A DNA stretch of 64,000 nt from Octopus vulgaris (Eukaryota), in assembly GCA_951406725.2 (NCBI GenBank), contig OX597814.1, positions 31,806,001-31,870,000 on the forward strand, written 5' to 3'. The notes under the pieces were generated by a model. It was not told where the DNA came from. It worked only from the letters and a program-made list of their open reading frames with translations, and ran no database searches. This document shows positions 1 through 64,000 of this stretch, in pieces; within the stretch, counting starts at the first letter, position 1, and the number at the start of each line of letters is the position of its first letter. A program made the position numbers and the translations under genes.

Positions 1-594
1 CAAAACCACCCACTCTACCCTCTGCAGCATTATTATTACTTACAATAATACATTCAGCTGTAAGCTAAACTAATTTGTCCTTTTATATACAAATAAAGAG
101 AGAAGAGACAGCGATCACTGACATCTACCCACACAAAATAGCTCTCATACCCTTACATACATGCACCCCCTACACAAATACACGCGCACAAGTACACAGA
201 CAAACACACTCACACACACAAACACACACAAACACACATACACACACAAACACGCAAAGGTATATATTCCCAGTTGAAGTTATAGGCAGTACTGCATTTC
301 ACTCGATATTGTATAAATATATTTAATGCATATATGTATGTGATATGTGTGGAGCTGTTCGGGGTATATATGTGCCTTTGTGTATAATGTATTTATAAGC
401 AAGTTCGTAAACGTATGTAAGTTTTAACATATCAATATACTACATTTTTATAAGTAGAATGCTGACTCATGTTTTCAAAATGTAAATATTAAGAGCATAG
501 CATTTACTCCTAGAACCATACAACTACACGCATTAAGATGAATATGTATGTTTGTACCTAAATATGTATCTATGTTATTATTGAGTTTTTCTAG

Positions 595-672
595 GTTTCG
601 TGCTAGTGGAAGAAGCCGGTTTCTAACTGAGATCCAAGGCTTCATCACTGGAATTCCAACAGCATCAACAAG
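595..672 (+). CDS. Candidate internal coding exon (78 bp) of an unidentified host gene: (R)FRASGRSRFLTEIQGFITGIPTAST(R)
   Basis: Acceptor tttttctAG at 593-594 and donor AG|gtagat at 673. Only one frame is open, and the exon is GC-richer than its flanks. It splices in frame to 8391. Confidence 0.45.
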
Positions 673-1330
673 GTAGATACGCATGGATTTGGATTCAGTG
701 CCTGCGCAGAACTATGCGTTTTGTTTTATGTATGTATACTCGTACATATAGTTGCACATCGAAACGTCAGTACGTATGATTATATATTAAACTTTTGGAA
801 AGTTTTACATGGTGGCGTATGAGTTCACTTATGACGTGCATGTATCCCTCTGGTGTATCTCATTTTAAACGCTATTCTTCCACACTGAAAGACAAGCTTA
901 AAGAAAATGCCAAACAGTAATTACACAAAAACACGTAGAGAAACAATTACATGGAGAGATATATATTATATGGCTGCAGCCAGTATATATAAAGGAAAAT
1001 AGGAATAAATAACGTAAAAGATAATTTCTTGATTTATGCAAATTTTTCCTGCTTCCAGTGACGTTAGACCAATACCAAATTTAAATGAGAAGTGGGGATG
1101 ACTACAGGAATCAAATATACTCCTAAACTGGCATACCGTTAAGATTTTCATAAGACAGGGGTTTAGCTGTGAGGACGAGACTGTCATAATAGGCGTCATA
1201 AGAAAAGCATCTACTCTACATTTTCGGTGAATGAAGCTTGTAACTATATACAAAACAGAATAGGGCACACATTTTGGTTTATACAATTTGCATAAATTAA
1301 ACATAAATGGAGTCATCAAGATAACACGGT

Positions 1331-1775
1331 GAGATGACCCTTATTTCTAGAATTGTAGGTTTTCTAATAACTTTAGTCGTATTTAATGACAATTACAGGT
1401 TTCCTTTTTCGTAATATATTGCCAAACCGCTGCCGAATTTAATTATTTGCATACACATTAGCGATTCGCTAAATCATCCACAGATTTCTGTGGTGTAGAC
1501 ATATATGCTAGTAGAGATCTTGTCCAGAATGTGGCGAATCGTTCCGACCCTGCTTAAGAGGTTTCTATGTTAAATGCAAAACTGTCCGATATTACAAGGA
1601 TATCTGGACTTCCGTTTACGGTCGCTGTTTGTATTATGTATACAATTATGTGATGTGACTTCCGTATCAGAGAGCTTTAGCTCTTATTTCTAGCATTGTA
1701 GGTGTTCAAACAAACTCAGTCATGTTTAATGAAAATTGTAGTTTTCCTTTCTGGTAATACGTTGCTAAACAGCAG
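1331..1775. repeat. Diverged ~95 bp direct repeat (1340-1430 vs 1683-1775)
   Basis: Both copies read cttatttctag.attgtaggt.ttc.aa.aact..agtc...tttaatga.aatt..a(g)gtttcctt...gtaata..ttgc.aaac.gc. Confidence 0.6.
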
Positions 1776-1794
1776 TTTTCGCCATGATAGACCG

Positions 1795-1977
1795 CTAGCC
1801 ACTATACATTCTTTATTTCCTCTCCTTGTTTCCTTTTGTTTTCCTTCCTGTGGAAAAACGTAGGCTCGAAACGTTTAAGACTTTTTCACTTTCCGAGGGT
1901 TAAACTAATATATCTGTTTGTTTGTTTACACTACCTGTCTTCGTCTTGTGTGATTTTTTTCGTGAATTCTCCCCCAC

Positions 1978-1980
<3 letters not shown>
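1795..1980 (+). mobile_element. Solo 3' terminal segment (pLTR-like) of the Neptune-type Penelope-like family, ending in (TA)n
   Basis: Similar to the 3' end of the element at 21022-23100 (gaagagcgtag...ttaaactaatacatc...gtgaattctc). Contains a degenerate hammerhead-like GCTCGAAACGTT. Confidence 0.6.
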
Positions 1981-2038
<58 letters not shown>

Positions 2039-2088
2039 ACGTACTCGCGTTGCTGTGTTTTTTTCTGTGTTTTCTTGTTTGGATTAAC

Positions 2089-2135
<47 letters not shown>

Positions 2136-2136
<1 letters not shown>

Positions 2137-2396
2137 GAGGCGCAATGGCCCAGTGGTTAGGGCAGCGGACTCGCGGTCGTAGGATCGCGGTTTCTATTCC
2201 CAGACCGTGAGTGTTTATTGAACGAAAACACCTAAAGCTCCCCGAGGCTCCGTCAGTGGGTGGTGGAAATCCCTGTTGTACTCTTTCTTCTGTTGGTTTG
2301 CTAGCTAAGCCAGCGGGGTGGCGTCATTTGAAGGCTAAAACAATGCGAAGCGAATTGTGACCAGCGATGTGTAGCAACATCTGATAGCCTGGTCGG
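2136..2396 (+). mobile_element. tRNA-derived SINE family A, tail type 1
   Basis: tRNA-like head GGAGGCGCAATGGCCCAGTGGTTAGG...GGTTTCTATTCCC. Near-identical copies occur at 16036, 33241 and 41858. Confidence 0.85.
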
Positions 2397-2524
2397 AGGA
2401 GCAAAAATACTGGAGAATCAGTATACACAACGTGGTAAAATTATGAGTTGAAAATATGGAAAAACGTATATAAAAAGTGGAAGAGAATTGCCTTCGTTTC
2501 ACATAGTTTAATATCTATTTATAA

Positions 2525-2570
<46 letters not shown>

Positions 2571-2845
2571 TATATATACACATACATATTTTATGGATAT
2601 CGTGATATCCAACCGGTTTTCGCTATTTACATTAGCTTTCAAGTGACATTGTGAATCGATCATTTCTTGTGACACAGGAGTTTTGCCATTTTGGATACAT
2701 GAAAAGTAAGAATGAGTCTAGAGAGTGGCCAAAGGGAGGCAACAGTTGGCAACTAACTCCTCATTATATTTCTTGAAATAGGAATGTGTAAGGATCAGGT
2801 GGTCAAGTTTGTATATTAAGGTGTGGTCTGTACTTTTGTATGAGC

Positions 2846-3407
2846 AGGTTTCCTTCGATGTCATCAACCTCTACACTAGCATTCCACATGACTACGGATT
2901 AGAGGCAATAAAATTCTGGTTAGAAAATTACCCCGAAATTCACCCGGACCGTATGAACCAGACTTTTGACATTCAATCTCTGAAGTTCATCCTACAAAAC
3001 AATTACTTCCTATTCGAAGAAAACATACTACCGCCAAAAATGTGGTATTGCGATGCGAACAAAAGTAGCACCTGACCTTGCGAACCTAAAATTCGGCTTC
3101 TTTAAATTTACCCAATACGAACTTTCGTTCCAGAAACTTGGACTCCATTTTACCAGTATATAAGAGAAAACTGGAAAAGGTATGTAGACGATCATTTTAT
3201 CATTTGGAATGCAACCTATGATAAACTTCTGGATTTCAAATCTACACTGAACAATATAAACTCTAATATTCAATTTACAATGGAATATAACAAGGAAAGC
3301 TCCCATTTCTGGACATTTTGATTATAAAAAAAATCCAAGAACCAAATTGCAACTGACATCTACTACAAACCAACAGACTCAAAACAGTATCTCCTTTTCA
3401 GTTCATG
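2846..3407 (+). mobile_element. Penelope-like element reverse transcriptase fragment (frameshifted)
   Basis: Motifs SFDVINLYTSIPHDYGLEAI, FILQNNYFLF, GIAMRTKVAPDLANL, WKRYVDD, NIQFTME, DIYYKPTDSKQYLLFSSC. Confidence 0.9.
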
Positions 3408-3474
3408 CCAAAACAATGCGAAGCGCATTGTAACCAGCGATGTATTGCAACATCTGATAGCCTGGTCGGTCACA

Positions 3475-3551
<77 letters not shown>

Positions 3552-3739
3552 GTTTGGACTAATGAGTATATGTCTATTAGTGTGTTGAGTGAAGTACATT
3601 CACAGTTTGGAAATGCACCACCCAGGGGAAAGAGATTAATAACGTATCTTTAACAAAAAAAGAACATAAAATTCCAGTCATAAAATGAAAGAAAGAAGAA
3701 CATAGACGCACTCGAAACCGCACGAGTACTATTTCTTAC

Positions 3740-4290
3740 TGCTTTTTTTACCAGAACTCTCTCCTCGGGAAAGGTCATCCAGGGCCACATTCCAAACCAG
3801 GCCTTTCGTTTCAGGACAAGAACATATCCGACTCCAACATAATTTATACTCTACAAAGCTCAGGTGGGACACCTGATGGAGTATTGCTGTCATACATAAA
3901 CGTTACACTGCGGCACACCTCCTTACAGATGTCATTAAGAAAAGGCCGTCTGAATGACTGCCATAAATTTACACGGACAGAATCCAACCTTTCACACACA
4001 AACACTCTTTCCTTTCTCTGCCTTTTTTCTCCTTCATGTACGTAGAACTCGATAGCCTCATGTCAAGTGTATTTAGGTATTTCTGAGCCACTCATCACTT
4101 CAATTCTAACTAATTTCGTGGTCTTTAAACTCCTTAGTAGCTGCAATAATCAAGAACACCTGTACTCCTTTCTCAGACCAAGAGTTCTCTGCATTTTCTT
4201 TCCTGCTTTGTTTTCCGCATGGATGTTGAACTGCAAAGTTTCGAGAGGCATATTAAAATATGAAACTCACCAGTCCTAATGGGTCTAAGA
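3740..4290 (+). mobile_element. Highly decayed LINE RT C-terminal fragment (L2/CR1/Jockey-like)
   Basis: ILYKAQVGHLMEYCCHT at ~3847-3897 resembles the LYKAQVRPxMEYCxHVW thumb-region motif. Confidence 0.5.
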
Positions 4291-4477
4291 AGTCCTTGAA
4301 AACTACCCCTTCCTTGAGACACGGAAATTAAAAAGTATGGTAAGCAGCTGTACAATATAGAAACAAAATTCAGTAGGCAAAAACAATAAGCGTTAAAGTT
4401 TTCTAATGCCATTTAAACCACGATTAATACATACACACACATGCATACATACATGCATATATATGTGCGTGTGTATG

Positions 4478-4513
<36 letters not shown>

Positions 4514-5799
4514 ATATGTATATATATATATAAATACATACATATATATATATGTATATATATATAAATAAATACATACAAATATATATCATAAAACAAC
4601 TTAGGGATACATTTAGATTAATTGAGAAAAAAACCCAGAAAGTTTAAGAGCTTTTATAGACTAATACATCATATATACAAAAAGAAATAATAGATCATCA
4701 GTATATATGTGTATGTGTGTGTTTGTGTCTGTGTCTGTGGGAGTGCGTGTGTTTGTGTGTGTGTGTATGTATGTATGTATGTATGTATGTATGTATGTGT
4801 ATTTATGTGCGGCGTAGAGATAAAGAAAAATGAAGAGAAAGAGACAGAAAGAAAATGTGCGTGAGTGAGAGAGAGAGAATATGTGTGTGAGAGAGTGTAC
4901 TTTTGAACACTTTTAAATAGTGAGACCGAGAAGTACATATATCAATACAACTCCATATGGGTACATTTGTATATGAATGCGAGAATGAATGTGAGTTTAT
5001 ATGTACATGGACACTACTCATATACGTACACTTTCTGAGCACAGATGTTCCTTCAAACTTACAAAAAAAGAAAACAAAAGAAAAATAACTAACGTTGTGT
5101 TTTATGTACACTGACTTCCTTGTTTGTACTATTTTGTTGCTGAACAGAAATACATTATCTTTCACCCTAACTTCTTTTCGTTGTAAGTAAATAATAAATA
5201 GAAACGCAGTTTTTTAAAAAATGGCTACAAAATACTAAAGTTTAGCAATATATTTTTTAAATGATCTGCTAAGTATCGATGTTGAAAAAAAACAAAAAAA
5301 AAAACATTGTAAACTCTTTCTATAATTTCGTTTCTATATTTAAATAAATGGTCTTCGCTATGTAATTTTAAAAATATTAAGTAAAATCAGTAATGGAAGA
5401 TAAAATAGTAAAATAAATACGCCAACCCTCAATTACTCACTTGTAGACTATGGTAAAATGTTTTCCATGGGAGAAAACCCTGAAATATTAGTTCTAAAAT
5501 ATTTCGGAAATTTAAAAAATTTTATGAAGTAACATTCTGGTCGAGAAGTTAGCATCAAAGCAATTACGTGTTTCCGTTATACTTTCACAATATGGCATAT
5601 TAAATGAGTGTATGCGTGTGTATATAGACTAAAGTTGTCAAGAACTCAATTGTCAGTTAAACACATTTGAAATCTGCAGAGTACACAATGTATGAAAGCG
5701 TTAATTTTGTTAAAATTCTATAATAAAAAACGTGAAAACCAGACTGTTTTAACTTTATTCAACTGATACACACACATGTATATGTCTTGCAAACAACTT

Positions 5800-6190
5800 G
5801 CACATGCAAGTGCTACCAGTTAAAAGCTCCGTATATCGGAAGCTAGCAAGTGTATGGGGTCATCAGGAGTGAATGCGCGCCGTTTCGGGGCCTACCTCAC
5901 AACGGCATCAATGCGCACCGGCCCTCACTGATATGAGGCCCCGCTTGCTAGATCAGCTGGTTATGAAGAACTCAATATACTTCTAGCCATCGCTCATCGT
6001 CTCTTTTTAACCAAATCCAGTGGCTAGCCTTCTCCACTGTAGATTGGATATCAGTCATGGTGGTATTGACTTTACGATGAGTTAGGCCTAGCGATAACAA
6101 GAGTCGTCTCACGCTGTGTCCTACAAACCCTCTTCATCCGACTTCGATAGGAAAATGTTCCGCTTTCCAGCCTGCGTCTTCTCCATCACA
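5800..6190 (-). mobile_element. 3' end of a Hero-type (restriction-like endonuclease) non-LTR retrotransposon
   Basis: Minus strand reads GWKAEHFPIEVG*RGFVGHSVRRLLLSLGL...VEKASHWIWLKRDDERW, matching the PIEVGCRGF...AEKASxWLWLKR C-terminus of Hero elements. Structured 3' UTR follows. Confidence 0.75.
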
Positions 6191-6409
6191 TATAAGAAGA
6201 GAGAAAGAATGAGAAACAGATTTGTTTTACACAAGTAATGAATATATTAGAATCATCATAGCAAAAGTATTATACATTATTAAACAAAATAAGATTTTTT
6301 CTTCCAACATAATACAACCGGTTTCACTAACGCCTTTCAAATGTTTGAGTATTGTATACCGTTTGGTGTTAGGGATTTTGTTTGCTAGGGGGGATAATTG
6401 GTAACCAGT

Positions 6410-7839
6410 GATAGTACTTGGTCGGCGGCTATGGCTTGAGCGAAGGTGGTTCGAAGATAGTTAGCCTTCAGTGTAGCAAATGAATCTTGATCTATTGGCT
6501 GGACGAGTGGAATCGTGTTCGACGGAAAAGACACCGAGATGTCCAGGCGCATTATCTAGAAGCAATAAAATCTTGAAAGGAATTCCTCTCAAAAAAATAT
6601 CCACGAACTTGAGGAATAAAACAATTCAGAAACAAAGCTTCAAACAGTCCCCATGTCATCCATGCTTAGGTTGAAAACGAAAGCAGACGGGTAATGTGAG
6701 CTTATCTACATTCTTGAATGCACACGAGTTTTCTGAGTAGCAAATAAAAAACGGTTTCAGCTTAAATCCTGCGATGTTCCCGCCAAGTAGCAGAGTCAGC
6801 CTGTTCTTAAATGCTTTAAGTCCAGACATGCATTTGGCTTCTTTGTTGATGTAAGTGCGTACTGTCATGCGTTTCTAAAACATTCCTGTTCCATCCACGT
6901 CAAAATCTGCTCTACTAGATTGCCTTCATTCACAATTATTTCGTTCAAATAGCTTACAAACTTACCAGCTGCTTCCTTGTCGGCACTCACCGCTTCTCAA
7001 GTCACTCGAACGTTATGAAGTTGGAATGTTTCTTTAAAGCTTTTGGACAAGCTAGTACTTGCTAAAGCTTCTTGGCTGTATTCTTCCCCGGAACGCTCTT
7101 TTAGAGCCTGAAATAGACTTCTGGCCTTCGACTGTTGAGTGAAGCGACTTAACGATGCTGGTTTTGGGATCTGATCTTCAATCCAAATTTGCGGAAATTT
7201 TTCCATTTCTTGGATGGACCCAGTCCGCTGCTTTGTTATAACTGTAGATCGCATGGGTACTGAACCTTTCACAGCTTCACGAATCCTTTCTTTATCCTTC
7301 AAAATTATCGAAATAATATAGTGTGATTACTTCAGTTTAAGTGCGATCTCATCCATTTTCTTTCCTCCTACGTGATGTCTAATCACAATAATTTTTGTGT
7401 CGACATCGATGCCCTTTCTTTCTTTCTTGGCAGTTTGAGGAGCAGATGAAGATAATTTCCTCTTTGTAGATATTTTAGGGGATAATTTTTGAAACAATTT
7501 CAAAGACAAAACACCAAGAGTCACCGGAAGAGTTGCGCTCTATCGAGCCTAGCGTTAGTCAAAATATTTCAGAGTCTCAAGCAGTCCTCTTATAAACAAA
7601 TACGAGGTTGCCTCGATGTCACTGCGACAGAATATTCATCCAATACTTGGGATAACCACAGGGGTGATTGATAACCAAACATAGGGTAAGCGTTTGTTAG
7701 CTGACGTCATCCGTAGACAGGATAATTTCTAAGAAAGTAAACCCATTAGATTTCAACTGGACTATATATTATCGCTGCCGGGTGCTGGGCCGCAAATCGT
7801 CGTAAAACCGATCGGTTGTAAGTCGACGACGACCTGCTG
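6410..7839 (-). mobile_element. Tigger/pogo DNA transposon relic (CENP-B HTH + DDE_1), 3'-truncated
   Basis: Frameshifted peptides KERKGIDVDTKIIVIR, QIWIEDQ, RTYINKEAK..SGLKAFKNRLTLLLGGNIAG.KLKP, PFKILLLLDNAPGH, QPIDQ. TIR CAGCAGGTCGTCGTCGACTTAC starts at 7839 next to TA. Confidence 0.9.
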
Positions 7840-7903
<64 letters not shown>

Positions 7904-7980
7904 CATATACACATATATACATACACATATATACATACATATATATACATATATAAACAAACCCATATGTATATATTTTC

Positions 7981-8192
7981 ATTTCTACTCTAGGCACAAG
8001 GCCCGAAATTTTGGGAGAGGGAGCCAGTCGATTAGATCGACCCCAGTATGCAATTGGTACTTAATTTATCGATCCCGAAAGAATGAAAGGCAAAGTCGAC
8101 CTCCGGGGAATTTGAACTCAGAACGTAAAACAGACGAAATACCGCTAAGCATTTCCACCGGCGTGCTAACGTTTCTGCCAGCTCGCCGCCTT
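7981..8192 (-). mobile_element. tRNA-derived SINE family C
   Basis: Head GGCGGCGAGCTGGCAGAAACGTTAGCAC, B-box-like GAGTTCAAATTCC, central GGTCGACTTTGCCTTTCAT block. Many copies in the window. Confidence 0.85.
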
Positions 8193-8390
8193 ATATAGGC
8201 TTATATAGCCTGAGATAAGTGTTATACCACACTTGATGGTGTATATGATCAAAAATAAACATGATTGACAAATACTAGTGACTCCTAATTTTGGTTAATC
8301 TCTGCATGTACGATGACATTGTGGTGCTCAACTACATTCAGATTTGTATTTACAAACTTTGCTCTACACGGGTCAAATTTTATTTTACAG

Positions 8391-8448
8391 ATATGAACAT
8401 ACCGGATATCTATCTGCAAATCGCCCTTGCATGCCTCGATTGGATTAA
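8391..8448 (+). CDS. Candidate terminal coding exon: (R)YEHTGYLSANRPCMPRLD*
   Basis: Strong acceptor ttttattttacAG ending at 8390. Phase is compatible with exon 595-672, TAA stop at 8446-8448, followed by AT-rich UTR-like sequence. Confidence 0.4.
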
Positions 8449-10093
8449 CGTAACGTCCCTTGGAAAGAAGAGCATATTATAAACAACAAACTTCCAATCT
8501 TCAGTTTAACAGGCAGCTTCATTAGAGTAATTTTTAGTAAGATACTTTAGTTTGGTCTCTTTAACTTGGCCTTTTCAAATATTTTTGCATCATTTGGCAA
8601 AGAAATGATTCTAATCATTCCATTTCATTGTCATCTTTTCTCAATCACTCACATTTACATCAACATGATTTAGATTGTTTTTATAAAAGCTACGTTTGAA
8701 TCAATTCCCATAGATGTTCACTACCGGATGCTTGCAATCGGAAATGAAAGAAAAAGACACGTTAATTGACACCAGCTATCAGTAGTAATGTTGTTATTTC
8801 ATAATTATCTAATTGGTGAATGTGTCACGACCTACTGATGTGGTAAGAATAATGCCATTTCTGTTCATCATATTGGTAACTTTTTATACTTAAATGCCTT
8901 TCAATATACATACCTTACATTATATATATATATATATATATATATAACACATAACACTATACATACATACATACAGACACATATACACATAAAACACACA
9001 GGCACATATACATAACCACAGATACACATTTTATATTTAATGAATATTATTGCAGTAATATTCATTAAACTATGTTACAAATTAAGTTGTAGTTGCTTCT
9101 TTTTTATTATTAAAAACTGTGTGTGTGTTTGTGCGTGTATGTATATGTGTGTGTGAGTTCGTGTGTGTGTGTCTCTGTGATTGCATTGTCCCCTACTGCT
9201 TGACAGCAGCTACTTGTTTGATAATGTCCCTGCAACATAACGATAGAAATAGTGCCGGGTTTAAAACAATTAGTATTAAGATCGATTCGTTCCACTAAAA
9301 GCCTTCAACGCGGTGCACCACCATGGCAGAAGTCTAACGACAATAAAGAAATTAAAAGGTAGAATATAAAAAAATATATGTCTATCTGTACGTGTGTCAA
9401 TGTATGTATCTGGCTATGTGTATGAGAATATATAAATTTCACATTTCGATATATTAAGAAAATTCAACCTTAACACGATACTATATTGATTTCAAATTTG
9501 GGCACAGGGTTAGCGGTTTAGGGGAAAAGGGTAAGTCGATTACAACGACCCCAGTGTTCAACTGTTACTTGTTTCACTAAACACGATGCTACATTAAAAC
9601 GCGTCTACATGACACCAATTGTATTGCAGGATTATATTTAGCTTTAGCATCAGAGATTCCTTAATTCGTCGTTATTTTTCTTGGTCTGTGAGTCATTCAA
9701 TCAAGTAGAATCAAATTTAAGAAATCGTTCCAAACCAATCTCTGATTAACATTATGTATTAAGTATTAAACATTGTACATACAATCAATAATATACTTTA
9801 AAGGTCACATTTTGTTAAGAGAATAAGGTGATGTTCAATGAAGAGTGAAAAGTAATTCAAAGTTGTTTTGTTAGATTGCTAAATGAATGAATGCATATTG
9901 TACTAGCATTCGTACAACAACGATGTTTGCAGGTGGCATAATGACTGGATATAACACAGTAAATATATAGTTCAAACACTCACACACATATATATATGCG
10001 TATATATGATTCTCTCCATATATATATATATATTTATATATATATATATTTCTAGAGATACATTTGATACTTATAATACATACATATATGTGC

Positions 10094-10156
<63 letters not shown>

Positions 10157-10688
10157 TACGTTTGTATATGTATATTTATATATACGTATGTATATGAATG
10201 GAGAGGTAGAAAGAAATATAAAAGGATTTAGGCATAGGATGAACAGAATGGTATATTCTTTTCAAAATTTGTAGCTCGTGACTCAATCGTCGCTTGCATA
10301 ATTAAGAAAGAATACATTGTTTAGTCTGTCAAGGTTTTTTATTCCTATAGTGTATATCCGGCTGCGAGCATCCGTGAGAATAGCTTGCCACATAGGAACT
10401 AGTCGTATCATCCCTGTCACTCATTGAATTAGCCACCAGAAAAGACAGATTTAGTTCACTAAAATGTATTTTGTGCAATAGAACTTAGGTTTAGAATCCC
10501 TGTGGTATATCTTTGATTTAGTTCTTCCTCATCACATTGTTTCCTTTTTCTATGTATGTATTCACGTATGTTTACGTATATAGTTCCATGTATAGTCTTA
10601 TATTGTGTATATCGTCTTATGTATAGTCGTATATTTAATGGGTTTTTATTATTGTTTCTTTAATTCTGTGTTATACTCATCCAAAAAG

Positions 10689-10782
<94 letters not shown>

Positions 10783-11768
10783 GTACATGTACACACGCAC
10801 GCACGCGCACGCAACACACACAACACACACACAAAGTTTTGAAAATTTCACAGTAGTATGTTATTGAAAAATTTTTTAAATGTGTTCTAGGGATAGTCAT
10901 GCCGCCAATAATAGTAAGACACGCACTGGTTCAATACCGCTTCTTTATCGTTAGTCAAATGGTTAAATATGTAACCAACTAACTAATCGATCGTTTGTTT
11001 AGTGTGCTGTTTTAAACAATCAATATGTTAGTTTCTGTTTTACGTTGCCATTCGCGGCCTTTTTAGTGACTTTTTAGTGACCCTCTCTCTACAAGGTTAG
11101 CACTAAGCCTGTCAGACACTTGGCCTTATACCTGTGTATGCATGCTCGTATGTTTATGTAGATATGTGTTTGCTTTGGAGAGGAGGTAAGGGTGAGAATA
11201 AACAAAGAGTTTTTATGAATGTATACATGTACGTGCGTGTAGTGTGTGTGTGTATGCCCGCGTGACTGCTTGGATGCACTTTTGTGTCTTTGTGGGTACA
11301 AATGATCAAGTAGTTGGTTAGATATTTAACCAATCGCCTAACAGTGAGAAAATGGAACCGGACCACTGCGTGTGTCATTGATATTAGCGTAATCACTCTC
11401 CTAATACACAATATAATTTGTTTCAACAACACGAATTCAAAGCAAAAATCTTGCAAACCGAACACGAGTCAAAGAAAATGATTATCTTTTACTTATTCCA
11501 GTCATTTGACTGTGGCCATGCTGAAGTACCGCCTTGAAGTGAAGGGTATGTTAGTCGAACAAATCGACCGCAAGACTTTTTTTAAGCCTTGGTCTGTTTT
11601 GCCGAACTGCTAGGTTATAGGGACGGAAAACATAGCCATAAAGACACACATCCACACATAGTTATGATTCAAATAATTGAAAGAATGAATATACAAACAA
11701 CTAAATGATAATAATATCTAAGAAAAATTCTAGGTGTATTTTAAATGCATTTTTGTTTAATTTTATTT

Positions 11769-11881
11769 TCCTTTAAATCTCAGCTACTGAAGAGTACAAA
11801 TTCGACCTTTATGATGTTCCCTTTATGGAAATCTTGATTTTTTTGTTCGAAACAATTGTCTCAGAATATGAGATAAAAGGA
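11769..11881 (+). ncRNA. Type I hammerhead ribozyme motif in a non-coding insertion (~11660-12090) that splits a SINE B copy
   Basis: CTGAAGA 11787-11793, long helix II (GTACAAA/TTTGTTC), GAAA 11849-11852, palindromic helix III CAATTG, GUC site ending at 11860. Distal helix I ATCTCA/TGAGAT and TCCTTT/AAAGGA. Confidence 0.7.
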
Positions 11882-12470
11882 TAACCATTTTAACATCCAA
11901 TCTGTTTCATTTCATTTATTTGATGAAATTTCTTGAACTTTGTTTAATAAATTAAGTCTTATATTGATTATTTCTTTATATACTTTCATACCTATGCGAT
12001 TTCAAAATTCGTAAATAACGGATGAGGAAAAGATATTAGAAATCTATGGAAACAATTCCTACTAAAGGACGAAGATAAATTCATCCGGATATATTTACAC
12101 ACACACTTATATACGGCGGATTTACAATTTCTGTCTACCAAATCCACTTACACAGCTTTGGTCGGCCCAAGGCTATAGTAGCAGCCACCAGTTTCGACCG
12201 CTTTAACACAACCTCCTCACGTTGGAAGACAAAGGAAATTAAATTTAAATAAATTTAATTACATTAAACTTTCATATTATCTGTTCTGGAAGTTCGCTTG
12301 GTTTTCTAGAGATTACGCGGTGCTGTGTTTCTTTCCCTCCTTTTTGCTATTGTTGCTATTGGAAGTGGTGGCTGGTTAATGATAGCGGTCTCGTAGTGAT
12401 GAGATGAGGGACAATGATAGTAGCAACAGCAGTTAGGACCCAGTGGTTTATAACAGAATTCCAGCTAGCT

Positions 12471-12708
12471 CAGTAGTTCTCAACCATTGTTTTTACCTAT
12501 GGACCCCTTTGATTTCTGATTTACTCTACTGGGCTTCTATACGCATTCGATGTATATAGGAGAATCCTATTGTATATTTATAATTAAATATTATTAGGAA
12601 TTATATGAAAAAAGCTAAAATACTTCCGTGTATTGTAGAAATGTAAGCAATTTATTGCACATAAATTTTAACAGCAAAATCTTATATGGCCCCGGTTGAG
12701 AACCACTG
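12471..12708. mobile_element. hAT (Charlie-like) MITE
   Basis: TIRs CAGTAGTTCTCAACC / GGTTGAGAACCACTG. 8-bp TSD agctagct / atctagct (7/8 match). Confidence 0.9.
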
Positions 12709-13094
12709 ATCTAGCTAGTAGTAATCATAACGGCTTATAGTTGTCGTCCGTCTACAATCTAGCAGTAGTCGCGGTGTTGGTCATAGTAAGAGTCGCAGTA
12801 TTGTTTGTGGCGATTGCTGTCTCCCTTAACCCATATATACCTATAAAAAAATTTCACAGTATTTCGATTAAACGTTATGGTAAGCTTTCGCAATCTGGAA
12901 GAGGGCAGTATGTAACTGTTAGCAACGGGTGTCGACTACCTACTGAATATTTCGTATGCTCAGGCAGATGCTTCCCGTCGAGTTCATATCCAAACAAGTA
13001 GGAGCAGGTTTTGCGTTGCGAAAACGCAAACAAGTGTATATATGGGTTAATAACCCACAAGAATTTAAGTTATCTTTTTTTAATTCAATACAAA

Positions 13095-14342
<1,248 letters not shown>

Positions 14343-14624
14343 TATATGTATAGATATATATATATATACATATATATGCACACACACATACATACATATG
14401 TACGTACATACATACACATACACATGCGCATATATACCGTCATAATGTGATGAGGATACATGTGTATATATATGTAGGTATGCATGAATGTATTTATATA
14501 GAAATATGTATATATCTTGTGACGTTAATACATAGTGTGTGATAAATAGAATGATAGGCGATATTCAGAATGAATAATGATAATGGCTGCCAACAGACAT
14601 GAAAAATCGGAAGATCTATTTTAT

Positions 14625-15030
14625 TTACTCTTTTACTCTTTTACTTGTTTCAGTCATTTGACTGCGGCCATGCTGGAGCACCGCCTTTTTTAATCGAGCA
14701 ACTCGACCCCAGGACTTATTCGTTTGTAAGCCCAGTACTTATTCTATCGGTCTCTTTTGCCGAACCGCTAAGTAACGGGTACGTAAACACACCAGCATCG
14801 GTTGTCAAGCAATGCTAGGGGGACAAACACAGACACACAGACATACACGCACACACACATATATATACACATATATACGACGGGCTTCTTTCAGTTTCCG
14901 TCTACCAAATCCACTCACAAGGCATTGGTCGGCCCGGGGCTATAGCAGAAGACACTTGCCCAAGGTTCCACACAGTGGGACTGAACCCGGAACCATGTGG
15001 TTGGTTAGCAAGCTACTTACCACACAGCCA
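14625..15030 (-). mobile_element. tRNA-derived SINE family B with internal (TA/TG)n microsatellite
   Basis: Head GGCTGTGTGGTAAGTAGCTTGC...GGGTTCAGTCCC, tail TGACTGAAACAAGTAAAAGAGTAAAAGAG. Copies at 24811, 39755 and 61231. Confidence 0.85.
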
Positions 15031-16035
15031 AAATACTTGAGGGAGAAGGAAAACATGGGGCCACCTTGGTGGGAAGGGCCAATTATTATATATATAATTA
15101 CAGTGAACCGCCGAACGCTACAAAGTATTTTACCAAAACACAGATTATTTAAAAGGATTGAATTAGAAGAGAGAATGGCTGTGGAGCGCAAAATAGAATT
15201 CAATCGTCATCAAAATAGCTCCAAAAGAACGAAAGAGGAATTGTGGCATTTGGTGTGGGCGGTATTCGTTAGAATGTAAGATGGTCGAACAGTATCAAAA
15301 GAAGAGCAGGCGTATTAAATTGGGATTGGCAAGGATATGTGACACTCCATCGATTACGACGACTCGAGTTCCGTTCAACGGTACTGCCTGCTCATGAAAT
15401 TAAGTTGTAAGTGGCTGAGCACTCTACAGACACGTGTACCCATGACATAGTTCTCAGGGTTATTCAGTGTGGCATAGAATGTGACAAGGTTATTCCCTTT
15501 GAATTACTGGTACTACTGATTTTTTGGCGCCATCTGAGTGGACTACAGCAATGTGAAATAAAGTACCTTGCCCAAGGACACAACACAGCGCTGAGATTGA
15601 ACGCACGACATTACGATCGTGAGTCGGTTACTCTAATCGCTACTCGACGCATCTTAGTACAGCAAAGATGTTTGCGCGCGTGTGTGTGTTTAATGAATTT
15701 CGAATACATATGATTGAATTATGAATTATTCACTCATGAATTAACTTACGCAATTTAGAAATAATAAATGCATTGTGGTTATGAAATTTAACAAATGATC
15801 GCACGTTTACATACATATTTTCATATTAACTTTCAGATAAATCCTTTGTCTGAGATGGTAAATTCTAAACATATTTTTTGCATGTTTTCTATTATGAATA
15901 CATTATACTTGTAATTTTATTAACATTAATATTCATATTGTAATGCATTTCCTATACTGTAGTGTAACATGGATTTAGAAATATACCTAGCATTCTAGTC
16001 TCCATTTTGATATAACCACTTATCACCGTGATCAT

Positions 16036-16333
16036 CGTGACCGACCAGGCTATCAGATGTTGCTACACATCGCTGGTCACAATATGCTTCGCATTGTTTT
16101 AGCCTTCAAATGACGCCACCCCGCTGGCTAAGCGAGCAGGCCAACAGAAGAAAGAGTGAGAGAAAGTTGTGGCGAAAGAGTACAGCAGGGATCGCCACCA
16201 CTCACCTGCCGGAGGCTCGTGGAGCTTGTAGTGTTTTCGCTCAATAAACACTCACAACGCTCGGTCTGGGAATCGAAACCGCAATCCTACGACCGTGAGT
16301 CCGCTGCCCTAACCACTGGGTCATTGCGCCTCC
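16036..16333 (-). mobile_element. SINE family A, tail type 1
   Basis: Reverse complement of the 2136-2396 family. Confidence 0.85.
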
Positions 16334-16487
16334 ACATAGCCACTTAGACAACCACTTATATATAATTTTATCTATACATCTCCCTAGCTATTTTAGATAT
16401 TATGTATTTATATCTACTATTTAACAGCTTATATAGTATATAAGTATATACACACATATATTCATATACATAAACATCAAACACATA

Positions 16488-16662
16488 CGAGGGGGTGATG
16501 AAAAGTTCCTGGCTTTAAGGTTATCGCAACAGAACCGGTCGGCGGCCCAACCTAGCTGTAATGTGTATATGAATCTAAGAGGGGAATATGCTGAATAAAA
16601 TCATAACTGGTCCTCCTGTAATTTCTTTTACCCTAAGCCAGAAACTTTTCAGCACCGCCTCC
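16488..16662. mobile_element. mariner-type MITE
   Basis: ~28 bp TIRs CGAGGGGGTGATGAAAAGTTCCTGGCTT / AAGCCAGAAACTTTTCAGCACCGCCTCC, flanked by TA. Confidence 0.85.
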
Positions 16663-17519
16663 TATAAGTATATTTATGAGACTTATTGGTGGACAAATAT
16701 TATTTATTTGTAGGTTAACAAGGCTACTATTGGTTTCACGCCGAGTGAAAATTTCTCAGCAATTATCAAGCCTTCTACATGAGACGTTGGTACTCATTTC
16801 CATCTTTGATGAGAATACACGACGCTTCACGAGACTATGCTGGGTTTGAGGATGAGCAAATAAATATACAGATCACGGGAGACAAGCCCTAATTGTTTCC
16901 TTGCTGTAGCTAACTTATAAATATAAATATGAATATACACGTAAATACACATGCACGTTGATATAGATTAGGTACATACACAGATACAGATTAATACATA
17001 CATACACACTTACACCTACATTACGCAGTTTGTTTGAGCATGTTGCACACATACTGGTTTGGGTATATAAAGTAACCAGTGACTGCCATGAATATATTCT
17101 GTCATTGGATTCACATATAATGAACTTTCCATTATGATGTGAAGTGATGTACAATATAAAGTAAACTTGTGAATTTATTTGCTTTTTTTCCCGTCTAATG
17201 TCTGCCTCTTATATTATCAGCTATTATTCATAGCTCCCTTTGCATTTTAGCAACGTATCAATGAAATACTGTAGTTTTAAAAAGTTCTTCAAAGTTGAGA
17301 GCCGTCATAAGATCTACGGCTCAGATATTCAATATATGATGGATAGGATTATGTAATACTAGCTACACAATACACTTAACGGTACACCGCTTTGTATATA
17401 GCTGACCTTTTAAATAAATATGCATTCGTTTTTACCGGTAAGAGAATAGGTTCCATTAAATAGTGGGCTGCTATGCACAATGAACTGTTCATTAATGCGA
17501 ATATAATATTCTTCTATGA

Positions 17520-18100
17520 GGGTGGCAAGCTGGCAGAATCGTTAGCACGCCGGGCGAAATGTCTAACGGTATTTCGTCTGCTGTTACGTTCTGAGTTCGA
17601 ATTCCGCCGAGGTCGACTTTGCCTTTCATCCTTTCGGGGTCGATAAATTAAGTACCAGTTACACACTGGAGTCGATGTAATCGACTTAATACCTTTGTCT
17701 GTCCTTGTTTGTCCCCTCTATGTTTAGCCATTTGTGGGTAATAAAGAAATAGGTATTTCGTCTGCCGTTACATTCTGAGTTCAAATTCCGCCGAGGTCGA
17801 CTTTGCCTTTCATCCTTTCGGGGTCGATAAAATTAAGAACCAGTTACGCACTGGGATCGATATAATCGACTTAATCCGTTTGTCTGTCCTTGTTTTCCCC
17901 CTCTGTGTTTAGCCCCTTGTGGGTAGTAAAGAAATAGGTATTTCGTCTGCCGTTACATTCTGAGTTCAAATTTCGCAGAGGTCGACTTTGCCTTTCATCC
18001 TTTCAGGGTCGATAAATTAATTACCAGTTGCGTACTGGGGTCGATCTAATCGACTGGCCCCCTCCCAAAAAATGTCGGGCCTTGTGCCTAGAGTAGAATA
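17520..18100 (+). mobile_element. SINE family C: one head plus three tandem ~185 bp body units
   Basis: The unit GGTATTTCGTCTGC...AAAGAAATA repeats at ~17568, 17752 and 17937. Confidence 0.9.
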
Positions 18101-18596
18101 GAATATAGTATTCTTCTATAATTATTTCTGAAGCTGATGGAAGACATTTCACACGCTAACTCTGTATTATACTGTAAGCATATAGCGAAATATATTTAAA
18201 TGATTTCACCATACTCGCATTTCGAATATCTTCAAATCCGAGATTATAGTAATTTCTTTCTTAAACTCTAGGGCAAAATCTTTTGTAGAAATAAGGAAAT
18301 AGAAAAATAAACGATCTGTATATAGAATAAGCATGATATCGTAGACTAATAGGAATGAATGTATCAACGTGATTCAGCACCTAAAAGGCAGAGGATAAAA
18401 AGATTTACCATGTAAGGAATCACTCTTTTTCTCGGAATTTATTTCAGAAGATATAATATATTGACATATGTATTTATAATATGTTGTTGGTAGACTTCAT
18501 AGAAGAAACGTGCAGTATAGCTATATTATTTAATTACGTTCGTCTCTCTTGCATCAAAACATTTCTTCAGAAACAACTCGAAACAAAAACAAAAGA

Positions 18597-18639
<43 letters not shown>

Positions 18640-19807
18640 AAAAAATTCTATACAGAAGTTTGATCTGGCACATTCAACAAAGACATTGTCCTCACACCTA
18701 ACAGTCTTGTGTCCTCAAGCTAGGATAAAGAACGATAAAAGACTTTGGATGATACATACAATAGAAAAACACACGCATCGAATAAAAAAATATCGGAAAA
18801 CAAAGATAAAGTAGTAGATAAGTAATCAGCTACTATTAATCTCCGAAATATATTAAACCTGTTGAGAACACAAATTAAATTAGGACGGAGATCGATAGAA
18901 ACTCGTCTGTCTTATTCCAACAGCATCATGAAAAAAATGCAGAAAACGAAGAAATAAGATAAGACAGAATTTTGCAGAAAGAATGCTGCAACCCAAGGAA
19001 ATTCTTGAATCGCAGCTTGCAGAATTCGGTTTTCTTTTCTTTTTTTTTTTTTCTCAGAGATACTCAGTAGAGTCAGGCAAAGTGGTAAAAACACTAATTA
19101 GAGAAAAATAGCTAGACACACAGACAGATACTCATACCCATACATAGACACACTAATGCGTATATGAGTGTATGCGTATATATTTATTTATACCACCTGC
19201 AACGGTTGGAGGCAATGATGAATCGAATGTATACGTAATTCAAGATAACGTTTACGTATTTTTCAAGTTGACTGTTCCGATTGAAAATAACAGATGATCC
19301 GATTAAGTATGCATGACATCATTCTCATTTATAGGTATCAGCTAGGATGACTGAAGATACATTTTACAGATCATGTATAAAACAATATGATTAATAGTAT
19401 AACTCAGCGACGCATTCTGCATGGAAGCCAATAGTTAAGTTAAGCAAGAGGTCACTACAAAATCATCCAGGATATAATTATGTAAGAGCATAAGACCATA
19501 TCAGTCAATGACCATTATAATTTTAAGTGTTTATATTTATTTGTTAATATCTCCAACAACTGTTGGACGCCAAAATAAAAGCCGTAGTTACCGAAATACT
19601 TAAAGGGAATTCTCTATTACTAATATCTTTTATAATGATTCTGTAATTACTTTAGATTTTATAATGACCCGAGCATTAAACATTTTATGTCTAACACACC
19701 TACGATAGTGAAGATTCCGTGCTAAAATACTTTAAGAACAATTTCCTGTGCTCTGTATTCATATATTTCGTGCAATATTTTCACTCTTGACATCAAGAGC
19801 CTATATA

Positions 19808-19945
19808 CGTGATCCCTCACTTTGAGGGGCTGCATGCACTCCAACATTTCCTTAACCTTCGACTCAACCCCCAACCTGATACATCCGCACTCCCTCGTCT
19901 GGCCGAACTTGTCCTCTCACTTAACTGTTTCTCATTCGTGGATTT
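19808..19945 (+). mobile_element. Short Neptune-type Penelope RT fragment
   Basis: VIPHFEGLHALQHFLNLRLNPQPDTSALPRLAELVLSLNCFSF, closely similar to 22500-22630 on the minus strand. Confidence 0.85.
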
Positions 19946-21021
19946 TCCTTTCAGTTCCACTGTGCATGCTGCACGTTGGGCGAATGTCTTCAGTTGCAAT
20001 TATACCCTGGGCGACTAATGGCTTGTGTGTGGAATTGTAGAGATATGAACTGCGTGAAATTCCATCATGTATAAATACATGCTTAAGATTATGTATGTGT
20101 GATTTTGTGTTTGTCCATAATCACCGCTTGACTACCGGTGTCGGTTTCTTTACGTCCACATAACTTAGCATTTCAGAAAAAGAGACAAGACATATATTTA
20201 TATGTTCGCTTAAACACTCCAGGGCGGTACCACAGCTAGGCTGTAGACCAATGAGTGAAACAAAGAATAAAAAAAGATAAAATATATGTATACAATTAAA
20301 AAAACAAATGTAATATTGTTCACTCTCTTTTATCTTTTACTCGTTTCATTTACTAGACTGCGGCCGCGCTTGGGCACCACCTCGAAAAATTTGTAGTCGA
20401 ATATATTGATCTCTGTATTTATTTTTTATTTAAACCCAAATACTTATTCTATCCGTAGCTTGTTCCGAATCGCTAAGTTATGTGGACGTAAACAGTGCAA
20501 CACCGGTTGTCAAACGGCGATGGGGAACAAATACAGACACAAAGAGAAACACACATACAGTACTGCGGTACAAATAACCTGGTGTAGAATTCAATATACG
20601 TATGCTTCTGAACGAAGCTTTAGTCGAACACTGAGAGGTAATATGTAGAAAGTGATGATAGGAATGAACAATGAAGTCTACTGGAGGAATAAAATTAGAA
20701 TGAGGTATTTTTGCCTCTTGGCTGAAACAGCTGTAAGTTATTTTCCCAATTTATATTCGCGTGTGTTATATTTTAATAATTACTGGTATCATCTTTATAT
20801 ATTAATATATTTTATATGTAAAGCATAATATGTTAGACATGTATGTATATTCTTGTAATTGCTATTTTAGTAAATAAATAAGTTGACATAATAATATGTC
20901 TAAAAGTTGATGAACCACACGTTGATCCCCTCCATTTTCTTATTGCTCTGTATATATATATATATGATTGATCGATTGATTCTAGTTTCAGCTCACGAGT
21001 TGTGGCCATGCTGGGGCACAT

Positions 21022-23100
21022 AGTGAGAATTTACAAATAAAAAAAAAAACAGAAGACGATGACGGTGTGCGTAAACAACATACGGATGTATGAGTTTAAC
21101 GATCGGGAAGTGGTGAGAAAGTCTACGCTCTTCGACAAAAAGGAATACAGAAAGAAACAGGGAGCGAAAAGGCAAAGGTTTAGTGGTTAGCGACCTATTA
21201 TGGCGAATGCCGAGCAGAGGGGTCACACAGGAGAGCTAGGTAGAAGGGGAGATAATATGTACGTATGGAAGAGAACTGGTGATTTTGACGTGTGTGTATG
21301 TTTGTGTGCATATGTAGGTGTGTGGATGATGGTGTGGCTGCTGGGAAGTGGTCACTGCTAGTGCGTGCGGGGTGGTGTGAAATGGTGTGATGTAATGTGA
21401 TGGTGCGTGTGTGGGTGGGAAGAAGTTTGTGTGAGAGGAAAAGAGGAGAGAGGAGGAGCGTTAGATGAAAAGGGGAGGAGTGTAGACGCCATGAGGGGCA
21501 AAGGAGCGCAGAAAGAAGATTAATACATGTTCACGGCGAAGACGGGAGTCCGGATGGCACCTGTGCAAGGAAAATCCGAACACAGACAGGTGTTGTAAAG
21601 AATGACCGGTAGAGCGGAAATAGCGCGAAGCCGGGGTGTCATTGCCGAGTCGGATGTCTCGGAGGTTTTCCGCGAACCGGTCAGCCAAGCCTCTCGTTTG
21701 ACCGATGTATAAAGAAGGATAGAGAGAGCAGGAGATGCAGTAGATAACGTTGCTAGAAGTGCAGGTGAAGGAGTCAGTGATATGATTGGGTCGATGATGA
21801 GTGCCTGTGAGGAGGGTGGTGTTGTAAAGTTAAGGGCAAGTGCGGCAGTGTGGGTGGGAGCAGCGGAACGAGCCGGGTTGGGAGGTCGGGTCAGGTTGTG
21901 GGCTGACCTAACCTCCCACGTAGATTGTGGGCTCGTTTGAAGGAGGGGAGGAGTCGGTTAGAGAAGATGTGCGATGTGGACGGGTCGAATTTGAGTCGCC
22001 GGAAGGCTTGGAGAATGCTGCGTTGGAGAGGTAGCGTGATGGGGTGGTAGGTGAGGGGAAACGGGAGACGGGTGCAGGAGAGAGAGCAGATGCAATTGAG
22101 AATAGGGATGGAGGGCTTGGTGTGTTTAGGGTGGGAGGAGGAGAATTTGAGGTATGAGTGTGAGTCTGTGTGTTTGTAGTGGATGGAGGTGGTGAGAGTG
22201 GTGTGATGAATGCTGACCAAAACGTCGAGAAAGGCGACTGATGGGTCGGAAATAGTGCCGAGGAAGTGGAGGGCAGAATGGAAAGATTTGACAAGAGATG
22301 AAGTAGTCTATATGTTTGCGGGGGAGTGAGATGGCACCGATGCACTCGTCAATATAACGACCGTATAGTTTGAGAGTGGGTCCAGTGAAACTTGAGAATA
22401 TTTGGACCTTAACGTAGCCAAAGAATAGGTTCGCATAGTTGGGTCCCATTCTCGTTCCTATGGCCACTCCCGAGATTTGCTGGTAAAAATCACCCACGAA
22501 CGAGAAGCAGTTAAGTGAGAGGACATGTTCGTCCAGACGAGGGAGAGTGGATGTGTCAAGTTGGGGGCTGAGTCGAAGGTCAAGGAAATGTTAGAGTGCA
22601 CACAGCCCCTCGTAGTGAGGGATCACGGTGTATAGGCTCTTGATGTCAAGTGTGAAGGGAAGTTTAGAGGGGCCAGGAGAGGAGAAGGAGATGAACAAGC
22701 GAAAAGTACGGTTGGTGCCATGGATGTGAGAGGGGAGGGAAGCCGCTAGAGGGCAAGGACACGGTCAAGATATCTGGAGATGAGTTCGGTGGGGCAGTTG
22801 CCGGCGGAGACGGTGGGTGGCCAGGGTTGTTAGGTTTGTGGATTTTGGGAAGGAAGTAAATGATGGGGGTGCGAGTGGTGCGGACAATGAGGTTAGAGGC
22901 AGTGGGGGAGATGGGAGTAGGAGATGACGTCATGGATAGTGGAGGACACAGTCTGTTGGTAGCTGGGTGTGGGGTTGTAGTGCAAAGGGCAGTGGAATGA
23001 GGTGTCTTGAAGTTGGAGAGCTTCCGTTTTCTAGAGGTCCGTGCCTCACACCACCACGGCTCCAGTCTTGTCTGCCGGTTTTATGACGATGACTATGCGT
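21022..23100 (-). mobile_element. Penelope-like retroelement (Neptune-type): RT + Cys linker + GIY-YIG endonuclease, pseudogenised, with 3' tail
   Basis: IYFLPKIHKPNNPG, FTLDIKSLYTVIPH, GVAIGTRMGPNYANLF, YGRYIDE, CSHPHCRTC, FTCTSSNVIYCISC..LYIGQT, DRFAENLRDIR...RREHVLIFFLRSFAPHG. Confidence 0.95.
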
Positions 23101-24465
23101 TTTAGATATGTTCAAAAGGTTCAAACGTCGTAGTGTATATTGGTGCGATTCCTCACCAGCGGAAGAGTACTGTTTAATCCGGGTAACGGAAGAGTACTAT
23201 ACCTCCGGGTATAGGAGGTCACCAACGGTGCAAATAACATGAAACACGTAAACAATGAGAAAAAAATGGAAAACACGACAAGCAAACACAAAGGAAGGAC
23301 ACTTCATGAGTTGTCGGCTGTCTATTTCGAGCATTCAGCGACAGTATGTGTCGTCAAAGACAGTTGCTCCCATAAATTCTAAAATAGAAATTTAGTATTT
23401 ATGAAGGGTCAAAGTTGGGAACAAAAATATGACAGTGAAAACATACAAGGAAACCGAACGAAAAACAAACTACTTACAACACAGCAACGCTTGCGTCTAC
23501 TATATAAACGATACACATAAAATGGCATGATCATGTATATGAAGAGAATAATTCATAATTGCATGCTATAGGATCATATACATCAAAGAAATAATATATT
23601 TGCAATTCAGCGTTTCATTTACTGGTCATTCCCGACCTGTTCTCTAACAACCGCAGCCAGAGGTATTTTCATTTCCTTCTCTTTTTAATTGAGATGCTTC
23701 TAGTAACAGAAACAATACCAACATCTTAATCATTCATTTACCTGGAAAGATATGAATGCATCTGTTAATTTTGACTTCTGTGGCCCTTAAACCACTAATT
23801 AATATTTATTTGGCCTAAGCATCATCAATAAAGTTAAATCTGCAGATGATATATTAGATATGAGTTGTAACCTTACGTTTCTCAAATAATATTAATTTCT
23901 CTCTCCCTCTCTCTCTCTCTCCGTCTCTTCCTCCCGTTATATATATATATATCCATTTAATTTTGTTTGGGGAAGAGCCTCGTAAAGCGACCGTAAAAGC
24001 TCTTATGTTTCTTGTCGGAGTTAATTTTCAATCTTTCTTTCCATCCCACCTCAATCTCATTCATGCAAACGCCATACTAAATATTGCAAACGATTGTTAA
24101 TACGGTTTACTAAATACAAAATTTGATGACCCAACGCTTTGCTTTATGAAAGAAAAAATTACATATGTCCATGACAAAAGTGAATCCCATTTGAAGTCAA
24201 TTATATACGCTCTACTCATAGCCTGGATCGATCACTAAATTGTGAATGGAACAAGGAGAATGTGAAGAAGCATGTGAATATATGCGCGCGTGCGCGTAAT
24301 TATAAAATTTGAGTTTATAACAGGTTAATGGGGCTGGCTATGTTTCACAGTGAATACATGTCATAACAATAGATAAAAAATGACAACAGATAATAAAAAA
24401 AAAGTATACACATGTAGACAAAAATATAAAATAAGTATACAGCCACACACATATATGTATGTATG

Positions 24466-24504
<39 letters not shown>

Positions 24505-24509
<5 letters not shown>

Positions 24510-24715
24510 TAATCCAAACAAGAAAACAAAAAGACAACAACGCAAGGATGTGGAACAAATAAAGTATTATTGGATGCTCAGGAAAGAATGGAAGAAGGAC
24601 GGTTTGACGTTTCGAGCGGAGCTCTTCGTCGGAAACATAGGAGAAAGAAAGATCCCGAGACGGGAGGACAGAGGAAAAAAAATTGCAGTTAGTATTCACG
24701 AGGTCACATACTAAA
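24505..24715 (-). mobile_element. Solo Penelope pLTR-like tail with a minimal hammerhead (24602-24636), ending in (TA)n
   Basis: GTTT-CCGACGA-A-GAGC(TCC)GCTC-GAAA-CG-TC-AAAC. A second copy is at 41476-41690. Confidence 0.7.
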
Positions 24716-24810
24716 AAGACGGAAGTGGTAAAAATGGAGGAAAATGTTTTTAAAAACAAGAGAGCTGAATCAAAGAAGGAAAGGTAAAAAAGGTGTGCGA
24801 GATGACAAGA

Positions 24811-25137
24811 AGGCGTAGGAGTGGCTGTGTGGTAAGTAGCTTGTTTACGAATCACATGGTTCCGGTTCAGTCCCACTGCGTGGTACCTAGGGCAAGTGTC
24901 TTCTACTATAACCTCGGGCCGAACAACGCCTTGTGAGTGGATTTGGTAGACGAAAACTGAAAGAAGCCCGTCGTATATATATATATATATATATAAATAT
25001 GTGTGTGTGTGTGTTTGTGTATGTTTGTGTGTTTGTCCTCAAAGAATAAGTCCTGGGGTCGATTTGCTCGATCGACTAAAGGCGGTGCTCCAGCATGCCC
25101 ACGGTCTGACTGAAACAAGTAAAAGAGTAAAAGAGTA
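24811..25137 (+). mobile_element. SINE family B (internal deletion)
   Basis: Same head and tail as 14625-15030. Confidence 0.85.
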
Positions 25138-25238
25138 CATGTAGACAAAAATATAAAATAAGTATACGCATGTAGACACAACCACATATATAAACGTACA
25201 TACATACACACTCTAGTGGTCACTGCGCATACATACCC

Positions 25239-25721
25239 TTGCTCACGTCGTTAAGCAGATGTCATTACGGTTATAAAGAACTAAGATGGTCTTATTTGAG
25301 GCAAGAAGACAAAGGGTATTGCTGCCCCGCTGTGCAGCCAGTTTGTGGTCTGTTACAGATAACTGGGTGGGAATGTTTGGCTGGTCATTACCCGGAAATT
25401 GTATCCATCCCCTGTCATTTTAGCCAACAACCTACTGGCAACATGCCGTATAACCGAGCTAAACGAAACTGAATATATTGAGCGTAGTATCTTCTTTAAA
25501 ATAACACAACTGACGAGATGCACCTGGCTGGAGGATTCAATACAACGAGTAGTACAGTATCCCACCCGCAAGGAACCGATGCAAGATGGGTCGAAGCGAT
25601 CGCTATGATAAATAAAGATTAGCGTGGGCTTCATTTTCCGTTTGCCTCATTCATTAAAAACTCGAGCAGGGCAGAATTCCTGAGGCAGATCCAAGGACAC
25701 TTATATCAACACTGTGGATGA
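25239..25721 (+). pseudogene. Decayed intronless coding-like segment, possibly homologous to the gene owning exon 595-672
   Basis: One frame with 5 internal stops. SSRAEFLRQIQG (25662-25697) aligns to SGRSRFLTEIQG of the candidate exon (7/12 identical). Confidence 0.35.
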
Positions 25722-25747
25722 CATCTATCTAGCTCTCTCTCTCCCTC

Positions 25748-26377
<630 letters not shown>

Positions 26378-27589
26378 TAGTAAAAAGTGAAAAAACTACA
26401 GAAGGCTTGTTTTAAAAGGTTAAAAAATATATATTTGAGTCATTATGTCAGAAGAATGTTATAAATTTTTTTCATACAGTGACATAGTTTTTGAAGAAAT
26501 TACGGGTTTCGTGTTTAACTTTTCAAATTTCTCAAAAATCACTTAAAAAGATTCTCACAAAAGCAAAATTGCTTTCTGAAATTACGAATGCAAAAAAGTA
26601 AAAAAATGTGGTAGACCAAACTGTGCAACATGCCCAAACCTTCTAGACAGTCATTCTTTGCGTACCAGAACCCATTCGAGAAAAGAGTTATTCTTTGCAG
26701 AGATATATACGGGTGTATTTGGTTTATCTGGAATTTGTTGGGGATATTCATCCAGAAAATATGTGAAATGTCATGCGATCTGTTTTAGCTTTTTTTGCAT
26801 GATGTAAAAGTGAGCAAGAAATTAAATGTAAAACGATAAACAATTGACTAATTTCAATTCCTTTGAAATTTATTCACTTTTATATTATGTTTTATTGTCA
26901 TCTAAGATGTTATTCCGAAACATGTATAATGTACGAACAATCTAGCATCAGAGTATTAGAGCCAGTGTGCGAATAGGAAAGCATAATACCTACCTACTTA
27001 CCTATCTACCTATCCATCCACATACTTACATACAAAAAAATATATATCAAATGGATGTGTTATATAACTATTCCGTGCATACAATAACACCCATATCAAA
27101 AATCCAGCATACTTCTATCATAAGCTGCCTCACGGATATCAGTATGGTGTCGACACCTGGGCAATACGATTAAATCCGGTGGTGTGAACAACACTAAAAT
27201 AAGGGTTGTTTGGGAACAAGTGTACTTTAGTTATCACCACATTCATTCAATCTTAAGCCTAGGAAGTATTAAACACTAACATTATTAATTAAACTACAAC
27301 AACGAAACATATTTACCCTATATAAAGCAGTATCGGTAAATGTATAATACTATGTATACATATAGCCTGAATGTAGATACATAAATAGATAGACAGAGAG
27401 AGGGAGAGAGAAAGATGTATATAGGTGTACATGTGTGTGCATGCGTGTGTCAGTATTTATACCTCTGTATGCATATAATTATATTCTCACATGAACATAA
27501 CTATACAGGAAAGTAATTTGACTTCATATTTACTCTCTACGAAAATTTTAAACGCATATATGCATATACATACGTACATACATACATGA

Positions 27590-27642
<53 letters not shown>

Positions 27643-27736
27643 GTATATATATATACATATATATACATACATACAATTATATATACACACATATGCCCCA
27701 CATATAGTGTGAGAAAGAGAGAAAATGAGAAGAGGA

Positions 27737-27775
<39 letters not shown>

Positions 27776-29724
27776 TTAGGCTGACTTCTGTGTATATGTG
27801 TATGTCTGTGCGTGTATATATAGGTATGAATATATACATGCATGCTTCTATACATATTTACAGATATGTATATATATATATACACATACATATACATACA
27901 TATATATATATCTACACATATATATACATGTATGTATATATATATGTGTGCGTGTGTGTGTGTGTGTGTTTGTGTGTGTGTGTAAATATACGTATGTGCG
28001 TATGCAAATGTTGGAACACAACTGAGGCGTTGTTGAAAAAAATAAAGATAGCTTGCTGCACACGAATCTATTAGTTGTAATGAACATTTTCTTTTTTCGT
28101 AATATACAAAAATGTTCACCTTAATAAGGCTGATAAAGACGTCGCTGCTGGCTCCACAAACAAACAGCTAGTGAAATAATTTGTTTATATCATCGATGGA
28201 GAGAATAAATGTTGTGAAACGACCTCCAGTTATAACACCTTTTATAGACGTACAGTGTTTATCGGCGAATGCCAATGAGGGCGTTGTTGTTTTTAACGTA
28301 ACAACACCATTATAGCATCATCATTACAGCGTCATCTTATTGATACAACTACGATTTTAAAAGTTTGGAAGAACGACAATATTCCAGGGTAAATCATGTT
28401 GTTTTTCTTATTATTTAACTTTTTGAAAGAAAAAAAAAAGCGTATCACCAGGCTATCATAAGTTGTTATTTCGTATTCACTTTTTTAACATTTCTAATAG
28501 TATAATGATAATAACGGTGTAAAGAAAACAATACGAGATATATCTATCGGGAGTTTTCTCACCTCCATATATTATGTAGAGTTTATATAATGCTTGTGCA
28601 TGTATTGTATTGATATTTAAGAAATATTAACTTTTAGTTGCTACTAGTAGAGAGTTCGATAATGGCTTATCCACAATAACACGCGTATAGTAATTCGATT
28701 AAACATTTCAGCTTCAACCTCTCACTTAGTTTCACTTTATTTACATAGCTTGTAACTCTAGAGAGAAGCCATTAATGGCAAACTTGTTTATTACCTTTGT
28801 GTCTTATGAAGTAGGACGCAACTGCTGGTTTGTGGTAAGTTGCTCCCCAATATTAGATAACCCGGTGACATATGTCGGACACAAATTATTAACAATTATC
28901 AACCCGATTTCGATGTAATTTCCAGTCTGACTTGTTTTCCAAATGAGTTTCTTTTCTGATATTATATTTTTAATATGGATAAATCGTTTAGTTTGATTTA
29001 TCATCCATTGAAACTCAAAGTCATGTGGCTTCCTGAATCTGGTCAAGGTGGAATGGCAGTGAATTTCATAAGGCATAATTCACTCTACAGTCAACTGTCA
29101 TCTTGTTCTGTAACACCCACGGTTCCTTGGCATTGGGGCACCTCAAAACTCCAGTAAGGTTGCAGTGCAAGTAGAGGAATATCCAGAATTCATGACCTAA
29201 ATTCAGACTGAATTCCTTGGAGTGTAGCAAGTTAAGGTCCATATACATGTGCATAAGCTGGGCATTCATAATTGAAGACCTGCTTTTCTGCTCATCTTAC
29301 AACTTATTACAAATTTATGCAATGTATATTCCTGCTGGTAACAGCATGTGATTCCATTCGGGATATTACAGTCTAACAACGTAGAACATCCAAATGTAAA
29401 AGAGTTAGAGATTGATTTTTCAAGTCCAAAGATTCGTTGCAGTCAACATTTATGGTCGTTAGATTATATGAACCACCTAATTAATCTCAAATACTTCAGC
29501 ACATCACAATTATTCATGTCATCTTTCTAGACAATATAATAAGAACGTTTTATTGGATCAAATATTTGTCAGATTTACTAATCATAAATAAATTCATACG
29601 TTCAATAATAAGAATACTATAATACTATACTAAAAATACTATGAAGTCTCTTCACTTGCTATTAAAGCGGTCGGAGTAACCAGTCAATTGAAAGACTTCC
29701 TTATTGATTTTTATAATCGGTATT

Positions 29725-29891
29725 AGGCGCAGGCGTGGCTATGTGGTAAGAAGCTTGCTTTCCAACGACATGGTTCCGCCCGTGCTCAGCCCCACTGCGT
29801 AGCTCATTGGGCAAGTGTCTTCTACTATAGCATTGGACCGACCAAAGACTTGTGAGTGGAGATTTGGTCGACAGAATCTGAAAGCTAGTTG

Positions 29892-29953
<62 letters not shown>

Positions 29954-30370
29954 AATTGAGATAGGGTTGTAAATGCAACCCTCTATGGGATAACGTATAT
30001 CCAATATACTGCTAGTGAAGTACCCAACAAAGTTAATACATAAATGCTAATGATTGCGATGCAATCAATTCATTTACTGTATTATATGGGCAAAGGTAAA
30101 ATAATTTACCGCAAATTACTAATACAAGATAAGAAAATGGAGAAATACATCTATGTATGTGTGTGTGTGTTTGTCCCCCCCCCTCTACCATCCCTTGACA
30201 ACCGATTTTGATGTGTCTCCGTCCTTGTAATTTAGCGGTTCGGCTAAAGAGACGGATAGAATAATTTCTAGGCTTACATAGAATATATCATGGGGTTGTT
30301 TTCTTCGATTAAAGGCGGTGCTCCAGCATGGCTGCAGTCAAATGACTGAAACAAATTATAGAATAAAAAA
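29725..30370 (+). mobile_element. SINE family B interrupted at its internal microsatellite by a ~200 bp insertion
   Basis: Head at 29725-29890 and tail at 30150-30370, with (TA)n and unrelated sequence between. Confidence 0.7.
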
Positions 30371-30650
30371 ATTAGTCATATTTCTCATTTACCTGACAAA
30401 TACTAGTAAGTGATCACTGAGCAGGATCTCCAAAACAATCGAAACAGGCCAGCCTAAAATTTAATTCAATGTCACTGATAATAGAGAAATATGTACATCT
30501 CTATGTTTTTTTTCTATGCATGCATTTAGTTCTCAATTCAACTAAGGCATTTTCCGTTTCATGCCGAGGATGTACCGCACTTAAAAATAGGTAAATTCCA
30601 TCGAATGTATACTAGTAGCCTAAAATTTAATATGCATGCACACAGACAAT

Positions 30651-30729
<79 letters not shown>

Positions 30730-30736
30730 GATAGAG

Positions 30737-30809
<73 letters not shown>

Positions 30810-31279
30810 CCACTAGAGAAGAAAGTAACCATTTGACTTGAAAGGTGCAAAAAATAACGTGACTTCGCAATGCTGCTAACTTGGTTTTTCTGTTTGCTTT
30901 AGAGTATTTTCTTTTTTTCACTCATATTTCTTGAAATCTGGTAATAACTATTCATTGTATCTGACTTACATTAGCTCTAGGGTTATGAGAGCAATCAGAA
31001 TAACATAAACTTCTCTTAATTATTGCTCGTTCACTCCGTAGCATAAATAGTTCAGCAAAGAAAATATATTAAGCGCTTCTGGTTGGAGATCAATACCAAT
31101 AACTATTAAAATATATCCAAATACACAAGTATCGAGCACGCGTGATATATAGATCGAGTGTCATATACATATGAGACGTATTGGTATTTAGAAGATCCGA
31201 AGAGTGTCGGGTACTGCTAAGTAGGTGCAATGGCTAGACTGTAGTTAAACTCTTGGTATATATGCTGTCATATATATAT

Positions 31280-31620
31280 AGATTCAGTTGAATATGGTAC
31301 TTAAGTTAAAGGCACCAGAATTTAGTATGGTATTATCCATATAATTCAAAATGGGGTGTTTACAATCAAAATAAGCAACAAGGATATCCAGAAGTAATGA
31401 GGTACGATCGTTTCTTGCGACTCCATTCAATTGAACAATGCAAATATTACATCAGTTTTAAAGTGTAGAGCAATCTTCATATAAAATATAGAATTTAGTT
31501 AAATTCAAAGGATTGTATAGTTATTCTATCAAACAAAATCACAAAGAGGATAAATAGATAGACAAAGGACATGTTTCATCAACAATATTATAGTAGTATT
31601 TTGACCACTTTGAAAGTCCT
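31280..31620 (-). mobile_element. Non-coding (TA)n-anchored element with a degenerate hammerhead (31403-31480)
   Basis: Minus strand ATGAAGA-TTGC...GCAA-GAAA-CGATCG-TA. The segment downstream of the site is homologous to 55574-55672. Confidence 0.55.
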
Positions 31621-31892
31621 ATAGATCTCTCATTTTAATGAATTTTAATTACCTTTTTCTGAAGATATCTAAAAAGAAGCAGCAATTTTAGTAAACATAT
31701 TAAGCAACACTAATAATAAATCAAAAAACAAAGTAAAGAAGCTTTTGACGGTTTTATACATATTTCAAAATTATGATGCAATGATGCTAGGTGCTTCCAT
31801 TATTTTGTCCAAACCCTGTATGTATATACGTATATATATATATATATGTATGAATGTATATGTATATATATATATATATATATGTATGAATG

Positions 31893-31971
<79 letters not shown>

Positions 31972-32271
31972 ACGTACATACATACATGCATACATATGCA
32001 TACATACAATCACACATACACATAACGAGCAAGCCTACGTAATGCTAGATTTATATTTGTGTGTATCTCTGAATTATTAAACAACATAAGGTGTGCCCGT
32101 ATGAAGGCATTTGCACACAAAAAAAATATTACATGTGCTATTGTACATATGTGTATGTACACACGTATATTAATACGCATACTTATAGAACGCACACACA
32201 CACATATACATGCTTATACATAGTAAAAGTAGCAAACGTACATACACACATGGACGTAGGCATATGTCTTT

Positions 32272-32355
<84 letters not shown>

Positions 32356-33240
32356 CATATATGTAGTATGTATATGCATATGTTTATATATATATTCACA
32401 CGCACATTTTTCGTACATGTATAGATGATCATCTGTGTGTACGCGTGTGAACGTGGAATATAAATTCGTAAATAAATATTAACATATACATATGCTATGT
32501 GATCTGCACAGCTGCCGATGTTGGTATTAATTGGTCAGCAATGAAGATGAACAATCCCTTTGAACACGTCTTAACTTATAGCTAGTTTTCGACTTTCTTT
32601 CCTCCATGACCGCCGGCTTTTGTTGACCCCATCTCCTCATTATGTATTTATTAGTGCTCCCGCATGCTACGGCGGCAATGTTTGTCGAGTGAATAGTTAT
32701 TTATATATCTATTTATATGTATATCTTTTTAACCCTCTTTCTAATTTATCAGAAATATTTTTCTAAAATGATTGTTGTTTTGTTGTTATTTTTATAATTT
32801 GAAAACATCCTCTCCTCCTCCTCCTCCTCGTTGTCGTCGTCCCCATCACCATCATCATTATAATCATAATAAATTTTTTAACTGCGGTTAAATTGTTAAA
32901 ACATCGGAAAATATACTTCGTATTACTTGTCCTGGCTCTGTATTGGGAGCTCAATTCCAGCCAAAGTGTCATTTGTTTTGTATCTTTCAGAGTCGCTGAA
33001 ATAAAATTAGCTATCCGAACATTGAAGCGTATGGTATCGACGAAGCCATCTCTACTTCAAATGTTTTGGTGTTGCTTCAAAGTTAGAAAACACTACTATT
33101 ATATTTGTGATTATGAGATCAAATTCCAAAAAATTCAACACCTATTTTCATCCCGCCGATAACTGCCTCGATGCCGCTTCTGAAACGGCTAATTTTTTGA
33201 TCAGGTAATATTTATTTATGTTGGCCTACTCACGTGATCA

Positions 33241-33532
33241 CGTGACCGACCAGACCATCAGATGTAGTTACACATCGCTGGTCACAATGCGTTTGCATTT
33301 TTTAGCCTTCGAATGACGCCACCCCGCTGGCTAAGCGAGCAGGCCAACAGAAGAAAGAGTGGGAGAAAGAGTGGTGAAAGAGTACAGCAGGGACCACCAC
33401 CCCCTGCCGGAGCGTCGTGGAGCTTTTAGGTGTTTTCGCTCAATAAACACTCACAAAGCCCGGTCTGGGAATCGAAACCGCGATCCTGCGACCGCGAGTC
33501 CGCTGCCCTAACCACTAGGCCATTGCGCCTCC
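33241..33532 (-). mobile_element. SINE family A, tail type 1
   Basis: Near-identical to 16036-16333. Confidence 0.85.
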
Positions 33533-34059
33533 ACATGTTGGCCTAATAGTTCCCTTTTTTTTCTCTTTTGATTTCGTTGATCATATTGACGGCCTGTTTT
33601 TAATATGTTAGTTACAAATGAAGGAAGTACCAATGACTGTGTACAAAGTCTCCGAAACAGAGAGTAAGAATTCAACAAACCGGAGTCCTGTCCTGAAAAG
33701 CTGCAACAGTAGACTCCGCTAACGACATTCAACGTGCCAAGAGTAGTTGTTGAACACGTCGCTGAATTAAGTCTCTCACCGTTGCAAACCATAGAATTGT
33801 TTTAACTCGGTACGTAAAGAGCTGGAATAAATACTGCAAATAATCCGTTCCGACGTTATTTCAGTTTAATAAATCCACTAATTGGTACTTTTTACTATCA
33901 GCTCTAAAAAGATGAAAGTCTAGATTGACCTCGGCGCAGTCTGAGCAAAAAGTACCGAATATCGGTGCAGATAGCGTGTGTCATTGTATCTAACGCGTTA
34001 ATAACACTACCGAAGCTTTGTTTGAGCTCAAATACCTAAACAATAATAAAACAAACTTG

Positions 34060-35170
34060 CTTAACGCGGTTCATCATCTCATCGCTCCTTTTCTTATCGT
34101 TCTAACATGATGAACCCCATTCTAACCATTCTCTTCCGCCTCAAGGCAATCCCAAATCACAGATCCTTGTTTTATCTCTGTCGGTAACTGCGTTACCAAG
34201 CGAATCTTTAAATAGTTAACGACCACTCTAAACTGGTTTATACTACTATTTGTTGGACGCCTCGATGGCGAGATTATTCCCCGGTTCATCAGTTGTTAAT
34301 AAATGGATGTATGTGTTCGTACCATCTTCATTATCTCTAAGCAGCTAATCTTCATCATGCCCATCTTTAATTATATCAATCCAACTTTGAAATTCATTTC
34401 TAATATCACTAACACCTGCCAACTTTGCAAACGTCTTCGTTTCTGTTGACAACATTTACATCTCATGTAAATTGCTTTTAGAAACGCACTAACACTTACT
34501 TAAACACAAATTAATTCCCATGTTTCTCTACTCACATTAAATTCTTCCACCTCCACCATCACTGTAACCTGGTTTCGAATCAGAGTTATCTTGTACACCT
34601 TGCATTATAATCAAGCAACCAGCATCTTTTTTTGTGGCTTTACCTTGCTACCGATCCTGTTCTGCCTGCTATTATTCATAATTTCTGTGTTTAGCAATCG
34701 CATCCTCTTACTGATGCAGTTTTCCCCAAAACTCAGTCCTTTAGATGTGGTCTTATTCTAAGCGAGTTTCTGGTTCACAATTATCTCACTCCTTACTTAG
34801 CTCAATCTAGATCTCCAGTCTATCTCCACTCCAAACTGAAACACCCAATTTTTTTCTATAGACTTACGCCCAGCATGAGTTCTATTAACCATGTATACAG
34901 CCCTTTTACTACCTACGTCAAGGATGTAATTTATTGCATAAAATACGAAATACAAGGTGCCCTGTATATAATCGAGTCTAATCGTTGGCTGATAGGACAT
35001 TCCAGAGATTTGCACGTCACAGCTTTGGACCTCTTAAATATATTGCACATCTACTAGTCAATCCTATCATAGTATTACTACCTGTGGACTTCCGTATTCC
35101 GAATAAGACAAACAACGTGCAAATTCTGCATGGAGAACGATCAATTTTTCATTTAGAAACTGAAGTCAAT
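34060..35170 (+). mobile_element. Very decayed Penelope-like element (RT to GIY-YIG)
   Basis: FNYINPTLKFISNI (~34366) and FTTYVKDVIYCIKYEIQGALYIIESNRWL (~34905) resemble FTCxSxxVIYCI...LYIGET. Confidence 0.55.
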
Positions 35171-36799
35171 GATTGATCAGTTTCTTCTAACTTTTAACGC
35201 TTCACTTCTTCATACATTATGACTTAATAATTCATTTACGTTCGCATTCTTACAAACACAGAAACATATGAACAATATATTTTCGGTCATACATGCATGC
35301 GGCCGTACCGCACCCGTTTCTTACCGCTGTTTGGTCAATCAAGTCAATCCCTAGTGCATATATTCATATTCCGCTACCCAGAAAAGAGTTACCTAACGTC
35401 AATCCCCACACGATACAACTTCAACCTCATCCTTCATTCAAGCAGTTAAATCCCCTGAAAATAATTTTTATTTGAAAATGCCACAATGCATAATATAATT
35501 CTAGCTTTCTTGCATATAAGAAAATGACGTGATAGTCATGGCAAGAATGTTTATGAGCACATGATCGGGACTAACTATGGGGTTAAACAATAATAATAAT
35601 AATAATAACAATAGTGAGTCTAACAGCTGCAACAATGCCAACGTCACGTGTCCGCTCTTGTGATTACATACATGCTATACGTTTCTGTGACACATTATCA
35701 CTCACGAATTTCGAATTTCGAGCATTCTGAAGTTTTTCTCCCTTTTATAATTCTTCTTTGTCTAGATAAATGGCATAGCTCGAAACATTGATTCATTCTT
35801 ATTATTCTACATGGCCTAATAACAGGTTTGGTTTATTGATGCTCATTACCATAACATTTTTCCCTTTTTATTTGTTTTGCCGACACCTCTACTATTATTT
35901 ATCTAAAAAGCATTTTTGATTTTCAAATTAGTAGTCTGTAATGCCGAGTTTACATTATTGATCTCTGGCTATATTATATTGAAGCCCTGAACACACAGTG
36001 GCACATATTATAGACATATATGTTGTTTCCGTGTGTTTGTTAGCTCCTGGTCAAACATGATAACATGATTGATTAGAAATATGATAAAATGGTGTTCCAG
36101 CCATGAAGAACAGCCATTACTTCTACGCCTAGTATACCCTAAATCAGTAAAATTTGGTTTGGAGGAAACGCGGTTGCTATTTATACAAGAGTGAGAGACC
36201 ACCTCTGTTGGCGTATTTAAAAAAATGTTTTTAGTTGGGTAGACTGAGAAAAATTATAAAGATGCACTCACTATGTCTGAAAACAAAAATTCAGTTTCAT
36301 TTTTATAATTATGGCAATTTGTTTCGATGAGATTTTATGAAATATCTCAGATATTCATTTTCAGGCATAACCACTCCAGAAATCTAGTGTCCTTCCAAAG
36401 ACAGAACCCGAGCATAAATTTACTGCTCGTTTAAAATCCGTTCTTTTCCATTGCAACATTATTTTTAATAGATAAGACAGTAAGTAATGGCTTTATATGT
36501 TCTTCTACTGTAAACTTTAGGCTTACTCTAAACAAATTTATAACATTTAGATTTGTAAACATCACGATACGTAAATGGGCGTTGTTTGTGTTAGCTGTTC
36601 TGTTATTTGTTTACTTCTATGTTCTCTTCTCTTCCCGTCCTATGCCTGTCAATCTATGTTGCTTTCACTCTCACTTCCTTTCTATCCCCATGTATAAGTA
36701 TATATACATACATACGTACTTATATATAAGTATGTATGTATATATTTGTATATATACAGGCTTATACAAATATATATATATATATGTGTGTTTGTGTAC

Positions 36800-36839
<40 letters not shown>

Positions 36840-38052
36840 ATATAAAGATAGATAAATAAGAAGATAGGTAGATAAACAGATAGCTAGAGATACATAGATT
36901 GATAGACACAGATAAATAAATATAAATACATATATATATGTATATACATACACGCGCACACATACACATGTTATACCCCCCCACACACACACACATATAT
37001 ACACATACCTGTACATTGCTTTCCAATCTATTTTAGTTTGCTCGTTCTCCGTCTATTCATTAAGTCCATTGTTCAGTAAATGAAGCATCATATTTTCTTT
37101 TTCAACCTTTCATCGCAGTCCAGTTTCTGAGGAAATATTCCAGGCCATTTATATATTGACTTGAGGTTATTCCTTACTTTAGTGGAGATGAAGATGTTTG
37201 ATTAACGAATTCTCTGATCTTTGTTTGCCCCCACGACATTATGTTCCTCTTAACGTTCATTCTTAATAAAATGACATCTACAGCCCTCGGCACATTTTCG
37301 AAACTCTTATAATTCGCAAAGGTGCATGGGTCGCATTTTCCTCCCGGAAAAACTAATATCAAATGTGGTTACTGTTACTTATATTCTATCCAGGTCATGT
37401 CTCGGGTTATTTCCAAATATCAGAATGCTTATGAATTATTTCACTTTTACCAGGCTTCGGGCATATCTGCTGATTTCTTAATATAAGGGAGAGATAATAA
37501 GCTGTAATGAGCATCGTTAGTTTTACAAAGGAATTGCAAGAATGGTAATAGTTTTTAAGTTGATATGTTGGCAAACAAATCAACATTTAATGTTTTATAC
37601 TATATCTACACATTAAGAGTATGTTAATCGTTCCCCATTTAAAACAGTTCCATGCATTAAAAGGTTTGTTTGGGAATATACATTATAGGTTGTTAATTTA
37701 ATATATCTCTCGGTTCCAATGAGTGTTTATGTTATTCTTTTACCGAAAATGGTTCCATTTAATGCATGCAATATTAACGATATCTACTAAGTATATATTA
37801 TCATTAAAATAATAAAAGAGAATACATACTAAGACGAAAAGAAATACATATAGATATGTGCAAATATATCATTATAAACACGTGCAATGATGAAATGTAC
37901 GGCGTTATTTACTTACATATAATAGGATACCACACACACCAATATACATGTGTGTGTGTGTGCATATGTATATATATATATATATAGATATGGAGAGTGG
38001 GAGAGAGAGAGAGAAAGAGAGAAAGAAACATAGATAGATTGATCGATCGATC

Positions 38053-38088
<36 letters not shown>

Positions 38089-39048
38089 CATTTGACATCA
38101 TAAGAATTTTTAAATTTCGGGAGGAAATAAGATAATTATTTTTAGAGCGGTGTCTCTCGAAGCAGCAAAAGCTATAAATAATAGCATTCCAATGAAAAAA
38201 TTATCTCAGGTTCCTTGAAAGTTCATAAATTCATATGACATTAACTACACAAATTCTCGCCGATAAGCATAAAGTTTCTTAAAAGGATAGAGAAGATTGA
38301 AGGACTGCTTTAGTCCAAAGGTATAACTCTCTCTTTGCCACACATACTAATTCATTTCGTAGCTATACGTGTACACTAATGATTATGCTTCTAGGCATAC
38401 ACGTGTAAACATTCGCACTAATGCATATATACACATTACTTATTCATACGTGTCCAAGAAAACATATTCAGACATATATTTAACTGTATCCTTTAAAATA
38501 AAGATATAGGAAAAAGGAGAAAATAGATGCTTTATTAAGTATGGAAGTTGATTGAATATATTCTAATGTTATGTCGTGCATATCAAGAAAGGGGTTCATG
38601 GTGAGGGAGCAAGAGGGAGAACAATGAGAGTAAAAAGCACTGAGATATTATGTTGCATGAGGTGTAGTCTATAACAAGAGGAATTCTGTATGTGATTATA
38701 CGGAGATTTTTCTATTTTTTAAACAGAAGATTAATATTTATTTCCCATTTTTGGCACAAGGCCAGCAACTTCAGAAGATGGGGGTAAGTCAATTACATCG
38801 ACTCCAGTGCTCCACTGGTTTGTATTTCATAAATCACGAAAGGACGAAAGGCAAAGCCGATTTCGGCTGAATTTGAACTCATAACGCGAAGACGGACGAA
38901 ACGCCGCTAAGTATTCCGCCCGGCGTGCTAACGATTGTGCCTGCTCACAATATAAACATTATATCAATAGAGTATGATGTGCTGTATAGTTGCTTCGATG
39001 TAAGCACTTATACACACGCACACACACGCACAGATAAATAGATTGTAG

Positions 39049-39423
39049 GAGCACTCCGTCGGTTACGACGACGAGGGTTCCAGTTGATCCGATCAACGGA
39101 ACAGCCGTGAAATTAACGTGTAAGTGGCTGAGCACTCCACAGACACGTGTAACCTTAACGTAGTTCTCGGGGATATTCAGCGTGACACAGAGAGTGACAA
39201 GGCTGACCCTTTGAAATACAGGTACAACAGAAACAGGAAGTAAGAGTGAGAGAAAGTTGTGGTGAAAGAGTACAGCAGGGATCACCACCATCCCCTGCCG
39301 GAGCCTCGTGGAGCTTTTAGGTGTTTTCGCTCAATAAACACTCAGAACGCCCGGTCTGGGAATCGAAACCGCGATCCTACGACCGCGAGTCCACTGCCCT
39401 AACCACTGGGCCATTGCGCCTCC
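39049..39423 (-). mobile_element. SINE family A, tail type 2, with TSD
   Basis: Same head as family A but a different tail. Flanking direct repeat cacagataaatag at 39029-39041 and 39423-39435. Confidence 0.9.
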
Positions 39424-39754
39424 ACAGATAAATAGCTTACTGAGATGTATATGCATAGCAAATATTTTAATATGAGACTGCAGTGAAACTACTACTTTAC
39501 ACCTTCAGTTCTCCTATTCACATTGTATTCTTTGAATAAGTCTTTTATACGCTGGCCACTGATAAAACTTTCAACGATTTTATCCTTTTTTAATTATATT
39601 AGAATATTCCCCATTCACTTTGAGATGCTTTAATCACTTCCGTACTATTGTGACCAAATATACACGTGATGATGTAGACTACGAAATTCGATGCTGATAT
39701 ATCTGTGGTATTTGTATGTAATCACAGCTTAGTGTTTGCTTTTTCTGTGGGTAT

Positions 39755-39973
39755 ACTCTCTCTTTTCTCTTTTACTTGTTTCAGTCATTTGACTGAGGCC
39801 ATGCTGGAGCACCACCTTTAGTCGAGCAAATCGACCCCGGGACTTATTCTTTGTAAGCCCAGTACTTATTCTATCGGTCTCTTTTGCCGAACCGCTAAGT
39901 GACGGGGACGTAAACACACCAGCATCGGTTGTCAATCAATGCTAGGGGGACAAACACAGACACACAAACATAT

Positions 39974-40040
<67 letters not shown>

Positions 40041-40200
40041 TACGACAGGCTTCTTTCAGTTTCCGTCTACCAAATCCACTCACAAGGCATAGGTCGGCCC
40101 GGGGCTATAGCAAAAGACACATGCCCAAGATGCCACGCAGTGGGACTGAACCCGGAACCATGTGGTTGGTAAGCAAGCTACTTACCACACAGCCACTCCT
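39755..40200 (-). mobile_element. SINE family B, full length
   Basis: Head, internal (TA)n and tail are all present. Confidence 0.9.
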
Positions 40201-40733
40201 GTATGTATAGACGTCACACTTATTTCCCTCAGTATGCTTTGCTAACGAAGGCAGTGTCATTAGACTAATCCACAAGTTGATCAATCCAAGGGTATCTGAA
40301 TAATTTTATGAATTTCTGTCAGCCTACTCCCTCGCTTTCGACGTGTGTGTTTTATAAAAGTCATGATTTAGAGTTGTTCGACGATTTAGAGTCTATTTTC
40401 AGAATGCAGGAATAGTAAATTCTGTGCCCTTAATTATAATTGCATTTTATATTACTTTAAATCTCTCTTTCTCACTGAATATATAGGTCTCCTTTGCCGA
40501 ACTGCTAAGTTACAGGGACGTAAATACACCAACATCAGTTGGCAAGTGATGGTGGTGGTGAAGATGGCTGCAAACACAGACACACACATACATGAATATA
40601 TACAAATACACACACACACATAACATATATATATATATGCATATATATACATGCGTATATGTACATAAATACATCTATACGTAGCTGATCGACTTAAGCG
40701 GGGCAGGGCCGTTGTTTATTTATAATGCATTCT

Positions 40734-40779
40734 GGCCTGCTGATGAGTACGTAAGTATGAAATCACTGTGATACAGGTC
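40734..40779 (+). ncRNA. Type I hammerhead ribozyme, copy 1
   Basis: GGCCTG-CTGATGA-GTAC(GTAA)GTAT-GAAA-TCACTGTGA-TA^CAGGTC. Confidence 0.9.
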
Positions 40780-41213
40780 TATATTTTTTAAATGTCTTAC
40801 TTTGAAAAATTGCATTCGGTGGGATTAGTAATATTTTTGGTAGAAATGACTAATTGTCCCTCTTAGCGTTTGGCATGTATATATAATGCCTTCTGGCATG
40901 TATGTATAATGCCCTCTATATATAAATTAATATGTTCAATAAGAAATAATTATTTTCGAAATTTTTTCTCTTATGAGGTTTTTACGCTATCTACCTGACA
41001 ATTTCTTGTTAAGTTTTCCTTATTAAGTAGTTGTCCTTAATTGCTAAATTTTTATTCCGAAAAAACTTTTCCTCTCCCGAAATGCAATTCGTAAAAGTTT
41101 GCCATTTGACCGTATGTAATATATGTAAACTCACCCATGTGCTTCGATGATGTTGAACAGTTAGCTGATCGACTTAAGCGGGGCAGGGTCGTTGTTTATT
41201 TATAATGCATTCT

Positions 41214-41259
41214 GGCCTGCTGATGAGTACGTAAGTATGAAATCACTGTGATACAGGTC
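41214..41259 (+). ncRNA. Type I hammerhead ribozyme, copy 2
   Basis: Identical to copy 1, 480 bp downstream. Confidence 0.9.
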
Positions 41260-41475
41260 TATATTTTTTAAATGTCTTACTTTGAAAAATTGCATTCGGT
41301 GGGATTAGTAATATTTTTGGTAGAAATGACTAATTGTCCCTCTTAGCGTTTGGCATGTATATATAATGCCTTCTGGCATGTATGTATAATGCCCTCTATA
41401 TATAAATTTATATATATATATGCATATATATGCATATATATGTATGTATATATATATATATATATATATAAATAT

Positions 41476-41688
41476 ATAGTTAATCCAAACATGAAAACAC
41501 AAAGAGAAAACGCAACAACGCGAGGACGTGGAACAAATATAGTATTATTGGACGCTAAGGAAGGAAGTGAAGAAGGAGGGTTTAACGTTTCGAGCAGAGC
41601 TCTTCGTCGGAAACATAGGAGAAGGAAAGATCCAGAGAAGGGAACACAGAGGAAAAAAAATCGCCAACGGTACACACGCAGTCACATT

Positions 41689-41690
<2 letters not shown>
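41476..41690 (-). mobile_element. Solo Penelope pLTR-like tail with a minimal hammerhead (41580-41614)
   Basis: Homologous to 24505-24715. Reads GTTTCCGACGAAGAGCTCTGCTCGAAACGTTAAAC. Confidence 0.7.
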
Positions 41691-41726
<36 letters not shown>

Positions 41727-41781
41727 TATATATATATATATTATTTATATTATATATACATTTATACACACATACGTTTAT

Positions 41782-41857
<76 letters not shown>

Positions 41858-41861
<4 letters not shown>

Positions 41862-42066
41862 TTATTGAGCGAAAACACCTTAAAGCTCCATGAGGCTCCG
41901 GCAGGGGTGGTGATCCCTGCTGTACTCTTTCACCACTCTTTCTCTCACTCTTTCTTCTGTTGGCCTGCTCGTTTAGCCAGCGGGGTGGCGTCATTCGCAG
42001 GCTAAAACAATGCGAACGCATTGTGACCAGCGATGTGTAGCAGCATCTGATGGTCTGGTCGGTCAC
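41858..42066 (+). mobile_element. SINE family A, 5'-truncated, tail type 1
   Basis: Matches 2210-2396. Confidence 0.8.
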
Positions 42067-42769
42067 TTGATAAAGTGATATATATATATATATAAAAGAG
42101 ATAAAGACTGGTGATATATTCGGAAGAAGAAAATAATGGGGATTAATAGGTATAGGTTGATATTGCGTTTGTTTTGTACCAGTAATGATCTACAAATAGG
42201 CGTTTGCAGGACTGTAGCCTAAGTAGGCAACTAAATCCCAGAAAGATATGGTCTAGTCTGAACTCTTTACCGATTAGAAGAAAATAAAATAAATAATAAT
42301 CACACAGGCTATAATTTAACTAAATTATTCCTCTTATGAATTATTCCTTTTTTGCCTTTAAATATCAGACGGAGTAAATGACAGGTACAATCTTTTCCGA
42401 GAATTAAATCCCATGATACACGTTTCACATCAGGCGGATCACACTACTATAAAATTCAAGGTATTTTTTTTTTGTACAGTACGACACACCGAGAATCACC
42501 AGGGCTGTAGTTTTTCTATGACTGATCTACAAAGTCAATTTCTTCTGTAGAAATACCCACTACTTAAAACAGACGATTACATTGAGCAGTGTAGTTTTCA
42601 AGATGTACAAAATCAAAGGTGTTCACAGTTGCAACTTCATTGATCATAAATTCCCTCAGTTAACGACGCTTGGTTCAAAACTACAGCAGCAACAATAACA
42701 TATGGTCAATAAATAAATCTTGTATAACACCATTATCAACATTGTTTTCAATTTTTCAGGCTAACAATT

Positions 42770-43385
42770 TCGAGAAAGGGTTCAGTCGGTTACATCCAAC
42801 TCAGTGCTCAACTGGCACTTATTTTATCGACTGCGAAATATATGAGGCGAAGCCGATCCCTGCGGAACTGGAACTCGGAACGTAGATACAGAGGAAATGC
42901 CGCTAAGCATTGTGTCCGCCGGGGTTCTATCAACCTGCCGCATTAATTGCCATCATTGATATTTGATGGCAAATTCGGGTGAGTAGGTAAGTCGATTACA
43001 TCGACCCCAGTGCTCATCTGACACTTTTTTATTGACCACGAAAAGATGAAAGGCAAAGTCAACCTCGGCGGCATTTGAACTCAGAACATAAAGAAGTACG
43101 AAATGCCGCCATGCATTTGAACCGGTTTGCTAAAAATTCTGCCAAATCGTCGCCTTCATTGCCATCGTTAGTTGGCAGAAACGTTAGCACGCCAAGCGAA
43201 ATACTTAGCAGTATTTCGTCTGCCGCTACGTTCTGAGTTCAAATTCCGCCGAGGTCGACTTTGCCTTTCATCCTTTCGGGGTCGATTAAATAAGTACCAC
43301 TGGGGACGATATGATCGACTTAATCCGTTTGCCTGTCTTTGTTTGTCCTCTCTGTGTTTAGCCCCTTGTGGGTAGTAAAGAAATA
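42770..43385. mobile_element. Cluster of SINE family C copies: two decayed on minus, one on plus from 43171
   Basis: Central GTCGACTTTGCCTTTCATC block appears in both orientations. Confidence 0.75.
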
Positions 43386-44249
43386 TAATATTAACACTTG
43401 TTTGTACTGTTTAGCCCATTGTCGAAATTCACCGAGCATCTATTTGTTGATGGGTGTTCCAGTCATGATCATCCTATCAATTTGTATATCAGCGACAACA
43501 CTTTTGGAATACATCGTCCTGTTTTGTTCGGTGTGGTGTCATTTTACACAAGCAGAAAAGTTTGGTTACTGTCTCTGCCTGATCGAGCGAACGAGCAGTA
43601 AGATGTCACATCGTTGTCTTACGTAAGATAAATCACTGTTGTAGATTGCATTAACCCTCAATTAATTCTAATTCAGTAGACCTTGTGATCAAACGTCAAA
43701 CAATAACCGTCCTTTCATGGCGTATACCAGAGATTACATATTACATCGTGTCCTTCTAATTATATCACATTATGGTGAGAATATTTAATCATTTATACTA
43801 ATTACAAACTACTCCTGAGACATTAATCTACTAATCTAGTAATTAATATCATAATTTATTAAATAGTTGTTGAAATCCTCTAGTAATTAATGTCGAGTGG
43901 TTAACTTTGTTTCATTGTATAAAATATACGGTGCATTCTCAAATTCTTCACATTTGAATAAGTGACTCTCTACCATTTGCCCTCGGATGGTTATTCGCGA
44001 GATAGGTGAAGCCTGACGAAAATAGATATGACGAAATTAGGGCTGCGATTCGTATTTCAAGCCGGAGAAAGATATATAGCCTAAAAGCCACTGCTATTTC
44101 ATTGTAAGATTAAATCACTCCCCAACCTCTCGCTGTTATGTCTGTCTGTCTCTCTCGTTATACACACACCCATAGTTATAAAAAAAAACATATATCAGAA
44201 AGAAGCACGCTCTAAAGAATAGAGCAGTAATTATTACAATAAAAATTTA

Positions 44250-45650
44250 ATATCTTGGAGTTACCCAATATTTCGCATCCACAAACCAAAACCTTGTGGA
44301 CAGCCCGTCAGACTATACAAATACAAAATTTAAAATATCTACGTCGCAGACGTGAGGAAACACTCAGAAATCGAGGATACATCTTAAAACAAAATGTTAA
44401 TGAAGACCCGGAGAGGCCTAACCAGCAAACGGGGAGATCCAATTTTCCAGTAAGAAACGTTTAAAGAGGATACATTTAGAAAACACATTTTTACGACTGT
44501 TTAATGCGCCAGATTTCTTATAGTCCTTAAGAATTTTGGTTCTCACCGCGATGCAGACCATGCAATGACCACTTCCTCTAATATACGGGCCCGGATGATC
44601 AATTAATTACCATCTGATGTCACACGGGTTCCCTTGATCTTTGAGGTCAGTGACGTGACAAAACGTCTATCTGGGACTCCGAAGGATGGTTGGTGGTTAA
44701 TAAAACGTTGCTTCAACGAAGAACTCGCAGAACCAATATATTTAAACACATGGGATGTGGCCCTATTCGCACTCTTGGTTACATATGGCGCGGGGCTGGT
44801 AATCCCATTGCTATCGAAGATAAATATTTGGTCATCTTCTAAGGTTGCGGAATTAGGAACGGTGGATACCTTCTCCAAGTCGCTGATCCCAGATAGGTCA
44901 TCATTTCTAGGTGCTGCGTGTGTACTGTTGGTAACATACATTGTGGGCCTGATCACTCTATCTGTATCTATGGTTTGTTCATTATCTGTAGCAGTGGTAC
45001 CGGGGTCTTGGGTGGCCTATCTGTGATGCTGGTCCAAGACTGGTTATCATCTCTGGGCGTGTAATTGTATTAATGTGAGAGCTGGTTAATCTGCAAATAA
45101 TATGGCTGTTTGATGGTACACTACTGCTATTGCGGATATCAGGTCTGGGTATCATTATACACTCATAGATGACCCCCTTCAGCCTCAGAGCAACCTCCTA
45201 CTAGACAGTTATTATATACCCTGCAAAAGCAGTCTGCCTCCTCCCTAAAAAGTTTTTATGTTAGGTGCACAACTAAAGGAGATTCTTAGGTTGTGTCTGT
45301 TAAATAAATGTCTGTATCTATATGTGTATAAAATCTTTGTTTATCAATCTAAGGAAAATCTATTCCACATAAGACTTGACATTAAGTGAGCAAGGGTGGA
45401 GCAAACCAAACGACAATTTCTGCGGCGCTTCCTTTTCTGGGTGCTAGTGCCAGGCATGAAGGAGATGCGGTCCTTAAACCCACTCGATGCCAGTGTCTCA
45501 TTGCAGTAGGGGGCAGTGACGTCGAAAATATCTTGGGTCATGGATAGATTCGAGATCCTCTTGCTTACACCTTTCACTAGGTTCTCGGAAACTACAGTGG
45601 GTGACAGAAGGCTGTGCTAGTATAAGACAGTCTCTCGTTTGGGTCTTCAA
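44250..45650 (-). mobile_element. Penelope-like element of a second clade (Naiad-like signature): RT thumb to GIY-YIG, plus 3' tail
   Basis: VSKRISNLS..DIFDVTAPYCNETLASSGFK, VWFAPP, FLRLINK, LFNRHNLRISFSCAPN, YIGSASSSLKQRFINHQPSF, CMVC...LNSRKNVFSKC. Degenerate hammerhead CTGACGG-GC..TCCACAA/TTGTGGAT..GC-GAAA at 44258-44315. Confidence 0.8.
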
Positions 45651-45774
45651 GTCTATAAGTGTTTTTCCCTCAGATTCAAGGGAAATAACCTGTCTTCATT
45701 AACATTTTTTTTGTTAAGACCTATACCTAGAGTTCTGTTGATGGAAGGGAACTGATTCACTGAACCCCTATGAA

Positions 45775-46483
45775 ATGAGTTTGTTTTAGTGACGAGGCGA
45801 CTTTTCATGTTTCAGGGAAATTAAACAGACACAATGTGAGAATCTGGGGATCAGAACACCCCCATGTGACTAGGGAGCTTCAACAGGATACTCCAAGAGT
45901 GAATGTGTGGTGTGGAATCATGTGCAATCGAATAATTGCTCCATTTTTCTTCAACGAGGCAACAATTACTGCAGATGTTTAACTCGACCTTCTGACCGAA
46001 TATGTCTGATTGATTTACAACCAACCATCATCTTCCAGTAAGATGGTTCACCACCACATTGAGGACGACATGTTCGTCAGTTCCTCAAGCAAACATTTTC
46101 AGACCGATGGATTGGAAGGGATGGGCCAATTCCATGGCCACCGCGTTCGCCAGATATCACTCACTTGGACTTCTTTTTATGGGGCTATGTAAAATATATC
46201 ATGTATCAAACAAAGATACGGGACATTGTTGACTTGAAGCAAATGATTCGTAATACCATTGCCATCGTTGAGGAGGCTATCCTACAGAGAACATGGCAAG
46301 AAATCGAGGACCGTCTTGATGTGCTTCGCGCAACTAATGGTTCCCATATTGAGGTCTATTAAATAACAGTTAAAAAAACTTTAATAAACAATTATTACAA
46401 TAAAAAAAATCTAGTTATGATATCTTCTCAACTGCCTTAGTAATAAAATTTTAAAATTGTAAAGATACTTTATGGACACCCTG
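45775..46483 (+). mobile_element. Tc1/mariner-superfamily DD41D (rosa-type) transposon, 3' half
   Basis: FSDEATFH...IFQ*DGSPPH...WPPRSPDITHLDFFLWGYVK, with 41 residues counted between D2 and D3. Right TIR ...CTTTATGGACACCCTG. Confidence 0.9.
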
Positions 46484-47298
46484 CATATATATATATGTAA
46501 CAGTATTTTACAAATGATATGATCTTGACTTGTAGGCAGGTTGTAAGATGGACTTCTATACAGTTCTTACACATGTATGGAGTTGAGGCTCCAAAAAATA
46601 AAAAAAAGAAATCCAAGATTTTTGATGCTACAGAAAAGAGAAGATGCTACACAGATGAATCTAACGCAGGTACTTGTGAATGCAAATGGAATTTTTTAAA
46701 TAATCGGTGATAAACCATTTACGGTGGCATAATCTTTTACGATGGCATATAAGCGACCGAAACAGTGCAATGCACGCAAGGGCTCCGAATGGACGCTTAC
46801 ACCATCGAACATTTTACTCACGGGATGCTGCCAGTTATTCCTTTTTATCTGACTGAACTGGAATGAAGTAGAATGAAGTGGAATGGAAATGTATTGAAGT
46901 GGTTTTACAACGGCCACATCACATTCCGTTCTGGGAATCGAACATACGAATTTCGGATTTAAAATTGTTAGTTCAACAGCCTAAACAAACCTATAGAACA
47001 TACAAACATACATACATACATATACATATACATGTAGAAACCTACATGCACACACAGATAAATAGTCACACAAATCCAATCGTACATACGGAGACATACG
47101 TATGCGTGAGATTGTCATTATTTGGAATGTATGTACAGGAGTCTGAAAGGAAGTGTTAAAGAATATTCAATCAAAATACATCACGGAAATTACAATGGTT
47201 TATATACATATGTGACTTCATACCTACTTGTGTTGATATACGCATGCACTTGTTTAATTGCATGTTTCTTATATGCAGTCGTGTTTATACATACATAC

Positions 47299-47345
<47 letters not shown>

Positions 47346-48461
47346 CATGTATTAAAACTGGGTCTTTTAAGTAACACTTTTCAAACATTATTATACTTTA
47401 CGTTTTCCTTTGTCTATTTGAAATTTTCACGGGGAATGCTTTCGTTTAGAGGAAGTCTTTGAAATAGATTCGCAGCAAGCTTTTTGATATCTTAAATTAG
47501 AAATATTCAAAACCGACGAATATTTATACATATATATATATTTATAAAATTATATTTTATATATAATACACACAAACAATTTTACATATATTTTACAAAT
47601 ATATATATATATCTACGTAAACAAACACACATATACAGACAAGCACACTCACACACATATAAATATACACTTATATATTAGCTTTTATCCAAAAAATATG
47701 GATTTTTTTCTCTTAAATGTGCTTTATTATTGTATCTAAAGACAAATTTTGATAGAATTATGTTGTTTCCTTTATAAACAACTTAGACATAGTGCAAGCA
47801 TTTTTCTTTTGTATAACCACGTATACTCAGAGGGGTACACAAATATATATATATAATTAAGCGCACGAAAGCAAATATGTGTAAATACGTTTGTATGCAG
47901 ATATATGCATATAAAGATATATACATATACGTATGTATTTGTCTGTCTATCTTCTATCTGTCTATCTATCAATTTATCTCTACCCCTCTCCTCCTCATTA
48001 TATATACGTTTATATGTATGTGAATGTTATACTCGCTCTATCTCCTATTTGAAAATGTATGTAATATGTTAACTAATAAAAGAATTTAAAAGGAAGGATG
48101 AAACGGTAAGTAAAGACATCAAATAATCATATATGTGTATTAAATTACAATCGTATTGAATTATTTTGCTATATCCCAGATCTAATTTATTAATTTACGA
48201 TCATACATACACACACACACATATATATACGTAAGCTTAGTATTTAAAATTGTGTACGATTAAATAATCTCTTCATAGAAATATCTCGATAATAATATTA
48301 TCAAATTTAGTAACATTTACTTATATAGGATATATATCGTCCGTATATGTAAGTATTCGTATGTTGTATATATATATATATTTATATAAGTTTAAATGAC
48401 TAAGGAAAATAATCTAACAAAGTTGCATATGAGCCCTCGACAGAATAAAAAGAGGAACGCT

Positions 48462-48537
48462 TTCATATTCGTGTGAGAGTCGAACCCACATCCCTTTGTT
48501 AACGTGACGAAGTGTGTTACATTTAGACTAGTGAATC
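48462..48537 (-). other. tRNA-like (Pol III A/B box) sequence, probably a decayed SINE head or tRNA pseudogene
   Basis: ATTCACTAGTCTAAATG...GTGGGTTCGACTCTCAC. The T-arm is recognisable but the other arms pair poorly. Confidence 0.4.
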
Positions 48538-48976
48538 AACTTCTCTTTCACTGACAAAATTAAGGAGTATAATACTGTTTGTTTTTTAATATGTAAACAA
48601 ACTTTCTATATGCTTTCGTACCGAAAGCATATTTATTTGTATTTATATACTATATTTTGGTATATCTCACTTAGGAGGCAAAGTATAATGTTTATATAAG
48701 CCAGAATCCCGGGTCTGGGATTATCCAGTAATTTGCTAGTTTATTTGTCTATTTGTTTTTTCACCTTGTGCTGTACGAATACTTGATGTGGTTTCGGAGT
48801 CAAGCTTTGACTTCCATCTCTAGTGTGGTGGTATCTCTGAGATACCCTCAATTATAATTTATTAATAATTATTACCTATAAGGTGTTTCTTCCAATGCTG
48901 GCCACTTAATATGATCGTTATTTTAAATAACGGTCTTATCTTTATTTATATGAATATATATATATATATATTTATA

Positions 48977-49018
<42 letters not shown>

Positions 49019-49021
<3 letters not shown>

Positions 49022-49416
49022 TTATATATAAAAGTCAAGTTGTGTGTCTGTCTCCTACGATTTAGATTCCTAACTACTCCCACATTTTGCGGTGCAGTGT
49101 AACCAAAAGCAGGTATCTTATAGTCGTGATTCATATCGAGCCCTTCTGGGTATTAGCGCGCGTCTACGATGAGTCTACGATTTTAAAAATAATTTACCAT
49201 CATTTTTTTCCATTTTAATGCATTTTTTCGCTATTATATAAGGGAAGTAACTCTTTAAAAATGTCTACGATGAGTCAACGATTTAAAAAAAAAATTACAT
49301 TCATTTTTTTTCCCATTTATAATGCATTTTTTGCTATTTTTTGGCTATAACTCTCTAAAAATGCTTATATAGTTATTTCCCTTACAAATCGAAGCAACGC
49401 CGGGCGATACTGCTAG
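49019..49416 (+). mobile_element. Non-autonomous Helitron
   Basis: 5' TC, 3' GC-rich hairpin (gcaacgccgggcgatactgc) then CTAG. Inserted between A and T in (TA)n. Internal ~100 bp duplication (49162 / 49263). Confidence 0.85.
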
Positions 49417-49599
49417 TATATATATATACATATATACACATTTATATATATGTATGTATATATATATATGTATATATATGTATGTACATCTATATCCTTA
49501 TACACACATATACGCATATATACACTGTACTTGTGTTGTTAGTGGATATGTTTACTAATTTATTTGATTGACTCGCATCAAGAATAACCCAAATATGTT

Positions 49600-50520
49600 T
49601 TAAAGTTGGTGCACATTTATGGTTGCTTCAATACGTGACCAGAATCCTTGACAATCTTGCACTAAATGCTCCATATTCATGTCGGGCATCATTTGAAGAA
49701 TAATGACTCAAGAATAGTATTGCATTGTGAGGATATTGATGAGTTTCCCTTTCAGCAACACTCCAATCGCAGTTGTCTATGGGGTTTAAATTTGGCGAAT
49801 TTGCTGGCTGCAGGTTTGGTGTTACCCGACCATAAAGATAGTCCGACATCAGGATTATTGGGTTTTGCGAGGTGGTGTTGGATCTTCTTGAAACACGTAT
49901 AACCTTCCACTACGGACATCATCCTATCCGGCTTTATTAAGTACCCCCTGCATCTCATGTACCCGACAGAATTAATGTTAAGCCCTCGTGAAAATATGTA
50001 AAGTAGCATGACATGACTTTCAATATCCCCGCTCTTAAAGCCATCACAGTTTCTGGAATATTAGTTTGTATCACTCTGGGTGCATCAGAAGCTATCTGCA
50101 CAGAATCATTTGTCATTTCTCCTGTTTCACTTTTGGTTTTAACTGATATTCTTCTCATTAATAAAAAAACCCAAAGCATGCAATGCTTATGAGGACTTTT
50201 AGCTTTCTTAAATAACAGATTCTTGTGGTTTTAGCAGACATAAATCAGTCCTTCTCACTACATACGAACTGTAGGCTTTCATACGCTATTGTTCTGATAG
50301 CCGACTTTGACATCTGATGTGCTTTTGCGACGGCACTATTTTTTCCCCGACAATCATTGATAACATTCTGAATCCGTTGCATGCATTGCAGTATCCTTAT
50401 GGTATCGAACTTTTTGAATGACTTTTTCCCCCATGTGAAACGGTTGAAAAACTCCCGCCAAAACTTCCAAATCCTTTATTTAGTTTAAATAGATGATTAT
50501 ACAAATAATATAGTTAATAT
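49600..50520 (-). mobile_element. Decayed DD37D (maT)-like transposase
   Basis: PANSPNLNPIDNCDWSVAERETHQYPHN resembles WPPNSPDLNPLDYxVWxxxERETN. FSRGLNINSVGY lies upstream. Confidence 0.65.
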
Positions 50521-50939
50521 ACTTAAATCAACACAAGTCTGGTTTTATAAGTTGTTCATGAATACACTAGAAGCACAATTTTATATATACTTCAGTTATT
50601 TTATTGGGATATTACTAATATTTTACTGGACTGCTAATTTGCGAGGACGTAAAGGAGACAATATCGGTTGTCGAACGGTGGTGGAAACGAACACAAACAC
50701 AAACCGTATACACTCGCACACACACGCGCGCGCATATTATGTACGATGGTCTTCCACATAGTTTCCGTCGACTAGGTTCATTCACAAAGCAATGATCATC
50801 CCGGGACTATTGGAACAGATACTTTCCAAAGGTGCCGCGCAATGGGAATGAACCCGAAACAACGTGATTACAGTGTGAACTTCTCAACCACAAAAGCATC
50901 TGTCAATGTTAATATAGAAACATATGCTGTTATGTTAAA

Positions 50940-51341
50940 GCGGCGAGCTGGCAGAAACGTTAGCACGCCGGGCGAAATGCTTAGCGGTATTTCGTCTGGC
51001 GCTACACTCTGAGTTCAAATTCCGCCGAGGTCGACTTTGCCTTTCATCCTTTAGGGTCGATTAAATAAGTACCAGTTACGCACTGGGGTCGATATAATTG
51101 ACTTAATCCGTTTGCCTGTCCTTCTTTGTCCCCTCTGTGTTTAGCCCCTTGTGGGTAATAAAGAAATAGGTATTTCGTCTGCCGCTAAACTCTGAGTTCA
51201 AATTCCGCCGAGGTTGACTTTACCTTTCATCCTTTCGGGGTCGATAAATAACGTACGAATCACGCACTGGGGTCGATGTAATCGATTTAATCCATTTGTT
51301 TGTCCCCTCTATGTTTAGCCCCTTGTGGGTAATAAAGAAAT
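50940..51341 (+). mobile_element. SINE family C with two tandem body units
   Basis: Junction AAAGAAATA|GGTATTTCGTCTGCCG at ~51168. Confidence 0.9.
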
Positions 51342-52107
51342 AATATGTTTCCGTAGAATTGCAGTTGTTATTTCTAGATGATTCAGAGAGTTCATAGAGG
51401 TACTTTCTGGTTGCCATTTTGTTATCCTGATTCCATTGTTATTTTTATTGTTTGCGTTCTGTAATTGTTTTTGTTCTTGTTGTTGCAAGCAATTACATTT
51501 ACTAATTTATCTTTTGAAAACGATTAATATTTTTGTAGATTATTTGTATTTATTTAATATTATAGTTATGAATATTACCATTGCTGTCGTTGTTCTTGTT
51601 GTTGGATTTTTAATATATAATTTACTTGTGATTGGGCTCGATGTTTTTCCTACCAGATTAGGGAGGTGAGTGTAATAGTTTTTCCTTCGACATTGAAACA
51701 TCATGGTAAATATCTCATTGCTTAACTGAATTCAATTACATATGAACAACGGTATGTGGGGAAATCTAAAAGCAAAATCTGGTCATCTATTTTAACCAAT
51801 TCAACAGTCATTAAATAAGAATTCAAGTGCAAACGTTAATATGATTTATTTTGAAAAGTGGAAATATGAATAGAAATAAGAAATCACATTTTGGTTCTAA
51901 GTTCTTCACGAAAATTGCTTTCTATTATTAAAATAGAAGTAGTTACTTGTAAAATATTGCCTGATTCTTCAACGCTTATTATCATTAAGCATTTGTATTT
52001 TAATACGAACACTCTCGTCTACTCTCCAATATTCGCTCATATACGCAAAAGTCTCAATGATGGAGTCATTTTTGCTCGTTCGACTTGCTAGAAATAATTG
52101 CAAAAAA

Positions 52108-52521
52108 GGCGGCGAACTGACAGAGACGTTAGCACGCCGGGCGAAATGGATAACGGTATTCCGTCTGCCGCTACGTTCTGAGTTCAAATTCCGCTGAGGT
52201 CGACTTTACCTTTCATCCATTCGGGGTCGATAAATTAAGTACCAGTTACGCACTAGGGTCGATGTAATTGATTTAATCCGTGTGTCTGTCCTTGTTTGTC
52301 CTCTCTGTGTTTAGCCCCTTGTGGGTAGTAAATAAATAAGTATTTCGTCTGCCGCTACGTTCTGAGTTCAAATTCCGCCAAGGTTGACTTTGCCTTTCAT
52401 CCTTTCGGGGTCGATAAAATAGCTACCAGTTATGCACTGGTTTCGATATAATCGACTTAATCCCTTTGACTGTCCTTTTTTGTCCCCTCTATGTTTAGCC
52501 CCTTGCGGGTAGTAAAGAAAT
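52108..52521 (+). mobile_element. SINE family C with two tandem body units
   Basis: Junction AAATAAATA|AGTATTTCGTCTGCCG at ~52338. Flanking repeat agaaataat(t/a)gca. Confidence 0.9.
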
Positions 52522-52947
52522 AAGAAATAATAGCATATTCTACCTCAGTCCAAACAGCACTGACTTGAATAAGAAGACCCATTAGTCATTTAAGTCCTAG
52601 ATATACAAAGAGTCACGAATGGGGAAATATTTCACCAGGTAACCTCGATCTAAGATGAGAAATGAGGAAACAACAAAACACACACAGAAGTGTATGATTA
52701 CACATACGCATACACACACGCATACACACACACAAAGAATATCAACGAAACGGAAAATCACACACATACGCAGAGAACATATGCATATAGATTAGCTGAA
52801 GGTATCGGCGTTATTACATTTCCATATTGGTTTTAGATATTAAACACTCATAGAAGGCAGTTTGTGTTTAAATTGGCAGGGTAACTGCAGGTCAAGAAAA
52901 ATAGGCCTACATACGTATATAGATACATAACTACACGCACACACACA

Positions 52948-52981
<34 letters not shown>

Positions 52982-53005
52982 TATGTATATATCTATATAT
53001 ATATA

Positions 53006-53041
<36 letters not shown>

Positions 53042-53093
53042 TGTATGTATGTCTGTATTTATATACATATAAATAAAAAGGGGTTTGTATGAT

Positions 53094-53124
<31 letters not shown>

Positions 53125-53368
53125 GCATATGTATATATATATATATTATTCAAAGGAATTCCAAGTCTGTTTTTTATGTTTTATTTATATTTTTTATAAT
53201 ATTAATGTAGAATATAGAATATATAGTATAAATAGTATATATAGTAAAATGAAATGAAGTATTGATTGTCTTATTGAATAGATGAAATATTGAATATCAA
53301 ATATTAAGGGACTAGTATACTTTCTTGCATTAAATCAGTTTTCAAGGTCCCAGGTTGTGGAATTCTTT

Positions 53369-53427
<59 letters not shown>

Positions 53428-53902
53428 AAAAATGAAGTTCGAAAATGCTGCTGTATTATACAATTTTTAATTTTTATATATACATTATAACATGTTTCAG
53501 TTCCTGAAATGAACCTTATCAAAAAAAGTTATATATAAAAAGAGACAGCTCATGCCGTCAAACACAAGAAATTCATTTATAATACACAACGGAGTCAGAC
53601 ATCTTAGAGTTCATGTATAGTTGATATATAGTTCATGTATAGTTGATATATAGTTTGAAGTATATGTTCAAAGTGTTCGATGCAGTGGCCTACGGTGGCG
53701 ATACGTATTCAATACAAAAAACAGATCAAAGTGGTGGAAAGCGGTCAATACAGAAGATTGATGTTTCCGAAAGAGCGAGGAATTCATTTTTACCTTAAGC
53801 AATTGTGATGACCCATGGTGGAAGTTCGCTGGGTGGTTCTAGTGATTTTTTGTGAAATGCTCGGTTTTATAATGCCTGTTAGGTGGTCAATCTAGCGTAG
53901 CG

Positions 53903-54236
53903 TGACGTCATCAATGTTTTGACCAATCGTTTCGTTAGGTGACTTTAATCAAGTGGAACGGGACGTCATCATTATTTTGACCAATCGCTGCATTATAACT
54001 CCCTCTTGTTTGTTTCCTGTCTTGACCAGTCGCTTCGTTAGTCAAGCATAGCGGGACGTCATCCAGATTCTGCCCAATCACGACTTATAGCTACATTAGA
54101 TCTGCCCCCTGTCTGTACTTGTTAGGTGACTATTCAAGCAGAAAAGGACGTCATCAATATTCTGACTAATGACTGTCCCCTGTTTGTATCCTGTCCATTC
54201 TAGCAGAGCTAGACGTCATCAACTTGTTGACCAATC
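53903..54236. promoter_or_regulatory. Array of five GACGTCATC-N10-CCAAT (CRE-like + CCAAT box) modules
   Basis: GACGTC at 53904, 53962, 54055, 54147 and 54212. CCAAT (once CTAAT) starts exactly 19 bp after each. Confidence 0.6.
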
Positions 54237-54702
54237 AGAATCGGGTCTGACCCTTAGCTGTATCGTATGTATCAGGGTCAGATTTGCACGAAAGAATTTT
54301 TTTCCCTTTTTTACTAAGGCATATTTCCGTCAGAGTGAGTGTCTGTTTGAAGTAGCGGCCGTGGTGAAATTTGGTTCTCCTTTTCGGAGGACTTATCTTT
54401 TGTTTTAGTATTCCTGGCCCAGGGTGTTTAAACTTGGTTATATATATATAACCAGGGTGTTTAAACTTGGTTATATATATATAACTAATGTACGATAAAA
54501 AATTTTTCGGGAAAAAAATTATATCAATGGCCAGCATATCAAAAAATACCTTTAAAGGTTAAATTTATAAATAATTTACAAGATAAGGGCAAAAGAAAAA
54601 TTCTAATGCCAAATATGCCGAAAAAAAGACTAAAATTGTCAATAACCATTATAATTTATGCGTCTCGAAACAAACCGATAGAAATTTCTAAAAAATTCGT
54701 TA

Positions 54703-54763
54703 TTACCGTATTGGTCCAATTTCGGGATTAATTCATAAGAAATTTTCCCCTCTTCATCGGCAA
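54703..54763 (-). ncRNA. Type I hammerhead motif (variant base at C3), inverted copy
   Basis: TTGCCG-ATGAAGA-GGGG...TCCC-GAAA-TTGGACCAA-TA^CGGTAA. Confidence 0.65.
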
Positions 54764-55321
54764 ATACGCGAGATATAAGTAAAAAACTTACTCATATCCA
54801 TGGAAAAAGCAAGCACTAAGTCCTGAGCAGACCTAAGTACCCCAAATATATTCAAAATAGAAAAATCTTCGGCACATCTCGAGACACGTGTGATTCGAAC
54901 TAGAAACAGAATAATGAATTTTTTAGAAATTTCTATCGGTTTGTTTCGAGACGCATAAATTATAATGGTTATTGACAATTTTTGTCTTTTTTCGGCTTAT
55001 TAGGCATTAGAATTTTTCTTTTGCACTTATCTTGTAAATTATTTATAAATTTGACCTTTAAAGGTATTTTTTGATATGCTGGCCATTGATAAAAAGTTTT
55101 TCTCCCGAAAAAAATTTTATCCTACATTAGTTATAAATTGAATAGTGTTCACTTCCGGATTCTCTCACACTGTGAAAGTTTCTAGTTCGAATCACACGTG
55201 TCTCGAAATGTGCCGAAGATTTTTCTATTTTTGATATATTTGGGGTACTTAGGTCTGCTCAGGACTTAGTGCTTGCTTTTTCCATTGGTATGAGTAAGTT
55301 TTTCACTTATATCTCGCGTAT

Positions 55322-55384
55322 TTGCCGTTGAAGAGGGGGAAACATTTCTTATGAATTAACCCCGAAATTGGACCAATACGGCAA
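55322..55384 (+). ncRNA. Type I hammerhead motif (variant base at C3)
   Basis: TTGCCG-TTGAAGA-GGGG...CCCC-GAAA-TTGGACCAA-TA^CGGCAA. Confidence 0.7.
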
Positions 55385-55508
55385 TAACGAATGTTTTAGA
55401 AATTTCTATCGGTTTGTTTCGAGATGCATAAATTATAATGGTTATTGACAATTTTTGTCTTTTTTTCGGCATATTTGGCGTTAGAATTTTTCTTTTGCCC
55501 TTATCTTG

Positions 55509-55542
<34 letters not shown>

Positions 55543-55556
55543 AGACATACATCAAG

Positions 55557-55590
55557 GATATCCAGAGGTAATGCATTACCTCTGGATATC
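55557..55590. repeat. Perfect 34 bp palindrome at the 5' end of a fragment (to 55672) of the 31280-31620 family
   Basis: GATATCCAGAGGTAATG|CATTACCTCTGGATATC. Confidence 0.9.
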
Positions 55591-57230
55591 TTTGTTGTTT
55601 ATTTTAAATTATATGGATAATACCATACAAAATTCTTGTGCCTCAACTTAAGTACCATATTCATCTGAATCTAAATTTTTTATACATACATACATATATA
55701 TACGCGTGGTTAGTTGGCAAAGAAGGGATATGACCAGCCCCAAAATAACAATATATATGTTGTGTGTGTGCGTGTGCTTCTGCGTGTTTGTGTGTTTGTG
55801 TGTTTGTGTGTGTGTGTGTGTGTGTGAGTGTGTGTGTGTGCGCGCGCGTAGACGGGAAATAGTGAGAAGTAATAATTGATTTGTGATGAAAGACAATTTA
55901 TTACAAGAATATATTTCATCAATCGTTGTGGTGTTAGTGAAACACAAAGGTAACATATTGCGCTATGGAATTGTATTTAGAATTATAGAGAGAAAAATTT
56001 CGCGTTCCGTATACTGAGTTTTGAAATCCACAAAACTCAGAGCATCATGATGTATATTACTTTCTAGACAGGAAAATATAAATAGATTTTTAAAGTTGTA
56101 TTGTTAGTATCAAGATGGAATAGTTTTTAATTGTGTTCCTTAGACTATAAAACAATTTGGTTTCGTTCACTATCCAGTAAGAAGCTGATTTATCAAAATA
56201 CTTCAAGTACCTTCAGTACGGAAGAAGTAAACCAAATTATGTCAACTGTTGCGTTTATTGGATTGATTTTGTGGATAAATTCATATGAGTGTTATCAATA
56301 AGTTTTTATTGTCTAATATACATATAAATTATTATAAATTTATTTTCATATAATAATACTATGAATTTATAGATTCAAATCACTTGAGCTGTATAAAGAA
56401 ACTTGAAACGTAAAATAGAAAAACGAAAATAAATGAAAAGAAAATGTTTCATGTCTATGCATATATTCCATATATCGCTTACAATTTTTCATGTTATTTT
56501 CTTATCGATTTAGTGTTTTAAAAGGATTTTCTGCCAAAACTTATTTTAGAATGCTACGTAGAAGTTGTCTTTTTTCAAATCTATAGTAAAATTACATTTG
56601 CATGCAAAACAGAATCCATTAAAATTTCGCATAAAACTATGCATTATTTTCGAAACATACATCATATCACCATGTTTTTTCTTCCAATCTCTCCTTTCCT
56701 TTCACACTCTTTATTTAAAAAGAATTTGTAAGCCATGGGCATATTTATGCATTAAGTATTTATTTAGTTAATAATATCCCAGACAAAGATGTTTTAATTG
56801 GAAGAATCGAATTATCAACAGGAGTTTAAACTATAATAATTCAATATGTTATTGTTGTCGTATTTGTGGTACACTATTGATTCTTTTTTACATTCCAGTT
56901 TATAAGAAACTTTGAGAATATGTTAAAAACACGTAAAGTCCACAGAAGAGAAATAGTTAAAAGAAGAGGGTTGGCGAGAGTACGAATATAAAGGATAGAA
57001 ATAAAAAATAATACTAAAGGATATCATTTAGTAAATTTAATCTGAATAGATATCACGAAATGGCGTTTGACATTTCCATAGATAACATTTATATTTCATC
57101 TTGCTTCTCGGTAATGGTCTTTTTTCCTCAGATATATATGTGTGTGTGTGTGTGTGTGTGGGTGTGTATGTATATATATGTGTGTATATGTATTTGCGCA
57201 TAAATATATATACACATATGTATATATGTA

Positions 57231-57273
<43 letters not shown>

Positions 57274-58816
57274 TGTGTGTATGCATAAAGTAAATATTGG
57301 ATAAACAAAGTAATAATAATACACGAATAGATACAAAAACAAAAATAACCCACGGCTAACAAAATATTGCAAAGCATATTGGAGACCACCCTCTCTCCAT
57401 CTACTTCCTTCTCACCGCTACTATTAATACGCTTCTGCTTCTTGCTGCAGTAATACCAGTGACGCTGTTAATAATAAAAAAAATATTTTTTCTCATAAGT
57501 AAGAGAGAACCCCTGTTATTTAATCAAAAGAAACATGGGTCTTATAAGCACAAACGTATATATTGATGTACATTCATACATCCCTACACATACACATATC
57601 TATGTATTTTTCGTATATTTGTAAGTGCACCTAATGGTTTCGTCTATATGTTGCCATTTTTGAAGTCGTCGGTATAGCATGCAAAAAACGACAGATTAGT
57701 GTGGATGGATAAAACATTTAATTTCTACATACAGACTACCTACTGGGTACTTAATAACATCGAAACGCTGTATTTACTTATCAATTCACTTCTTTACTTT
57801 GTATTGAACATGATGGGGAAAATAGAATTTTTGCAGTGAATATCTTTCGTACGTAAAGAATAATGCTTAATAATTTCATACGTAAAGAATAATGCTTAAT
57901 AAATGAAATGAGGAAAAGGTAGGGGAAATGACAGCTGGAAAAAATATCAAATAAATAACGTTATTTGGTTGTTACTGTATACTACTGCTGCTATAGCAAC
58001 TCGCTCACCAAATCACAAAAAATAAAAAAATAAAAACACAAAATCATGTCTGAAAGAGCGAGGGTTACATTACCTTTTGGCTCCAATAACCTGATGTGGC
58101 ATCCCTATCACTCTTAACTGACTATCTTAGAAAAAGGAAAAAGCACGAGATATGAAGCCTAGATATCTCTAAAATGTCTGAGTTGTAAAGACTGTTTGAT
58201 CAGTCTTGAGCTGAATCTTTAAAACAGCTACCAGCAACAGTTTCTTAGGACCAGAAGTGCCAGCGCATCGTCTGTAATAATGAGGATGAGATGGAAGATG
58301 AGTAGTCTCATATTACTAGAGACAGTGGAAAAAACACGCAATAGAACAAAGATTCCGTCATCACACCAGTAAAAGAACTATTCCCGCCAGAAACGACCAG
58401 TCTATCTTAGTAAGGCCGAAGGAAAATGATAGTTCATCGCTTTCAAACGTAACAAAGACAACTTTCAAACATAACAAAAGAAACCTACAGTGTTACTGAA
58501 TATATTGAATGGGAGGAAAGACTGAAGGTAATGTTGTCGAAGTCTCGAATGACAGAACGCTAATAAAAATCAAATTAGCACCCCTTGCTTATCTAATATG
58601 CAATTACACCAAATAGGGGGCAATTCTGGTTCAGTCACACAGCAAAAAATTATTCGTGGTCTCCTTCGAAGATGTCAGTTTCGAAGCCTGATGAATGGCC
58701 AGTGTCGGAGATTTCTTTGGCTCAACCTACTTGGTGACTCAACCTGTATACTGAGTATATGGCTACTTCATTTTAAATCCTCACCATCTTTTATTTAATG
58801 TCTGTTCATTATAATA

Positions 58817-59028
58817 AATTATGGCTTCATAAATACATATATATTTCTAATCATATATATATATAATTAGAAATATATATGTATTTATGAAGCCATAATT
58901 GCATAAACAAAATTGTATAAAATACAGGAGAGAGGTTTACATAAGGCATATAATTTATACAATTATATATATAATTGTATAAATTATATACCTTATGTAA
59001 ACCTCTCTCCTGTATTTTATACAATTTT
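58817..59028. repeat. Two adjacent near-perfect palindromes (84 bp and 120 bp), each centred on (TA)n
   Basis: 58817-58900 and 58909-59028, one mismatch each. Confidence 0.9.
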
Positions 59029-60402
59029 CTTTGGTTTCGCTCGTACTCATATGTGTATAATTCTTTCATTCATGTATTTTTTCTATTATTAGTGGGCCGT
59101 TGGTGGTAAATAAAATGAGCTATCACTGGATAGTCTATGAAAGAATAGGGGTTGCCGATGAAATTATTATACATTGAAAAATTTCGAGGTTGATGAACTT
59201 TATAGCATATTTTAATATTTGTATGTTGTTGTCTGAATAAGCAGTAAAATTATTGTTTCCTTACGATTATCGAAATCAGATGTAAATTCGTATACTCATT
59301 GTCCTAGATACACAACATCACTGCTTATATGTTTCACACAGATACTTCAGTTTTGGCAATCTTCCTTTACTCTAAATTTGAGCCTCACAGCTTAATCTTT
59401 TGCCTAACAAAAGCTTTAATCTCTCAATCTTTATAGGTATTTTGGAAACGTTATAATGCGAACCAATTGTCAGGAAACATATATATATATATCCTCGTCC
59501 TGCGCATCATCGTCTGATTGCTCTCACTTTTTATATCTCAAGAGTAATGGCGACTACTATTCACTATAATGTCTCAAACATTTCTAATCATTCATCCTCT
59601 GTCTCAGCGAACGACCAGTAGTGCTTCAACAGAATATCTGTTTAGTGTGAACCGTCAGTGTTTCTCACCTAAGAAAAATTTGCTGCAAGCAATGTTGTTG
59701 ACGTAGTATATATTTCGACTGTACTTTGTACGTAAATATCCTACATAAACTTTGCGTCTATAGCCACCACCATTCTTGGATCGGTGCCTTCAGATCAGAT
59801 CGCACCATATCAGCCCATATGGACAGAGTTCTATACGTTCCACTCGCAATCCATAGTGGCGTGTCTATTGTTTTGTTTTACATACTATTCTTTTTATATT
59901 TCAAAGTTACTCTACTAATACTTTGTTTTTCTTTGACCTTCCCATACAAAGCTACTTCGAAGCATATCTTGAGACATTAAATGGAAAACTCCATTGATTC
60001 CATGAAAAAATATCTATACGAAAGCATTGATAAGAGTATAATAACTTTCTCTCTTTTACCGATCCCCCCTATACCCATGCACTTATGAATACAAAAGTTT
60101 AAAAAATCAACAATGAATAAACGGCTGTTGCTGATATCAAGACAAAATCTTTATATCACACTATCTTTAAGCATGATCATCATTCAGTTAGTGTCTTTAC
60201 GGCCCCTCTAGATGTCAGGTCTTATTATCACCATAGTTTCATCCTTGGTAAATTATATATTCGACATAGCTAGGAATACATACCAAACACTGGTCCGTCT
60301 CTTCAGGTTCCGAAAATATTTCAGACCCCTGCGGTTGTTGACAATCAGCAATATTCAAATGCATGCAACTTCCGAAATAGTGCTGCTACTGCACACATGG
60401 AA

Positions 60403-60780
60403 GCACTCCGTCGGTTACGACGACGAGGGTTCCGGTTGATCCGAATCAACGGAACAGCCTGCTCGTGAAATTAACGTGTAAGTGGCTGAGCACTCCACAG
60501 ACACGTGTACCCTTAACGTAGTTCTCGGGGATGTTCAGCGTGACACAGAGAGTGACAAGGCCGGCCCTTTGAAATACAGGTACAACAGAAACAGGAAGTA
60601 AGAGTGAGAGAAAGTTGTGGTGAAAGAGTACAGCAGGGATCACCACCATCCCCTGCCGGAGCCTCGTGGAGCTTTAGGTGTTTTCGCTCAATAAACACTC
60701 ACAACGCCCGGTCTGGGAATCGAAACCGCGATCCTATGACCGCGAGTCCGCTGCCCTAACCACTGGGCCCTTGCACCTCC
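60403..60780 (-). mobile_element. SINE family A, tail type 2, with TSD
   Basis: Near-identical to 39049-39423. Flanking repeat actgcacacat(g/a)gaagc. Confidence 0.9.
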
Positions 60781-61230
60781 ACACTGCACACATAGAAGCG
60801 TAGAATATATTCTGAGAAAGATCACCCCACTGTGTGTCATAAATTCTCTTAGCTCACAAATGTACCATCTCTTGTCTGTTTTCTTTTCCTCGGAGCCAAA
60901 TGGTCTGGTGACTTTTCCAGTAATGCATTCAAATACAGTTGTTATTTGTCCTTTCTTATCTTGCCTCACATGGTATATCGAAAACATTAAGCTCGCATTA
61001 ACCACTCTGCCCAGTCGTCCTTTCCTAGAGCATCGGCACATTGATATCTGTTCCCTAATTACTATCTTTCCTGCATGCACTGACTTACAGCAGGCTACAT
61101 AGAATATTAACAGCATAAGCCTGACTGGTTTCGGGAACCTGCGCGGGACACTCTAGCCTGTGCAAATGAGGGAAGATGTATGACCAAAGAAAAACCTGTA
61201 GATATGTGCTTTAGATGTGAAATGCGCATA

Positions 61231-61592
61231 CTCTTTTACTCTTTTACTTGCTTCAGTCATTTGACTGTGGCCATGCTGGAGCACCTTCTTTAATTGAACA
61301 AATCGACCCCAGCACTTATTCTTTGTAAGCCTAGTTCTTATCAGTCTATTTTGCCGAACCACTAAGTTATGAGGATGTAAACACACCAGCATCCGTTGTC
61401 AAGAGATGCTGGGGGGACAAACACAGACACACAAACATATACACATATATACATATATACATACATATATACGATGGGCTTCTTTCAGTTTCCGTCTACC
61501 AAATCCACTCAGAAGGCTTTGGTCAGCCTGAGGCTATAGTAGAAGACACTTGCCCAAGGAGCCACGCAAACTACTTACCACACAGCCACCTC
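61231..61592 (-). mobile_element. SINE family B (deletion in head)
   Basis: Matches 39755-40200. Confidence 0.85.
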
Positions 61593-62863
61593 TGCTCATG
61601 CAAAGATTGAAAACTTTTCTATGAGGTTTTAGTAGTTAATTCAGAGGAATTGCTTTTTTAATGGATTTCCTTGCTGCTGAAATGCTGTTACGCTATGGCT
61701 GTCGGGAGGCAGGTGTGGCTATGACCTGTGATATGGTGAAAATAATATTGGAACTGATGATTGATTCTTGTTGTTATATAATATTTTCTTACTTGTCTTC
61801 TGGTTTGTTATGGTTACTTCTCAGTAAGAAATGTTGTCCAATATTGCCCAGAAAAAATATCCTTTTGCTATCATTCACCAACCTTTTAATTATATTGTAT
61901 TAAGTACCTCATAATATGGTTTAGGGTATGAATAGACTGAACATTGAACCTAACATTACTTCTTCATATTGTTATATGAGTGAGGCTAATTGGTAAGCAT
62001 ATGGATATTGTTACAACAATTAAATTCAATATAATACTTGGAGGCCGAGTTACAGTTTTATCTAAACTGTTTTAAAATAAGTCGATCTTGATTTTAAATA
62101 GAATCTATAACTATGTTAAAATTTTTTTTTTAAAAAGCAATTACTCCAGACATATGATGTATATACAATACAAAACCACAACAAAATAGACACTGAAAAC
62201 ACTTATTAGAAAAGAAGAGCATATTTGTTTTATACAGAGATTGAAAGTTTATGAAATTATTATCAGGCAGCATATTTGGATGTGGGTAACAAGAGAGATG
62301 AAAACCTCACCCTATTTATAGCAACATGTGGTCACTCATAAAGAAAACTTACTGAAGCAGACACAACCAAAATTGCCTATTATTTTATTTATATTTTCAG
62401 ATAATTTATTTATTTTTGTTTGAGACTTTGGCATACGAGACTAAAAAGCTGCTAGACGCATAAAACTGGTTTTTCACTCTTTATATTTGCGGCTTCCTTT
62501 TCAAATTTTGCCTGTGATGAGAGGAATTTAATATATATCCAAAGGAAATAAACCTTCTGGCAATATATAATTCCTTATGTTTTATTTTACTTGTATAGTA
62601 TATTTTGAATGAAATATCAGAAATACTCAGAATAATAGAAAATATCAGAAAAAGAAAATGAAAATGTAAATATAATATTTGCTATGTGAAATAAAATCCT
62701 GTGAAATCGTAAATGTTCTTGAATGACAAATGATAATTATAGACAATATTAACTAGTAGAATTTAGTGTAAGGAAATATTTGAATTCGTTTGTAAAAACC
62801 GGTTTCTGTGGCGTATGTGTTCGCCCTAGCTGGACGGGACGCCAGTCCATCACAGCATTACTC

Positions 62864-63028
62864 AAGAAACAGGAAGAGAAAGTGAGAGAAAGTTGTGGCG
62901 AAAGAGTACAAGCAACGAGCTTTTAGATATTTTCGCTTAATAAACACGCACAACGCCCGGTCTAGGAATCGGAACCGCGATCCTCCCACCGCGAGTCCGC
63001 TGCCCTATCCACTAGGCCATCGCGCCTC
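62864..63028 (-). mobile_element. SINE family A fragment
   Basis: Head GGAGGCGCGATGGCCTAGTGGATAGGGCAGCGGACTCGCGG. Confidence 0.8.
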
Positions 63029-63149
63029 CAACTCATACGCATGTGCTGAGCATTTATGTATACGATCAAATGTAACGATACACAAATGCAAATATCAACT
63101 AGAATGTTATAAGAAAATAATTTCAAACATCGCATATGTGCTGTTGAGA

Positions 63150-63786
63150 CACCCTTGACAAATGTGTCTTCGTTTAGTGATTTATTAATGAAAAGAGCAA
63201 TGCATACAGGCGGATGACGAAGCTCAAACAAAGAAAATCCTGAAATGGAAGTAAATCAGGCAATGGGATAAACATTCAACTATGGCTGCGCTCCCGAAGA
63301 GACATTGAGAGGATCAATTTATTTCCATGGTTATACATCTCACAACTAGAATTGGGGTGCAATGTATTGCAGAAAGCAGAAGATTTTGGCATCGAAAAAT
63401 ATATGCAAAGTGGTTCTCAGCAGATCACAGCCAATATGAAAGACAGAGAAAACAGAGAAATGTGGAAGACGGCTCATGTGTTCTGGAAGATCTTGACGTA
63501 ATATGGATTAGATATGGATGAATCATGGACGTATATTCGTGGTACACAAATTAAAATTTAGTGTATAAAATGGTAACGCACCTCTTCCGGAAAGCATGAG
63601 AAGTCCAGGAGCAAGTGATTGGCTCAGGAAAAAAAGGTGAATATTTTCTGGGTCGAAAAGGCTATCATTTTCCTTGATTTTCTGAAATGTCATTGTACAA
63701 TGGACAGTGAATGTTGCATCGAGATACGCAAACTGCTTAGAGAAGCCGTTAGTAACAGGGGAGCGAGCAAGATCTGGAAATTAGTC

Positions 63787-63790
<4 letters not shown>
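63150..63790 (+). mobile_element. Decayed mariner (DD34D-type) transposase fragment
   Basis: YAKWF, DESWTY and [17 protein letters not shown]...[18 protein letters not shown] resemble CARWV, GDETW and KVMxTVFWDxxGIILIDFL...TINS. Confidence 0.65.
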
Positions 63791-63859
<69 letters not shown>

Positions 63860-63928
63860 GTATATATGTATATACATATATATATGTGTATACATATATA
63901 TATATACATTTATATATATACTTATATA

Positions 63929-63962
<34 letters not shown>

Positions 63963-64000
63963 CGTTGTAGGCATAGGAGTGGCTGTGTGGTAAGTAGCTT

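Follow-up and report, generated by a model that had tools for sequence, protein, structure and literature searches.

The window analysed here (64,000 nt of Octopus vulgaris DNA, contig OX597814.1) carries one copy of a young, non-coding ribozyme element with a 480-nt unit, which is likely copied by rolling circle, by a Penelope-like enzyme primed from both strands; we place this reading at a probability of about 0.6. The element itself is real and young. That it moves in the manner of Penelope-like elements (PLEs), as the initial annotation had proposed, is strongly supported by the paired ends and inverted arms of its insertions, with a presumed enzyme partner.

The entire insertion (40682–41408, forward strand, as are all element features below) is a single arm of 1.5 units, 5′-truncated at 40682. 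The 247-nt direct repeat of the initial annotation was recovered at 40682–40928 and 41162–41408, with a spacing of 480 nt and a single mismatch (40709 C / 41189 T); its two copies, then taken for terminal repeats, are 1.5 turns of a 480-nt tandem unit and no LTR pair, because 5′ ends are variable and whole units occur in tandem. One permuted period (40682–41161, with unit position 1 set at 40682) is thus followed by a partial second one (41162–41408). The unit is non-coding and contains 158 G+C of 480 (under 50%). The initial annotation saw no credible open reading frame, and the longest ORF within the element is indeed 42 aa; an ORF for RT plus GIY-YIG endonuclease, the criterion for an autonomous PLE, is absent from the window element. 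The 3′ end lies at one of two fixed sites of the family, site A (41387–41408; unit position ~241–247; internal copy at 40907–40928), and the other, site B (41030–41055; unit position ~364–374), is internal and unused here. The window copy has the minority one-armed form; a tiny B arm at its 5′ end was looked for and is not evident. Its 3′ flank is a TA microsatellite (41409–41478), the target, and its 5′ flank a CA/TA microsatellite of an older SINE-like repeat (40568–40681); a target-site duplication could not be made out within (TA)n. Since one complete monomer lies between two intact ribozyme motifs, the copy could act as a donor. Beyond the target, a different high-copy repeat adjoins the insertion (41480–41690, reverse strand; also near 24627, reverse strand), which has a degenerate minimal hammerhead-like motif and resembles a PLE 3′ end. 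A SINE-like unit of 184–185 nt is present in tandem at 17568–18055 and 52156–52524.

Scanned with a descriptor on both strands, the window shows exactly two type I hammerheads, with cores at 40740 and 41220 (0/100 in dinucleotide shuffles), so that the complete core per copy, 480 nt apart, stands as first described. The motifs (40734–40779 and 41214–41259) comprise a 6-bp helix I with one G-U pair, a 4-bp helix II with a GUAA loop, the CUGAUGA/GAAA core and an AUA triplet, and have predicted cuts between 40773 and 40774 and between 41253 and 41254, which delimit a predicted cut-to-cut monomer of 480 nt (40774–41253), the candidate circle. The suggested check against the Rfam hammerhead model did not find the motif at any threshold tried: Rfam gave nothing at the gathering score in the window, and hammerhead families were absent from the 49 matches up to E=10 in 40600–41500. 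Helix III is an 11-nt palindrome (40762–40772; second copy at 41242–41252), for which folding energies predict a role as dimerisation arm. The 1-nt loop first assigned to this helix cannot form; as a monomer it has 4 bp and a CUG triloop (+0.8 kcal/mol), against −10.1 kcal/mol for the duplex with the second copy, as expected if helix III depends on dimerisation. Two copies cofolded as a double hammerhead reach −27.3 kcal/mol, vs. −7.8 per monomer fold. The label “minimal” does not fit, because the sizes of helices I and II are canonical: in the available text of PMC4209133 the min-HHR has helix III almost absent, a long helix II and a short helix I, whereas here helix I has 6 bp, helix II 4 bp and helix III an 11-nt palindrome. 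A likeness, from the portions of PMC7229834 and PMC4209133 at hand, exists to the dimeric hammerheads of amphibian satellite 2, in which an unstable palindromic helix III also favours the double hammerhead; compared with these, the palindrome of the element is longer (11–12 nt, with 5 bp on each side in the dimer), and its cutting is predicted.

Folded as a circle, the monomer has an MFE of −119.6 (z −4.9, 60 shuffles), vs. −87.5 for the minus strand, and only the sense strand folds far below shuffles. A long-range complementary pair (40808–40819 with 41077–41089), recognised from sequence and alignment, has both sides altered in one sister family. For the whole unit, a consensus fold of 17 sister stretches is uninformative because the alignment is ragged. 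In the predicted fold of the precursor (727 nt), the active helices have low occupancy (helix I 0.02–0.10, inter-copy helix III 0.05), which counts against the rolling-circle reading and suggests, on predicted structure, that hammerhead cutting may be slow or protein-assisted, as is reported for PLE hammerheads (PMC4209133, in its available part; PMC11167929).

The ribozyme is under constraint, as judged from sequence comparison. Among 18 hand-picked sequences from sister families, double-sided changes affect 6/6 helix I pairs and 3/4 helix II pairs, 95.9% of cells pair, and the covariation score was reached by 0/500 shuffles. The invariance of the core and helix III is partly built in, because most sisters were found by patterns that require both; the palindrome is identical in a sister family found by DNA similarity alone. 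Within the 46-nt ribozyme, only 1 of 54 array-fixed variants occurs, a G-U to G-C change that improves the pair (binomial p=0.03); the deficit relative to unit-private variants (10/148) is not significant (Fisher p=0.29).

Across the searched genome (2.8 Gb, 227 contigs), an end-junction pattern with 211 matches (control 0) indicates at least 211 insertions, and the 43-nt ribozyme core occurs exactly in 326 copies (control 0). The 480-nt period gave 222 matches at 39 scored of 967 candidates, and full-length units are mostly 96–99% identical. Arrays range from fragments to ~31 units; an arm of ~31 near-identical units (15 kb, L136–L137) is still bounded by sites A and B. To judge by the flanks, nearly all insertions lie in (TA)n. 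There are at least eight related hammerhead families, with units of ~420–490 nt where seen and the palindromic helix III common to all; two further patterns yielded 567 and 125 additional matches (controls 0), and several of these families have the same two ends. The retrozyme identity proposed at the outset is upheld by the 326 exact cores together with the compensatory helix changes in sister families, which also supply the other core-conserving copies whose absence would have spoken against it, and the proposal of a recent insertion has likewise gained support.

Insertions were dissected in two samples. The first (51 loci: 39 from the period search and 12 among the first 100 core copies) favours long copies; the second, scored by eye, comprises all 40 unseen loci among 50 B-end rows on contigs C1–C3, so that A/A insertions cannot appear in it. 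The 3′ ends fall at the two fixed sites, ~120 nt apart, and are followed by (TA)n, whereas 5′ ends are variable; both fixed 3′ ends are internal sites and do not coincide with the ribozyme cut. In the first sample, 38/40 two-armed insertions are A/B and 2 have one odd end, 11 loci are one-armed (8 A, 3 B), and none is A/A or B/B. In the second, the far end is A in 29 of the 33 two-armed loci and odd in 4, seven loci have no inverted arm, and B/B was again not found. Taken together, 73/91 loci are two-armed, head-to-head, and 67/73 of these are A/B. Because one-armed copies end at either site, A and B can each prime alone. At the level of sequence, these paired ends are the inverted-copy-plus-tail pattern of Penelope-like insertions, with a longer tail (~120 nt) and a nearly strict one-each rule.

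At the centre of the insertions, the arms overlap mostly by 1–6 nt (39/71 junctions). Their inner ends coincide modulo 480 more often than expected (18/65 within 30 nt, vs. 9.5; 12/65 within 15 nt, permutation p=0.002), which we read as homology between two cDNAs helping to guide their joining. In 20/65 insertions each arm has sequence that the other lacks, and site A bounds the longer arm in 20/38 (first sample). The density of inner ends is higher just downstream of the cut than upstream (12 at positions 93–110, vs. 5.1 expected, in a window picked post hoc); some of the templates may have been cut and linear, or first passes may simply have been short. Mosaic arrays were also considered as a guide to how A and B follow each other on multimeric templates, but this was dropped, since cases are few and conversion near the palindrome centre confounds them.

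Each insertion has essentially one haplotype. Among 133 full units from 43 loci, there are 0.45 substitutions within a locus vs. 7.2 between loci, and at 21 informative sites the opposite arms agree completely in 31/36 loci, vs. 13% of random pairs. Variant calls comprise 126 array-wide (54 distinct), 148 single-unit and 11 mosaic variants. Among the 31 arrays with at least five segments, 100/108 minor alleles are singletons; three loci that align poorly or are degraded contribute 45 of these singletons, and errors of assembly would produce singletons too. Long arrays carry private variants in all of their units (L067, 15/15; L053, 9/9), and in the 31-unit array three variants are singletons and one is shared. 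New variants thus spread from one unit to all in one step, which requires a single-monomer bottleneck followed by re-amplification. Furthermore, the predicted cut site is seamless in 220/220 copies, with no base gained or lost, as would be expected if the template were a covalently closed circle or a precursor that was never cut; template jumping would not be expected to leave it so. These sequence patterns fit one template molecule per insertion, and that this template was circular is likely. The exceptions to uniformity are the mosaic arrays L057, L061 and L038, which count against the circle; at L057:2000–5720 a period-3 mosaic at two sites could stem from a trimer template, local duplication or assembly mixing. 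A signature of A-to-I editing was sought and rejected (array-fixed A>G vs. T>C, 7 vs. 13, no excess). Among the sequencing runs that contain the unit, none is registered as RNA, which counts against the rolling-circle reading; contigs of presumed RNA runs do span the unit, with strand, ends and circles unreadable, and are unused as evidence.

We propose that transcription would run across two hammerheads, and that the palindromic helix III would pair between adjacent copies, with the predicted release of a monomer (40774–41253 in the window copy). A host ligase would close this monomer into a circle, by analogy with published retrozymes. A Penelope-like RT-endonuclease, probably a dimer, would then nick both strands of the (TA)n target and prime a separate cDNA at each of sites A and B on a single RNA, which would account for the observed paired ends. 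Each cDNA would lap the circle for between a fraction of a turn and ~31 turns, yielding the homogeneous arrays that are observed, and the two cDNA ends would join head-to-head via microhomology of 1–6 nt, as seen at the junctions. The one-armed window copy would have been primed at A.

The circle might be dispensable if an uncut linear multimer transcript served as template for Penelope-type twin priming, with the arrays later homogenised and lengthened in DNA by slippage, unequal exchange and conversion, and the hammerhead having another or an occasional role. For an anole PLE, the hammerhead is dispensable and uncut RNA is the main substrate in vitro (PMC11167929); 8/9 Xenopus retrozyme dimers were uncut in vitro, and local amplification by unequal crossover has been proposed (10.64898/2026.07.22.740005, as far as its available text goes). 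All of this weighs against rolling-circle copying, as do the low predicted occupancy of the active fold and the mosaic arrays, and uniform daughters would also be expected from a linear transcript of an already uniform array. Gradual expansion nevertheless predicts variants common to neighbouring units, whereas the minor alleles are overwhelmingly singletons, even in the 31-unit array, and private variants are fixed not only array-wide but in both inverted arms. We consider the linear template unlikely on this balance. Priming might also occur once, the cDNA folding back to copy itself and the other end being resolved by endonuclease or TA annealing, for which a circular template is possible. 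Such self-copying accounts for one haplotype per insertion, for the one-each ends and for the excess of coinciding inner ends, and the tail of PLEs has been ascribed to endonuclease-mediated resolution (PMC8557442, available part). It would need later central deletions to account for the insertions whose arms do not nest, and for the asymmetric arms; site A bounds the longer arm in only about half of the cases, and most junctions are far from symmetric. Fold-back is accordingly the more improbable of these two routes.

Repeated copying of a cut linear monomer by end-to-end template jumping would explain the cluster of inner ends just downstream of the cut, and in 10/28 unbiased A/B insertions the cut site is crossed on neither arm. 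Insertions with both arms short are not significantly in excess (p=0.14), none of the arms terminates precisely at the cut, the 220 cut-site junctions show no gain or loss of a base, and jumps between molecules should mix haplotypes; we regard this as very unlikely. Since PLE insertions are often truncated partial tandems (PMC8557442, in the part available), the unit might be a mere pLTR fragment of an autonomous Penelope element, or else an ordinary satellite with a chance motif. Such an origin is scarcely credible for a unit without an ORF that is repeated head-to-tail up to ~31 times and dispersed with fixed ends to at least 211 sites, with a motif that covaries and is absent from shuffles, and for which no ORF-bearing homologue was found in the loci examined.

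For rolling-circle copying by a Penelope-like enzyme, an autonomous partner was sought among the PLE loci (the decayed PLE of the window and its family, a young Neptune-like family, an older relative, 30 GIY-YIG loci and 16 extended ones) and in 110 stretches surrounding hammerheads of sister or related families; the search was not aimed at Naiad elements, which published work places both in octopuses and at (TA)n. In these PLE loci and hammerhead stretches there is no ORF-bearing element with ends or a pLTR homologous to the unit, and this weighs against the reading. Three Neptune-like PLE families and further GIY-YIG loci have the (TA)n target in common with the unit, but no sequence. The decayed PLE of the window (21461–23080, reverse strand) retains RT and GIY-YIG remnants and has no sequence kinship with the retrozyme; its family comprises 10,916 first-look candidates, some with long open frames. 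A candidate enzyme source is the very young Neptune-like family (L199:1450–6200; L200–L229; L361–L380), which has many identical copies, open frames of 781 aa, a zinc-finger linker before GIY-YIG, a U3-A8 variant of the minimal hammerhead and (TA)n targets. Its two 3′ ends lie 34 nt apart; a terminal inverted arm occurs in only 2/20 loci, both one-each, and this counts against the rolling-circle reading as proposed. PLE fragments near sister or related hammerheads are separate insertions, except for one chimera (L260:5500–7830), in which a 5′-truncated Neptune-like PLE directly abuts a sister retrozyme arm, with no TA in between, inside a single TA-bounded block. It is 1 of 30 loci of that PLE family and, as a single case, speaks for a Penelope-like enzyme; RT template switching is a possible origin. 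At L130:6530–9500, a large inverted-repeat structure of another element lies beside a PLE.

By sequence, the element has the features of metazoan non-LTR retrozymes, as these are described in the available text of PMC7229834 and 10.64898/2026.07.22.740005: non-coding, low-GC tandem units with a type I hammerhead each, dispersed as dimers to multimers, without an LTR pair. Published retrozymes also lack PBS and PPT, and self-cleavage and expression as linear and circular monomer RNA are further hallmarks of the class. The element's monomer of 480 nt compares with 170–400 nt in the former source and 51–972 in the latter. The same portions make no mention of head-to-head arms, of a pair of fixed ends, of targeting to TA or of uniform haplotypes per insertion, all of which the family shows. 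In PMC7229834, circRNA is the hypothesised source of tandem cDNA and PLEs are put forward as candidate mobilisers, and the accessible part of 10.64898/2026.07.22.740005 maps retrozymes to PLE pLTRs by homology, matches 24/57 Xenopus families to known TEs and invokes local amplification. In contrast to that pLTR homology, none was found for the element in the PLE loci examined.

PLEs themselves (PMC8557442, in its available part) insert as 5′-truncated partial tandems with an inverted 5′-truncated copy, in microsatellites, with a tail of 30–40 bp that is often at one end only. The element likewise has an inverted 5′-truncated copy at the 5′ end, a one-end tail and microsatellite or AT-rich targets (PMC8557442; PMC11167929). 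The purified protein of the anole Poseidon PAc, a predicted dimer, cuts and extends both strands in vitro, with two internal RNA start sites that delimit the tail (PMC11167929); the element resembles it in having two internal RT start sites downstream of the hammerhead. It differs from PLEs, as far as these sources extend, in lacking an ORF, in a tail of ~120 nt instead of 30–40, in that about four-fifths of the sampled insertions are two-armed, in its strict one-each rule and in arrays that repeat a short unit for many turns. Chlamys elements such as MRC1 (PMC8557442, same portion) are also non-autonomous PLE passengers, multicopy and head-to-tail; unlike the element, their 3′ end resembles that of autonomous partners, from a clade without canonical hammerheads.

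The literature searched, with supplements outside its scope, holds no report of the 480-nt family or of two-armed retrozyme insertions; the PMC7229834 model figure, the PMC8557442 sequence file and the tables of 10.64898/2026.07.22.740005 may bear on novelty. The origin of retrozyme arrays is debated, one proposal being tandem cDNA made from a circRNA and the other unequal crossover that amplifies units locally, and their mobilisation by PLEs has so far rested on co-occurrence and pLTR homology. The 480-nt family itself bears the PLE integration signature, together with a haplotype uniformity per insertion that extends across both arms and, as sequence evidence, favours the circle route; what is an optional “tail” in PLEs becomes in this family a strict rule of one site per strand. 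More tentatively, a dimeric Penelope-type RT-endonuclease would engage one ribozyme circle at two dedicated sites 120 nt apart, one per target strand, and each cDNA would lap the circle up to ~31 times. The clan of at least eight families, in which the ribozyme and both sites would be kept with no sequence link to a coding element surviving, would then consist of viroid-like circles whose replication exploits a PLE enzyme through structure and not through sequence. Because the 480-nt substrate, two mapped sites, a simple target and intact candidate enzymes are available from the same genome, the mechanism can be reconstituted. Retrozymes are a known class, to which the 480-nt family adds unusually clear genomic evidence on a hypothesised mechanism that is directly testable.

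Follow-up and report, generated by a model that had tools for sequence, protein, structure and literature searches.

Two copies of a hammerhead-bearing repeat lie head to head in a 64,000-nucleotide stretch of the Octopus vulgaris genome (the whole stretch analyzed, here called the window), and one of them breaks off a few bases from its predicted ribozyme cut. Does self-cleavage set the ends of such insertions, and how is the inverted copy made? A sequence-only reading of the locus had described an inverted copy and about 1.3 forward units of ~473 bp, with both outer ends in (TA)n and a hammerhead in each arm, and this anatomy was confirmed by self-alignment and a hammerhead scan (Table 1). 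The arms (54477-54907 and 54910-55527) pair in inverted orientation with 93-98% identity, and the direct-repeat spacing at the locus is 473-474. Each arm holds one hammerhead (in the forward arm of the layout TTGCCG/U-UGAAGA/helix II/GAAA/TTGGACCAA/UA^CGGCAA, in the inverted arm the copy with A at position 3), with a helix I of 6 bp, a helix II of 4 bp, and a near-palindromic helix III. As that reading had it, the forward arm starts ~4 nt past the equivalent of the predicted cut, at position +5, after the dinucleotide AG. At the gathering threshold, Rfam returned zero matches within the window. The 33-bp duplication at the left junction is not a target-site duplication of the head-to-head insertion.

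Table 1. Features at and beside the head-to-head locus (window coordinates)
Feature	Position	Strand	Remarks
3' UTR/pLTR fragment of autonomous Penelope-like family	53423..54438	(-)	5'-truncated, own short end in (TA)n; separate insertion adjoining the head-to-head pair
Perfect 33-bp tandem duplication with (TA)n	54419..54484		Left junction, Penelope fragment / (TA)n run
Inverted arm	54480..54907	(-)	~429 nt; starts at unit position 272, crosses the hammerhead, and finishes in (TA)n at the tailed 3' end (long, "L")
Type I hammerhead, inverted arm	54703..54763	(-)	Predicted cut after 54709; position 3 = A (family: C)
Head-to-head junction	54908..54909	no strand	2 bases (AG) assigned to neither arm
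Forward arm	54910..55511	(+)	1.27 units; starts at position +5 and finishes in (TA)n at the tail-less 3' end (short, "S")
Tail region, between S and L end points	55040..55140	(+)	In the forward arm's first unit; TAAATT at both end points
Type I hammerhead, forward arm	55322..55384	(+)	Predicted cut after 55378; position 3 = U (family: C)
(TA)n target run, right side	55511..55539	no strand	

The window locus is an ordinary decayed copy of a multicopy repeat, here called the focal family. A first look at the 2.8-Gb genome gave 2,801 candidates, and two short motifs had 344 and 469 exact matches. We fetched 215 loci, which reduced to 177 unique loci with 278 arms. The majority unit is 468 nt long (range, 468 to 473 nt), and median arm identity is 96%. 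With a GC content of 32%, the unit falls within the composition expected of retrozymes (GC below 45-50%, unit of 150-450 bp), and its length lies slightly above their range. The longest stop-free stretch is 62 aa in the sense and 80 aa in the antisense direction. Folded as a circle, the unit is strongly self-paired (z = -6.9 versus 40 shuffles). Two subfamilies differ by two bases in helix I, and the six pairs are kept in both. Assembled contigs from four runs guessed to be RNA covered all 30 bins and crossed the cut site; they are uninformative on expression, strand, and circularity.

Position 3 of the catalytic core had been read as U in one window copy and A in the other, and both hammerheads bear this out. 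Among 169 full hammerheads of the family, 162 have C at this position, so that the family core is canonical, and the complete core is intact in 127 of 169. Therefore, U3 and A3 in the window are private mutations that followed insertion. Because C3 pairs with G8 in the hammerhead core (PMC11167929), both window ribozymes are probably impaired. The known functional U3-A8 variant described in PMC4209133 was considered for the window U3 and rejected, as position 8 is still G and C3 is the family base. Position 3 was mutated independently in the two window hammerheads (54757 and 55328) and is substituted in 5 of 169 copies overall; the double mutation is likely due to chance.

The start of the forward arm so near the predicted cut had led the sequence-only reading to infer that the template's 5' end was made by the ribozyme, in which case the forward arm would have been copied to the end of a cleaved linear RNA and 5' ends would mark the cleavage site. 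Besides the window arm at +5, eight other arms among the 278 start at +2 to +9. The distribution of 5' ends was evaluated with arms recruited through an exact motif immediately downstream of the cut, by counting where each stops in the upstream direction (176 arms; the window, loci found only by the full-length query, and five extra loci were excluded). No arm stops at +1. Stops at +1 to +5 number 5 versus 4.35 expected (P = 0.44), and those at +1 to +10 number 6 versus 8.96 expected. A smaller set of 94 arms likewise shows no excess at the cut, and S arms alone give 4 versus 2.39 expected (P = 0.22). Breakpoints thus show no excess at the site, the outcome that the sequence-only reading had named as refuting its inference, and the predicted cut was run through in 157 of 162 passages. 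Therefore, we conclude that the template RNA was uncleaved, re-ligated, or circular at this position. Across the full sample, 193 of 278 arms cross predicted cut sites, 175 of them one and 18, in tandem units, two; the longest arm is ~835 nt. In PMC11167929, furthermore, uncleaved RNA was the main substrate of a Penelope protein. As a general rule, ribozyme-set 5' ends are already refuted, and we regard them as an extremely improbable explanation of these insertions. A minority contribution of a few percent is possible; apart from this, the window break near the cut is a coincidence. In a sister family with a 480-bp unit, four apparent ends at +1 proved to be query-edge artifacts. Five 5' ends of that family lie at unit position 92-93.

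The 3' ends fall at two fixed places. The S end, at about +131 to +143, terminates 119 arms, and the L end, at about +228, terminates 125; together they account for 244 of 278 arms, and the distance between them, about 90 nt, is the tail. The other 34 arms end elsewhere, several via internal deletions. TA-type runs adjoin 221 of the 244 L or S ends, as scored over an interval that includes the last few aligned bases. No scorable second arm was present in 88 of the 177 loci, and 89 are head to head. After exclusion of 24 head-to-head loci with an unclassifiable end, the remaining 65 comprise 64 L+S pairs, 1 L+L pair, and no S+S pair. The window locus is L+S. The Penelope-type origin proposed in the sequence-only reading is supported by the inverted, 5'-truncated copy, the one-sided tail in 64 of 65 pairs, and the (TA)n target.

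The same pairing was found in two other families. Among the 38 loci of the 480-bp sister family, selected as the best full-unit matches, there are 28 pairs, and all 27 that could be classified are L+S. In an autonomous Penelope-like family that encodes a 781-aa protein, 8 of 8 pairs are L+S, and single ends are mostly S. Over the three families, the L+S rule is followed by 99 of 100 classifiable pairs. The spacing of the two ends differs by family (about 90 nt in the focal family, 122 nt in the sister, and 38 nt in the autonomous family), and a YAAATW motif is present at each of the six. The sister unit has exactly two occurrences and the 260-nt end region of the autonomous family also two, all of them at an end; of the four occurrences in the focal unit, three are at the main ends and the fourth has two TA-flanked ends beside it. 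The motif was chosen after the ends had been seen, and it is AT rich.

The relation between the two arms of a locus was assessed in the 74 of 89 pairs with enough overlap. Arms of one locus differ by 4.2%, compared to 7.0% for random arms. Subfamily sites agree within a locus in 398 of 442 comparisons (control, 13,902 of 23,861, or 58%), rare variants are common to both arms in 136 of 563 (control, 400 of 28,511, or 1.4%), and the helix I type matches in 20 of 20. Because subfamily sites and rare variants agree far above the control, we conclude that the two arms come from one source. Two RNAs of one source locus, or gene conversion between arms, could also be the cause of this sharing.

Shared variants also fit a model of single priming, in which the cDNA, or alternatively an antisense RNA, primes itself after folding back, and the endonuclease creates the second end by cutting the intermediate DNA at the other motif (models in PMC3846280 and PMC8557442). 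Near-symmetric junctions, some of them at internal palindromes, are in excess (13 of 64 versus 5.8, P = 0.002), and ATT, for which PMC11167929 reported a cutting preference, is contained in the complement of YAAATW. The geometry of the arms, however, makes this an unlikely explanation for the family as a whole. In 24 of 64 pairs, including the window locus, the S arm reaches further 5' than its L partner; these S arms are therefore not copies of the L cDNA, and at the window locus the arms cannot have been copied from each other in either direction. Nesting of the S arm within the L arm is at chance (40 of 64 versus 36.9 by permutation), 5' ends of paired arms are uncorrelated (rho = -0.05), and 70 of 89 junctions are asymmetric. 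The excess of near-symmetric junctions suggests that a minority of loci may be fold-backs. Overlap at the junction averages 3.0 nt (39 junctions) versus 1.6 nt simulated (125 of 150; P = 8e-5), and filler bases are present at 19 of 62 junctions. Template switching and twin priming had both been offered as the origin of the inversion; L+S pairing, same-source arms, and nesting at chance support the latter.

Which enzyme would carry this out was approached through neighboring families. The fragment adjoining the window locus belongs to the autonomous family, which has intact, young copies encoding a 781-aa protein with RT and GIY-YIG domains elsewhere in the genome (loci L181-L192 and L194). The Pfam match of this protein to RVT_1 is just under the cut-off, and GIY-YIG is also matched. 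It has Neptune/Nematis motifs (DKG, RT core, CX2-5CXXC linker, and a C-terminal two-cysteine GIY-YIG; at 155, 425, 647, and 687). The hammerhead of the family is a minimal U3-A8 variant. In full-length copies, the 781-aa ORF is preceded by another, of 479 stop-free codons, that overlaps its start (L184:367-1807, L192, and L194). At L182:5137-5591, a full-length autonomous element has a head-to-head focal copy lying directly in the (TA)n of its 3' end. The sister repeat occupies 40682-41413 in the window (hammerheads at 40773 and 41253); it is very young, with many copies 98-100% identical, and forms arrays of up to about 8 units.

Insertion into (TA)n, the two-end rule, and YAAATW are common to the focal and autonomous families. 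When end regions were compared, that of the sister resembled that of the autonomous family (0 of 200 shuffles as good), while the focal unit matched neither significantly (42 of 200 shuffles as good for the sister and 86 of 200 for the autonomous family). Because the end region of the focal unit is no closer to that of the autonomous family than shuffled sequence is, we infer rather than identify the mobilizing family, which would be a Neptune-type element of the Octopus genome. No parent element of the focal unit was found in a GIY-YIG search that scored 150 of 6,136 candidates; among 50 GIY-YIG loci, the focal unit was joined as a pLTR in none, with one nested insertion only. With two Penelope proteins as queries, no RT plus GIY-YIG ORF joined to the focal unit was seen in 126 focal loci, and enrichment of the focal family beside the autonomous element was not evident (1 of 126 loci).

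Penelope elements commonly show truncated pLTR ends placed head to head (PMC8557442), and different families pile up in the same (TA)n runs, as in the window and at L182. The repeat might accordingly be read as a pLTR end left by truncation of an autonomous Penelope element, or the two arms as separate insertions into one (TA)n run. Against a pLTR end, what lies upstream of a unit is another unit, no shared body sequence was seen, and none of the five Penelope protein matches, spread over 4 of 126 loci, was seen as a continuation of an arm. Against separate insertions, the arms are joined without an intervening TA run in nearly all pairs and have their subfamily in common. Both forms of this explanation are very unlikely.

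The explanation that we favor, and consider probable, is that the focal repeat is a non-autonomous Penelope-type retrozyme for which an RT-endonuclease would have cut (TA)n and primed both sides at two internal start sites of an uncleaved or circular RNA. A tandem copy would be transcribed, and the hammerheads may release a monomer that is then circularized, as for other retrozymes (PMC7229834); we infer both the self-cleavage and the circular or multimeric template. The Penelope protein, a predicted dimer in PMC11167929, would cut both strands of the (TA)n run. Each target end would prime at one of the two internal sites, with each of two protein copies engaging one YAAATW, and the cDNAs would stop at unrelated points before being joined via short microhomology or filler bases. 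Two arms would result, head to head, one ending long and the other short, and the cut site would be read through freely. The role of the ribozyme would be in making the template RNA, not in setting the 5' end of the insertion. We are evenly divided on a stricter version in which two-site priming is obligatory. One dimer would hold one RNA, possibly circular, at two YAAATW sites, with each target strand using a different site and the tail equal to the distance between them. Dissimilar retrozymes would then parasitize the enzyme by keeping both motifs at a flexible spacing (38, about 90, and 122 nt).

In L1 twin priming, both nicked target ends prime on the template and an inversion results; the position of the second priming varies, and there is no overlap between the arms. 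The proposed mechanism resembles it in that both target ends prime on the template to give an inversion, but in the focal repeat both sites are fixed and the arms overlap. A closer parallel for the start sites is the in vitro work on a Penelope protein (PAc Poseidon, PMC11167929), which cuts and extends both strands and for which two internal start sites define the tail, ribozyme cleavage is dispensable for insertion, and targets are AT rich, as here. That study, which did not deal with inverted insertions, saw no start-site difference between the two strands, whereas here the two sides differ in 64 of 65 pairs.

Insertions of endonuclease-bearing Penelope-like elements have an inverted copy and a TA bias, with a tail of 30-40 bp that is often confined to one end (PMC8557442 and PMC3846280). 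These sources explain the inverted copies and tail by self-priming or by resolution through the endonuclease and regard the mechanism as unsettled; circular templates were proposed in PMC4209133. The focal repeat shares the inverted, 5'-truncated, head-to-head copy, the one-end tail, and the (TA)n bias. It differs in having no ORF and a tail of ~90 nt, and the one-sidedness, described there as frequent, is near strict and was counted in three families. Retrozymes have been described as non-autonomous Penelope derivatives (PMC7229834; Li et al., bioRxiv 10.64898/2026.07.22.740005). Like the metazoan non-LTR retrozymes of these two sources (Cervera and de la Pena 2020 for the former), the focal family has a non-coding, low-GC tandem unit with a type I hammerhead and a short palindromic helix III, is self-paired as a circle, and coexists with autonomous Penelope elements. 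Its unit of 468-473 nt differs from their RNAs of 170-400 nt, and its copies are short and often head to head; inverted insertions and two fixed ends are absent from the passages on those retrozymes.

Published work thus already covers inverted copies, the tail on one side, and the pair of start sites. Strict L+S pairing, same-source arms, and a common motif were not found in the literature searched, nor was a two-site priming model for inverted Penelope insertions; supplements and older subscription papers lay outside that search. PMC8557442 treats the origin of inverted copies and one-sided tails in Penelope-like elements as an open question. The three families, all from a single genome, yield a near-exceptionless rule, a candidate start-site motif, and intact young ORFs for testing, and they argue against the ribozyme setting insertion ends. 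They also offer evidence from insertion signatures, independent of phylogeny, for retrozyme mobilization by Penelope machinery. The value lies in the family-level rule, by which an open mechanistic question becomes directly testable.

The sequence-only reading had ranked the focal repeat as a third hammerhead family of the window. Window scans gave only one other convincing family, the 480-bp sister. A size constraint, also suggested in that reading, would need more families than the two at 468-480 nt. A 184-185-bp repeat family, tandem and dispersed (17568-18055, 50937-51343, and 52156-52524), gave no match in the hammerhead scans. A short imperfect palindrome with 46-nt arms (55528-55619) directly follows the right (TA)n run and has a relative at 31276-31352. 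Elsewhere in the genome, a further hammerhead family (CTGATGA...GAAA CGATCG TA) is also arranged head to head (L159:131 and 532; L189:554).
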